DNA of 63,824 nt, counting the filler, from Reticulomyxa filosa (taxonomy: Eukaryota; Protista; Foraminifera), in assembly GCA_000512085.1 (NCBI GenBank). It is 22 parts of 22 records of this genome, joined end to end, with 100 filler letters (N's around TTAATTAATTAA, not from the genome) between each part and the next. Parts side by side here need not be neighbours in the genome. Positions count along the whole stretch, not along the records: positions 16,436 to 20,254 come from ASPP01007269.1; 21 more parts are not named here. One strand, 5' to 3'. Shown here one piece after another: positions 1 to 63,824 of the stretch (position 1 is the first letter of the stretch; each line of letters opens with the position of its first letter). The position numbers and the translations under genes were made by a program. The notes under the pieces are model-generated. The model saw only the letters and a list, made by a program, of their open reading frames with translations. It did no database searches and had not been told where the DNA came from.

Positions 1-847
1 TTATCATATGATCCAGAACAAATTGTATATCCATTTCCACCAATGACACCAATATCGCTCATTTTATTATCATTTTTATTATTGCTTTGTAATGGTGAAA
101 TATCAACACACCGAACACCACGTTCATGTCCATTGAAAACATGTAATGATTTTGATGTTTCAACATCCCATAAACGAATTGTTTTGTCACCAGATCCAGA
201 ACACAAATAGCTACCACCATTAAATTGTGAAAATTCAATTCCATAAACATCACTAGTGTGTCCATTGAATGTTTGTAATTGCATATTATCTTTGAAATCC
301 CAAAGACGAATGGTTTTGTCATCTGATGAATAACAAATGACATTTTGACGATGACTATGATAATGATATGATGAAAATTTTACACAATCCACAGAATCTG
401 AATGTTCATTGAATAATTGAATTTGTTTGTTATTATCAACATCACATACACGAATTGTGTTATCATTTGATCCAGAACAAATCAATTGGCGACTATCAAA
501 TGTTGAGTAATCAATACTATTCACAAAATTAGTATGTCCAGTGATTGTATTGATTAATTTGGATGAACGAAATGTATCGAACAGGAAGACAGCAGATGAC
601 TTTATTAAATAAAAATTTAAATATTTTGATTAATATTTAAAAAAAAAAGAACAAATAAACTAACATAATTGACAACGAATTTATCAAAATCCTGGATCCA
701 TCCTAATTTAATGTTTAATGTTCGAATCCAATGATGGATAATAATTTGGATCTCTTCTTCTTTTGACTGTTTCAATTACATGTAACAACGACAAATAAAA
801 TAAATAATAAAAATTAAAGATAAATTGGACTAAACTTTCATTGACAT
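1..847 (-). CDS. WD40-repeat protein of an expanded family, 3'-partial; exons ~847-836, 766-665, 599-<1
   Basis: Spliced reading MSMK|SKEEEIQIIIHHWIRTLNIKLGWIQDFDKFVVNY|SSAVFLFDTFRSSKLINTITGHTNFVNSIDYS...CSGSGDKTIRLWDVETSKSLHVFNGH. Repeated GH...WD units; GT-AG phase-0 introns. Start codon tentative. Confidence 0.88.
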
Positions 848-1479
848 TCTTATAATTTGTTTAGTTTTTTCTTGAGAGGATCTTTTGATGTAAGATGAAA
901 AAAATGCTTGAACTTTTGAAATTTCGGGTTGGTCAGTGTACTTTGTTTTTATTTAATAAATGAAAGAAAAATAAAAATAAAATTATACTATCAACAATAT
1001 TATTAAAAAAAAAGAATATGACCTTTTAGGGAGATTGTGTAAATGATTGAAACAGAAAACACATTTCTCAAATGACATCATACAAAAAGACAAAGAAGAA
1101 ATAGCACACAAATAGCATGGAAGCAAAGAGAAGACACAGTGTTTGCATTTGACGCAACAAAGCAACGACGTAAGTTTAGCGAAAAGCGATAGAAAGTCGT
1201 AGTGAGAGAACGGGACATGTGAAATGAAAGAAAGACAAAATGTAAGGAAAAAAAGAAAAGGCAAGACATATTGATACGTTTAATTGACTACGTGTCCGCA
1301 GCGTATGCATCAATGCCAAAAATACAAACAAGTCCATCACACGAGCAAATCAATAAAAAAATAAAAGCGAAAACGAGTTATCAATCCAATATAAAGATAA
1401 AAATAAAGATAAAGACAAACAAACAACATTGCTCGAACAAATAAAATTGATTTAAATAAAAGGCATAAACATACAAAAT

Positions 1480-3160
1480 TCATTGGCTGCACGAATTGGT
1501 CTTGGAAATAAGTTGATTGTTGCACTGTGACTAGGACTTCTTCATACAAAAGTTTGGCATTGAATTTATCACGTACCGATTGATCAATGTCCGTTGTCCA
1601 ATCAATTATTCTCAATTCCTTAACCCACAATTCGGCCATCTCTTTACTTTGAGCCTGTACATCTAATGTTTGAGTCTTTCCAACAACACTGAAACACAAG
1701 GTAGGATCAAGTTGGTCCTTTCCTGATTGGAACACTGGTGTCCAATGTCCCCAAGCAATGTATAAAATTTCATCGAAATCGATATGTCTCGACCCACTTC
1801 CCCAAGATATTTGTTTTGTGCTTGCATTTTCACCAAAAGTGACTTTGGCAATACGATCTTGAGGTTTTCTTTTTCTTCTTCTTCTGCGTCCAGTGTACTT
1901 TAAAAGAACAATTGACCCGCTTTCGCTTTCTTCTTTGGAGCTTTTTTTTGGCTTTTTTTTTTGGTCGGTTTTTTTTTTTTGGTTTTTCTTCCTCTTCGTC
2001 CTCCTCCTCTTCCTCATCCTTGACAATTTCGGAAGTTTTTCCTCATGAATGCGTACACACATACATTCAAATATTCGAAATAGATCAAATGTACCAATTA
2101 TCAATACACTTATTTTTTCCTGTTTCCTTTATTGAATACACCGGTGACACTTAATTTTCCTTGTTTTTTTTTTTTTTTTAATTGTCAATGTCATCAAACA
2201 TTTTTTTTTTAATATTCGCTTTATTTTCGATTTCCCCTTCCTCCACCCTATCTCCAAAGTACTTCAATACATTTTAAAAAAGTTGTGCTTAAGTGACTAA
2301 CTTCACCAACACCAATTTGCGATACATGTTGAACCAGTGGATTTGTAGATTTGGCCAACATTTTTGCCGTGTCAGGATGAACGGCTTCATTGTTTTTTTA
2401 CTAAGAAGTTAGTTGAGTCTCTTATGTCACATTATCAGCAAAGTGGATGAGCATAAAAACCAGTCAACTTTTCCTTCGGCCCTCCTTTTTTCTTTGATTT
2501 CTTGGGTGCACCTCCTGGCATTACCACTTCCTGGTTGAGTGGCGGTGCGCACAGTTGGGGTTTTTTTATCGTGTGTTTTCATTAATTCTTGCATGTTCCA
2601 GCAAATTGATATACAAGTTTTCGAACCCAAACACATCCAAAATACCAATAAACAATTGCGACTCAATATTAGGTTCTTCATCCTCGTGTTATCCGTCTCA
2701 CCCATTTGAAAACAATTCCGCATTGATGCGGATCACACAAATACAAAAAACTTTGTTCGTAAAAACCTTTATCTGTTCGTTGCGGCCCTCATCAAAGTTT
2801 ACTTTTTTTAGTAATGTTTTTCTTCATTACCACCATATGGTTGCTGTCGTCAAACGTTCTGCTAACGCTTTATCCGAAATGCCCCACAAGTCAGCCACTT
2901 TTTTCCACTACATCAAGGTTTTTGATACTTGCAAAACCCCCATCTCCTTTCCTTCTTCTTTCGCTTTCTCCGGAACATTGTAAAACAATTTAGTGAATTT
3001 ACTGAAACGACTACTGTTGTTGTTCATTACTGTCTTTGCGTTACCGTATGCTTCCAGTAATGGACTGGCTGCAATAATCTGCTGCTCCACAATTGATGTT
3101 TCCATCGATGTAGATGGAGCTGTCATTGCTAAGTAACGCATCAATATTTTAGTAGTCTCG
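1480..3160 (-). pseudogene. Myosin pseudogene: motor-domain remnants plus a PH-like tail, with large internal deletions
   Basis: TETTKILMRYL, PLLEAYGNAKTVMNNNSSRFSKF (switch I), FIGILDVFGFE (switch II), LIHFADNVT..KNNEAVHPD..KSTNPLV, then PH-like VLLKY..ISWG..CFSVVGKTQTLDVQAQSKEMAELWVKELR. Many stops and frameshifts. Confidence 0.85.
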
Positions 3161-4140
3161 GTCTAACACGACATGAAGGAGAGTGGAGGAAAAAAAAGAG
3201 TGATGAAAAAAAGTTCAAAAATTTACACAATTTTTTTTTTTTTGGATGTGCCGTTTTGCGAACATTCAAAGTAGGTCCAAGTGACGACCAAACAGTAGAA
3301 AGTGACTTGATATCTTAACAATTGTGAAATGAAAAGATTGTGTGTACTATCCAAGATCGTAGTCAGACATCGGCAAACAATTGGTACTGTTGGCAATTGA
3401 AAAAAGCAAAACAGTGTCAATACGACGTACTTCGGTTAGATAAAATGCCATCTATGAAGGCAGCGCAAAACTTGTAAAAAAGTTTTGGCAATACCTTTTT
3501 CACTGACCCAACAAGCAAAATAGCATTTAACAAAATTTTATTCCAGGTTGACTGCTATAGCAGCATTGATAGCACTTTTTCCTTTTTAATAAATTTTGTT
3601 GTTTGCTTCTTGGGTTTACATTGACTCGGTTCTTTTTCGGCAACTGCTGCACTTTTGCAGAAGTGCATTGACGAAAGAACTCTTAAGAGCGAGATCCATG
3701 TTGCATAAGTTTGGGTTGTTAGGTTTAAAGAGAAGAGCCAAACCACATTTGTACGCACAAGAGAACTTTTTCTTTTCCAGAAAAAAACTAGTAATCAAAA
3801 GTGAATGACCCTTTTTAAAAAACAATTGTAATTTTCAATTATCTATTGTTAAGCTGTTTTTGTAATCACAATTATACAAGCAAATGAAATGCTATTCAAA
3901 AATTTTAACAATTTATATACAATTATTTTTTTTCATTTTTTCGTCAAATATTCAAAAAATTGCACTTCGACATCGTTTTTTATAATTATTTATGAGTTAC
4001 ATTATGTCTTAATGAAGAGTGAAAGGGTTTCTTTTTTTTTTTTTTTTTGTTGTCGTTCCTGTCCACTTCACAAAGAAAAAAAAAAAGGTTTTTATATTCG
4101 GATGCTCTGCATCCTTCAACAAAAGAAAAAAAAAGAAGAA

Positions 4141-4240
4141 NNNNNNNNNNNNNNNNNNNNNNNNNNNNNNNNNNNNNNNNNNNNTTAATTAATTAANNNN
4201 NNNNNNNNNNNNNNNNNNNNNNNNNNNNNNNNNNNNNNNN
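4141..4240. other. Artificial contig linker (first of 21)
   Basis: N44-TTAATTAATTAA-N44 gives stops in all six frames. Linkers start at 4141, 7093, 13310, 16336, 20255, 21355, 25695, 28114, 30443, 32381, 33694, 35748, 38884, 40259, 48773, 50397, 52498, 53623, 55406, 58382, 60213. Confidence 0.99.
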
Positions 4241-4249
4241 TATATAATA

Positions 4250-4288
<39 letters not shown>

Positions 4289-4329
4289 ACATACAAACTT
4301 GTGTGTAGGATAAATTATTAGTTGAAATA

Positions 4330-6078
4330 AAAAACGACAACAAACCTAAAGCCTGTGACGTGACGTGTTTGTTGAAATGCGAGCCCTGCTTCGCATCATA
4401 AGGGTCGGGCACGTTGATCGACGGCATGCACATGGAAGATGGGGTCAAGAGCATGGACTGATGGAGAGGAGACACTTGATGCATCAGTCCATTGGTCAAC
4501 GGGTTGGCCGTGGAGCTTTGTTTGGGGTTCATGTTCATCTTTAAGTTCAAATTCATGTTGGGATTGAAGTTCCAGGCGTCCATTGCGACATTGTTGGCAG
4601 AGGCGCCGGATAGAAATGGAACGGGGGCCAAGTTCGAGAAAATGGTGCCAGAGAGCGGGTCGGACATTGGCATCGTGCTACTTCTTATTAGCACCGGGGC
4701 TAAAGGCATTACGGACGATGAGGTGTCACTTATATTCGAGTTCGTGCAAAGAGTCGATTGATTTGTTGGCCAGTCTGACAAATCCATCCAAACAACAACA
4801 ACTTTGAAGAGTGTCATATATCCACATTTTTTTTTATTTTTTATTTTTTTTATTTTTTTTGACGAAAACATTTTATTTATTTAGCTTGTTGTTGTTTCAG
4901 TGGACTTGGTAGTAGGAAGAAGAGACAGTTGGCTTTGATTTGAATTTGAGCTTGAATGTTGTGTATGCAATTGAAGTTGGGGTTGAAGCTGAGATGGAGT
5001 TTGAGATTGAGATTGAGATTGAGATGGAGTTTGAGATTGAGATTGAGATTGGGGTTGAGATCGAGATGAAGTTTGAGATGGAGCTTGAGCTTGAACTTGA
5101 ACTTGAACTTGAACTTGGGCTTGAGATTGCGATTGCGATTGCGATTGCGATTGCGATTGAGACAGAGATTGAGTTTGAGATTGAAGTTGAAGTTGGGATT
5201 GAGACCGAGATTGGACTTGGATTTGCTTTTGCTCATAGCCCTGCTCTTGAGACTGAGACTGAGACTGAGACTGAATAGAAGACAACTTTTTATTGGAAAT
5301 GAATAGCTCTGCAACTTTGGTTTTGAGCTGAGACGCGCTAATATTCGTCTGACTCGATGTCTGTTGCAGTGGCGTCGATTCCACTTGCATCGTTTGAATT
5401 CCTCGCTCTTCGCTTTCCATTTCGTGCTGTTTCTTCTTTGCTCGTCTTTTATGGTGCGATTTTTTGTGCGTTATTACATTTCGTCTTTTTTTGCTTTTTT
5501 TTTTTACTTTTGCTTTTTTTTTTTTTACTTTTTCTTTTGCTTTTACTTCTACTTTTACTTTTACTTCTCGTTTTATGTGTGCTTTTTCGCTTTTTCTTTT
5601 TCGTCTTTTTTTCCTTCTCTTCTCTTCTTTTTTTTCGCCTCTTCTTTTTACTTCTACTCTTACTTGTACTGTTACTATTACTACTGTTGTCCCTACTTTT
5701 CCTACTTTTTCTGATTGTTTTTTTTTCCCCCCCCCCCCGTTTTTTAACAAATCACAAACTTAATTGGAAACAACTTTGCTGACTTTGCCAATTTTTTTTT
5801 TTTCACAAGCACCTCGATTCTTCTGGCTTTCCCTTGGTATTGCCATCGTCGTCCATTGCAGAGTCTGGCAACAATTGCTCCTTGCTCGAACCTATACTTT
5901 GCACGGGGCTTGCGTTCATCCCTTCTGGGGTCAGACTTTGAGCTGCTACGTCCTGGTTGCCACACGAATCGGACAACGACTCCGAGGAAACGTCTTCCAA
6001 TTCTTTGTCATTCAACCATTTTTGTTGAATTCGGAACCCCTCTTGTGGATTTTGACATGTCTTTGGAGTTTCTGTCAT
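4330..6078 (-). CDS. Hypothetical multi-exon low-complexity protein (K/S-rich, QS-rich, NM-rich), 3'-partial
   Basis: Open segments ~6078-5812, ~5711-4885 and ~4790-4350 are separated by intron-like AT/homopolymer tracts; probable poly-A frameshift. No domain recognised. Confidence 0.6.
4940..5275 (-). repeat. Coding hexamer repeats (Gln-Ser/Gln-Val)n
   Basis: Tandem gagatt/gcgatt/gaactt/gagact hexamers. Confidence 0.85.
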
Positions 6079-6578
6079 TTTTTTTCACGCAAAGGCTGCG
6101 CGTTTTTTTTTACAAAAATGAGGGCCTTTTTAACTGGTTTCCCTCCTAAAAGTTTTTTTTTTAAGTACACCAAAAACCAAAAAAAAATGTTATTTACAGC
6201 CAGCCCATCTCCCCTTTCTAGAAATTTTCGACTTTTGGCATTGTGATGAATTGCAAAACAAGCCGATTCGTAGATGCTAGTATTTTTTTCTTCTTCTAAA
6301 AAAATGTAATATACTGGAAAAAACATGTCGCAGAAAATACAAGCAATGACAAGGGGTACAGATACAAACAATAGATCAAGTGCACTGAAAATAGCTGAGC
6401 CATTATAAACTCATGGGATGACTTGTTTTCATACATCGTAGGGAGAAAGGGGTGCTCTTTTTGTGTATGTGATATAAGAATAATATAAGACTTTAGACTA
6501 AATCTACAAAGAATATATTGCGATTTTGTTCTTCTTCAAAAAAATTAGTGATATTGAAAACTCGTCATAAACTCGGTC

Positions 6579-6951
6579 ATGGGCCAAGACTGGTCTACGT
6601 TTCAAACACAAGAACAAAAGAATGCGATAACTTCTCCTAAAAAAGTGAATGAGACAGTATCAGCAGAAGAATCATTAATGATCCAGCCCGTGTTTGACAA
6701 CATATTTATCGGCAGAGCAACAGTGGCGAATGACTTGGTGTTGCTTCGAAAGCATAAGATAACGCATATATTGGCAATCGGATGGGATCTGAAGAACCAT
6801 TTTCCAAATGAGTTTGACTATTTGCTAATCAATCGTATTTTAGATTCTCCGAATTTTTTGTTATTGCCATATTTCCCGATTTGTTTTTCATTTATTGACC
6901 AGTGTTTGTTATACAGTTACAATGGTCGTATTTTGATCCACTGCCACGAAG
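6579..6951 (+). CDS. Dual-specificity protein phosphatase, first exon (3'-partial)
   Basis: VFDNIFIG..ANDLVLLRKHKITHILAI..ILDSPNFLLLPYFPICFSFID..GRILIHCHEG, with a GT donor at 6952 inside the HCxxGxSR motif; MGQDWS fits N-myristoylation. Confidence 0.88.
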
Positions 6952-7050
6952 GTATGTCAGATTGCAATGATGGGTGTTCTCCTCTTGCGTTATTCCGTGT
7001 CGTGAATACTAGCAACACGTATACGCTCTCTTTCTTTGTAACTCGCATAT

Positions 7051-7092
<42 letters not shown>

Positions 7093-7192
7093 NNNNNNNN
7101 NNNNNNNNNNNNNNNNNNNNNNNNNNNNNNNNNNNNTTAATTAATTAANNNNNNNNNNNNNNNNNNNNNNNNNNNNNNNNNNNNNNNNNNNN

Positions 7193-8353
7193 TGTTGTTG
7201 TTGTTGTTGTTGTTGTTGTTGATCGCCATTACTTCATCGTCATTGCCATTGTTGCGATAATAACCATCATTATTGTCATTGTTATTGTAATAATAATGGC
7301 AATAGTTTTGGGGATTTACACGGCTCACTGTAGGCGTGTTCAGAGAAAGGTCCAATTGTTCATCCATGGCACATGCATCGGCCGTTGCGGCCTCATTGTT
7401 GTCATACGATATATTTCGCTGCTTTTCCATCGCTGTCACTGTGGATTGCTGATTGTACGCCTCTTCCGAGTTCTTCTCACAGGACCGCGACTGCACATAA
7501 TTCAAATGTGCGGAGCGCATGTCAAGGCTTTCTTGAGTCCTAAGTATAGTTGTTTTTATTCGTATATGTAATCTCCAATGCTGCAAATCACATATTAGAC
7601 ATATACACATATATGCATATATGTACATATATTATATATAATGTATATATATGTATGTATATATATATACATATATATAAGTAATAACGGATTTGTAAGT
7701 TGAGAAGAAAGTGTATCAGTGAGATATCGTCCTTTGGTATTGGAACTGCGACCACTACTCTCATCTTTCATAGCAAGTTTAATGGAGGAATTGTCGGGAA
7801 TATCTAAATACCCATTCTCCGTCGTGCGATCCGTGCATCCGTCTTGTGGATCATTGCGAGCATAGTCATGCTCTTTGTCGCACACATGCGTCAGGTTGTT
7901 GTGTTTCGCGTTACAGTCCAATAAAACTTCATTCAAGTATTCAATGAACGATTCATTCAATGGCACCGCCGGCAAGCAAACCACTTTTTGTACCATCAAT
8001 CCCCAACAAATGCAATGCATATACATTATATACATATATACACATATATAATGTATATGTATATATGGACATCCACACCTTACAAAGAAATAAATAGCTT
8101 TTTTTTTTTTTTTTTTTTAGATTCTAAAAAAAGATATAAATACACGAAACAAGCATGTCTCAAATCGATTTTGCAATTCTTGACTTTGGTAATGCCGTTT
8201 TGAATCAATGCCAAGTATTTCAAGACTAAGATGAACCCATCCCTCGTGATTTCGCAATCAAAGAGATTTTCAATAGAGACCAATGTTCCAATCTTTTTAT
8301 ATATGTATATATATATTTTTTTTTTTTATTTTATTGTCTTTCTTCCTCCCCTC

Positions 8354-8384
<31 letters not shown>

Positions 8385-9290
8385 TCAACTTTCAAAAGAA
8401 CCCCTTTGTCGAGCTCCCATTTTGCAATGGGCACTTTGACTCCCCTTGGAGTTGGTGCGCTTAACAAAGAGGAGTTGTGCATGCGAGGGTTGGAAATGGA
8501 CTGTGTTTTTGCCCTTGTAGTGATATCAATGATTTGTTGGAATATTGGATTGGTGATGTCACTTGACAAGTGTTGGTGATGAGTCCGTTGACTATGTCGC
8601 TCAATATGCGTGTGCTTGATGTTTATCTCCAATCGGTCCAGTTGCAGCCGTTCCATTTGAATATTGTAGCACCAATCAAAATAGCAATGGTAAATACTTT
8701 CCGCATAGCATTTCCAAATGCGCACTTGTTTTTCTCTCATATCTCCTGTTATTGTTATCCAATTTTCTTTTTCAATTCCATCAAATACTATCTCATTTAA
8801 ATCGCTTAAGTAATGATATTTTGATGGATTCAATTCTTTCTATTATATACATATATATACATATATATACATATATATATATATGTATATAATAGAAAGA
8901 ATTGACATAAACAAAAACCTTGTCTTGTTTTCTTCTCATTTCTCAACGGAAAGTGTGAACATAATGGGCTCACTGTCATTTGTATTGCCATGACAATCGG
9001 CTATCGCAACATTGCATGGCCGTGATGAAGACGGAGAAGGCTCTCTGTCGTCATGACTTCCCATTTCACTATGTTTTTTTCTCTTTGCTTTTTTTGAATG
9101 ACCCTTTTTTGAACGTTCGTTTTTCGATAAAGTTTCGAAAGAGGTCTTCGATGGGCTTGACACTACTTGGTCCATATAGTGACGACACCAATTGCTGCCG
9201 ATCGGCTTCACGCCTTTCGCATGCCCTTTTCTTACTGCCTTTTCTATTTGTTTCATTGTATATCCGTGTTTCACTAGTTCTTCCACACCT
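7193..9290 (-). CDS. Hypothetical multi-exon protein with a possible split EH/EF-hand-like segment, partial
   Basis: About five open exons separated by (TA)n or poly-T introns; ITITG..VRIWK..ITRDGFILVLKYLALIQNG loosely resembles an EH domain. Confidence 0.55.
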
Positions 9291-9369
9291 ATTTTGTTTT
9301 TTTTTTTTGCTCTTGCTCGCAACTTTTCACTTTTTTTTTTTTGAAGAATAATATTATCACAAATTGTTC

Positions 9370-10435
9370 AATACAACTTCTACAAACTGGTGTTGTTCAT
9401 GCTTAAGTCAACATCAACATTGAACGTGACTAAACGATTTGCAACATGTTTGCAGCAAATGGGCTTGGAAGAGTTTTTTTTGTTATTGTGTTTTCTTGAC
9501 CTGACAAAAAAATTTGCTTTGCGGCTTCGCCTGGTGTTTTCGGAAAGAAAAAATAAAAAATGACCACTAAACACGAAATCATTCAAATATAAAGTCACAT
9601 GACAAAATAAAAAAGCGCTTGTGCCAAGTGCGGAACTTGTTGCCTTGCTTTTCCAAATAGCCTTGCTTTACCCTTTGCATTTGTTTCGAATGTCCTCATT
9701 GCAAGTCGCATTCGACTGACGTGTCAGTTTCGATATCCAATTCATGACATCTGCTATTATCATCTTTGATTTTTTTTGTCGATTTTCAGAATCGTGTTGT
9801 CTTTGTCGCTTGTCAAGTTAGTGATATTTTCGTTAGACACGACATCACTGTGCTACGCGCCGTGTCCAATCTATTCATTGCGGCGCTAGTCGGTTTAAAC
9901 CTGGTCGTGGGGAACAATCGGTGTGAGTGTGTGCTGTTTGTGGACACTTTCAATTGCATGTATAATCCATTCAATTCATTATACTTTGTCTCAAATGCTT
10001 CAATGCAATGAGATAATGTGTTCTTATTACTTGCACTTGACGTAGTGCATATACGATCAATTCACATTTGTGTTTGGAGTGCACTTTGATTCTTTCTAAA
10101 GCGATAATGTGCGAACGTTGTTTGGGTGTTGATTTCGTCACTTTGCTTTTTTCAGATCGTTTAGCGTTTCCTCGTTTTTGCGATCTAAAAAGTCTATTTC
10201 AAGAGACATGCAGGCTCATAGTATCTTTGCATTTCTGTATTGATCAGCAGTTCTTGCTTGCATCAGCATTTAAATACGCATTTCATCAATAGATACGCAC
10301 ATTCATTAGATACTTGGTCCGATTATCCTTTGCGAACAATCTTTTGATGCATCTGCTGTTCGAGCAAGTCAATGATCAGTTCACCCATTCTATCTCCATA
10401 TGTTGCTCCATTGCTTGGCGAGTCCTAGTCGCCCC
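9370..10435 (-). pseudogene. Degenerate helical region plus PH domain
   Basis: MQRVKQGYLEKQGNKFRTWHKRFFILS at 9680-9601 is a typical PH beta1-beta2 signature. The upstream sequence is coding-like but broken by stops. May be the 5' part of the gene at 7193-9290. Confidence 0.65.
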
Positions 10436-11028
10436 TACAACAAGTAAACGATATATACATGCATATATGCACATGTGTCTACGTATATAATCGGACAATC
10501 AATTCCAACAAAATATACAAACAAACAAAAAAATGGTAATAATAAAAATTAGAATTTTTGATAATATTATCTAATAATCACAAATCAATTGATGACAATG
10601 TGCTCTTATCCTTTCTCCATATTTTATCATTGTCGCTTTGTTAATTGTTTCCTCAATTCTCTTTTGTTTGTTTATGTGTGTTTTTTGTTCCAGAAATTAG
10701 TGATGTTTTTTCTGAATTCAGATATCGATCACCCAATCTCCACTCTACAGATCCTTTTATTGGCATTTACGAAGATAATTATACTACAATGATTTGATTA
10801 GGAAACGTAAATGTGATGTATAGTGTAAATAAAAATAATTTTATTCAATTGGTAGGTGAGTCTATTTCGTTATTCAATATCTACCACCCACCTTCAAAGC
10901 AAATTTTGAAAAATGTTATTTGAAATTTGGGTTTACATTTTTACTTTCTGATTTAGTGTGCATTGCAAAGTTTTAACATAGAAAAGGAAATACATAAGTA
11001 GCAGATTACTTACTATAATGTAATGCCA

Positions 11029-11946
11029 CAATAGTTTGCAAAAAAGACAGTACACCCAAAAAAAAAAGGTGCTTTTTTAGTATTTGACTTATCTTTATTG
11101 AAAAGAGCTAAAGTAAAAATAATGTTGTATATACATAGAACAAATCACATACTATCTTTATTCTATGTTGTACTATCTTATTTCTTGGATTTATTTGAAA
11201 GGTTGTACATTCAATTTTTTTAGCTCGCTTTTACAGTATGTCTTTTTTGTTTAACAAAAATTTTTTTAATAAATCTCTACCAAACTGTAAAGAAAAAATA
11301 ATTCATTTAACAAACGTTTATACTTGTGTTTAAAAGAAGCTTTTATGCGTAATTTACTACTTGTTGGCTCGCCTTTGGCCTTTATCGCAGCATGAATGCA
11401 GTTAGTCATTGAAGCAATAAGACTATCACACAAATCACCTTCAATCAGTACCATTTATTGCTAAACTCCTCAAATAACTCTTTACTGGAAAATAGTCCAT
11501 TTTTGTAATCCACAAAATGTTCTAAATTGGATTCAGATCTTGTTTTGCCATTTTTCGCATAGACTTTCCATCCAAAAGCATTTACACAGCTATTCACTTT
11601 GTAAACTCATCACATTGCTTCCCCGTAATGCTTTTTACTTTCTTCTGTGTTTATTGTGCGTTAAATACTTTAATATTAGTCAGTATAATTCATTTTAAAC
11701 TTTTTTTGTTTGGTAAGATAGTTTTTTTGAACATTTAATTTTCAAACTCCTGAATAAAAAGAAGGATGCGGAACTTTTCAAATAGATGCAATATATAAGA
11801 TAATACAAATAGAACATAAATAGTCTGTTGTTCGTTCTATGTATCTACAACATTATTTTTACTTTAGCTCTTTTCAATAAAGGGTACAAGTCAAATACTA
11901 AAAAGCCCCCTTTTTTTGGGTGTATGATTTTTTTTGCAAACTACGG
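11029..11946 (-). mobile_element. Internally deleted Tc1/mariner-type DNA transposon with ~150-bp terminal inverted repeats
   Basis: 11029-11180 is the reverse complement of ~11795-11946 (e.g. ctttattgaaaagagctaaagtaaaaataatgttgta); TA flanks the right end. Internal remnants QDLNPI*NILW (SPDLNPIENLW motif) and LIASMTNCIHAAIKAKGEPT (Tc1 C-terminus). Confidence 0.88.
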
Positions 11947-12204
11947 TATAAACACTGACATTAAACAACTTTGTCAATATATTGTTAAGTAAACAACTTT
12001 CACCACTACATTGGATCTAATGCTGACTAATAACAGTGATACTTCTTATAAGGTTATGTTTCCATTTTTTGGGCGCACTCTAAATCATGAATAGTTACTA
12101 TCTTTTTTTTTTTACGGCGTTGTGCAATGATCTTATAAATTTTATTTTTTAAAATATCCTTTTCACTCTCCCCAAAAAATAGAAAACTCATTTCAATAAT
12201 TAAT

Positions 12205-12630
12205 TTTACATCCTAAGTGATATGTGAATGGCCATCTGCCAGACATGCAGAAAATACGCATATGTACATGATTCACATAATGAAAAAAAATGAAACATTT
12301 TCACAATTCGTTATTGTCCAGACATGCACTCATTCATAACAACTTATGTGGTCATCCAATAGAAAGGATAATTTGTGCTGCTAATGGACGTAACCAAAAA
12401 TTGGTGATACAACTCACAGAAGTCAGAATACAGGACTGAAGCAACTAGAAATATCCAAAAGATACATTTTGGATGGACCAGACGAAGAGTTATCAGTAGG
12501 TGATTCGTTTTGGAGGTACGAGTGAATGACAGCTTTAAGAGAAATTTATGAAGTAGCTAGCACATTGATACGTTTGTTGCTCCATTTAGCATTGTTAATC
12601 AAAAATGCAGCTGTTTCAGAAGTTTGCAAG
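12205..12630 (+). pseudogene. RNF213-like C-terminal fragment with an RZ-type zinc finger
   Basis: Frameshifted HLPDMQ..RYCPDMHSFITT/LCGHPIERIICAANGRNQK/IGDTTHR..YILDGP..STLIRLLLHLALLI follows the RZ pattern CPxxH..CGxP..C..C..IGG..H and the downstream LIRLLxHLALL helix. Confidence 0.65.
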
Positions 12631-13154
12631 CAAACAATATATTCCGTGTTTATTTTATATTATAATATTCGTTTTTCTATCGTTGATTAAATGAAATATC
12701 TTTATTATGTTTTGATTTAATAACCAATATATATAGATACGAATGTCATTTGTAATAATAATGACAATTTTAAAACGCAACTTTTAAGTATTAGTCAAGA
12801 AACACGATCAATAAAACAAAATAAAAAATCAGCAAATCCAAAAAAAGCAAAAAAGAAAATCAACAACTGACTAAATAGTTCTTGAAAAAAATCGGTGCAG
12901 TTATTTAATTGCTGTTGACAAAGCTGTTTTTTAGAATTTTTTTGTGAATTTGCATTTTTCTTTCTGTTTCCGGAGCGAATTGTTGAGGAATTCCAACATT
13001 TTCTTTTAAAGATCATAAAATTTTACCAAAAAGATATGGAAAACATCTATGCAATAGTAAGTCAAATAGTATTATATTATTGAAACTTATAAATGTTGAA
13101 TTATTGGTTACGTGCACAACATTGTTGACACTACAAACATAACAGTTAATTATA

Positions 13155-13309
13155 CAGTATATTGCAAAAAAAACTACCATACATAAATGACACTATATGA
13201 AGAGAATCGATTTTCTCCATGAAAAATAAAGATTGAAACCTAATTTTTTAAAAATATATATACTTATCTTGTAGTTTTTAAATATTAAATTGGTTTTATA
13301 TAAGTTTTT
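13155..13309 (+). mobile_element. Tc1/mariner-type TIR copy, truncated by the contig end
   Basis: TA|CAGTATATTGCAAAAAAAACT...gattttctccatgaaaaat...acctaattttt; collinear with the copies at 30286 and 52813. Confidence 0.8.
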
Positions 13310-13464
13310 NNNNNNNNNNNNNNNNNNNNNNNNNNNNNNNNNNNNNNNNNNNNTTAATTAATTAANNNNNNNNNNNNNNNNNNNNNNNNNNNNNNNNNNN
13401 NNNNNNNNNGTTGATTGTCTTCAAGTTTTTATTGCATTCATTGTGTGGACTTGTGATGAATTGG

Positions 13465-14699
13465 CTAGAAGAAAACGAAATCCAAATCATTATCCAGCAT
13501 TGGATTCGAATATTACACATTACATTTGGATGGATAAATGATTTAGATAAACTAGTTGTCAATTATGTTACGCTCTTTTTTATTTTAGTCTTTCATTTAA
13601 TTTAAATAAAAATAAACGAATATATTTGTTATTTTTTATGATCGCTGTCAACATAGGCGACGAACTTTTTTATTTGACACATTTTATTCATCATCTAAAT
13701 TAATCAATACATTCACTGGACATACCGGTTATGTGTAGAATATTGATTATTCAACATTTAATGATTGTCAATTCATTTGTTCTGGATCATTTGATAGAAC
13801 AGCTCGTGTATGGGATGTTGATAACAACAAATAAATTCAATCATTCAATGGACATTCATCTGTTGTGTATTGTGTAAAATTTTCATCATATCATTATCAT
13901 AATAATTGTCAAAATATCATTTGTTCTTCATCATTTGACGAAATCATTCGTTTTGGGGATTTCAAATATAATAAGCAATTACAAATATTCAATGGACATA
14001 CATTTGGTGTTAATGGAATTGGATTTTCACCATTTAGTGGTAGTAGATATTTGTATTCTGGATCTGGTGACACTACTGTTCGTTTATGGGATATTGAAAC
14101 ATCAAAATCGTAAATGTTTCAATGGACATGCGTCTTATGTTTGGTGTGTTGATATTTCACCATTGCAAAGCAATAATAAAAACGATAATAATAAAATGAA
14201 TAATATTGGTATGATTGGTGGAAATGGATATACAATTTGTTCTGGATCAGATGATCAAACCATTCGAATATGGGATAATGAAACAACAAAACAATTCAAT
14301 TTATTCAAAGGACATACAAGTTATGTGAATAGTGTAAAATATGGATCAAATGAATTATTAAATACAATATTATCTGGATCAAATGATAAAAGCGTTCGTT
14401 TGTGGGATATTCGATCTAGTGAGCAAGTTCAAGTGTTCAATGGACACAATAACTGGGTGTATGCTGTTGAATATTCACCATTTGTAATAAAGAATGATAT
14501 TAGGAATTCAAATGTGATATGTTCTGGACCATGGGATAATACAATTCGATTTTGGGATATTCGATCAAATAAGAAAGAATTGTATTCAATCGAAGGAAGT
14601 GATGAAGGATTTAATGGAATATTATGTCTTAAATTTGTATCATTGGAAAAGAAAGTAAATGATAATGAACAAAAATTAAAAAATGATTGTGGTGTTTAA
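13465..14699 (+). pseudogene. WD40-repeat family pseudogene
   Basis: EENEIQIIIQHWIRILHITFGWINDLDKLVVNY exon, then WD40 repeats collinear with the gene at 1-847; stops at ~13832 and ~14111 and several frameshifts. Confidence 0.88.
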
Positions 14700-14999
14700 A
14701 TTACAAAATTTTTTTGAATTTTTCAAAGTTTGTTTAATTTCAATTTTTAAAATTATTTATTTTAAAATTTGTGTTGTTTGATTTTTTTTCTTAATAAAAA
14801 AGAAGAATAAATCATTTATTGATTTATGAATAAGTTACTTAATGTCTCAAATGGATTTTTTTTTAGTTTTACAATTTTGGGATTGGAGTTAGAGTAATTG
14901 CATAAATTATATGTCTTCATCAATTAATTTGAAATAGGTTAATAATTAAGTTTTTTATTATTTTTAAAATAGAACTACAAATTATTTATACTCAGAAGA

Positions 15000-15490
15000 G
15001 TTAATTTTAATCCAATTTTTTATCTAGTTTTTTAAAATTGGAGTCCTTGATCTCCAATGATAATTGTATGATTTTGATTTTATGTGAAAGGAACCCATTG
15101 ATTGTAATTACTTAATTCACTCGATATATTACTCTAAATGCTTACATATTTCATCAATGTATGTGTACTCCATCCACCAAAGACAACAAAGTTATTTAAT
15201 TGTTGTCTTTGTTGTTTTGTTTCTATCTGTTAGTTTCACTACACAGTGTCCATATGATACAACATTACTTGGATACTCACATACAAATTTGTATTCGTTT
15301 TGATTGTATGATAAGAATAGCAAGTTCTTCATTAAAACTCCACAAATGATGACTTCGTGCTTGTGTGGCACACACATTGAGAGCCAAAAATGGGTTGGGC
15401 AGCTCCTTCAATGTTTGAAAGGGGGTAATAAGATGCTGACTTTGTTTAGTCTGTTCAGTTTCTCTTTCAGGAGATTTTTATGTTGCCCAT
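15000..15490 (-). pseudogene. Truncated Kelch-like family pseudogene
   Basis: MGNIKSP..FQTLKELPNPF/CVPHKHEVIICG/YKFVCEYPSNVVSYGHCVVKL matches the N-terminus of the gene at 21630; frameshifted. Confidence 0.85.
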
Positions 15491-16202
15491 GTTGTTAATG
15501 TTAGTAAATTTTCAAAGTTTTTATTTTTTGTTAAAAAAGGGAACGTGACGGCCTCTTTGAGAAAATAAAAATCCAACAAAAAAGGTATTTTACATGGAAA
15601 TTTTTTTCGGTTATAAAATCAGCTATTAAATTTCGAAGACAATTGAATAATAAAATATTAGCTTTGTTATTATATAATATGCAATTTTTCATGTTTGGGA
15701 AAATACAAATCAACTGATTTGCTCACACAACAAAAGCTAAGCTTACGAAATATTCATGTTATGTTAAAACAATAACAAAAAAGAAAGAATAGTCTGGAGT
15801 CATTTAATATTTCATCCTTTCATTTCAATATCACAATCATTTACCGTTTTTTCCATAAAAAACGGAGACATACTAACAAGTTAAAAAAATACGTAATATG
15901 AACGAAATTATTATTTTTTTGAAAAAGCTTCGTTTCAATGAACGGATAATTAAATGGAAAAGTATTTCCCTTTTTTTAAATGCAAAAGTGGGAGATTTTC
16001 CGTTCAAAACAAATCCAAATTTACAAAAGTCAATAATTATTACTATTTGTTCTTTTCAACCTGTTTGCATTTGCAAGGGGGAATTAGAAAACTCTCACAC
16101 TGAACTTAAAACTCATTCCACTTTTTACAAATCAAATTTATTCAAGTGATATAAAAATTTTCAAACAAAAACACTTCATTTCTTATTCGACAAAAAAATA
16201 AA

Positions 16203-16335
16203 TTATCCCCAAATACGAATGGGACCTTTCAATGAACCATAACACAAATTTACGTCATATGTGACATTCTTTGTCTTATCTTTATTTTTCAATACAATAA
16301 ATTTATCCCATGATCCAGAACATATAGCATTTGAA
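16203..16335 (-). pseudogene. 3' end of a WD40 paralog with an internal deletion
   Basis: SNAICSGSWD^KFIVLKNKDKTKNVTYDVNLCYGSLKGPIRIWG*; lacks the FWDIRSNK..GI segment present at 53433-53622. Confidence 0.8.
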
Positions 16336-17888
16336 NNNNNNNNNNNNNNNNNNNNNNNNNNNNNNNNNNNNNNNNNNNNTTAATTAATTAANNNNNNNNN
16401 NNNNNNNNNNNNNNNNNNNNNNNNNNNNNNNNNNNGTGTCAACTTTCTTTTTTATCTTACTGATACTTTTAAACAATGTTTATCTCTTTGTATTGTTTTC
16501 ACGCTATTATAGGGCAGGCCTCTACTATAGATAACCGAACTCTAAGTGCCAGATTAATTCACATTATGTTAAACTCGTTCAAAACTCTTTTCAATTCTTT
16601 GTTGCTTTCTTTCGTTTTCTTATTGTAATTATTCTTTATTAAGTATTAATTCATACTATACAAAAATAGTTTTAGTTAATGACAATTGAATTGATCATTG
16701 CTTTATTGTAGTTCTACTTTGCATACACTATGGAATCAGTACAATATTATACTTGATATTGAATTTCACAGAATGACTACATTTTATTACAATTGAAACT
16801 GTTCAATGTACAATAAAAAAAAAGATATTATATTTATACAATATTAAGTGAATAAAGTCAAAAAAATATCAAAAAACAAATAATACACTTGCTTTAACAC
16901 TTTAAAATTCGATTGTTATCCTTGCAAGTCTCACCATTGATTATTCAATTCAAAAAATATTTTCATCTTTTTATAAACAAAAAGCACAAAACAAGATACT
17001 GAGTAAGTCGAATACATATTTGCATAATAAATAAATATAGATTTGTGAAAATATATAGTGTTTTGTGTAATCTTATTCAACAAACTTGGTCATATAATCA
17101 CTAATAAATTATTATATCGATATTTTTTGTTTATATACGCATATGTGTATAATATTGTCCTTAAAAAAAAATCTTAGCAAATTGAAAAACGAATATACAT
17201 ACTTATATAAAAAAACATAACTTGTAGTATTTATATCAATGCAATCAACAACTATTTACATTCTTTAATATTACGGAAGTAATATGTTCTAATTGGATCT
17301 TTGCGGATGTCAACACAATATTTTTTTTCCTTCTTCGATAGTCAAATGAAATAAATTGATATTTCAAACAGTTACATAAAAGAAGACCAAATCAATGCTA
17401 TGTAAACTAAGCAATTGTTTGAGGATAACTGTTAGATGTTCAGAGTTTTGTATTATATTGTAGTTAGTGCGTTGTGCTAATGTTTGAGTAAGGTCCCTTC
17501 TTTTCAGTATTATTCTTTTGAATTAGCTCAACTTTTTTATGTATCTGAAAAAAAGATTAACATTGCTATTTAAATTATTACAAAGATTAAAATGCAATGT
17601 AACTTTTTTACTTTATTTATTTTTTGTCATCTTCTGAAAAGTTTAAAAACCAAATTGATTTATTAATATCGAATAATGTATTTGAATAAATGAGAAGACT
17701 TTTGTAAATTGTAATTGCTTTTAAAATATTCAATTGTGACAAAATGTTTCCAGTTTACAGAATTGACAGTTTTAGTGCTAAAACACCACTATTTCAAAAA
17801 AAATTGCTTTGCCACTTTTAGAATAGAAGTTGACGTCGGTATAACGACTATCCCATTTGGAATAATAATCCTTTAGAGCTGCGAAACA

Positions 17889-20214
17889 ATGGGTGGAAAT
17901 GTTGGAGCACTTTGCGGAATGACACATGATCCAACACTTGCAGATCCTACAAAAGAGCCACTACGAAAAGGAGGAGACGAAGACAGCAGTGACATTAACA
18001 TCGAAGAAGTTGCGCCTCTGAATGACAATTCTCCTCAAAGAGTGAGTGATCAAGAAACGCCAATAAGCAGCAACAGTTTGTAAATTTTGCTATATCAATC
18101 CTCAAAAAAAAAAAAAAAACAAAAGCAAAAAAAAAAAAAGTAGGCATTGAAGACGAGGGACCAGATCTACGAAAGATGATCGAGGATTTGACAAAGTCAT
18201 CGTATGATCAATGGATCGAAAGCACAAAAAAAGATAAGGACGCGTTAGTCAATGGAACTATCGACGACAACGAATTGCAATCAGACAAGAAATTTCGGGA
18301 CTTTATTATCGCCATTACACGAAACAAAATAACCTATTTTGAATTGGGTATTCTTTCCAAAAAAAAATATTATTATTATTTATTTTGAACACCAAAAAAA
18401 AAAAAAAATCTTATTTTTTTTTTTTTTTTGCAACACAAATCACTTTTAAAAAAAAAGAAATAGTAATGTCGAATTGGAAAGGGCACTGTAAAGATTTAAT
18501 GGAATACATGAAAAGCAAGTGGCAATGGTGCGAAGAGCAAATGAAAGACCATGAGAACGAACTGAGATATGAGTCCTTGAAAGAGCAGTACGAGTGCGAA
18601 CAAACAAAGGACGTGGATTGGAAAGGGGTGACGAAACAGGCGATCCCGCGAGCTGGAGGGGATGGCAATTGCGAAGGCGTAGTGGCTCAATTCGTGAATA
18701 AACAGCGACTGAGCGAACAAGAGCTGGCCACGTGTCGACGAGTAGTTATGCTTTGGAGATGGCTCGACACAACGCATGGCATTCACACCTTGCATGACGT
18801 ATTCGAATCCAAGCGTCAATTGTGTCTCATTACGTCGGCCTTGGAAGGAGGGGATTTGTTTCATTACATTACTTCCGATTCTATCCGCCCACTTTGGAAT
18901 GAAGTCGCTATTGCCACTTTATTTGCACAAGTTTGTTTGTTTGTTTGTTTGTTTGTTTGTTTGTTAAAAAAAAAAAAATAATAATTTTTTTTTTCGTTTT
19001 TCAAAATGGAAACAATGTTTGCACGTAAACATTTGCAAAGATAATGACAGCGGTGAACAGTATGCACGAGAAAGGCATCGTCCATTGCAATTTGCAACCG
19101 GAACATGTAATGATGGACAAATCGACATGGAGTGCCAAAGTCCAGATTACCAACTTGGAACGGGCCATGCCGTGGCCTTTGGCGAGTCGCACGTCGTTGC
19201 ACGTGCACTCGAATGCGCCGTCCTACGGGGGATACGTTGAGTGCGCCGCTCCTGAGCTCGTCTCCTGCTCCAAGAGGAAAATCGATCTCATGCAGGTTGA
19301 TATGTGGTCGTCCGGATGCATTTTGTTTTTATTGCTTTGTGGGCACTTTCCTTTTTTCGTCGACGCCAATCATTCTACTGTTTCGCTTGATATTGGTTAT
19401 ATATATATACATACATATATATGTATGTATATATAATCAAATTATTATATTCGTCTTGTACAGGCCAATGGATTGACAAAAATGAATATTGGCAAACGCA
19501 TGTGTCAGCAGAGGCTCGTGATTTGGTAAAGTCATTGCTACGTCGAAACGGTAGTGATCGATTGACCGCACAACAGGTACTGAACCATCCATGGATCACC
19601 GCGGCTGCAGCCACAACCACAACCACAGCCACGAAGCCGACAGCAATGCCAGATATCTATTGGCACGAATTGCGAAAGACGCGAATCAAACGCAAGTTGC
19701 AGCGAGGCATGCGATTGCTGCTAGCCGTGGATCAATTGGCTGGATTGTTCGATCCCGATGTCAATCCCTGTTTCGAGTGGGATCATCCCATGTCGTCCGA
19801 CGCACAACTCCAACAATACGCTTCTACTGGTCAAACCACACGTGTCTGCCTTCCTCATCTTCTCAAACCCATCTCTTTGAAACAGCTACGTATATACATA
19901 TACATATATATCTTTTTATGATAAAAGAATGCAAACAATGGGGTGATAATACGTATTATTATTATTTGTATCATCCTCGTCATTGTCATCAAATGAATTG
20001 CAAACAATGGTTTGTTTTAAACTGTTTGTCAATGCGATGCAATTAGATTGGCGAGCGAAGAAAGCGAACCAGAGGAGGACACTCCATGCGTCATCGATAA
20101 TGGAAGCGGCATGATGAAAGCAGGCTTTGCAGGAGAAGCCAATCCCCGTGCTGTGTTTCCTTCCGTTGTGGCGCGACAAAAATATTCGCAAACTTCACTT
20201 AGCTCGCCGTTAAA
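17889..20214 (+). CDS. CaMK-like pseudokinase, probably fused to a C-terminal actin-like domain (3'-partial). Exons 17889-18075, 18144-18347, 18464-18930, 19041-19395, 19464-19889, 19928-19952, 20047-~20214
   Basis: All junctions are GT-AG and frame-preserving. Kinase motifs [78 protein letters not shown]; last exon is actin-like. Confidence 0.82.
20047..20214 (+). CDS. Actin-family N-terminal exon (phosphate-1 loop)
   Basis: [30 protein letters not shown] versus canonical actin [30 protein letters not shown]; preceded by a TTAG acceptor with no ATG of its own before the motif. Confidence 0.92.
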
Positions 20215-20354
20215 GTTAGTTGGTTTGAGGGATTAGTAAAAAAAAAAAAAAAAANNNNNNNNNNNNNNNNNNNNNNNNNNNNNNNNNNNNNNNNNNNNTT
20301 AATTAATTAANNNNNNNNNNNNNNNNNNNNNNNNNNNNNNNNNNNNNNNNNNNN

Positions 20355-21354
20355 GTGGACATGAGTGTACGTTTGGAAGAACAAATCCAGCGATAAAGGC
20401 GACATGTGTCTGCAAATTGTCGTAGTTATTTTAACAAATCGTTTACAAGCGCTACTTTGTTTGAATTTGAACGTATTTCGTCCGCTGGTGCAGGTGTCTC
20501 TTCGCATTCTCATTCGCAGTCTCATCCAAATGAAAACTGTAATGGGCTGAATCAAAAAGAAAAAAAAACTAATGACCAGCAACAGCAACAATAGAAGAAA
20601 GACAGTATTCATTCGTTTTCGTTTATCAAAAACAAAAGCAAAAGCAACAGCAAAACCAAGTTGGGAAACATTATTTAATTGAACAATTGGACGAATGCAG
20701 TCGCTATTGGAAGAAAAGACAGACAATCCAGCAAAAAAAGTAGAGTTCGAATGGTATTATCGAAGTGTTGCATATCTCCTCCACATGTGAGTGATAAGTC
20801 CTCTGGAGTTGTGGCAGTGCTTCCAACAGAATCGCAAATTAGGAGTCAAAGCATGGCAAATGATCATATACCACACCTTATGATGTTGAAGATAGATCTC
20901 ACGAACATTACAATCGTAGGAACCAAGATCAAGATCAAAACAAAAATTGAAAACAAGACCGAAATCGCAGATGATGGAGATATGACAATAACAACACAAT
21001 GAGAAATGATATTGTTAATAAAAATAAGAATAAAAAGAAGGTGCAAATAAAAACAAGTCTTTGTATCGACGTATCTTTGATTGAAAAATATCGGATAATT
21101 ATTCTTCGTTCTCTCGATGAGGAAATGATTACCAAAAAGGTTCGAATTTCCACACGTTGAATAACAATCCAACACACAAACTTTTTTCCAAATCGAAATA
21201 ATCTTGGCAATGGCGACAATAATAACTAATAATAATAATGATAATAACATAGACATATGAGAAAACACAATCGCCAAAGAGAAAGTACAAATGACTAAAA
21301 GCGAAGCAACGTGTACCGAACAGCGAACATTGACAATTGGGAAGCGGATAGGAA
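20355..21354 (+). pseudogene. Decayed low-complexity coding-like sequence, unassigned
   Basis: Q/N-rich codon repeats interrupted by many stops; no domain recognised. Confidence 0.35.
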
Positions 21355-21629
21355 NNNNNNNNNNNNNNNNNNNNNNNNNNNNNNNNNNNNNNNNNNNNTT
21401 AATTAATTAANNNNNNNNNNNNNNNNNNNNNNNNNNNNNNNNNNNNNNNNNNNNAAAAAAAGATTAGCCTTGTATCACTCGTAGTCTTTGAGAAAAATCA
21501 TATTCTTTTATTCCAGTTTATTCACTTTGTATGCCGAATGATTCAAATTTTACTAGTTTTTGTTTTTTCATGTTCTTCCCTTTTTAAAAAAAAATTTGAA
21601 CTACTTCATAGTTCCTCAACATTAACAAC

Positions 21630-22827
21630 ATGAGCAATCAAATCTTTCAAACTTTAAAAAAGTTACCCATTCCACTTCTTGACTCTCAATGTGTGCTACA
21701 CAAACATGAACTCCTCATTTGTGGAAGTTTTAAACAAAGAGCTTGTTATTCTTATCATACACTCAAAAAAGGATACAAACTTATTTGTGAGTATCCAAGT
21801 GATGTTATATTAGATGGGCACTGCGTAGTGAAACTGGTAGATAATAACAACAGCAAAGACAACAGTCAAATCACTTTATTGTCTTTTGGTGGATCTTCAT
21901 TTACAAAAAGACATACATTTGTAATGAAATATGTAAGTGTTTGGAGTAATATATCAAATAAATCAAAAAATCACAATAAGTGGCTTCCTTTCACAGACAA
22001 TCACAATCATCCAATTGTCATTGGAGAAGATAAGGATGATTATATTGGAGTGCGTGCAGTAATTGGTGGAAGCAACAATCATTTATTATTTATTACTTAT
22101 CGATTAAGGGATATTAATGTATTTGATTTAAATACATTTCAGTTTATTAAACATGTTATTTTACCAACTAGAAATTATATTGGATATCATTGCTTTGTAT
22201 CAAATTCAAAAAATGGACAAGAACAAGAAATTATAGAAACAAATGAAGAAAAAAAAAAAAAAATTAGTGAAATGCTGTTGTTTTGTCAAGGTACAAGATT
22301 ATTAATTGAATATAATGAAGATGACAACACTTTTCAATGTTATCAACTATCTGCTTGTAAGGATATTGCATCATTATGTAGATATGCATATGTGTGTATC
22401 AATAATACCATCTTGTTCTTTGGTGGATTGAATGTTTATGACAATGTTGTTTCAAAATCAGTGCATAAGTATTCAATTCGAGAAAACAAATGGATGACAT
22501 TTCAAAACACTTTACCCAGTCCATTGTCTAACTGTGTTGCAATATTGAATGAAGATGATAATTATATACACATCATTGGAGGACAAGGTGATAAAAATAG
22601 AAAAGTATTAACTCACATGAAGACTAAAGTGCGTGTATGGGATCCTTTACAGTTGGTAATGAAATACAAATAAATTTTGCTTATATGAAACTGATTGGCA
22701 AATAATAAATAACAAATAGGCAAAAGATGAAATAAAATTGATTATTCAATATTGGATTCGAAAGTCAAAAATAAAATTAGGATGGATTGATGATTTTGAT
22801 CAAATTATTATGAAATACAGGAAATGA
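21630..22827 (+). CDS. Kelch-like beta-propeller protein of an expanded family; exons 21630-22655 and 22720-22827
   Basis: Intact ORF with GG motifs (LLSFGG, AVIGG, LFFGG..HKYSIRENKW, IHIIGG); phase-0 intron; terminal exon AKDEIKLIIQYWIRKSKIKLGWIDDFDQIIMKYRK*. Confidence 0.9.
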
Positions 22828-25462
22828 AATAAATTTTAAAGAATTACAATTAAAATATCGTTATCTTAAATATGGTTTTATTTCATAATTATGAAAGTAT
22901 CAATTTCTTTTTTAAGTATTTTCAAAACAAATAATAAATTATTCAATAAATGATTTTACTTGCATAAGAATCATTTTAAAAATTTCCTTTGCATTGGCTG
23001 AAATTAGTGGTCATTTTTAGTATGTTTTGACATGACCCAAGTATTTTCTTTCTAATGTGAAAAGTCTATTTTAAAGTCAGGTTTTTTAATTTGCTTTGGA
23101 AAAAATAAAAAAGAAAAAGAAAATATTTGTTCCAGAGCGCTGCCTGCATTAAACTATTTCTTTTTCTTGATATTACAACTGATATCAAATAAAAAAACAC
23201 GAACATAATTGGCGTTTAAACTGATGCAAAATAGTTATTTGTATCGTAATATTATGAACAATAAGAAAACTAATTTTTGAGTAAAGGTTTCTCGCTGTCG
23301 GATTCACTGCAATACCAACAAATACATCTTCGAGAATACATTTAATTTAAAAAACTATTAAGTCATTGTTCTTGTGTTGATATTGCAAAAGAAATATGTT
23401 TTCTTTATCGTTTTGGAGATTACTCACTAATTACGCCTACTATTCGTTGATATCGAAAAAAATGTGCCAAATGATTGATTTGTGTTATTGGAATTTCGAG
23501 TAGGCAGATTTACTGCTAAGCGCACGATTTTTGTGAATGTCGAAGTGGACAAAATAATTCCAGCAATGGCTCGTTTTTGATTACTTTGCGCAACATGACA
23601 TAGGATATGGCTGAAGAAATCGTGTCATCATAGCATTACAAACTTGTCTGTGAATGATCGAACACATGCACAATATACCGTTTGTCAATGTCATTGTTAT
23701 TGGTGATGATGTATCCATCCATGATTCAACTTCTTTTGCTATGGCAGAATAACATGTTTTAGTCACACATACCACATATTCGTTTTCCTCATTCGTCGTG
23801 CTGTATTTACAGCTTGTCCATTCGTGCAATGTTTGTTTATTTCTATGTTCCATGATCCCATCCCCTTTCGTTTGCGTTGCTGCTAACTTTAATGCATAGT
23901 GCAGTTGATGAATATAATTTTGTCGACGACAACACGGCATTGCATGAAATGTGCAAAATAAGCAGCGTGAAGTTGATCCACATGAACTTTGCGGCGGAAA
24001 GACCAAAGCAGAGCTGAGTGAAGAGCACATCCATATGTAAAGCCGTTGGAAAGACCAAAATGCCGTCGTATCATTGCGTCAGAAACAATACAAAATTAAA
24101 AAGAATAACTCTCAACAAGCTAATGTTATTATGCTAAAGTTACAATAAGATTATGAAAAAAAAATGAATTGATATCGTTTTATAAGTAGTATTTCAAAAT
24201 TTTCCATATGTCCCAAAGATAAAATAATTGTTACTTGTCTGGGTTGTAGAATAATTAAACTTGCTCAATGGACTAAAAACTTTGAGTTCATACTTCAAGT
24301 CGCAGATAAAACCTGGAATAAACACTTTAACCAGCCATTTGTAATTCAAAACATTATTTTTTTCTTGAACAATATCCAAAGCAAAAAGGCAAAACAAGAT
24401 TGGAAAAAGATTATGACAAAGAAAACAAAAAATAACAAATTAACCAATTCAACAATATCATATTAAAGCATTAATATTCACACTAAAACTAACGTCGATG
24501 TCATTGTAAGGAATATTCCCTAATGAGATTTAATTCATCAGCTATCCTGTTATTTATATAAATGTCCACATATAATTAAAGACTAACCAAAGATGCAATT
24601 ATAATTAATTTTTTGCCTGTCATTATGCAAGTAAAAACTCCTTTGTGTTCAAGTTCATCATATAATCAGCAATGATACTCAACATGTCATTAATTTTAAC
24701 AATAGTTTTTGCCAAATGTTGCAATACTATCAAATCATTATATATCATTTTTTTTAGTTATGATAAATCAACTGAACAAATATATCATTGTCATTGGAAC
24801 ACAATATTTATTGATTACAAGCCAAAAATTACAAAAATAGAAATCATAAAAATTACCTTTTTCACAAACTTAAAAAAAATATAAATTCCATGTTCAAGGT
24901 TCAAAGTTCCCCTTAATTGACCACAATCTCGTTAAAAAGATAGTTTTTTGAAAGAAAAAAAGATAGAAATGTCAAAAGTAACTGATACAACTGAGACACC
25001 TGAAATCACAGAAACAGCTTAAGGTATTTAATGAAACTTTTTTTGAAAACTTTTTTTTGTTGATTGAACTTAAATCTTAGAACATTTTTCTTAAATAAAT
25101 GAAATTGAATTTAAAAATGAAAAAATAAATGCAATGACAATATATGGAAATGATATGAATGTATAAATGGAAATTAGTGATATTAATATTAATTGAAATT
25201 GGAAAAAAATTGATGACACATCAATTACAGTAAAAGAATAGTTTAAAGGAAATGAAAGAAACATTATTATCGCAATAAAAATGCCAACAACAATAATATA
25301 ATGCCAAGTCAAGTCTTATCACAAATATAACTTATTTCATTAAAATCAAGCAATTTCTGCAAAGAAAAAATATTTATACTGTTTTTGTCTTTTTAATAAA
25401 TATTTTTTTGAACATACTCAAATTAGTAAATTTTTAAAAAACATATTTAAGGATGACTCAAT

Positions 25463-25694
25463 TTATAGATATCTCATTCCACTGTATTTTATAATAATTT
25501 TATCAAACTCATCGATCCATCCTAATTTTATTTTTGAAGTTCGAATCCAATATTTAATAATAAACTTTATTTGCCTTTTTGACTGTTCATTATTTATTAT
25601 TTATTATTTGTTAATCCGTTTTATTAACATAATTTATTTGTATTTCCTCAAAATAAATAAATAAACAAATCATTACCAACTGTGAAGGATCCCA
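25463..25694 (-). CDS. 3' end of a second Kelch-like paralog (5'-partial)
   Basis: DPSQL|intron|SKRQIKFIIKYWIRTSKIKLGWIDEFDKIIIKYSGMRYL*; same intron position as the gene at 21630. Confidence 0.85.
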
Positions 25695-25794
25695 NNNNNN
25701 NNNNNNNNNNNNNNNNNNNNNNNNNNNNNNNNNNNNNNTTAATTAATTAANNNNNNNNNNNNNNNNNNNNNNNNNNNNNNNNNNNNNNNNNNNN

Positions 25795-26410
25795 CTTTTT
25801 TCCACCATTTGCTTCATTGCATAATCACGCATCACTTTCTTTTCCTTGCTTGAAAACTTTTCTGCTAGTAGTATCTTAATTCCTGGAGTGTTTTGAAATG
25901 AAATTGCTGTTTGTAATGCGCCATCAAATACTTCTTGATACTTTTTTAGGTCCATAAATCCTGCTTCCAACAAGTATTTTGCACATTTTACGTTATTCCC
26001 TGTCAACGGGCATACCAAATGCGCCAATAGCGTGTCCTTTTTACATTTCACACACAAACACACGTATATCTAAATCTATGTTTTTTCAAAAGTTTCCCTC
26101 ATGTTTCATTACATTGTAAGTTTTAAATTCAAACGGTTCATCCCATTTGATGTACTTATTTTTTTTTGCAAAATCTCCACAAACAATGCTTCCTTTTTTT
26201 GCGATGCGTACCGACATGCATCGATGCATATTCGTCGCTTGTTTAGTATATCACACATCAAATATCATACACGCTAAGTTTTGGTTTTTTGCTCTAAACA
26301 AATTTGTTTGTGAGTTTTTTTTATATGTCAAACTGATTCAAGATCGCAGGAATTAATACGGATTGCATCAAACTGTTGAAACTGGAGTTGCTTTTTTTTT
26401 TTGGAGTCAT
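25795..26410 (-). pseudogene. Possible ankyrin-repeat-like decayed gene
   Basis: GNNVKCAKYLLEAG and ALQTAISFQNTPGIKILL resemble ankyrin helices; upstream frames are broken. Confidence 0.4.
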
Positions 26411-27019
26411 TATTGATTCAACTTTTTTTGGAGGAAAAAAAAGCTAAAGGAAGGCTACCTGAAACAGCGACCTACTTACTGACACTCCATTTTTGTTATC
26501 CGTTTCATCTGAAAGAGACTATTTGAAAAACATAAATAAATAAAGAGATTTGAATAATTTTATAAACTTTTTTTTACAGTCTACAAACCGGGACTGAGCG
26601 GCAATTTTCCATATTCGTGGTATTAATTTCATAACAAGGAGTGTAATTCTTTTTGTTCTCGTTCTCTGAATTTGTAGTGTCACTTCTAGAAAAATAACAA
26701 ATGTCAATCTCTTTTTGCCTGGTTACACTGCCCTCTGAAGAGTTCGATTCGTTGTCGGTAAATTTTTCTTTTGCCCAGAAAAAAAACAAACGTTACAACT
26801 TTTATTTTGTATGTTCTTTTTTACTTACTTAATGCTTCCATTTAATAATAAATACTGCCAAAAACTGTGAAAAAGTTATTTTAAACTTATTTTTTTGCAT
26901 AAAGGTCACTTGAGTTGTGGCTTGACACAAAACTACTCGTTTATGAAATATTGCTATCCCGAAGATAACACACGATCTTAAAAGATTATCCATTTTTCTG
27001 TAAAAAATAACATTTGATG

Positions 27020-27545
27020 AAATTTTTTGAATATCAGCAATTGTCTAATTTAAAATATTGCTTTGGCCTTTTATTCTTTTTCGAAATTTTTAAAAAAATT
27101 AATGAAAGATTCAAATTTTTGTAGGAATCTGGAACGGAAAGTAAATATTATTGAAAAGAGAAGGCTTTTTAATTAAATAAAAAAGAAAGAAGAGATATTG
27201 GAATCATTATGACCCATTCTGACGTAGGAATCCCTATAAGTTAACAATCATGAAATCCACCCTCTTTTTAAGGACGCTCAAAAAATATAATAATTAAAAT
27301 TTTTTTGCTTCAGTGTAGTAACACTACTTACGCCACAATGGAGTCAGTATGACTCCAAATATTGCAATTTTCTTTTTAATTTAAAATTCAAAAATATTTT
27401 TACTTTTCTTAAAAAACGTGCTTTCCTGCTCCAGATTCGATATTTGTTGCTCTTACTTGCTATTTTTTGCAAAAAAAAATTTTAAATCATATATCGACGC
27501 TATCAACTGGACAATAAAGTGGGTTATTTCAATGAAATCTAAACA
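27020..27545. repeat. Diverged inverted repeat pair (~27020-27228 vs ~27328-27545)
   Basis: Left arm reverse-complemented tacgtcagaatgggtcataatgattccaat vs right arm tacgccacaatggagtcagtatgactccaaat; also ctttccgttccagattc vs ctttcctgctccagattc. Confidence 0.6.
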
Positions 27546-27786
27546 TCAGCATTATCTCGTTGCAACCTTTATATTTACAGATTATCAGCAAAGTTTACAT
27601 CAGTCTTGGTAGCAGTAAACGCTCGAAAGTGTTTCTAAAAAAAATTTTTTGAGAAAAATTATTTAATTATTGCAATAAGAGATAATCCTCATTGTAAAGA
27701 AATAAGCTTTGATAATAAAGTCATCAATACTAGGTATACAATGACACCGGAAAATGAAGATATCTTGAAACAAAATAGAAAAATTA

Positions 27787-28070
27787 CCGTAGTTACAAAA
27801 AAAACTGTCATACCTAAATGGTCATGAATGAAGCGAATCAATTTTCTCTATGACAAATAAACATTTAAACATCATTTTTTAACATATACAAATCTTGTAG
27901 TTTTAAATTATAAAATTTTTTTTTATGTATTTAATTTGTTTTTTGTTGTGTATATTCATATAAAATCGATGTAGTTGTAAATGCGGATATTTACAAAGAA
28001 ATTCTAGTAATAAAATGATCAAAATTATTTATTGATGTTTAGAAGATTATATTTCAGCAAGATAATGCCA
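27787..28070 (+). mobile_element. Older MITE-like copy of the same TIR family
   Basis: TA|CCGTAGTTACAAAAAAAACTGTCATACCTAAATG..aatcaattttctctatga; a degenerate reverse TIR-like segment lies at ~27960-28070. Confidence 0.65.
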
Positions 28071-28073
28071 CTA

Positions 28074-28113
28074 CAGTATGTTGCAAAGAAAACTGAACGC
28101 CTAAAACGATATC
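28074..28113 (+). mobile_element. TIR start, truncated by the contig end
   Basis: TA|CAGTATGTTGCAAAGAAAACTGAACGCCTAAAACGATATC; identical over 40 bp to 30286. Confidence 0.8.
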
Positions 28114-30285
28114 NNNNNNNNNNNNNNNNNNNNNNNNNNNNNNNNNNNNNNNNNNNNTTAATTAATTAANNNNNNNNNNNNNNNNNNNNNNNNNNNNNNN
28201 NNNNNNNNNNNNNCCCACAAATCGGACATCAACCAGAAAAGGAATCAAAACAAGAAAATGCAATGGAGGGAGACGAAGAAGCTGCGGATCAAACTGTGTT
28301 TTGTAACCTTGTTTGTTGTTTCGAATTGTACAAATATCACAAATTAAAACAGAAATATGTGTACATTTGCAAGAATTTCATGTGAGTATTTTTTTTAATA
28401 TGAAGTTATGTTAAAGAGGATCAAAAGTGCAAACACAATTGTAGAAAAAATTATCTCAAAAAGTCGATAAAAAAAATGTACTACTTTTGTTATTGGCTAT
28501 TCATTCATTTGTCATCATTCATACAAAAAGCAAGTTAAAGTTTTTTCTTTAAAAAAAACAAACACAATGACCTTTGTTAAGATCAACTTAAAAAGTTAGA
28601 TTAGATTTTTGTCTACTAAAATGAAACATTAAAGTCAGATTATTGTTAACATTCTAGCGTCATATTCAAGATTTTGCCTAAACAAGTTTGAAAGTTTCGC
28701 ATGCTCCGAACTACGCGAGCACGCATACCATTTATGACTGCTTGGGTGGTGTGCTTTCAATTTTTTAAATGGTAACTTAATTTAACCAAGTTAAAAATTG
28801 TGTACGTTTGTGGATGTGAAAATGGTGCTTGCAAAAAAAAAAGAGTTGAAGTGGTTCTTTTTGTTTGAAATGGATTCTATTGCGACAGTGACAATGCTTT
28901 AGTCGAGTATTCGGAATAAATTATCCATCATGTCGTATGTGGCTGTCACGATATGTATTGAATCATTAATATACTTGGAAACTTACTTAATCTATTTAGA
29001 ATATTCTGAAGTTGTTGAGTCGTCTGAAATTGAAAGTTAAACTGAAACATCATTACTACATTTGTTGACAACAAAATTATTAACAAAAAACGAAAACGTG
29101 TTTACGAGACTGGTTTGTATAATTAGAATCAAAATCTAAATTAAAAAAAATTATGATTGTGTAACTAACTTTTACTAGTAGTCTACATTCATATAATTAT
29201 ATCTACTAAACAATATATACTGCCAAATTGGAAATAATAAAGGCTACGATCAACTTATGGAATTTACAATATATAATATGTTGTTTTGGCAATTAATGTA
29301 AGCTGCCACACAACAACATATTTACACATATAAATATATATTATATATTAGGCACTTCGTTTCGAAGTGATAATTTGTGTGTGTTGTGTAATGTGAAAAA
29401 GGTCATTAGTTGAAGTTAGAATGTAAACTTCACAAGAATTTCATTCACTGTCGCCGCTGTATTTAACAATTTGGCCATTATTGTCTTCCGAAGCTAGTCG
29501 TTTGATCAATACTTATTTTTGACTATCACTGAACGCAAAACATACTTTTATTTCGTCACTTGTTGTCATTTCATATTTTGTTTGATATGTCATGCCCGAT
29601 CAAAATGAAGATATTCATGATAGTATTTTGCGACAACAGGCTAAAGTCCACTTTCTGCTACTTATGATCTGTTTCTTTCCATTTTGGTAATATATTGCTT
29701 GTGTTCTCGATAATTAAAAAAAAAGGTTGTCGAAAAATATTTATTGATGGCCACAATCAACGAACAAATTGAATCAAAGGCTACGAAAAAAGATGAATGA
29801 ATGCTATCATAAAGAAGAGCCGGATATGGACATGATCAGGCCATAAACAATCAAGTGAAAACAACAAACAACACGATGAAGTACATTGATGATTTTTTTA
29901 AGACTATGGTCTAACTTATTGTGTGAGTCAGCCAAACTTGACTTAGTTTCAATTGCGATCAAGACTATACACTTTGATAACAGCAAAGTTTAAAGCTAGT
30001 TTAAGAAACTATCATTATTTTTTATTTTATTGCAATTGCAATTTTAAAAATTTCTAAAGTCATTAGTGTATGATTTATAATAAAATTCAAATACTTTCTG
30101 TCAGCAAAAAAACACACCGTTGATTGACGTTTACTATATTCCAACAAGACAACATACAAACATTCGAATTAAAATTTTTTCCTCCAATTGATTGATTTGG
30201 TTATATTGAGAACATATGATAAAACATCAACAATGGCTCACTAACGAACAAAAATGAAAATAGCGTATGTTTAATGCGTGAAATA

Positions 30286-30442
30286 CAGTATGTTGCAAAG
30301 AAAACTGAACGCCTAAAACGATATCCTATGATGATAATTGATTTTCTCCATGAAAAATCAACATTTAGACCTAATTTTTTTTAAAAAATATCTACAAGTC
30401 TTATAGTTTTTAAATATGATATTGATTTTTTAATAACTTTTT
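30286..30442 (+). mobile_element. Tc1/mariner-type TIR copy, truncated by the contig end
   Basis: TA|CAGTATGTTGCAAAG...gattttctccatgaaaaatc; collinear with 13155-13309. Confidence 0.82.
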
Positions 30443-32480
30443 NNNNNNNNNNNNNNNNNNNNNNNNNNNNNNNNNNNNNNNNNNNNTTAATTAATTAANN
30501 NNNNNNNNNNNNNNNNNNNNNNNNNNNNNNNNNNNNNNNNNNCTACAATATATATATGTACATACGTATTTCCAAAAGTGGATAAAACACGAAGTCGAGG
30601 TGGTCGTCGATTATTGGAGTCGATATGAAGTGATCGAGTTGGTTGTCAATGATTTTAAAAAATCATAATGGTTTTTGCCATGTGACCACATTGAACACGT
30701 TTTTTTTATGTGTCCTTTTCGCCGATGAAAAAAAAACAAGTTCGAATGGCCCCTTTTCACTCGAACTGTAATGGGCTTGGTTGGTGTCAACAGAACAGAA
30801 AGTGACTTGGAGGCACCAAGAAATAGATGATTGTACATTATTTTTGTTAGTGAATGTATGCTCTGTATCAATCGAAAACGTAAATCGCTAAAAGATTAAC
30901 AGACACTGTTTGTAAACTTGCCATCATTTATGTAAAGTTTTTGTGTTGATTGTCAGATGTAATATTTCTTTAAAAAACTTTCAAAGCGGAGAAACATGAT
31001 AGTTTGGTCTTCAATTTTAAGATTAAAAAAATTAACCACTTAATTTCTCGAAAAAAAAACAACAAAGATAACGGCGTTTGAAAACAAACATATTTGTCAT
31101 CAACCACAAAGAATAGCAAAAAAAGAAGCTGACATTAATTAATAAAAAAAGAAACAAAATAAAAGAAAGTGGTTATTGTTGATCTGTCATGTTCATCTTG
31201 CAAAGAACAATGATGATTCCAAAAATGTATTTTGTTTTTAATAAAAGTCTTTGGTCTTAATTCATTCTAAATATTGTATACTAACACAAAATTATGACAT
31301 CGAATCTAAATAACAATATTCAAAAAAAGTTTAAGCACTTCATAATCATTTTGAAGAAGCTGTTTTTGGAAGGGATTTAAATTAGAAAAGTCAAGATTTT
31401 AGATCGTGCCAAGTGTCGGGCTTCATCTCGAAATGCTTTTGCACTATCTATACAAAATCTTATAATTATTTCTATTGATATCGATCACGACTTTGCTGCA
31501 TTCAAAACTTTAATCGAAAATAATTAATTGTTTCATAGACAGTGACAATTCTTGGACGTTTGTGGTATCAAAAATTAGTTGGCAAATATTTAATCAGGAA
31601 ATGCTCAACAGTAAATAAATAATCAATTCATTCACAAATCTAATGTCTGTTTAATTGCTATGCCAAGAAGGGATGATTGTTCAACCGCTGATATATCTTG
31701 TTGCAAATAATGCTCGCAAAAAGCCTAGATTTGATTCAATAACATTATCAATAAATCAGGATCTTCTCTTAATTGAGAAATAACATTGCATGCCATTGTA
31801 ATTCAACTTTTTTTTTAAAGTGGTGTCCGACTACTCATTCACTCTACTCACTCTATTCGTCAAAAGCACACAAATCTGCGTTCATGAAACTGCTATCGAA
31901 TGATGAATCCTGGCTAGTAATTTTAATTAATCGTTGTGATAATTTTTTCCAATAAACTTGAACACAGTACTAAATAATACAATATGTTACAAAAAAGTAA
32001 CTAACAAATAGCATTCAAGCTTCAACATTGAAGTAATAATTTTATTTAGAATTTGTTTAGGTGAAATAGAGAATGCGTCATTTTATATCATTTCAAAATG
32101 ATCTCAATTTAACCCACAAAACTTTTTGATCATCACACAGTAGCATCGCTCACCTCTGTGCAACTCAGAGGGGTCCCTTTGGAACCACGCTCAAACTCTA
32201 CGAGACTTCAGCAATGGTCATATGCTTTGAAGGTTAAATATCAAAAAAAAAAATTCAACATTATCAGTTATCGCTTACAAAATTAAACAAAATTATATCA
32301 ATCAAAAAACAAAGCAAAATAAACATAAAAATTGTTGAAATTTGAAACCAAATTTTTTATTAATAATGAGAAAAATTATTNNNNNNNNNNNNNNNNNNNN
32401 NNNNNNNNNNNNNNNNNNNNNNNNTTAATTAATTAANNNNNNNNNNNNNNNNNNNNNNNNNNNNNNNNNNNNNNNNNNNN

Positions 32481-33542
32481 CCCCCTCTTTATGTTCACGT
32501 TCATTGTTTTTGTTGCATGTCGGAAATGATTTTGTGTTTTCTTCCAACGTGGACATGTATTCATTAGGGAATGAAGATGATGACAAAGAACAGAGTCACA
32601 TCGAAAAAACTAACGAGCCCACCAGGAAGCACTCCCACTCAAGAGGGGTTTCAATGGACAAATGCAGCGTGCTATCTCACCGGAAGTCAAACACAATTGA
32701 CCACATCGACGGAAATCGAGAATGATATCGACTTGGATCATTTCCATACACTCAACAAACGAAATAGCAATGACAAAGGAAAAGAAAACGAAAAAGAAAA
32801 AGATAAAAAATTAAAACAAGATTGCAAAACTGAAGAAATGAAGCAAGCACAAGACGCTACATCCGCTAGTCCACAATTTGTTTCCCATAATTTTTCAAAG
32901 TCACCACAACACAAACTCGAAAGTGAATTGCGACACGGAAATATTCGACATGAGTTCACTAATAGCACTTGGAGCGCATCCTTACCGGAGTTGCCATTAG
33001 ATGACAAAATTATTGCTGATAATCTCACCGAACAAGGACAAGAAGAACAACAACCAGGAAATGGCAGTTGAGTTGTGTATTTCCGATCCTTTTTCCTCCT
33101 GTTTGGCTTCTCTATATACATATACATATATATTTGTAAACACAATAGTTATTGGTCACAGGGCGAGTGTAGAAATCAGCAAGAGTGATACACGCACTTT
33201 TGATGCAAATATTTATTCACAACTCCACAATACTAACAACTCCATCATTGGCACTGCTTCAGCTGCTCGACCACTCAAAATACCCCCTTCCATTCATGAA
33301 GAAAGTCAACTTGAGAACGACACAAGCAATGGCTACAAACCACTTCACAGCCAAAAAACATCATCTGTTGATCATGTTGATGCCCGTCTTCGTCCATTGA
33401 CTCACCAAAAAGGTTTCTCAAAAATTGAATCTCGTTCGGCCTCGACTATTTCCAGGTCCTACCAAACTATGGAACCTTTTTTGCCATCAAGGACTGCAGA
33501 GTCTCAGTCCATGTCCAGAATACAATATGAGGATCACGATAA
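32481..33542 (+). CDS. Hypothetical S/H/K-rich protein fragment (at least two exons)
   Basis: Open frames to ~33066 and ~33150-33542 with a GT..AG intron between; no domain recognised. Confidence 0.55.
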
Positions 33543-33843
33543 GTGAACTATAGCAAATCGTTGTTGTTTATCCTCTTATCTTTTTTGTTTTGTTTTTGTG
33601 TTGTTTTTTTTGTTGTTGTTATTGTTGCTGCTGCCTTCTTCTTCAATTCACTCCCTCTTCCTCCCCACCCCCCCACCCCATCCCCCTTCTCCCNNNNNNN
33701 NNNNNNNNNNNNNNNNNNNNNNNNNNNNNNNNNNNNNTTAATTAATTAANNNNNNNNNNNNNNNNNNNNNNNNNNNNNNNNNNNNNNNNNNNNTTTTTTT
33801 TTTTTTTTTGGGGGGGGGGGGAAAAAAAAAAAAAAAAAAAAAG

Positions 33844-35244
33844 AACACTTGATGCGTGTGTTGCACCAACGCTTTTGTGAGTGCGTGTCGAATGACAGCC
33901 ACGCGACATGGCGCAACCAACTAGCGGTGGCGCAGTTGGTGTGCTTATGGACGACACAGTATTGGAAGGAGGACTTTGAACATGCCCGTCTGGTGTGTGA
34001 GGAGCTGGACCACTTGAAGAAGAACGTGCGCGCATGCATTAAGGATACTCTAAAGTGTCAACAGATTGAAAAGCTGTTGTCTTTGCCTGTGACAAAGACT
34101 TCTGAGTCATCTTTGTCTTCCTCTTTATTGTCTTTGTCGTTTGAACATCCATCCTTTGCCAATAAGCAATCACAATTACAACAACAACAACAACAACATG
34201 ATGACGATGGTGATGATGATATAACATCGGAAGATGATATTCGAGGACGTTGGCCTTATCTGGCCCAGGTCACCTGTTCCAAACACACCGACACATTGGA
34301 CATAACTCGGTACAAACCTCACGTGTTGGCCGAACAATTGACGCTAATGGACCACTTTGTGTTCGTTGGCATTCAGCCCAGAGAACTCATCTCCCAAGGT
34401 TGGACCAACTTCCACAAGTGGAAACGCTCTCCGCAAGTGCTTCAGATGATTGGACAGTTCAATTCCATTTCCCATTGGTGTCAGTTCACTATCTTAACCG
34501 CTTCCACAAACAACGCGCGCAAAAAGCTCTTGAAACATTTCATTGCCATTGCTATGGTATTTATATCCCTCCACCTTTTTTTTTTTCTCCTTCCCAATTC
34601 TTTTTGAATACGTATATATGTATACGTATTTGCATGTATGTATGCATGCATATGTGTGTGTGTGTGTGATAATAGAGATTAAATGAACTCCACAATTACA
34701 GTTCTTTGTGCTCCGTCCATGCTGCTATTACCTCTACACCCATTCAAAGATGCAAGGAAGCGTGGCAAAGCCTGCGCAAAAACAAAAAGTATATGACTCT
34801 GTTGGAAAACATTTCCAGCATTTTTTCGTGGAAAACCTCAATCTTGAAAAAGCTGCACATGGACGCCAAAGGAACTGTAGTACCTCATTTAGGCACCATT
34901 TTGCATACCTTGGCCACTTTCAAAGAAGGAAACAACTATCTTGAAGATGGATCTGTCAATAAATGGAAAATGATTCACTTGGCAGAATTTATTGAAAAAC
35001 TGACCCGATGGCAAAAAGTTTTCTGATTCTTTTATATTACCCCACCTTTTTTTTTTTTCATTTCCTTTCTAAGCTACTTCACGTGTGTGTTGATAATTAA
35101 CAATAATAATAACAACAACAGGGGTCATACAATCTCCAACGAGATTTGGTAGTGCAAAAACTGCTGTTAGAAGAATTTGTAAAACAAAGGACTGTCTCTC
35201 CTCATTATCTTTATACTTTGGCTGATACTGTTGTCAATACATAG
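33844..35244 (+). CDS. Ras guanine-nucleotide exchange factor (REM end plus CDC25 domain), 5'-partial; exons ~33844-34556, 34676-35018, 35122-35244
   Basis: LWTTQYWKEDF; LAEQLTLMDH..IQPRELISQGW..SPQVLQMIGQFNSISHW; ELHNYSSLCSVHAAITSTPIQR; VPHLG..FKEGN..VNKWK; YNLQRDLVVQ. Confidence 0.93.
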
Positions 35245-35925
35245 TCTTCACCTTCTTTTTTTTCTACGATGCTTTCTCTTGTCTTGTTTTTGTTTTTTTT
35301 TTCTTGTTCAAATTTATGAACAATTTGCCAAATGTTTGGTTGCTAAAATTGTTTTTATTTTTACTTATTTTATCTTTTTTATATAAAATATTTTGTTTGT
35401 TTTGTCAGCTCTCAAAAACATAGAATACTTCCATAGTTTTAGTTGTTATCTCCTACACTTTTAGTAATAAAGATTTGAAACGTTTAAAAATTTGCAAAAA
35501 AAAAGTATTTTTCCAATAATTTCTCCACGTTTCATAAGTCAAATGAATAAAAACAGCTTCTTTTGGAGAGTTTTTGTCAAGTTCGAAAATGGAGAGACTT
35601 CGTTACATAGTTTTTTGCATGTTTGCAGAATATGAGCATTGATACTATTGTATAGTGCCAGTCGATTAATTTTGGTGTATTGTTTTGAAAGTAGTTGAAA
35701 TCAAACAAAAATATGAAAAATATGTTGCTGAAAAAGAGTTTTTTTTTNNNNNNNNNNNNNNNNNNNNNNNNNNNNNNNNNNNNNNNNNNNNTTAATTAAT
35801 TAANNNNNNNNNNNNNNNNNNNNNNNNNNNNNNNNNNNNNNNNNNNNTTTTTTTTTTTTTTTTAAACAACTTCAACTTATATACTCCCTTGCCCGAACAC
35901 ATAATCATCAATAAAAACAAAAAAA

Positions 35926-36776
35926 ATGTCCGAAGAAAAAAAGAAGAGTTAAAGGCGCAAAATGGTGTGTAAGAAGAAAATCAATTGGAAACAGTGACAA
36001 AACTACTTCGCGAACAGCTGGAAATAAAAGATCGTAAATGGTACCTAACAACATACAAAACCTGTTTTGTATGGAGTGAGTCAATGTCACTGCCCGTGAG
36101 CTCAGGCGTAGCAAAGACGCACGGGCGAGCAGTGGAGCTTGTGAATTTGATGCTTGCAGCGAACGTCTTTCGCCACGTGAAAAAAGACCACAGCTTCAAA
36201 GATGACAACTTGTATTATCGTTTTGTAATGGACAAGCCAGCCAAGGTGAAAAAGAGAAAAACGAGGAGACCTCACAGACCGGAGCTATGGACTTGGTCCG
36301 AGCTGTTTCGAACCTAGCAACGAATTGGCTTGCAAGCCAAAGTTAAAGATTTGTCGTTGGAAGTTAGAAATGCCAAACTTACATAAGACGACACGTTTGA
36401 TATTTCGCCTATCGACAAGTACAGTCAAGAGTTTTTAGACAATGTCCATCACGTCAAATGGATTTCCCTTAAGCCAAAGGGCAAATACAACATTGGTATT
36501 TTAATATTTTATTTTTTTAATTGAAAAAAAAACAAACATTTTTTATATATGTATTGATTAGATGCGGGTGGCCTAGTGATTGTATGTTTAGAAGCCAAAG
36601 CGGCGATCATTGAAGAGAATTTGTTCTGTGGGGACTACCTAACAGTGCTATGTACCCAGCAAGGCATTGTTGAAAGCTGCAAGGTCGCGTTGTACGGCAT
36701 TAAGCGTGCGGAAGAATTTGGATTAAAAATTGAAGGAAAAGTTACTGAAAGGGACAGTGGTTGGAATGAAATGTGA
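35926..36776 (+). pseudogene. DEP domain fused to the N-terminus of a mercuric-reductase-like flavoprotein disulfide reductase, decayed
   Basis: DEP: LEIKDRKWYLTTYKTCFVWSE..AVELVNLMLAANVFRHVKKDHSFKDDNLYYRF. Then SPIDKYSQEFLDNVH..W..KPKGKYN|AGGLV..AKAAIIEENLFCGDYLTV..RAEEFGLKIEGKV. In-frame stops and deletions. Confidence 0.75.
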
Positions 36777-36799
36777 ATATAGCATAGTTCTATCATCAG

Positions 36800-38330
36800 T
36801 GTATGATCTTCAGCAAAGTATAAATTTCTCATTGCTTGTGTTCAATGAACTGGGTAAATACGACGAGGACGAAACAATCTGATAGTGCATAGTCCCTTGC
36901 ACGCCGGTCCCATGGACTCGGACGCTTTCTAAAAAGGTATGATTGTTACGCAAATACAAATCTATGAAAGCCAACTTGTCGACTGATCGCATTTGCAAAG
37001 AGGTTTGAACAAGCAGTGGAATCCTTCCCAATTGCGGCGACTACAAACGGACTGTCCTAGTCATTTACGTGATGTTCATTTGCAATAGTATGTTCCACTA
37101 CCAGTCCCAGCAGAGATACCTCTTTGTTGTCGCTATATTGGGGTTCTAGTTTACCATTTCGCGAAACAACAAATACAATTGATACAAAGTGTTCATTACT
37201 TAAAAGGTTGTTTTCGCAGCATTGCGAATCCGCATGAGACACCCACCATAATGAATAGGCTGTTGCATTCTTAGCAAGTGAACAAAGGTTATCTTTTGAT
37301 AACTTGTAACCCAAGTGTCCACAGCCATGACACAAGTTATTGATCAAGACTACATACAAAGACAGCAACGTGGTGAATGTGAAGACATCGTCGTATGTCC
37401 AGTTCATTGCAATTACAAAGTCTGGTTTTTTGAAAACTGTTGAAATCCTTTTATTTCAACTTCCACAAACATGCACCAAGCCTGCCAAATGTTTCCACCG
37501 CCGATAGACCGATTCCACAACGCAGATAAAAAGAATGCTACTTCGCTTGACTTGTTTTGTTTCAATCACTTTTTTTGAGATATCGCGAGTTTATATTGCC
37601 GCATAAAATGCTACCAAACGACTGCATTACGATGTACTGCATGCCATGTCCATCAATTTGATTGCATATTCTTTAAACAATCGCGGACTTAATGCAAACC
37701 AAAAGGGTGGTCATACACTATCGGAATACGTGCACCATAGCTTTGTATTTCATTAGTGTGCGATTTGTCAGCGTCGTCATCGTAGCAGACTTTATAATGA
37801 CTCATAAGTGCACATTGACGTCAGTCTAGGCGCTCTCGTTGGTGTTGGTAATGTCTTGGATGAATGATACGATCTTGTCCACAAATACCAGCACAAACAT
37901 TTGCGTCGTCTCTTTTTGCTTCGCGCATTATCAATCAATATGCTAATACTTTGCATGGCCATAGCTTTGATAAGCATAATAGCGCCAACACTCAACTGAA
38001 CTTGACTCTGAATTGAATTTGGAGTATATGCACCACTTGGCCAATGGAGACAACCTATCTACCAATTGGTCATTGCCTCGCGATACAATGGCAGTGCCAT
38101 TGAAAGGCACGCAATATTATGTACGTATTTATACTCGGATACAACTCCTGCTAGATACCTTCGTCGCTAAACTGTCCGCTCAAAAGTATAACAACACCGA
38201 GTCTAGATTGTAACTCGTCCCAAATTATATCATCCAGCTAGTCCCCAATGAGTAGTTGGACAGCGTCTGTGTACTCACTCCCAAGCAGTACAATATAAAC
38301 TTGCACATTATTCAGTCTTTTACTTGGGTC
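36800..38330 (-). pseudogene. Unassigned decayed coding-like region
   Basis: Raised GC and short broken ORFs on the minus strand; family not recognised. Confidence 0.3.
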
Positions 38331-38983
38331 TCTCACCAGCAACTATCAACATATATTTAATCAATCCGATTTGGTATTGTATACGTTTGTAGAAAAATGA
38401 TATAGTAAGACAAAAGCAAACCTGAGAAATGACGTTTTTGCATTTCTTAGCCAAATTAGGAAGGAACAATAAAGGAGCCTCCTGTATCTTGAGATACATT
38501 TCATGAACGTTTTGCGAAAAAATAGAATTACTCAGACACCAATCAGCATGCTTGCTTTGCCCCTTATTTTTTACGGTTTCCGGATTGATCAATTAATACA
38601 TACAAAAACATACAATGTTCGTTTATTGTTTCAAAAGTGTCGCACAAAGATATCAAGAGATTGAAACAGCCTAAGTACTATGTGATCCCACCAGACATCT
38701 GAAAACAAATAAGAAACAAGATAAAAAATAATTCTGGAAAAGATCAAAACAAAGCGATAGAACAAAAAAGATAGTGTCAAAGTGAAAACAAACTATTGCT
38801 TTTTCTCCATCGGTCAATTCCTTGGACAAGCCGAAATCGATCAACACGCATAACCAGATTGATCAAATAAAATATTTTCTGGTNNNNNNNNNNNNNNNNN
38901 NNNNNNNNNNNNNNNNNNNNNNNNNNNTTAATTAATTAANNNNNNNNNNNNNNNNNNNNNNNNNNNNNNNNNNNNNNNNNNNN

Positions 38984-39025
<42 letters not shown>

Positions 39026-39350
39026 TGAGGAACAAGGATTGGTGACACTTGTCAAATCGGTCAATGAGGGAGATTTTTTTTTTTTTTTTTTTTGTACCGC
39101 AATTGCGCATTAGTAAATTTCAATGAGAGTGGGGATGATGAGATACTTTTTCGTTTGTATGTGTGTGTGTTTTTAAAAATAAAAGATGAACTTTTTGCGA
39201 TTTTCCTTTTTTTTTTTAAAAAAAAAAAAAAAGGGGAGATACAAACCGAGGTATTTGTGTAGGCAAAAAAAAAAAAAAAAATTCAAGAGGGGGACACGAG
39301 ATCTGGGACAAAAAAAAAAAGTTTATAACGAAAATGTATATAGCAAGAGA

Positions 39351-40194
39351 ATGGAATCCGACCACCCCAGTGATGAAGATATTAACAGAGATGAGCCAAA
39401 TTCTGAGTAAAATACCTGGCGGACGGCAAGCGGAAACAGAACAAAAAAAAATAAAACAACAAATAAATGAGCACACTTGCATATGGTGTGGTCATTGCAA
39501 CGACCAGCCCGTACCTGCCAAAGGACTGCGCTATGGATTGCAGCAAGATGACTTCATCAAATTGATGGCGCGCGTACCATCCATTGTCGACAATGAGTCC
39601 CAGGATTGGCGTGATGCGAGAATTGTCGCTGTTGGTTAGTGCCACTACACAATCCTTTGTCTTCCCTCCCCTCCCCTCCCCCTAAAAAAAAAAAACAACA
39701 CCTTTTTTTTTCCAAATTTAATTGGAACTGAGGAAAAAGGGACCAATTTTTTGAACATTTCAAAAAAAAAAAAAAAAAAATTCAATACAACACGAAATAA
39801 ATAAATGCCAAAACAGAATGCAGCTTTGCAAGAGTATATTTTGAAGCACAAATCGTGCGAGTGACGTTGAGCCCAAAGAATGTGACACCGATAAGAGTAG
39901 GATGGACATTGAAGGAAACGTTTGATGAAACGAGCGGGGAATGCGAGTATGTGGCACTTGGAAACAGATATTTTGTAGATGGGACTACATCATATCTTAT
40001 ACATAAGGTACCGTATGCCGTAGAAGCCAACAAGGAACAATCCCATGGATTCAGCGAGGGAGATTCGGTTGTGTGTGCAGCCGACTTTGAAGGCCAAGTG
40101 TTGAGTTTTTTCATCAATGGAAAGCGCTGTGTGTCGTATGATATGCCATCGTCATTCACCGAAGGGACTTTAGTTCCTTACATTGGCACTGCGG
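39351..40194 (+). CDS. SPRY/B30.2-domain protein fragment
   Basis: VYFEAQI..IRVGW..FSEGDSVVCAADFEGQVLSFFING..LVPYIG; intron ~39635-39816. Confidence 0.78.
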
Positions 40195-41351
40195 TATGTC
40201 TTATTTGTTTATTTATTTAATACCACACACGCACTCTCAGATGGGATGCCCCCCCCCCNNNNNNNNNNNNNNNNNNNNNNNNNNNNNNNNNNNNNNNNNN
40301 NNTTAATTAATTAANNNNNNNNNNNNNNNNNNNNNNNNNNNNNNNNNNNNNNNNNNNNTTGTTGAAGTAATTGTTAGTATTTCTGTTGTTGTCGTTGAAT
40401 TTGTTGTAATTGTTGTATTTATCGAAGTCTTGTTGTGACTGTAGTTATTATTGTTGTCGATTCGTTGCTGTTACTATATTTGTTGTTGATGTGACAGTTG
40501 TTGTGTTGGTATTTGAGTTAGTGGTTGAATCTGTTGTTTGTTGAATTTGTTAGTTGTTCTTCCTCTTGTATAGTATCGCATAATATAAAGAAGTTGAAAC
40601 ATATTCTTCTTTTCTCCATTATATCTTTTGTGATCTTGGCAGTGTTCTTGCTCTTAGTAAGACTCACCCAATGATATTTCGACGACATATTCAGATAATT
40701 TCAATAATGATAAAACTGATTTGCATTACTTACATTCTGTTGTTTAGATACGAAATCTGTCTCAACATTTAAGTAGTCTTGTTTTTGCTTGATATCGAGT
40801 TATGCAATATGCTCGATCAGCTGTGCTTGGTCTTGCAATAGACTTCGCGACATTGTCTTGGTGTTAAGTTGCTCGAATTGTTGTTCGAGATCATCTTCTG
40901 TAAGTACTCTTTTTCACGTGTTGTGTGTATTAGATTTGTAGCGGGCTTCTGTAGAATTCATTAATAAAAAAACAATGAAACATCATCGTACTTGTTTCTT
41001 GTAACATTTCTTAGTTACTCTTTTGTGTCAAAATAGACTTTTCTAATTGGGAAAAGAAAGGGTAGGGATTTTGTTTTTGACAGTAAAAACACCTTTGTTT
41101 TGCGAATTGTAATTACGACAAAAAAAAGTGCATGGAACATTACAGTTGAGCAGTGGCTGATGTACTCAAATTGATCTCATTAAAAAAAAGCTTTATTTGT
41201 GGTCAATTGTGATTCACGAACAGTTATTTTGAACTCAATTTACATGGACATGAAGAAACGAGATTATAATTGGAATATGAAAAATTGTATGAAATTTTTT
41301 AAAAGAAGAAATATTACATACATTTAAACAAATAAAAAAGACCGATATCAC

Positions 41352-43416
41352 CTAATGTTTGTAGTAATTAACACTCCAATCACTAATTTTGTCGCTGGGA
41401 ATGTATATTTTGGTTTCGCCCGACAACAAAGAGAAGGCAACAGATCCGCTGCTGTAAGTGAAACAATCTTGGGAGGGCCAAAAGACATTGCAATATTTTC
41501 CACTTGAAAGTTGTGGATTGAAACTCAAACTGAGAGTGCTTCCATCATCACCAACATTGGTCAATAAAACTAAGAACTGAGATCCTCGAGTGTAAGCAAG
41601 GGCATTATTTGCAGAATAAACCACATTCCAAGAGTTGTAGCTCCATATTTGCATGGTCTTGCGAGCAGTAATCACCACCTGAAGGAATTGATAGAGGGTG
41701 GCGGTGGTGTCATAGCTCGAAGGCCAAAGAGGTTCTCGGTTGTTCGGATCTTGACACCCATGGAATGCCTGTTCCGTCCCGTAATAGATGATAGGAATCC
41801 CAACGTACGTTAGCACAAAGTTGAGCGCATTTTCGTACTGTCGATAGGAAGATGATTGTCCAAGAGGATAGTAGCACCAAGGATAGTTGTTAGGATTTGG
41901 ATTCACCTCTTGCCAACAACAGCTCTGAGTCGTGCATTGCGACTCAGTAATGCCTACGTAGCCACAGTCTTGTTTGGATTGGTCATTGACACTGCAGTTG
42001 CCAGCCAAAAGCTCTTTGCTGTTGTGCACCGACACTGCGTCTGGATAGTCACACAAGAAGCGATCGTTGTCATGGTTGTCCACAAAGGTGCCCAACAGAG
42101 TCCAGTCTTTGAAGTCTTGTTGGTTTGCCGCGGCCATGCTTAACAAGTTGCTTGAAATGCTTTGCTGCGCTCCAAATGCATTGCGGATTGAGTAAAACAT
42201 TGGATAGTTGAGCACGCCGGGCAAGTAGTTTTGATAAGGGCCAACATAGGTTGGATCGCCGTTATCTACTTCTCCAACGGCGTACACACCAGCTGCTCGC
42301 GCAAAGTCTGTCCAAAATGGATCCGGATGAACTTCCGATACTGTGTCAATACGTAACTTGATTTATTTGATGTTGTCCCCCGCCATTGCAATTTTTTGTA
42401 TCACAAATTAGTTTATTTCCCTTTGCAATCGTATTATATATACATATACATATATGTATGTATATATGTATATAAGCTAATACCCCATCGGCCTTCCACT
42501 TGCCAACAACATATTCCGACACCCAATCACACAAGGAACTATTCACATAGGAAACAGATTGGTTCAAGTCGGGTAGTCCACTCAAACGACATTGCTCCAC
42601 TTGGCTTTGGTCATTCCAATCTTCAATGTTGCACCTATTCACAAATTTGTATTCACATAACACGTACAACTTTGTACTCTGCGCAGATGCTTATTTCCCT
42701 CCTCCTCCCCCTCTCTCTTTTTTGCCTTTTCTCGTTTTCGTCATGTTCGAATACCCGCTTGGACATCCATTGCAATTGTGATAATATTGCACTTGATTGA
42801 ACGGAGTTACATAGGACATGTCATTGTAGTTGTTATTGGCGGATTGCCGACGTGGTTCGCCACGACGTCGATCATTAAATACATTCCTCTTTCGTGTATT
42901 GCACTCGCCAATTGACTAAACGTATCCTCATCGCCAAAATAACTGTTTAATGTGTAAAAGTCTTGCGCCCAATAGCCGTGGTATCCCTTTTTTTTTAAAA
43001 AAATACAATTAATAATTCAAACATATGGATAAAAAAAATAGTCAGAAGTTTAAACAAAAACTTAACATTTGCAATATTTTCAACAACCGGAGAAATCCAA
43101 ATCGCATCAAAACCCATTCCTTGGATATAGTCTAAATGATTGATAACACCTTGAAATGTGCCTCCGCAATACGTAGATAGGTCACTACAACTTTGCGTTG
43201 TGTCGGTTGATTTTGCGAATCGATCTGTCAAAAGCTTTAACATCACATCATCTCAGTACTTTTGTATTCAATACATGACATTGTTGTTTGTGTGTCAACG
43301 TTTCAAAACAAAAACGCAACTTGGTATATTGTTCGGTTCTTCCAATCATTACTGGAAGCTCCAAACACTTTGGAGCAACACAACAGACTCGCCAACCACA
43401 ACCAATTTGATTTCAT
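41352..43416 (-). CDS. Secreted GH13 alpha-amylase (Taka-amylase-like) with an inserted trefoil domain; five exons
   Basis: Signal peptide [19 protein letters not shown]; WKNRTIYQ|LLTDRF; [26 protein letters not shown]; YHGYW; DVVANH; DG|LRIDTV; VGEV; FVDNHD; [11 protein letters not shown]; DPNNREPLW. One -1 frameshift near 42842, probably a read error. Confidence 0.95.
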
Positions 43417-43801
43417 TGAATATACCTTCAATTGATTTCAAAAATTCAATCGTATGCCAAAACAAACAACGCCAAAAGTTTTCTTGATTTGTACCACCCC
43501 AGACTTTTTTTTACGTTTTTGACGAAAACAAGGCAATAGAAGGTCTCTCTGAGATATTTATGTTTTGTCAGGCAACAGAGCTGTTAAACATTGAAAAGTG
43601 TGTATACATATAAAATATACATCATTTTGTGTCGACAGCTGCAATGCGATTGCATAAAAGAAAATGCATACGCTTGAAATGAAAAACAGAGCAGTGTCCT
43701 CCAAAAAAAAAAAAAAAAAAGCAAGTTTTCCCTCCTGCTCCACAAGTACTTGTGTGAGGTGTTATTTTTTTTTTGTTGCGTTTGAAGATTAATTGTTTAG
43801 A

Positions 43802-46800
43802 ATGGAGCCAGCTTTGAAATCAAAGCAAAAAACTTTTGAGCTATCAATACATCCGCCCAGTGATAATAATGGGGGAGTAGTCGGGCTACAGCCGTACCTG
43901 GTGCAGTCAATGACAAATCGCAATAACGTTCCCTCTGCTCATTACAGCCAGGTGACAACGAAGCACCCAGGCGGAATGACTAGTAGCAGCAATGTCGCAG
44001 CGCCATTACACGGGGCAAATTTCCACTACGCCGTGCAAGCAACGACGATGGGAATGGGTCAGACATTGGCAGTTCCACTTTCGAGTGCGAACAACAACGC
44101 AAACAACGTCTCAGTGAACGGAGTGATGAATATGGTAGCATTGAGAAATGCAATTGCAAGCCCGACGGTTCTCAATGCATCGCCAAGGATACATAGCGCA
44201 ATGCCGACAACAGTGTCTACTCCCGCGTCTTCTGCGTCGGCCCCTTTAGCATCGCACGTGTTTGCCATCGCCGGAGGAGTGCAGTCGCAGATGAACGGCT
44301 TGCCAGCGGTGACAGCGAAAATGGCTGCCACTACACCAAATCAAGGACAAACAATACATGTGACCGCCAATCACTCGGTTGGCCATTCGCAAGTCCAAAG
44401 TCAAGGTCAGACCTCGACTCAAAGCCAAAGTGTGAATTTAAGTATCAATCCAAGTTCAAACTCAAACTCAAATGCAAATCAGAACCCAAGTTCAAATCCA
44501 AATCAAAATCCAAATCCAAATCAAAATCCAAACTCAAATTTAAATCCAAGCTCAAATCCAAACCTACATCCAAATTTGAATTTAAATTCCAATGTTGTTG
44601 CAACCCCGAACCCAAGTCCAAATGCAAACCCAAGTCCAAATACGTTACGAAGAGCATCAACAAAACGCAGTGTATTTACGTATACTAGTCAAAGTAATCC
44701 ATTGCAACATTTGGAAGAACCACATTTGATTGCAACTGGCAATGACTCTTCCACTGCCAGTGCAGAGGTACTGCGTACGCCCAAAGACGAAAAGACATTT
44801 CCTTTTCCTTTACTACTCCTACCACCGCTACCACGACTGCTTCGTCGATCTCGATTCCTCCCTTGGTTTCCACTTCTGCTTCTGTCTCGACCCCTGTTTC
44901 AGTTGCGTCACAAAGTACTGCCATAGATTTGACTCAATGTATCAATAAAAACAAGACTATTCGACAACAGTCTCAAAACACGCTTGACAACTTGGTTAAC
45001 CATATTTTTTTTGTTTCTGGAAGAGTGTTCCTTTTTTTTTTCTCCTCCCCCCCCCCCCTCCCTTTTCCTTTCCTTTGATCTCTCAAAAAAAAAAAAAAAA
45101 AGGGAAGAGAAAAAAACCAGTGCATATAAATTCACGTGCAAATACATATATATATTATTTTTTATATTTAAATATATACGTTGTAATGTTTGTTTAAACA
45201 AAAGAAACAACAATTGAGCTCAAAGGAGCTGATAAAAGACATAGTGCGCAAGAACAAAGATCCCAAGTGTGGACGAGTGGTGTCGATGCGAAGGGCAGAG
45301 GGCGGAAAAGAGGAGATGATCCTCACATACGAGTATGGCAATGGACACAAAGAAGAAGCCATTGCATTTCAAAACGGTGACGTAATCATTGCCGGAGACT
45401 ACATTGGATGGCTACGGTATGATAATATACACACATACTACTATTTGCCATTTACCAAATAACAATACCTTTACTCTACATGCGCATGTGTGAATATATA
45501 TATATATATATATGTGAATATGTGTGTAAACTGCTTATACACTTATACAAAAAGATACATTGGAGGACTGGATAAGCAACATCGACCGACAGAAGACTAC
45601 TATCTTGGAATGGAATGTTTTGAACCAATCAAAGAAGGACACGATGGACATATCGGGAACATTGAGTACTTTGTCACCAAAATGACTCATCATCACGGCA
45701 CACTCGTTCCCTTCTCTCAATTCAAATGCAAACTCTCCTCGGCCGATGTCATTTGGTTCTTATTTCAATCCTATTTCCAATCTGTCCATCTTCTTTATCA
45801 GTTTATTCTCATCCTTTTTTATATATGTGTATATATGTATATGTATTATATACACAAGCATGTGTGCAAGCGGTGCGTTTTAAAATTATAAACTACGTTA
45901 AAAAATACGCAAATATACACATTCGCCGACGGTGACAAAAAAATAAAAACAAAAGGTCATTTGAAGTGGCAAAAGTATTGCTGGATCAAATGAAAGAAAG
46001 CGAAAAAGAAATGCAAAAATCGGCAGACGCGTTGAATCAGGTGACTACATCGACACATGAACATATGGCCAACGCTGGGTTGCTGAACAAACTTGTGCAA
46101 TCTTCATCGAATCGCCTCTATGGAGGATCTTCGATTCAGCCGATTGATTTGAATAAACGAAGTTTTGATTTTTTTTTTTTTGCATTCAAAGTGTTGCTTT
46201 TTGATGTTCCTCCTCTTTGCAATTGTTTTTTTTTTAAAAAAAAAAAAAAGGAAAGGAAAAAGAAAAAGAAAAAGATTGTGAAGATGAAGATCAAATAATC
46301 AACGATGAAGAAATGATGATGTCAAATGACAGACAGCCACAGATTACTCGAAGTACGACTGGCAGTTTGCCGACCCATGATCGCTCTACGCTCAATTCGT
46401 CTGTGTTCAATGCGTACTTGCGTGAATCACAGCCACACACTGTATATGCCCGACACACCACGACTGCCACGAGCAATAAAGACAATAACAATAATAACAA
46501 TAATAGCAATATTAATAATAATAACAATATTAATATCAATAATAAAGATGATAATAGTAATGACAATGATGACGATAAAAATGTGGTAACAAACAAAAAA
46601 AGCAAACACAAAAGGCAAAAAGCAAGCTCTGCGTCACTAACAAACGAAGGTGAGATCGGCTACAATGAGGATGAGGACGACGATAATCGCAGTGACAATG
46701 ACATTGATATGATGAGTGATGAAGGGAAGGATGGGAATCCTAAATACCAAATCCAAAAGAAAGAAGATCCTCGTCAAGAGCATCACCACGGATCTCATAA

Positions 46801-47824
46801 GAAACAGAAACAAAAAGGTCGTTTGGATACCACTACTGGACAAGGAAGAGATACCGTGAAAAAGCCGAAAAAGAGAATAAAACGTGATGGATATGTCAGC
46901 GACGATAGTGGCAGAAAACTTACAAAAATAAATAAAAAGAAAAAAAATGCAAGGAAACATGTGCATGCCGGAACAAACAAAAAACATTTGCCTCGAGAAT
47001 CACTTGAATCTTCTATGAATGGAGATAACACCCCCTCCTATGATCGCACCATGATGAAAGACAAACAACTGCATCTCAATCAACCGTCCCAACATCACAA
47101 AAAGAAAAAAGTGGACGATGCTTTTTATTCAAAGAACACCCCGTCGGGTTCACGCAAACACAAACGTAGACATAGACACGAGATTGAAGGAGATGTCAGC
47201 GATGAGACACATCAAACAAAAAGTAAGAGTCCAGAAGACAGCGCCAATCAAATGTCAGGAGGAGATTGGGTTTTTTTGACGGGCGATGATGGTTTGAATT
47301 TTATTCCGTTTGTATTTTTTTTTTTTTTTTTTTGCTGGACCCTTTCATGTCATTGAATCTCTTGCTACAAATAACAATCTCAATAAACTCATGAAGACGA
47401 TGAAAAAGATGAGCAGTACAACAGCGAAAATGAGGCTCCTGAACGAACACATGCAACTGATGAAGTAAGTGAGAATGACGAAGACAACCGACTAATGCAG
47501 GACACGCCGAGCGAGTATAGCATGACCCAGAGCGAGGTTTCATTAATAAGCGAAAACACGGAAACAAGGGTGACTCGTACCACAAATCGCAGTCGTGACA
47601 GACATAGCATTGACAGTGACGAAACTTTGACCAAAAAAACATTGGAAAAGTCAGTCCATTTGTCGCCGTCTCAACACCATCAAGGACACCGCTCCAAGGA
47701 CACTCAGGACAATCTTTCTCAAACAGATAATATTTCAATCCACAAACACGTGGCCAACAACAGTTGGACCAAAGAAGCAAAAGAGCCAAGCCTGTCAATT
47801 CCACAGTTACATAGACCATATATA

Positions 47825-47861
<37 letters not shown>

Positions 47862-48413
47862 GTATATATAATGTATGCATAATACACACATGATTGTATT
47901 GAATGTAAATACGTAAAGAACACATTACTCAGTGGTGTCAGTGGACTCATCATTGCATGACACTAACATGGAAGAACCAATTCCATTTATGATTAAAGCC
48001 AATGTTCCAAATGAAATTTCTCGAGCTGCTTTTCAACGCAAACTGGGAGGGGTTGTCCCAACGCGTATTTTTGAACGATCTTCGGGTGGAAACTGCCGTT
48101 TTATCATTGCACTCTTTGCTGATTCTACCGCTGCTCAAGTGGTTTGTATACATATATCTGTAATATATGCACTCTGTTTTTCCTTGAAACCAATCTTGAA
48201 CGACATTAACAATGAATCAATATTGGTAAGGCATACTCAATGTTAACACTGGATAAAATCGAATGCGGTGTCCCAGTACAAGTATCTGACTCACCTATCG
48301 ATGACGACAATATCGCCAACAAAAATTTTAATTCAAAACCTACCTTACAAATGATCTTATCCAATCAATCAACTGAAGATGCCGAAGAGGAAATACACGT
48401 CAAAAAGATTTGA
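43802..48413 (+). CDS. Large multi-exon, mostly disordered protein with a divergent CAP-Gly domain and a possible C-terminal RRM-like fold
   Basis: GWLR|YIGG..YYLGMECFEPIKEGHDGHIGNIEYF..HGTLVP (CAP-Gly-like, ~45380-45720); NP-, N- and K-rich tracts; IKANVPNEISRAAFQRKLGG..FIIALFADSTAAQ near the end; stop at 48411-48413. Confidence 0.7.
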
Positions 48414-48923
48414 TCTTTTTCTATTGGCTTTTCTTGCCCATTATTGATGGCTCCTCTTTTTTTTTCCCCCTCAAAAAGTCAAAATTTTTTGTAAACAAGA
48501 ACAAGACAATAATAAACAAATTAAAAAAAGAGACATGTCTTGTGCATCAAATAACTCCTCTTCCCAAGTACAAATTTAAAATAATTTTCTTTCCTTCGAT
48601 GTTGTTTTTTTCTTTTTTTTACATATGTTGAAGTAGTTGACCTCGTTAAAAGCTTGAGAATTGTTGGGATTATGAAAATGGGTCAATTGTTTGTCTGTTA
48701 TTTTTCTCTTATTCTATTTTTTTTTTACAATGTTTTTTTTGTTTTTCTTTGAAATTCGAAGTTTGGACCGAANNNNNNNNNNNNNNNNNNNNNNNNNNNN
48801 NNNNNNNNNNNNNNNNTTAATTAATTAANNNNNNNNNNNNNNNNNNNNNNNNNNNNNNNNNNNNNNNNNNNNTATATATATATATATATATATATACAAA
48901 TGTGTGGTTGAATTTAACTGCAG

Positions 48924-49765
48924 AATTGGAAGAGTATGGGATTGATAACATAATATCAAAGAAGTGGCACAATGAACTGAAGCATCCTCACGAGCACGGG
49001 ATATTGATAGAGGAGCTTGTGGACATAATCGACAGTACGCTGATAAAGCGATTCGCCACGAAGAAGGAGTATGGGACGGTGTTGATGATGCAGGGCTTGT
49101 ATGATGTGCTGTCGTTGTCCGAACGTCAAAGATATTTCAAGAGCAACAAAATGTTGGGAAGGGAGTTGATTGGCCATGTGTTGGCCAATGAGCTAATGAA
49201 TCGGTGGAAGTATCGCGCTTTGATTCACGGCAAGCAGAGCAACAGCTATGCCACGTATGATCGCAGTTACAATATCGATAAGTTGTACGAAGACATACGC
49301 AACATCGTCAATGTGCAATGCAAGTCCATTGGTTACGAACTTAGGGCTTCTGACCCCAATGCCCATGATATCATTTCTGCTCAGCAGCTTGGCTATGCTG
49401 CTGTTCACACGTGGCTGTCATTTCGAGAGCAACAACAACAACAACAACAACAACAACACAGTGCTTATAACAGTAATAATGGCACTTTAATCATTATCAA
49501 TGGCAGTGATGTTTTGCAAATGAATTTGTCTGATTACTTGCAAAAACATTTACAAATTCATGACCCATCCTCTTATGAAAAACAAACTTTTTTCCACGAA
49601 AAGTACAAAATCGACTCTTTGGGTTCCAAAGTCGCTTGCAGCTATATGATTCGTTTGAATAAGGCCGAGTTGAGAGACTCCAAAAAACTGAGATTGTATA
49701 GTCAACTTGCTGCATGTGAAGAATCCAACTTTGTCAAAAACTTTTCCTACATTGCACAGCTTTGA
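48924..49765 (+). CDS. PPi-dependent phosphofructokinase-like C-terminal region, 5'-partial and divergent
   Basis: LVDIIDSTLIKR..KEYGTVLMMQGL, KSIGYELRASDPNAHD...LGYAAV, KVACSYMIRLNKAEL..FVKNFSY; poly-Q insert. Confidence 0.78.
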
Positions 49766-50050
49766 TTGCAAACTTGTTTGATTGCAATTTCGTCATTTCT
49801 TTGGTTAAAAAAAATAATTTTGTTTTTCAAATTTATCGGTCTATTTTTTTTGCAAAATAATTATTAGGAATAGAGTTTGACGACGATAAAAAATAACAGT
49901 GGTCTTTTGTTTTCAAATACATTTTATTGATTTAAACATATAAAAAAAAAAAAGGCCACTTTATTTTAATTGCTCTTCTCAGTTGCTTTTACGCACTATG
50001 AAAGGGGATAAGTCGAGGAGAAACATCAACTTTTTTTTGTGTATCAAGCC

Positions 50051-50396
50051 ATGAGGTACCTGCCGTCAAAGTAATCATCTCTCCAAGGGGGGCAAGAATA
50101 GATTAACAAAATAAAATGATAAAATTGATGAAGTCAAAAAAAGAGCCAAAGGGTTCTCCAGACAAGGACGCGATACTAAAAGGAGACGTGGTGTTGCTTG
50201 CTCAGTCTCGGGTGGGTATCGTACGACACATCGGTTCCGACAAGAAAGAATTGTTTTATGGGATCGAATTGCGCTTGACGGACGGTGCATTAGGAAATAG
50301 TGATGGGACACATCAAGGGGTTCGATATTTCGAAACCGAGGTCAATTGTGCTTGTTTTCTGCCGCGTCGAGATATAATCCGAAGATACTCTCCCGA
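50051..50396 (+). CDS. CAP-Gly domain protein, 3'-partial
   Basis: GDVVLL..RVGIVRHIG..FYGIEL..GNSDGTHQGVRYFET..CFL. Start position tentative. Confidence 0.85.
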
Positions 50397-50496
50397 NNNN
50401 NNNNNNNNNNNNNNNNNNNNNNNNNNNNNNNNNNNNNNNNTTAATTAATTAANNNNNNNNNNNNNNNNNNNNNNNNNNNNNNNNNNNNNNNNNNNN

Positions 50497-52386
50497 AATT
50501 AATAAAAAATAAATTTAATAAATAATAAATATTAAAACCTTTTTCAGGTTCTTTATAATAACTACAATAAATGTTATTATTATTGTGGCCGCCATCGTAA
50601 TATTCGATGCCACATTTTATATTATTTTTAATGCAATCTTCATAATAATAACATTTATCATAACTATCTAATCCATCCCAATCAATACTAATAATTCCAT
50701 AATTATTAATTTTAATATTTGTTGGGAGTGGTTGCCGCCATTTTTGAATGGCGACATTTGCACCATAGAAAAGTGCAAATCCCAAACTTAAAATATAAAT
50801 AAGGATTGCCAATATTGCAATCAATGTTAATCCACCTATTATTTTATTTTTAATTATATTTTTTATTAAAAAATATAAAAATATAAATATTAAAAAATAC
50901 AAAAATATAAAAATATATACCTTGGTATTGTGAAGAATGAGGTTTTAATATTTTCATCATCTTCACTTTTTCTTCTTTTTCAATTTTAATTTTTTCATAA
51001 TATTTGCCAAGTTCAACTTTAGTCCCTCATAAAACAAAAAATCATCATCAATTTAAATGTTCATGTCTAATAAAGGATAGATGAACAATAAACAAATTAC
51101 TAAACTCTTCGTGATCCTTCTATTCATGTTAATCTCTTTCTTCATCAAACAATTTTCTTTCTTCACAATCTGTTCGATTACTTTTGGCTTGTTGGTCTTG
51201 GCTGGTTGTTCCTGTCGGCGTGCTTGGTCTTTACGTTGAGTTGGACGACTTGGTCGACTCTTGAACTTTGGTGGCGACGCTATCTTTAGTGATGACTCCA
51301 TTTTTGATTCCAATGATATATTCGACGATGGCGATTTTCTCTTCTCTGACTGCGGTGTTCTTGGTGGCGTCGATATATGTTGATATATATATCGTCTTTG
51401 TTCGACTTGGTCATCCATCATTGGCGATAGTCGTTCAAATAGTGGATTCTCTATATATTTGGTATGTTGATTTTCTAGTTGTAAGTTGTTTTTTTAATTA
51501 TAATATAACACTATTAAAATAACTTTTATTAGGTCGATGTGGAGTGCTTGCAAAGAAGGTATCTTTGTCATATTCAGTATATGGTTGATCTATTTGTATG
51601 TGTATTTTTTGATGATATTATGCTAAAAAAAAAAAAACAACAACAAATCAAAATAAATAACTTCTTTTATGTTGACGAGGCGTATCAACTTGCATAGGTG
51701 TTGGGGCGATGAATCTATTTCAATAGATCTTGTTGATGGAATATCTATTTCCATATATCTCGGCGATGGATTTATCTATTTCATATATCTTGGCGATGGG
51801 TTATCTATTTCCATATAGCTCGATGATGGAGTTTGTAATATGATATCTGCATCTCCAATATCTATTCACATTATTATTATTATGTATCATAATGTTATTA
51901 TGTTATTATTTACATATACACATATGTACATATATGTCAACGAATAAACAAATTAAATTTACTTTCTGTTGACTGGTGACTATATTCTACAGGAAATTGC
52001 TCCATCAAGTCATCAGTCACTCCAGTCACTTGTGCCATCAAATCACCAGTCGTTTGTTCCATCAAATCGTCTGTCGTTTTGTCCGTTACTTGATTATGCT
52101 TGGTGTCCATTTCATCAGGAAAGGGTGCAAGCGTTCTTCGTGATATGCGAGGAGATGTTGATAGTTTTTCATCGTCGCATTCTTCAAACTTGTCCAGCAA
52201 ATTAATGGATAAATCGGGATCCTGATTTGGCTTATTTGGCGATGAGCTGGACGACCGAGACGACAAAGACTCAGTTGGTGATAGAATCTCAGTCTTTTGT
52301 GATCTATCAGATGATGAAGAAGAAAATGGGAGCGTTCGGTCTGATCCTTGTGGCGATGGTGTGTTTTGTGGGCTATTATTACTCAT
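50497..52386 (-). CDS. Hypothetical multi-exon protein with an S/P-rich N-terminus and a transmembrane segment
   Basis: ORFs 52386-51937, 51421-51053 and 50902-50497; hydrophobic stretch GLTLIAILAILIYILSLGFALFYG followed by a Cys-rich segment. Confidence 0.55.
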
Positions 52387-52629
52387 TTTTTGTTGATTGG
52401 TTGTTCCTCTTATTGGCTGATTGAAAAAGGTGATTAAAGATTTAAAAAAAATTGATGACGCACAAGATGAGCTAAGTTACGTCAATTATTACTTTTTNNN
52501 NNNNNNNNNNNNNNNNNNNNNNNNNNNNNNNNNNNNNNNNNTTAATTAATTAANNNNNNNNNNNNNNNNNNNNNNNNNNNNNNNNNNNNNNNNNNNNAAG
52601 TGTAACGGCTACAATCTTTTAATTATTTT

Positions 52630-52813
52630 CTTGTTCAGCACGTCTTTTAGATTTTTTTATCAATTTTTAACTGATTTCATTATATTTAATGACTACAAAA
52701 TTTGTGGATATTTTTTAAAAAAATTAGGTTTAAATATTTATCTTTCATGGAGAAAATCGATTCTCTTCATAGAGATGCCATTTAGGTATACCAGTATTTT
52801 TTGCAACATACTG
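52630..52813 (-). mobile_element. Tc1/mariner-type TIR copy in reverse orientation
   Basis: Ends ..catggagaaaatcgattctcttcatagagatgccatttaggtataccagtattttttgcaacatactg|TA, the reverse complement of the family TIR. Confidence 0.82.
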
Positions 52814-53432
52814 TAATTATATCAAGAATCATCAGTTGTTCACTGGATTAAACTTATTGTTTCTCAAATTATTGTTCAAAATAATGTCTTTGTTATTTTA
52901 CATGCCCAAGTGATGTAAAGGCATATAAAATATGATATCAAGAAGGACATATTTGCTTTGTACAAAGTTACAACATAGAGAGAGGAATCTTAAGATGAAC
53001 TATTCATGAGACATTGAATAATTTTATTTATCTGATTGTATTCTTTTGAATGACGGATTGTCCATATCTTGCTTCAGGAGAAAATGTTGCTTTTGATAAT
53101 GCAGTTTTCTTTCTACTTTATCTTGTTTTGCGTGCTCTGTACTATACAAAAAACAATCTTAAAAAAAAATAGCAGTAATTTGAAATTAAGAAACACAATA
53201 TTTTGCAATTTATTTTGATATTTGGACATTATTTTCATCAATTAATGCTTTTGAAATCTTTAAAAATATTTAATGTAAATTTTTCAATTTTTAAACAACA
53301 AAGTAAAATAAAACACATCATTTCAATGCTTGCATTCAACCAAATCAGACAAATTTGATATCAAATTACTTTTCTTTTAATCAAACTTTTCAAACAAAAA
53401 ACATTTTCATTTCTTATTCGACAAAAAATAAA

Positions 53433-53622
53433 TTATCCCCAAATACGAATGGGACCTTTAACTGAACCATAACACAAATTCAAATCATATAAAATATTCT
53501 TTGTCTTATCTTTCTTTTTCAATACAATAAATTTAAAATAAGTTATTCCACCATCTTCTTTTTCATCTCCTTCGATCTTATACAATTGATTCTTATTTGA
53601 TCGAATATCCCAAAAACAAATT
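53433..53622 (-). CDS. 3' end of a WD40 paralog (5'-partial)
   Basis: FWDIRSNKNQLYKIEGDEKEDGGITYFKFIVLK..NLCYGSVKGPIRIWG*; downstream flank similar to ~16130-16200. Confidence 0.82.
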
Positions 53623-53722
53623 NNNNNNNNNNNNNNNNNNNNNNNNNNNNNNNNNNNNNNNNNNNNTTAATTAATTAANNNNNNNNNNNNNNNNNNNNNN
53701 NNNNNNNNNNNNNNNNNNNNNN

Positions 53723-55405
<1,683 letters not shown>

Positions 55406-57710
55406 NNNNNNNNNNNNNNNNNNNNNNNNNNNNNNNNNNNNNNNNNNNNTTAATTAATTAANNNNNNNNNNNNNNNNNNNNNNNNNNNNNNNNNNNNNNN
55501 NNNNNAAAAAAAACAATAATAATGCATATTTAAAAAGAAAGAAAATAAATAGAGATTGTCTGTAACGTGTTCTCAGTTATCCTTTAAAATAATTTGTCTT
55601 CAATATTTTGATTACAATCTCTCAATATCTCTGTGCTGATTGTAAAGTGACAGTCAGCATCTTATAATAGCGTTAACTCAAAAATAACAAGGTTGACAAT
55701 TCTAAAAAAGACTCTAGCTAAATAGCCATCAGCAAGTGACAATGATTTTTTATTAAAACATTTCTCAATTTTTTCTTTTCTTTGTTCGTAGCATTATTTG
55801 ACACAACATTTGTGGACTCTCTTTTTTATTAGTTTAATACTTTGAGATAAAGTCCTCAATGACAGTTTTTTCATTTGATTGATATTGTAGTAAAATAAAA
55901 AGTGTCAGTTATATGAATAATTTATTTTTCAAATGCTTGGTAGCACTCTGGAAGCTCTTTTTTTTGGTAAAGTTTTCCTGCGAAATATACTTTGTGAACG
56001 CGACAGTTTCCATATATTGTTAAGTTCATGCAGTGTTTGTATCTTGCGTCAAAGATTTTCTGGGTTAATGCCTCTAAGTCAATCTTCAAATGTAAAACAG
56101 TTAAAAGCTATTTTTTTTGGCTCCAGATTGAGCTTTTTGTTAAGTGATAAAGAGTGCATTTATAAATGGAGGAAAGGTTACCACAAGTAAATTCCATCCA
56201 GTGGTCAATTTCAAAGGCAAAGAGCATCGATTGGCTGTATATCTAATCAAAGACTATTTAAACACATAAGTTATCTTTACTATACTACGAAGCTGAGATA
56301 TCAAGATACCTGTTTATTGCTTGAATGAAACGTACGAATTACGTCTTTTTTGTCACAAATATTAATTTCAAATGCAACGTATCTTTCCATCTGTTTTGAC
56401 CATAAAAGTTGTTACAACAGTGTAAAATTTTCAAAAAAGTTTTCCTTTTTTTTCCTCTCCCTCTTCTAAAAACTTGAATACATTTTTCAGATGAATTATC
56501 AACAAATGATAAGGTGTCCCAATGTACTCAGTATCTTTATCAGGGAACGTTATACTCGCTTTAGTGTAATCTGGTGATTCAATTGAAACCACAGGACTTG
56601 AAACCTAAAACCATAGCACACTTTCTTTCAAAACCGTTTTACATAGCAAACAAAACAAACGCAAAGCTGTCTACATGACTTACATGTGGGTCATTCACGA
56701 TCATGACCTTGGACTTGTCGTCTTCTGTGAGAACACAAATGTATAGTGCAGCCTTTGGTGGTTTGTCAAAAGTAAACTAAGACAAACTTTGGAGTTTTAG
56801 CCATCCATGCAACAGTGATTTTGGATTACATCTAACTCTCCCCAAAAAAAAGTTAAGTACCAGAAAAGACTAAAGTTGTGAAACTTGAACCTGACAGAAT
56901 GCTCTTCATTTTTTGAATGGACAAAACTCACAGAAATGGCAAGATGCAAAACAATTCTTTATCTTTTGTAGTGCTATTTTGGTCTGAGATCATTCCTTTT
57001 ATGGAGGCAAAACGCAATACTGATGTTTTTCTTTCTTGCCAGGAAGTGGCGTGACAATTATGAGAGTTTATTCTGAAATAATACATTTTGCTAGAAATAG
57101 AAAAAATAATCTAAATATCTTTTGCTACTCCGTCAAATAAATAATTTTTAGATCGTACCTTGCATAAACTGGAAGCATAAAAAAAAAAAAATGCTTTGAG
57201 AGGCAAGTCTTTGCTAACTAACATTTTGATTATATTATATTCAATGCACAAGAGAGAGCTTTTACTTCTCTGGTAGTTTGAGACGCGAGCACTCTCGCTT
57301 CAACTAAAGTGTAACGAAGGTGACTTTTTGTCAATTTTCAGAAGAAAACTAAAATAAATGTTCCTAAAAATGTCCACTAGCCTGTTCGAACTTGCTCTAC
57401 AAGAGTTTTTTGTATTTTTTTAGTGATACTGCCACATTTTTTTCTATCGACAGCAGGTTAGTATAATCTTGGATTTTAACCTAATCATATTTGGTCGAAA
57501 TTTTAATCCATACTCATTCGTAATTCTTGGACTTACTTTAATAATCCGAAAGTGAAAAGATAGCAAAAGGTTTTCAGTGTTTTGAAGGAAGCATCCAACA
57601 ATCATGGAATTTGGGCTAATAAATAAAGTACCGCTCTACGAAAGGCGTCCGTTTTTTTTAAACAGGATTTTTTTCCCTTCCTTCTAAAAAAAACGCATCT
57701 ATTTGTGATC

Positions 57711-58356
57711 ATGGGATGTTGTATTTCTCCTGCTGCGATTAGTGCAAAAAGCATAAGCCATGAGAGCCTACCAACGAGCATAGATGCCACAGTATTAGGG
57801 ACAGTGCAGGGACCAACGAAGTTGTCGGACAATGCACCAGGAACAAGTCCTAGCACCCAAAAGCATATGCCAGGCAAGTCATTGACAAGCCAGCAGGACC
57901 CGGAGACAATCCATGGAGTGGGAGAGAGCGAAACTGCAGGACAAACATCAGCAAAAGAGAAGGAATAAAGATTCCACAAGGATCGAAAAGCAATGAGAAG
58001 ACAAATAAGGAAGAAAATGAGACAAACAGTAAGCAAGAGAACAAAGCGAAATCACAAGGTGAATTGGCATTGCAGGAGGAAATGAAACAGCAGCACAATA
58101 AAAACAATAATACCAATAATAATAATAATAATAATAATAACAATAATAATAATAATAGTTATAAAAAAAAGAGAGATATCAAAATAAAATGTGATTCAGA
58201 TTTGTTTTGGAAAGTGATTGAATTTGACTTTAACGAACATTACCATGACGTTTTGAGACTATCTCGTCAATGTCTTCGTTTGTCCCCTGACGTGTTATCC
58301 CCTCTTATTTTCCATTGTTTCAAATACAAGTGTTGTGTGGCAGTGATATATCCAGG
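57711..58356 (+). CDS. Hypothetical protein, first exon, with an MGCC acylation motif (3'-partial)
   Basis: MGCCISP..; one frameshift near 57962; poly-N tract; GT donor at ~58356. Confidence 0.6.
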
Positions 58357-58589
58357 TTACTTTTTTTTTTTTTTTTTTTTTNNNNNNNNNNNNNNNNNNN
58401 NNNNNNNNNNNNNNNNNNNNNNNNNTTAATTAATTAANNNNNNNNNNNNNNNNNNNNNNNNNNNNNNNNNNNNNNNNNNNNCCACTTTCTTTTTTTCTTT
58501 TTTTCATTCAGGTGGATTGTTCTATTAAACATAAACACACAATACACAGTTATCATTTGAACATAAAGGAAAAGCAAAAGAATTACCTG

Positions 58590-60157
58590 TTGAATTGTAA
58601 TTGCAATTCATCGCTCACAATGCAAGCCACAAAGTGGCTATTCCAACACAAGCTGCTTTCAATTGCATAGATCCATAATTATCTATAAACAAACAACAAG
58701 CAAAAAAATAACATTTATTATTCAACAACAACAAAGAAATAAGAATAACTTGTCACGACCCATGATATCGACAACTTCAATTGACATCAAATGGAATTGA
58801 TGATTTCATGCATTGTCGCTTGCTGATAATTTGAGTGGCTGCAAATGTGTGGAAATATATGGAGAAATGTGCGGAATAAAAAAATTTTGCAGTGCGAGCT
58901 TGTCCATTTCGTGCTGCATCTTGTGTTGAGGCTAAGTGCCTTATGAAAATACGCCTTTGTGAATATTGCGCTTGTTTACGTAAATGAAGATGGGTACCAC
59001 GACCAACTTGTTCGTCGGATGCGTTGTAACCCATTTTCCCCATTTGCGCTAACAGCGCTTCTATTACACAAAAGGCATATCTTTGCCATGGAAAGCAGAT
59101 GACGAACTTTTCGTCAAAGTTTGCTCCAGCAATTGCAGCTGGTTGGACAATCATTCCAAGTATGTCATTCTTTTTTCCATTTAGCAAAGGCACCTTGTAT
59201 TCGCACAATCTAATTTTGTTTGCTTGCTTGTTTGCTTGTTTTTTAAACAAAAAAAAGGAAGTAAAAGGACTTAACATTACAGCATTGGACAAAATAGTCG
59301 GCAAAGTTGCACAATACGATTTGGACGTGAAATTGTGCTTTGGATAAGTTTTGGACAGCAGGACATTGAAGATAAATCTGTCGTAGCTGCAGATAGTGTT
59401 GGTGGTCTGCTTCTTGTTTGTTGCCACGTGTTGTGACCAGAATTGTCGATCACAGACAGAGTCTCCAGTCCATACTCGATACTCGCTGTTGCACGATCTA
59501 TTGGACGATGGCGTGCTTATCATTAACTCCACTTTGCAAATTTTCAACAACCTGTTATTTTTGTTTTTTTAAAAAAATTATTTTTAAATAAAATTCATAC
59601 ACAATACACACAATCAATACTATCCACTTCATATCTCTTGATATACGTAATACTCCCTTTTTTTTCATGATATTTTTTTTTATTCGTCCTATCATTATTA
59701 TGTACCTGAATATTGCCTGTTTAAATATGAATTTGTAGACCGTTGATGATAGACTCGAAGTGGATGTGCACTTATTCATGGACAATAATTTTATGTTAAA
59801 ATTGCTCTTGGACCGATTTGGATTTGTAACAAAATTGTTTTGGAGAACACGTATAATTTCGTTTTCTGATTGCATCGATTCAATGTTGGAAATTTGTAAT
59901 GATGATTTGCTTGCCACGTTATTGCAGATTTGTAGATCTTGATCATACTTCAACATTTTCAATTTACACATGTAATTGGTCGAGTGCTTGATCAACATAT
60001 CACATGATACCAACAATATATTTGTACGGCCATGTTGTTTAAAGTGTGTTTGTCCACTAGTCCAGCTGCAACTGCTCGCATTTGCCTTATTTGCATTTAG
60101 CAGCACCACGAATGCACTTAATACATGCAGTATCACCAACACTAACGACAATTCCAT
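58590..60157 (-). CDS. Secreted or type II membrane protein, multi-exon, possibly decayed; weak exostosin (GT47)-like stretch
   Basis: Hydrophobic N-terminus MELSLVLVILHVLSAFVVLL; exons bounded by GT/AG; QYSQRRIFIRHLAS..AKFFY is only a weak match. Confidence 0.45.
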
Positions 60158-60312
60158 GTTACTGTTTGAATAACTAACCAATACTTTCTCCTAGTTTTTC
60201 CCCCTCCACTTCNNNNNNNNNNNNNNNNNNNNNNNNNNNNNNNNNNNNNNNNNNNNTTAATTAATTAANNNNNNNNNNNNNNNNNNNNNNNNNNNNNNNN
60301 NNNNNNNNNNNN

Positions 60313-60470
60313 AAATTTTTGAAAAAATTGGAAAGACTTATTAAAAAACCAAAATGATATTTAAAAACTACACGATTCGTAGATATTTTTAAAAAAAAAA
60401 TTTTGGAGAAACACAATCATCTCTATAAGGTGGCATTTTAGGTGTCAACTTTCTTTTCTATCTTACTAAG
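60313..60470 (-). mobile_element. Degenerate reverse TIR-family copy at the contig start
   Basis: gatatttaaaaactac..gtagatatttttaaaaaaa..ggagaaa..ggcattttaggtgtcaactttc resembles 52690-52813; its tail recurs at 16436-16465. Confidence 0.6.
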
Positions 60471-61499
60471 CACAATCTACAATTTACGCTTTTTTTGGGA
60501 AATTAGCATGTTTATACATTAGAAGCAAATTGCGAGTATATACTGTGTCATTTGTTTTATTTTATATCAGGCATACTTTTTCTATTTTCACAGCTGTTGG
60601 TGCTAAAAAAATTTTTCATAATTTTTTTTGATCCTTTTTTTTGATTTGTATATTTTTTAAATATCATATGTTTTTTTGGGCTTCATGAAGATTGTGATGT
60701 TGTTTTTAATGTTTCGTTTTGTGCAATTGTGATCAGAATCATTACTTACAAGCAGGACCTGCATAACCTGCCAAAAGAGAAAAATTTTTTGTGATTGTAC
60801 GAAATTTCGTCGAGATTTTCAAAGCAAATTAGTAAAAGTTAAAATCAATCTATCCAAAAATGAAAAATTTTACAAGTGAACAGATTATATTGATTATCGA
60901 AATGCAACAGCAGCTGCATAGATATTTGGAAACCTGCTTAATAGAAAAGAAAATATAAAACAAGAGCTATCCAATACTGCTTTTGAAGAGAAATCAGAAG
61001 AAAAAGAAGAACAATAGTCAAAAGAATGGCGAGAAGAAAGTGACGAACAAGAAAAAAAAGAAGAAGAAAGGACCTGCATCCAATCAACACAGTCCCTAAA
61101 ACTCGTAGAACGAAAAATACAATCAATTAATGCAACATGTGCAACTCATAAACAACAGAAACCAGAAGAAAAAGTAGAGTCCGTACGTAACCAATGTGCA
61201 TCTTCACGTAGTATGAAATTGTATATAAGTTAAATTTGGATTGTTGTTTTTTGCTGTTTTCTACTGAAAAATAGCTGAAACGTAAATAATTTGACTAAGT
61301 GGTCCTGAATGTTAAATTAAGGTGCGCTGAAAGCGCACAAACTAAAAGAAAAACCTCAAACGAAATAAGGGTAAAATATTTTATACCAAATGTTTAAAGT
61401 TTGAGTTTGGACTAGCGGTACATGAGTAAAAAGACTGTACTTTGAGATATGACAAAATGTAATTCACTAGATGTTTGGTTTGCTATACTTACTTGCAGT

Positions 61500-62470
61500 G
61501 AGTACAATATGCAAGTGCATTCCCTTTTGAATGGCAATATTTATTGATCCAAAGACTATATCTTTAGCTTTCTGGTCTCTGCATTCTTTGCTGGCTAATA
61601 CTTCGTCAATTTTATTAAAAACTTTGATTGCTTCGTGGTGCCAGTCGCCTGCTTCTTACGCTACTAAAGGAATGTATGATGAATTTGAGTTTTAGAATAT
61701 ATTTCTATAGTTCCTTATTTTATAATTAATAATCATTCGATGTGGTTAACTTCCCAGGTAGTTGGTTCGTTATATTCTTGTGTCCAATATCGACGAAGTT
61801 ACGATCGACGTCATCGTTGAACTATCTAATCAATGATATCTCCAGGTCGGTGTTGTTGCTGTTGGCATGAGCACCCGCTTGTGACTTAGTCCCGCACGCT
61901 TTAATAGCTTAGATATGCATGATGTGACTAAGTCTTGGCGGAATATACTGCATTTGACATGTGGGCAAACTAGAGCGTGTCCATTTGTGAGGGGCAATCA
62001 TGTCCACCTTAACATTTGTTGTCAGCTGTCTCGTGTTCTGATAGTCTGAATCGAATTAATGTTTGAAATTCTTTGTTGTCGAAGTGGGATGCTGTAAATT
62101 TATTGGGGAGCGTGTATATGTAGGCGGATGAGTAAGTCCTTTTTGTGGTTTTCTTAGTCACGATATCTTGGAAGAGTGATGTGTTGGCTTTACACGAATG
62201 GTTGTTGCCTCTGGGACGATCAGGGCTCACACGGGGAGCTATGGCTTTGGCTTTGGGGCATTGGCTACAACACATATGGGTGGGGCTCGTTCAGTGTTTC
62301 GCAATTGGTAACGATGTATTGAGATTTTGAGCAGTTAAAGTTGATAGTTGAATAGTCTGGACCTGATGACAAGGCAGAGCTGCTGATGCGCCAGTCTTGC
62401 CAACTCTCATGAGGGGAGTGGTTGCTTGTCTTTGTTTCATGGTTAGAAAAATCCAAGCAGGGTCACTATC
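61500..62470 (-). mobile_element. 5'-truncated non-LTR retrotransposon relic with a restriction-like endonuclease (CRE-like)
   Basis: YIYTLP..FDNKEFQTLIRFRL..C..GHALVC..RQDLV..ISKLLKRAGL..RPGDI..VDI..YIPLVA*EAGDWHHEA..INIAIQKG; many stops and frameshifts. Confidence 0.78.
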
Positions 62471-62627
62471 GACACCAAACTTACTAATGTTATCTTGAGT
62501 TAAATATTTATAATGGTGTATTTTAGGGGTCTTTTTTTTGCGGTCGATTGTATATACATTTTAATCATAAAAATAATAAAACAAAAGAGTTGATATTGTA
62601 AAAAAAACATAAATTACACAAATTACT

Positions 62628-63400
62628 TTAAAAAAAATTAAAGTATTCTTTAATTTTATCAATTAAACCATCTTTTTTTCTTTGTTGGATCGCACTCGCA
62701 ATAAGTTTTTTAATATTAAAAACTTTAATATAATCATCACTTTCCAATCTACAATCATAACATGACTTTGAAGTTTTGATATAATCTAATTCTTGTACAT
62801 GTCCAAAACTAATATCATTATCACATTTGCATAACATTGGAATAGCATGAACCTTTATTACATCATCCCATGAGCAATTTCCAATTACTTCAAAATTTTT
62901 TGACCATCGTTTACTCCAAATATATTTTTTATTTGTACAATTTCTTGTTCTATATTTGATAGCATTTCTTTTAAATCAGCAATATAACTTTCTTTATTAT
63001 TATCATGCAATAAATTATTTACAATATCGACTGTTGAAGCATCACAATGATGTATGGCACGTTTAATTACTTAGATTATATTTGGAAAAAAAAGATGTTA
63101 CGAAATATTCGTAAATATATATATATATATAATAGCTTTTGAGCTTACGCCCGGAGTTTAACTCAACGCCCACAACTAATAAGCAAACTCAATTATTTTT
63201 TTTTATACATACCCTTTTGTTTATGTTTGTCCTTCTTTCAGTCGTATCACCGAGTGCCATCAAAGTTCCAACAACGATTCGATTGTATGTCGCAATGTCA
63301 ATATCAGTCAACTCATTACTAAGAAAATCCATATGCATACCCAACAACGATTATTAGTAAAAAATACCAGAAAAAGTAAATTAAGATATTTGCATGATGA
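62628..63400 (-). pseudogene. Unassigned AT-rich decayed gene
   Basis: Protein-like fragments (AIHHCDASTVDIVNNLL.., KVHAIPMLCKCDNDISFGHVQELDYIK..) broken by frameshifts; (TA)n intron-like tract at ~63115. Confidence 0.35.
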
Positions 63401-63790
63401 TGAACTAAATGAAAATCATATTAATTTTATTGGTACAACATTCAATATAAAAATAAGGGTAGTAAAATGTATATTTAAAAAATGTATTATAATGATATGT
63501 TTAGCGCGGACTTGGTGGTACTTTCTGAGTTATTAAACATATACTTCATTTTTTTTAATATTATATTGCTCCTTCAACAATTTTAGTCAACTTTCTTTTG
63601 AATTATACTATATGAGATAACATATGAATATTTATCATACAAAATTTCAAATATGCAAAATCTTATTATAAACTATTCTTGATTTATTTTCTTTTTTTAA
63701 TATCAATTAATTACAATTATACCACTTGTCATAACAACTTGTATATAATAGTCATTGTGAGAAAATAAAATTAAGGATCAATGTATTCTA

Positions 63791-63824
63791 CAGTAGATTG
63801 CAAAAAAAACTGCCATACCTAAAG
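63791..63824 (+). mobile_element. TIR start at the window end
   Basis: TA|CAGTAGATTGCAAAAAAAACTGCCATACCTAAA matches the copies at 13155 and 27787. Confidence 0.78.

Follow-up and report, generated by a model that had tools for sequence, protein, structure and literature searches.

Actin is almost always found as a stand-alone protein, and the known fusions at its N-terminus carry filamin-like, ankyrin or ubiquitin parts; none was found with a kinase. The extension of filactin is composed of filamin-like repeats and does not contain a kinase. Dynactin Arp11 has a short D-loop and caps the pointed end of the filament. The D-loop with Met44 and Met47 is located at the pointed-end face of actin, where it makes the longitudinal filament contact (PMC9982024). 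Among calmodulin-responsive regulators of actin, the CaMK pseudokinase CaMKv is palmitoylated and influences actin in a manner that depends on calmodulin binding but not on kinase activity (PMC5095516; PMC9371321). The foraminifer Reticulomyxa, a giant freshwater amoeba, is a classic model of rapid transport along colinear microtubules and microfilaments (PMC2113829), and the building and maintenance of such networks has been described as unresolved (PMC13371060).

Here, we describe a locus of Reticulomyxa filosa (assembly GCA_000512085.1), in which a CAMK-type pseudokinase is followed by an actin-related domain, a pairing that is apparently undescribed. The locus lies on ASPP01007269.1, the entire contig being a 3819-base piece of the analysed window (the whole stretch of 63,824 nucleotides, to which coordinates refer unless another contig is named); a human or bacterial origin of this contig was rejected. 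A fusion is the most economical gene model, and we regard a true fusion as the probable case. That a single gene links the pseudokinase to a full actin fold (approximately 940 residues if complete) has, in our judgement, slightly better than even chances.

Six GT-AG introns, predicted from the DNA only, would yield a frame of 617 codons with zero stops, in which the DNGSG motif of the actin phosphate-1 loop begins at residue 572 (Table 1). The first-pass annotation had proposed a continuous in-frame join by way of a phase-1 GT at 19890, an AG at 19927, an exon at 19928-19952, a GT at 19953 and an AG at 20046; each of these sites is present, and the join is open over the 617 codons. The exons have a GC content of 0.36-0.50, compared to 0.15-0.30 in the introns, and the ATG at 17889 is preceded by approximately 1450 bases of AT-rich non-coding DNA. 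The introns at 18076-18143 and 18348-18463 feature A-rich tracts ahead of the AG instead of polypyrimidine tracts.

Table 1. Features of the predicted pseudokinase-actin gene on contig ASPP01007269.1 (window coordinates).
Feature	Position	Strand	Description
Exon 1	17889..18075	+	ATG, Gly2 myristoylation-type start, Cys9, acidic low-complexity segment
Intron 1	18076..18143	+	68 nt, GT-AG, poly-A tract, GC 0.19
Exon 2	18144..18347	+	Pre-kinase segment; coding +27 bits; no significant family match
Intron 2	18348..18463	+	116 nt, GC 0.15
Exon 3	18464..18930	+	Segment common to RFI_17755, then degenerate kinase N-lobe from ~18589
Intron 3	18931..19040	+	110 nt, GTTT microsatellite; position shared by RFI_17755
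Exon 4	19041..19395	+	Kinase C-lobe
Intron 4	19396..19463	+	68 nt, TA microsatellite; phase-1 intron matched in RFI_17755
Exon 5	19464..19889	+	Kinase end (HPW ~19586-19594), regulatory helix (~19655-19750), 46-residue linker
Predicted intron 5	19890..19927	+	38 nt, TA/CA microsatellite, GC 0.16, phase 1, first-AG acceptor
Predicted micro-exon	19928..19952	+	25 nt; preserves frame into actin
Predicted intron 6	19953..20046	+	94 nt, no internal AG
Actin-like exon	20047..20222	+	3' boundary uncertain: 20214, 20218, 20222 or 20235
Probable intron 7 start	20223..20254	+	Donor GTTTGA, runs into contig-end poly-A; if unspliced, TAG TAA at 20234-20239

Most of this gene was missed by the public annotation. 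The NCBI gene calls on the contig comprise two partial ones only, 17889-18388 (156 aa) and 18466-18981 (171 aa), and the region 19041-20236 has no NCBI annotation. Both calls are apparently wrong, as they run on across intronic poly-A/T tracts, and they leave exons 4-7 without annotation. The R. filosa assembly is very fragmented (N50 3.6 kb); its introns average 87 bp, and its genes are separated by a median of 426 bp (PMC13746701 Table 1). The 3' end of ASPP01007269.1 is a 17-nt poly-A tract, and two other fetched R. filosa contigs likewise start or end in homopolymers, one of them within a gene. Because of the poly-A end and these parallel cases, the contig likely stops at a break inside an intron. 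On ASPP01027854.1, an unannotated rhodanese/sulfurtransferase-like coding stretch was identified by eye at 1500-1800, approximately 745 nt past the stop of RFI_31705; the poly-T contig end cuts it off.

The predicted protein starts with exon 1, which has a coding score of +33 bits, no Pfam match and a match to a PROSITE-type myristoylation pattern. The N-acylation-type start proposed in the first pass therefore stands at the level of a pattern match, and Cys9 represents a possible palmitoylation site. A pre-kinase segment (18300-18525, W-K-G...L..Y..SK), probably helical and without Pfam match, is shared with RFI_17755 (ASPP01013634.1, 150-240) and resembles a small uncharacterised protist domain.

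The kinase domain was detected by Pfam (Pkinase) in exons 3, 4 and 5, at 0.0045, 2.2e-13 and 2.6e-6, respectively. The solved structures nearest to exon 4 are CIPK23, CaMK1G and AMPK, and the CAMK-group PDB matches of the kinase exons include CIPK23, CaMK1, AMPK, MNK, CDPK and CASK. The fold is hence that of a Pkinase domain with its nearest relatives in the CAMK group, and the paralogue matches are CaMK1/CaMK2/CDPK/RSK. Five of the five catalytic features of an active kinase are replaced, i.e., the Gly loop, the beta-3 Lys, the alphaC Glu, the HRD Asp and the DFG Asp. In alignments with active relatives, the N-lobe encoded by exon 3 lacks the Gly loop and the alphaC Glu and carries Gln in place of the beta-3 Lys (18688-18690). 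In exon 4, HRD is changed to HCN (19083-19091) and DFG to NLE (19152-19160), and within the catalytic loop Lys is replaced by Gln and Asn by His. APE, DxWSxG and HPW are retained, and the C-lobe scaffold is apparently intact. These alignments identify the domain as a CAMK-group pseudokinase, in agreement with the earlier assignment as CaMK-like. A decayed kinase pseudogene was considered and rejected, as 546 codons are open and introns are shared with the paralogue.

Downstream of the kinase domain, a basic amphipathic helix (8 K/R versus 2 D/E in 30 residues) can be aligned to the autoregulatory/calmodulin-binding segment found in proteins of the CaMK1/CaMK2 type. AlphaFold2 applied to exon 5 alone predicts a confident helix at residues 64-95 and gives low confidence past residue 100, where the linker lies; the 46 linker residues are predicted to be disordered. 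At the sequence level, the alignment and the structure prediction characterise this element as a regulatory helix of the calmodulin-binding type that is retained in the pseudokinase. The start of the linker (19740-19790) can be loosely aligned to a weak EF-hand of the metagenomic relative P0012, for which the predicted fold of exon 5 gives no support; this stretch may represent the degenerate relic of an EF-hand.

The nearest relatives that we found, RFI_17755 and RFI_31705, are CAMK-group kinases of R. filosa itself. RFI_17755 matches exon 3 at 4e-13 and has the positions of introns 3 and 4 in common with the pseudokinase gene, which supports this part of the gene model. Both paralogues, active kinases with HRD and DFG retained, terminate at the regulatory helix or short of it and are not followed by actin. 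The pseudokinase gene, unlike these two, runs on for 46 coding-like residues to a splice donor. The gene model of RFI_17755 (ASPP01013634.1, 250-310) seems to span a poly-A frameshift through a doubtful intron, probably owing to a homopolymer sequencing error.

The actin-like exon yields a Pfam Actin match at 20048-20233 (1.9e-10, 40.4 bits, cut-off 27) and matches solved actins in the PDB at approximately 1e-10. It harbours an acidic N-terminal stretch, the phosphate-1 loop DNGSGxxKAG, AGFAG, FPS and a short, divergent D-loop. The phosphate-1 loop and the beta1-beta3 motifs, with the invariant DNGSG kept, place the exon in the actin/ARP superfamily (PF00022; atlas features 0.96). Identity over the exon amounts to 45-54%. 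Conserved columns are kept in 19 of 20 cases, compared to 8 of 14 variable columns (p=0.012), and the DNA differences to a viral actin number 3, 4 and 16 at the first, second and third codon position, being mostly third-position changes. By these measures, the exon is under purifying selection and is not a decaying copy. The giant-virus actins of contigs L029 and L030 served as alignment references only. On these metagenome-assembled contigs, full-length actin genes (L029, 3998-5137; L030, 3173-4309) adjoin a common hypothetical gene. The GMMKAG variant of the phosphate-1 loop is common to the R. filosa exon, both giant-virus actins and many of the matched database fragments.

The 3' end of the actin-like exon is less sharply defined. 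Similarity to actin fades past exon residue 47, with divergence setting in after actin Arg37, and then the exon residues LVG align with YVG of actin. Candidate donors are located at 20215, 20219, 20223 and 20236. The donor GTTTGA at 20223 directly follows LVG and is of a type used elsewhere in the gene; it fits best, since LVG aligns with YVG, and the exon therefore probably ends at 20222. The actin exon as such, which had been proposed earlier, is upheld by the Pfam match (1.9e-10), while its end is moved from 20214. Delimited in this manner, the D-loop is approximately 2 residues shorter than in conventional actin, Ser/Thr-rich, and has Ser at the positions of Met44 and Met47; its departure from conventional actin, noted previously, is thus evident in the alignment. 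Conventional actin is characterised by a conserved D-loop with Met44 and Met47 and by very high identity, and the exon displays neither. A recent copy of conventional actin was rejected as an origin, given the divergent D-loop.

Approximately 58 of 375 actin residues are encoded on the contig, which stops at about actin residue 55, and a contig that continues it was not found. A complete actin fold would comprise four subdomains and also include the phosphate-2, adenosine and connect motifs. The fusion might be transcribed and yet comprise an N-terminal actin fragment only, i.e., some 60 residues that end at the TAG at 20234 or join unrelated exons and do not form an actin fold. The fading similarity past exon residue 47, the TAG TAA that closes the frame ahead of the poly-A, and the fact that nothing is visible downstream of the contig end would all fit such a truncated product. 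However, the nucleotide-binding loop is selectively conserved, which is sensible only in a whole fold, similarity returns at LVG = YVG just ahead of a typical donor, and contigs of this assembly break in intronic homopolymers. We consider a mere fragment improbable.

To assess the junction, we used a Markov model trained on approximately 3.2 kb of homology-supported R. filosa coding DNA and 3.4 kb of non-coding DNA. The linker scores +21 bits as coding and the actin frame +45 to +47 bits, the latter being the best frame, and intron 6 is non-coding in 3 of 3 frames. The micro-exon reaches a weak +3 bits, a value attained by 6% of held-out non-coding 25-mers. The unspliced kinase end scores -14 to -25 bits if taken as coding, in line with the initial impression that this stretch is intron-like. 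Exactly at the 19890 donor, the GC content drops from approximately 0.5 to 0.16, and the TA repeat at this site resembles that of intron 4. In introns 5 and 6 alike, the acceptor is the first AG 3' of the donor; an alternative in-frame route from 19890 to 20060, joining 19889 to 20061, skips three AGs. The fused path as a whole attains 48-50 bits versus at most 23 bits for paths that end the kinase early. Frame and coding scores hence favour a gene model with an N-terminal fusion to the actin-like part, although the join itself is a prediction made at the DNA level.

The coding scores also bear on the notion that another splice path ends the pseudokinase, which would leave the actin-like stretch as a relic without function in the last exon or 3' UTR. 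Two such paths have canonical sites throughout: direct splicing from 19890 to 20046, which causes a frameshift and a stop at approximately 20114, and use of an exon 19928-20009, which creates a TGA across the 20010/20046 junction. Moreover, the GTTTGT at 20010 is the donor hexamer of introns 1 and 3. Yet, these paths score 1 to 23 bits versus approximately 50 bits, the actin frame outscores the other frames and is under purifying selection, and the GC content of the actin stretch is 0.49, compared to the 0.2 of non-coding DNA expected from drift. Such a relic is very unlikely. In the same region, an exact 12-nt direct repeat occurs at 19930-19941 in the micro-exon and at 19999-20010 in intron 6, 69 nt apart (48 of 20000 shuffles). 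The second copy ends in the GTTTGT donor at 20010, use of which would form a TGA across the junction. The repeat and this donor may reflect an alternative terminating splice form or the relic of a local duplication.

The main counter-evidence to the fusion is an ATG at 19918-19920, which is located within intron 5, in frame with the micro-exon and overlapping the read-through stop TGA at 19919-19921. The first-pass annotation had stated that the actin exon has no ATG of its own; this holds for the exon proper, but the ATG in intron 5 permits a stand-alone start. Two touching or overlapping units are therefore conceivable, namely an actin-related protein that starts at 19918 and is driven by a promoter in the last kinase exon, and a kinase that ends separately, e.g., at the TGA 19919-19921. 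An open in-frame ATG is found in 3.4% of shuffled versions of intron 5, and the coding scores of the fusion and of stand-alone actin are equal (48.2 versus 48.4 and 50.5 versus 48.8 bits), such that the model cannot separate them. Furthermore, the kinase paralogues are stand-alone proteins, and very short first exons are known in actin genes, e.g., in yeast ACT1. On the other hand, the promoter would have to sit inside GC-rich coding sequence, the C-terminus of the kinase would derive from a TA microsatellite at -14 to -25 bits, and the canonical donor at the GC break as well as the frame-matching first AG would be left unexplained. The kinase stop would also overlap the actin ATG, a spacing of -4 bp compared to approximately 745 bp after RFI_31705 and a genome median of 426 bp (PMC13746701), which argues for the fusion. 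Two separate units are thus unlikely in our view; an additional actin-only isoform would be compatible with the fusion.

Intron 5 with its 38 nt is shorter than the seven other measured introns (68-157 nt) and than the genome-wide mean of 87 nt, and together with the weakly coding micro-exon, the in-frame ATG at 19918 and the failure to find a fused homologue it counts against the fusion. The very short intron 5 and the ATG would also be accounted for by an assembly misjoin at the TA/CA microsatellite 19891-19912, with a kinase intron on the left and, on the right, the 5' portion of an unrelated actin-related gene that includes ATG 19918. The draft is fragmented (N50 3.6 kb), the repeat lies exactly between the kinase and the actin parts, and looking for odd fusions enriches for chimeras. 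However, the repeat is imperfect and just approximately 21 nt long, which is shorter than usual assembly overlaps. Similar repeats in introns 3 and 4 have flanks that are collinear with the paralogue, and the frame match would be a 1-in-3 coincidence. A misjoin would spare the costs of the two-unit reading at the price of an assembly error, and appears quite unlikely.

Homology searches were performed exon by exon, a design that is ill-suited to a 940-residue fusion, and yielded no protein with both domains. Exon 3 retrieved its self-match only. Exon 5, run as a single-exon query against 1.84 billion representatives, retrieved generic kinases of the CAMK group, all lacking an actin motif, and is itself absent from the protein collections. 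Its top match P0002, a plectin-repeat protein, was dismissed as an artefact, in which 20 weak matches are summed. A search with RFI_17755 gave no Pkinase+Actin protein among the 120 matches listed, with candidates of a length of 221-703 only. Scans of metagenome, viral and prokaryotic contigs returned distant kinases, the two giant-virus actins, or nothing. Finally, the literature search retrieved no description of a kinase-actin fusion, in keeping with the earlier statement that no fusion of a CaMK pseudokinase to actin is known.

If the fusion is real, the chain would comprise in this order a lipid-anchored N-terminus, a dead CAMK-group kinase and an autoregulatory/calmodulin-binding helix, which a flexible linker would connect to an actin-related domain; the remainder of this domain would be encoded on a missing contig. 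Such a gene may have arisen when a kinase gene was placed immediately 5' of an actin-related gene, the last kinase donor being spliced today to an AG located ten bases within the former first exon of the actin-related gene. This history would explain the short intron 5, the micro-exon and the relic ATG together. Since the catalytic residues are all lost, the kinase domain would act as a scaffold or a switch and not as an enzyme. Acylation, predicted at the pattern level, would anchor the protein at a membrane. As in CaMKs and CaMKv, binding of Ca2+/calmodulin, predicted at the motif level, would detach the regulatory helix from the dead kinase, and would change how far the actin domain extends or how exposed it is. 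The actin domain retains the nucleotide-binding loop and would not support filament extension at its pointed-end face. With a short D-loop that lacks equivalents of Met44 and Met47 at the longitudinal contact, it would be expected to be poor at polymerising, and might terminate a filament or seed one.

Provided that the fusion exists, we tentatively propose that the protein is tethered to a membrane and caps or anchors (or seeds) actin filaments under the control of Ca2+/calmodulin, a reading that falls somewhat short of even chances; the main alternative is a platform on which actin-binding proteins dock. In this organism, a role in the reticulopodia would be plausible. In broader terms, Foraminifera may, though this is still doubtful, hold an undescribed class of membrane-anchored, Ca2+/calmodulin-gated proteins that unite a kinase and an actin fold in one chain and directly link calcium signals with the capping or anchoring of filaments within the reticulopodial network. 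If this were true, a single chain would combine a membrane anchor with a calcium switch and a filament-end module, and a concrete candidate regulator of reticulopodial networks would be at hand.

Among known systems, the vertebrate pseudokinase CaMKv (VACAMKL) resembles the predicted R. filosa protein in its dead CaMK-like domain, its calmodulin-binding segment and its N-terminal acylation, with calmodulin binding and acylation being motif predictions for R. filosa. CaMKv differs in acting via the Rho-GEF Lfc and in lacking an actin domain, and orthology is not implied. The R. filosa protein in turn has a myristoylation-type N-terminus and has also lost the beta-3 Lys. RFI_17755 shares two intron positions and the pre-kinase segment with the pseudokinase gene, and RFI_31705 shares the regulatory helix; in contrast to the pseudokinase, both possess HRD and DFG and lack an actin domain.

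With regard to the actin part, filactin of Dictyostelium and Physarum, as proposed for the R. filosa protein, places an actin domain behind a long N-terminal extension (PMC2441452; PMC4758236), yet its actin domain is near conventional actin, whereas the R. filosa exon has a divergent D-loop. Chlorarachniophyte ubiquitin-actin, which is also rhizarian (PMC6332867), and primate POTE-actin are lineage-specific N-terminal actin fusions, but their partners are ubiquitin, which is probably cleaved off, and ankyrin repeats, respectively, and their actin is near-conventional. Apicomplexan Alp1 is similar in that it combines an actin fold with a reduced D-loop (10.64898/2026.07.14.737759). Alp1 and Arp11 are, however, stand-alone proteins, and the comparison with R. 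filosa rests on 58 residues. The actin-fragmin kinase of Physarum, likewise a giant amoeboid cell, connects a kinase with the regulation of actin; in contrast to the proposed R. filosa protein, this kinase is active, phosphorylates actin and is not fused to it.
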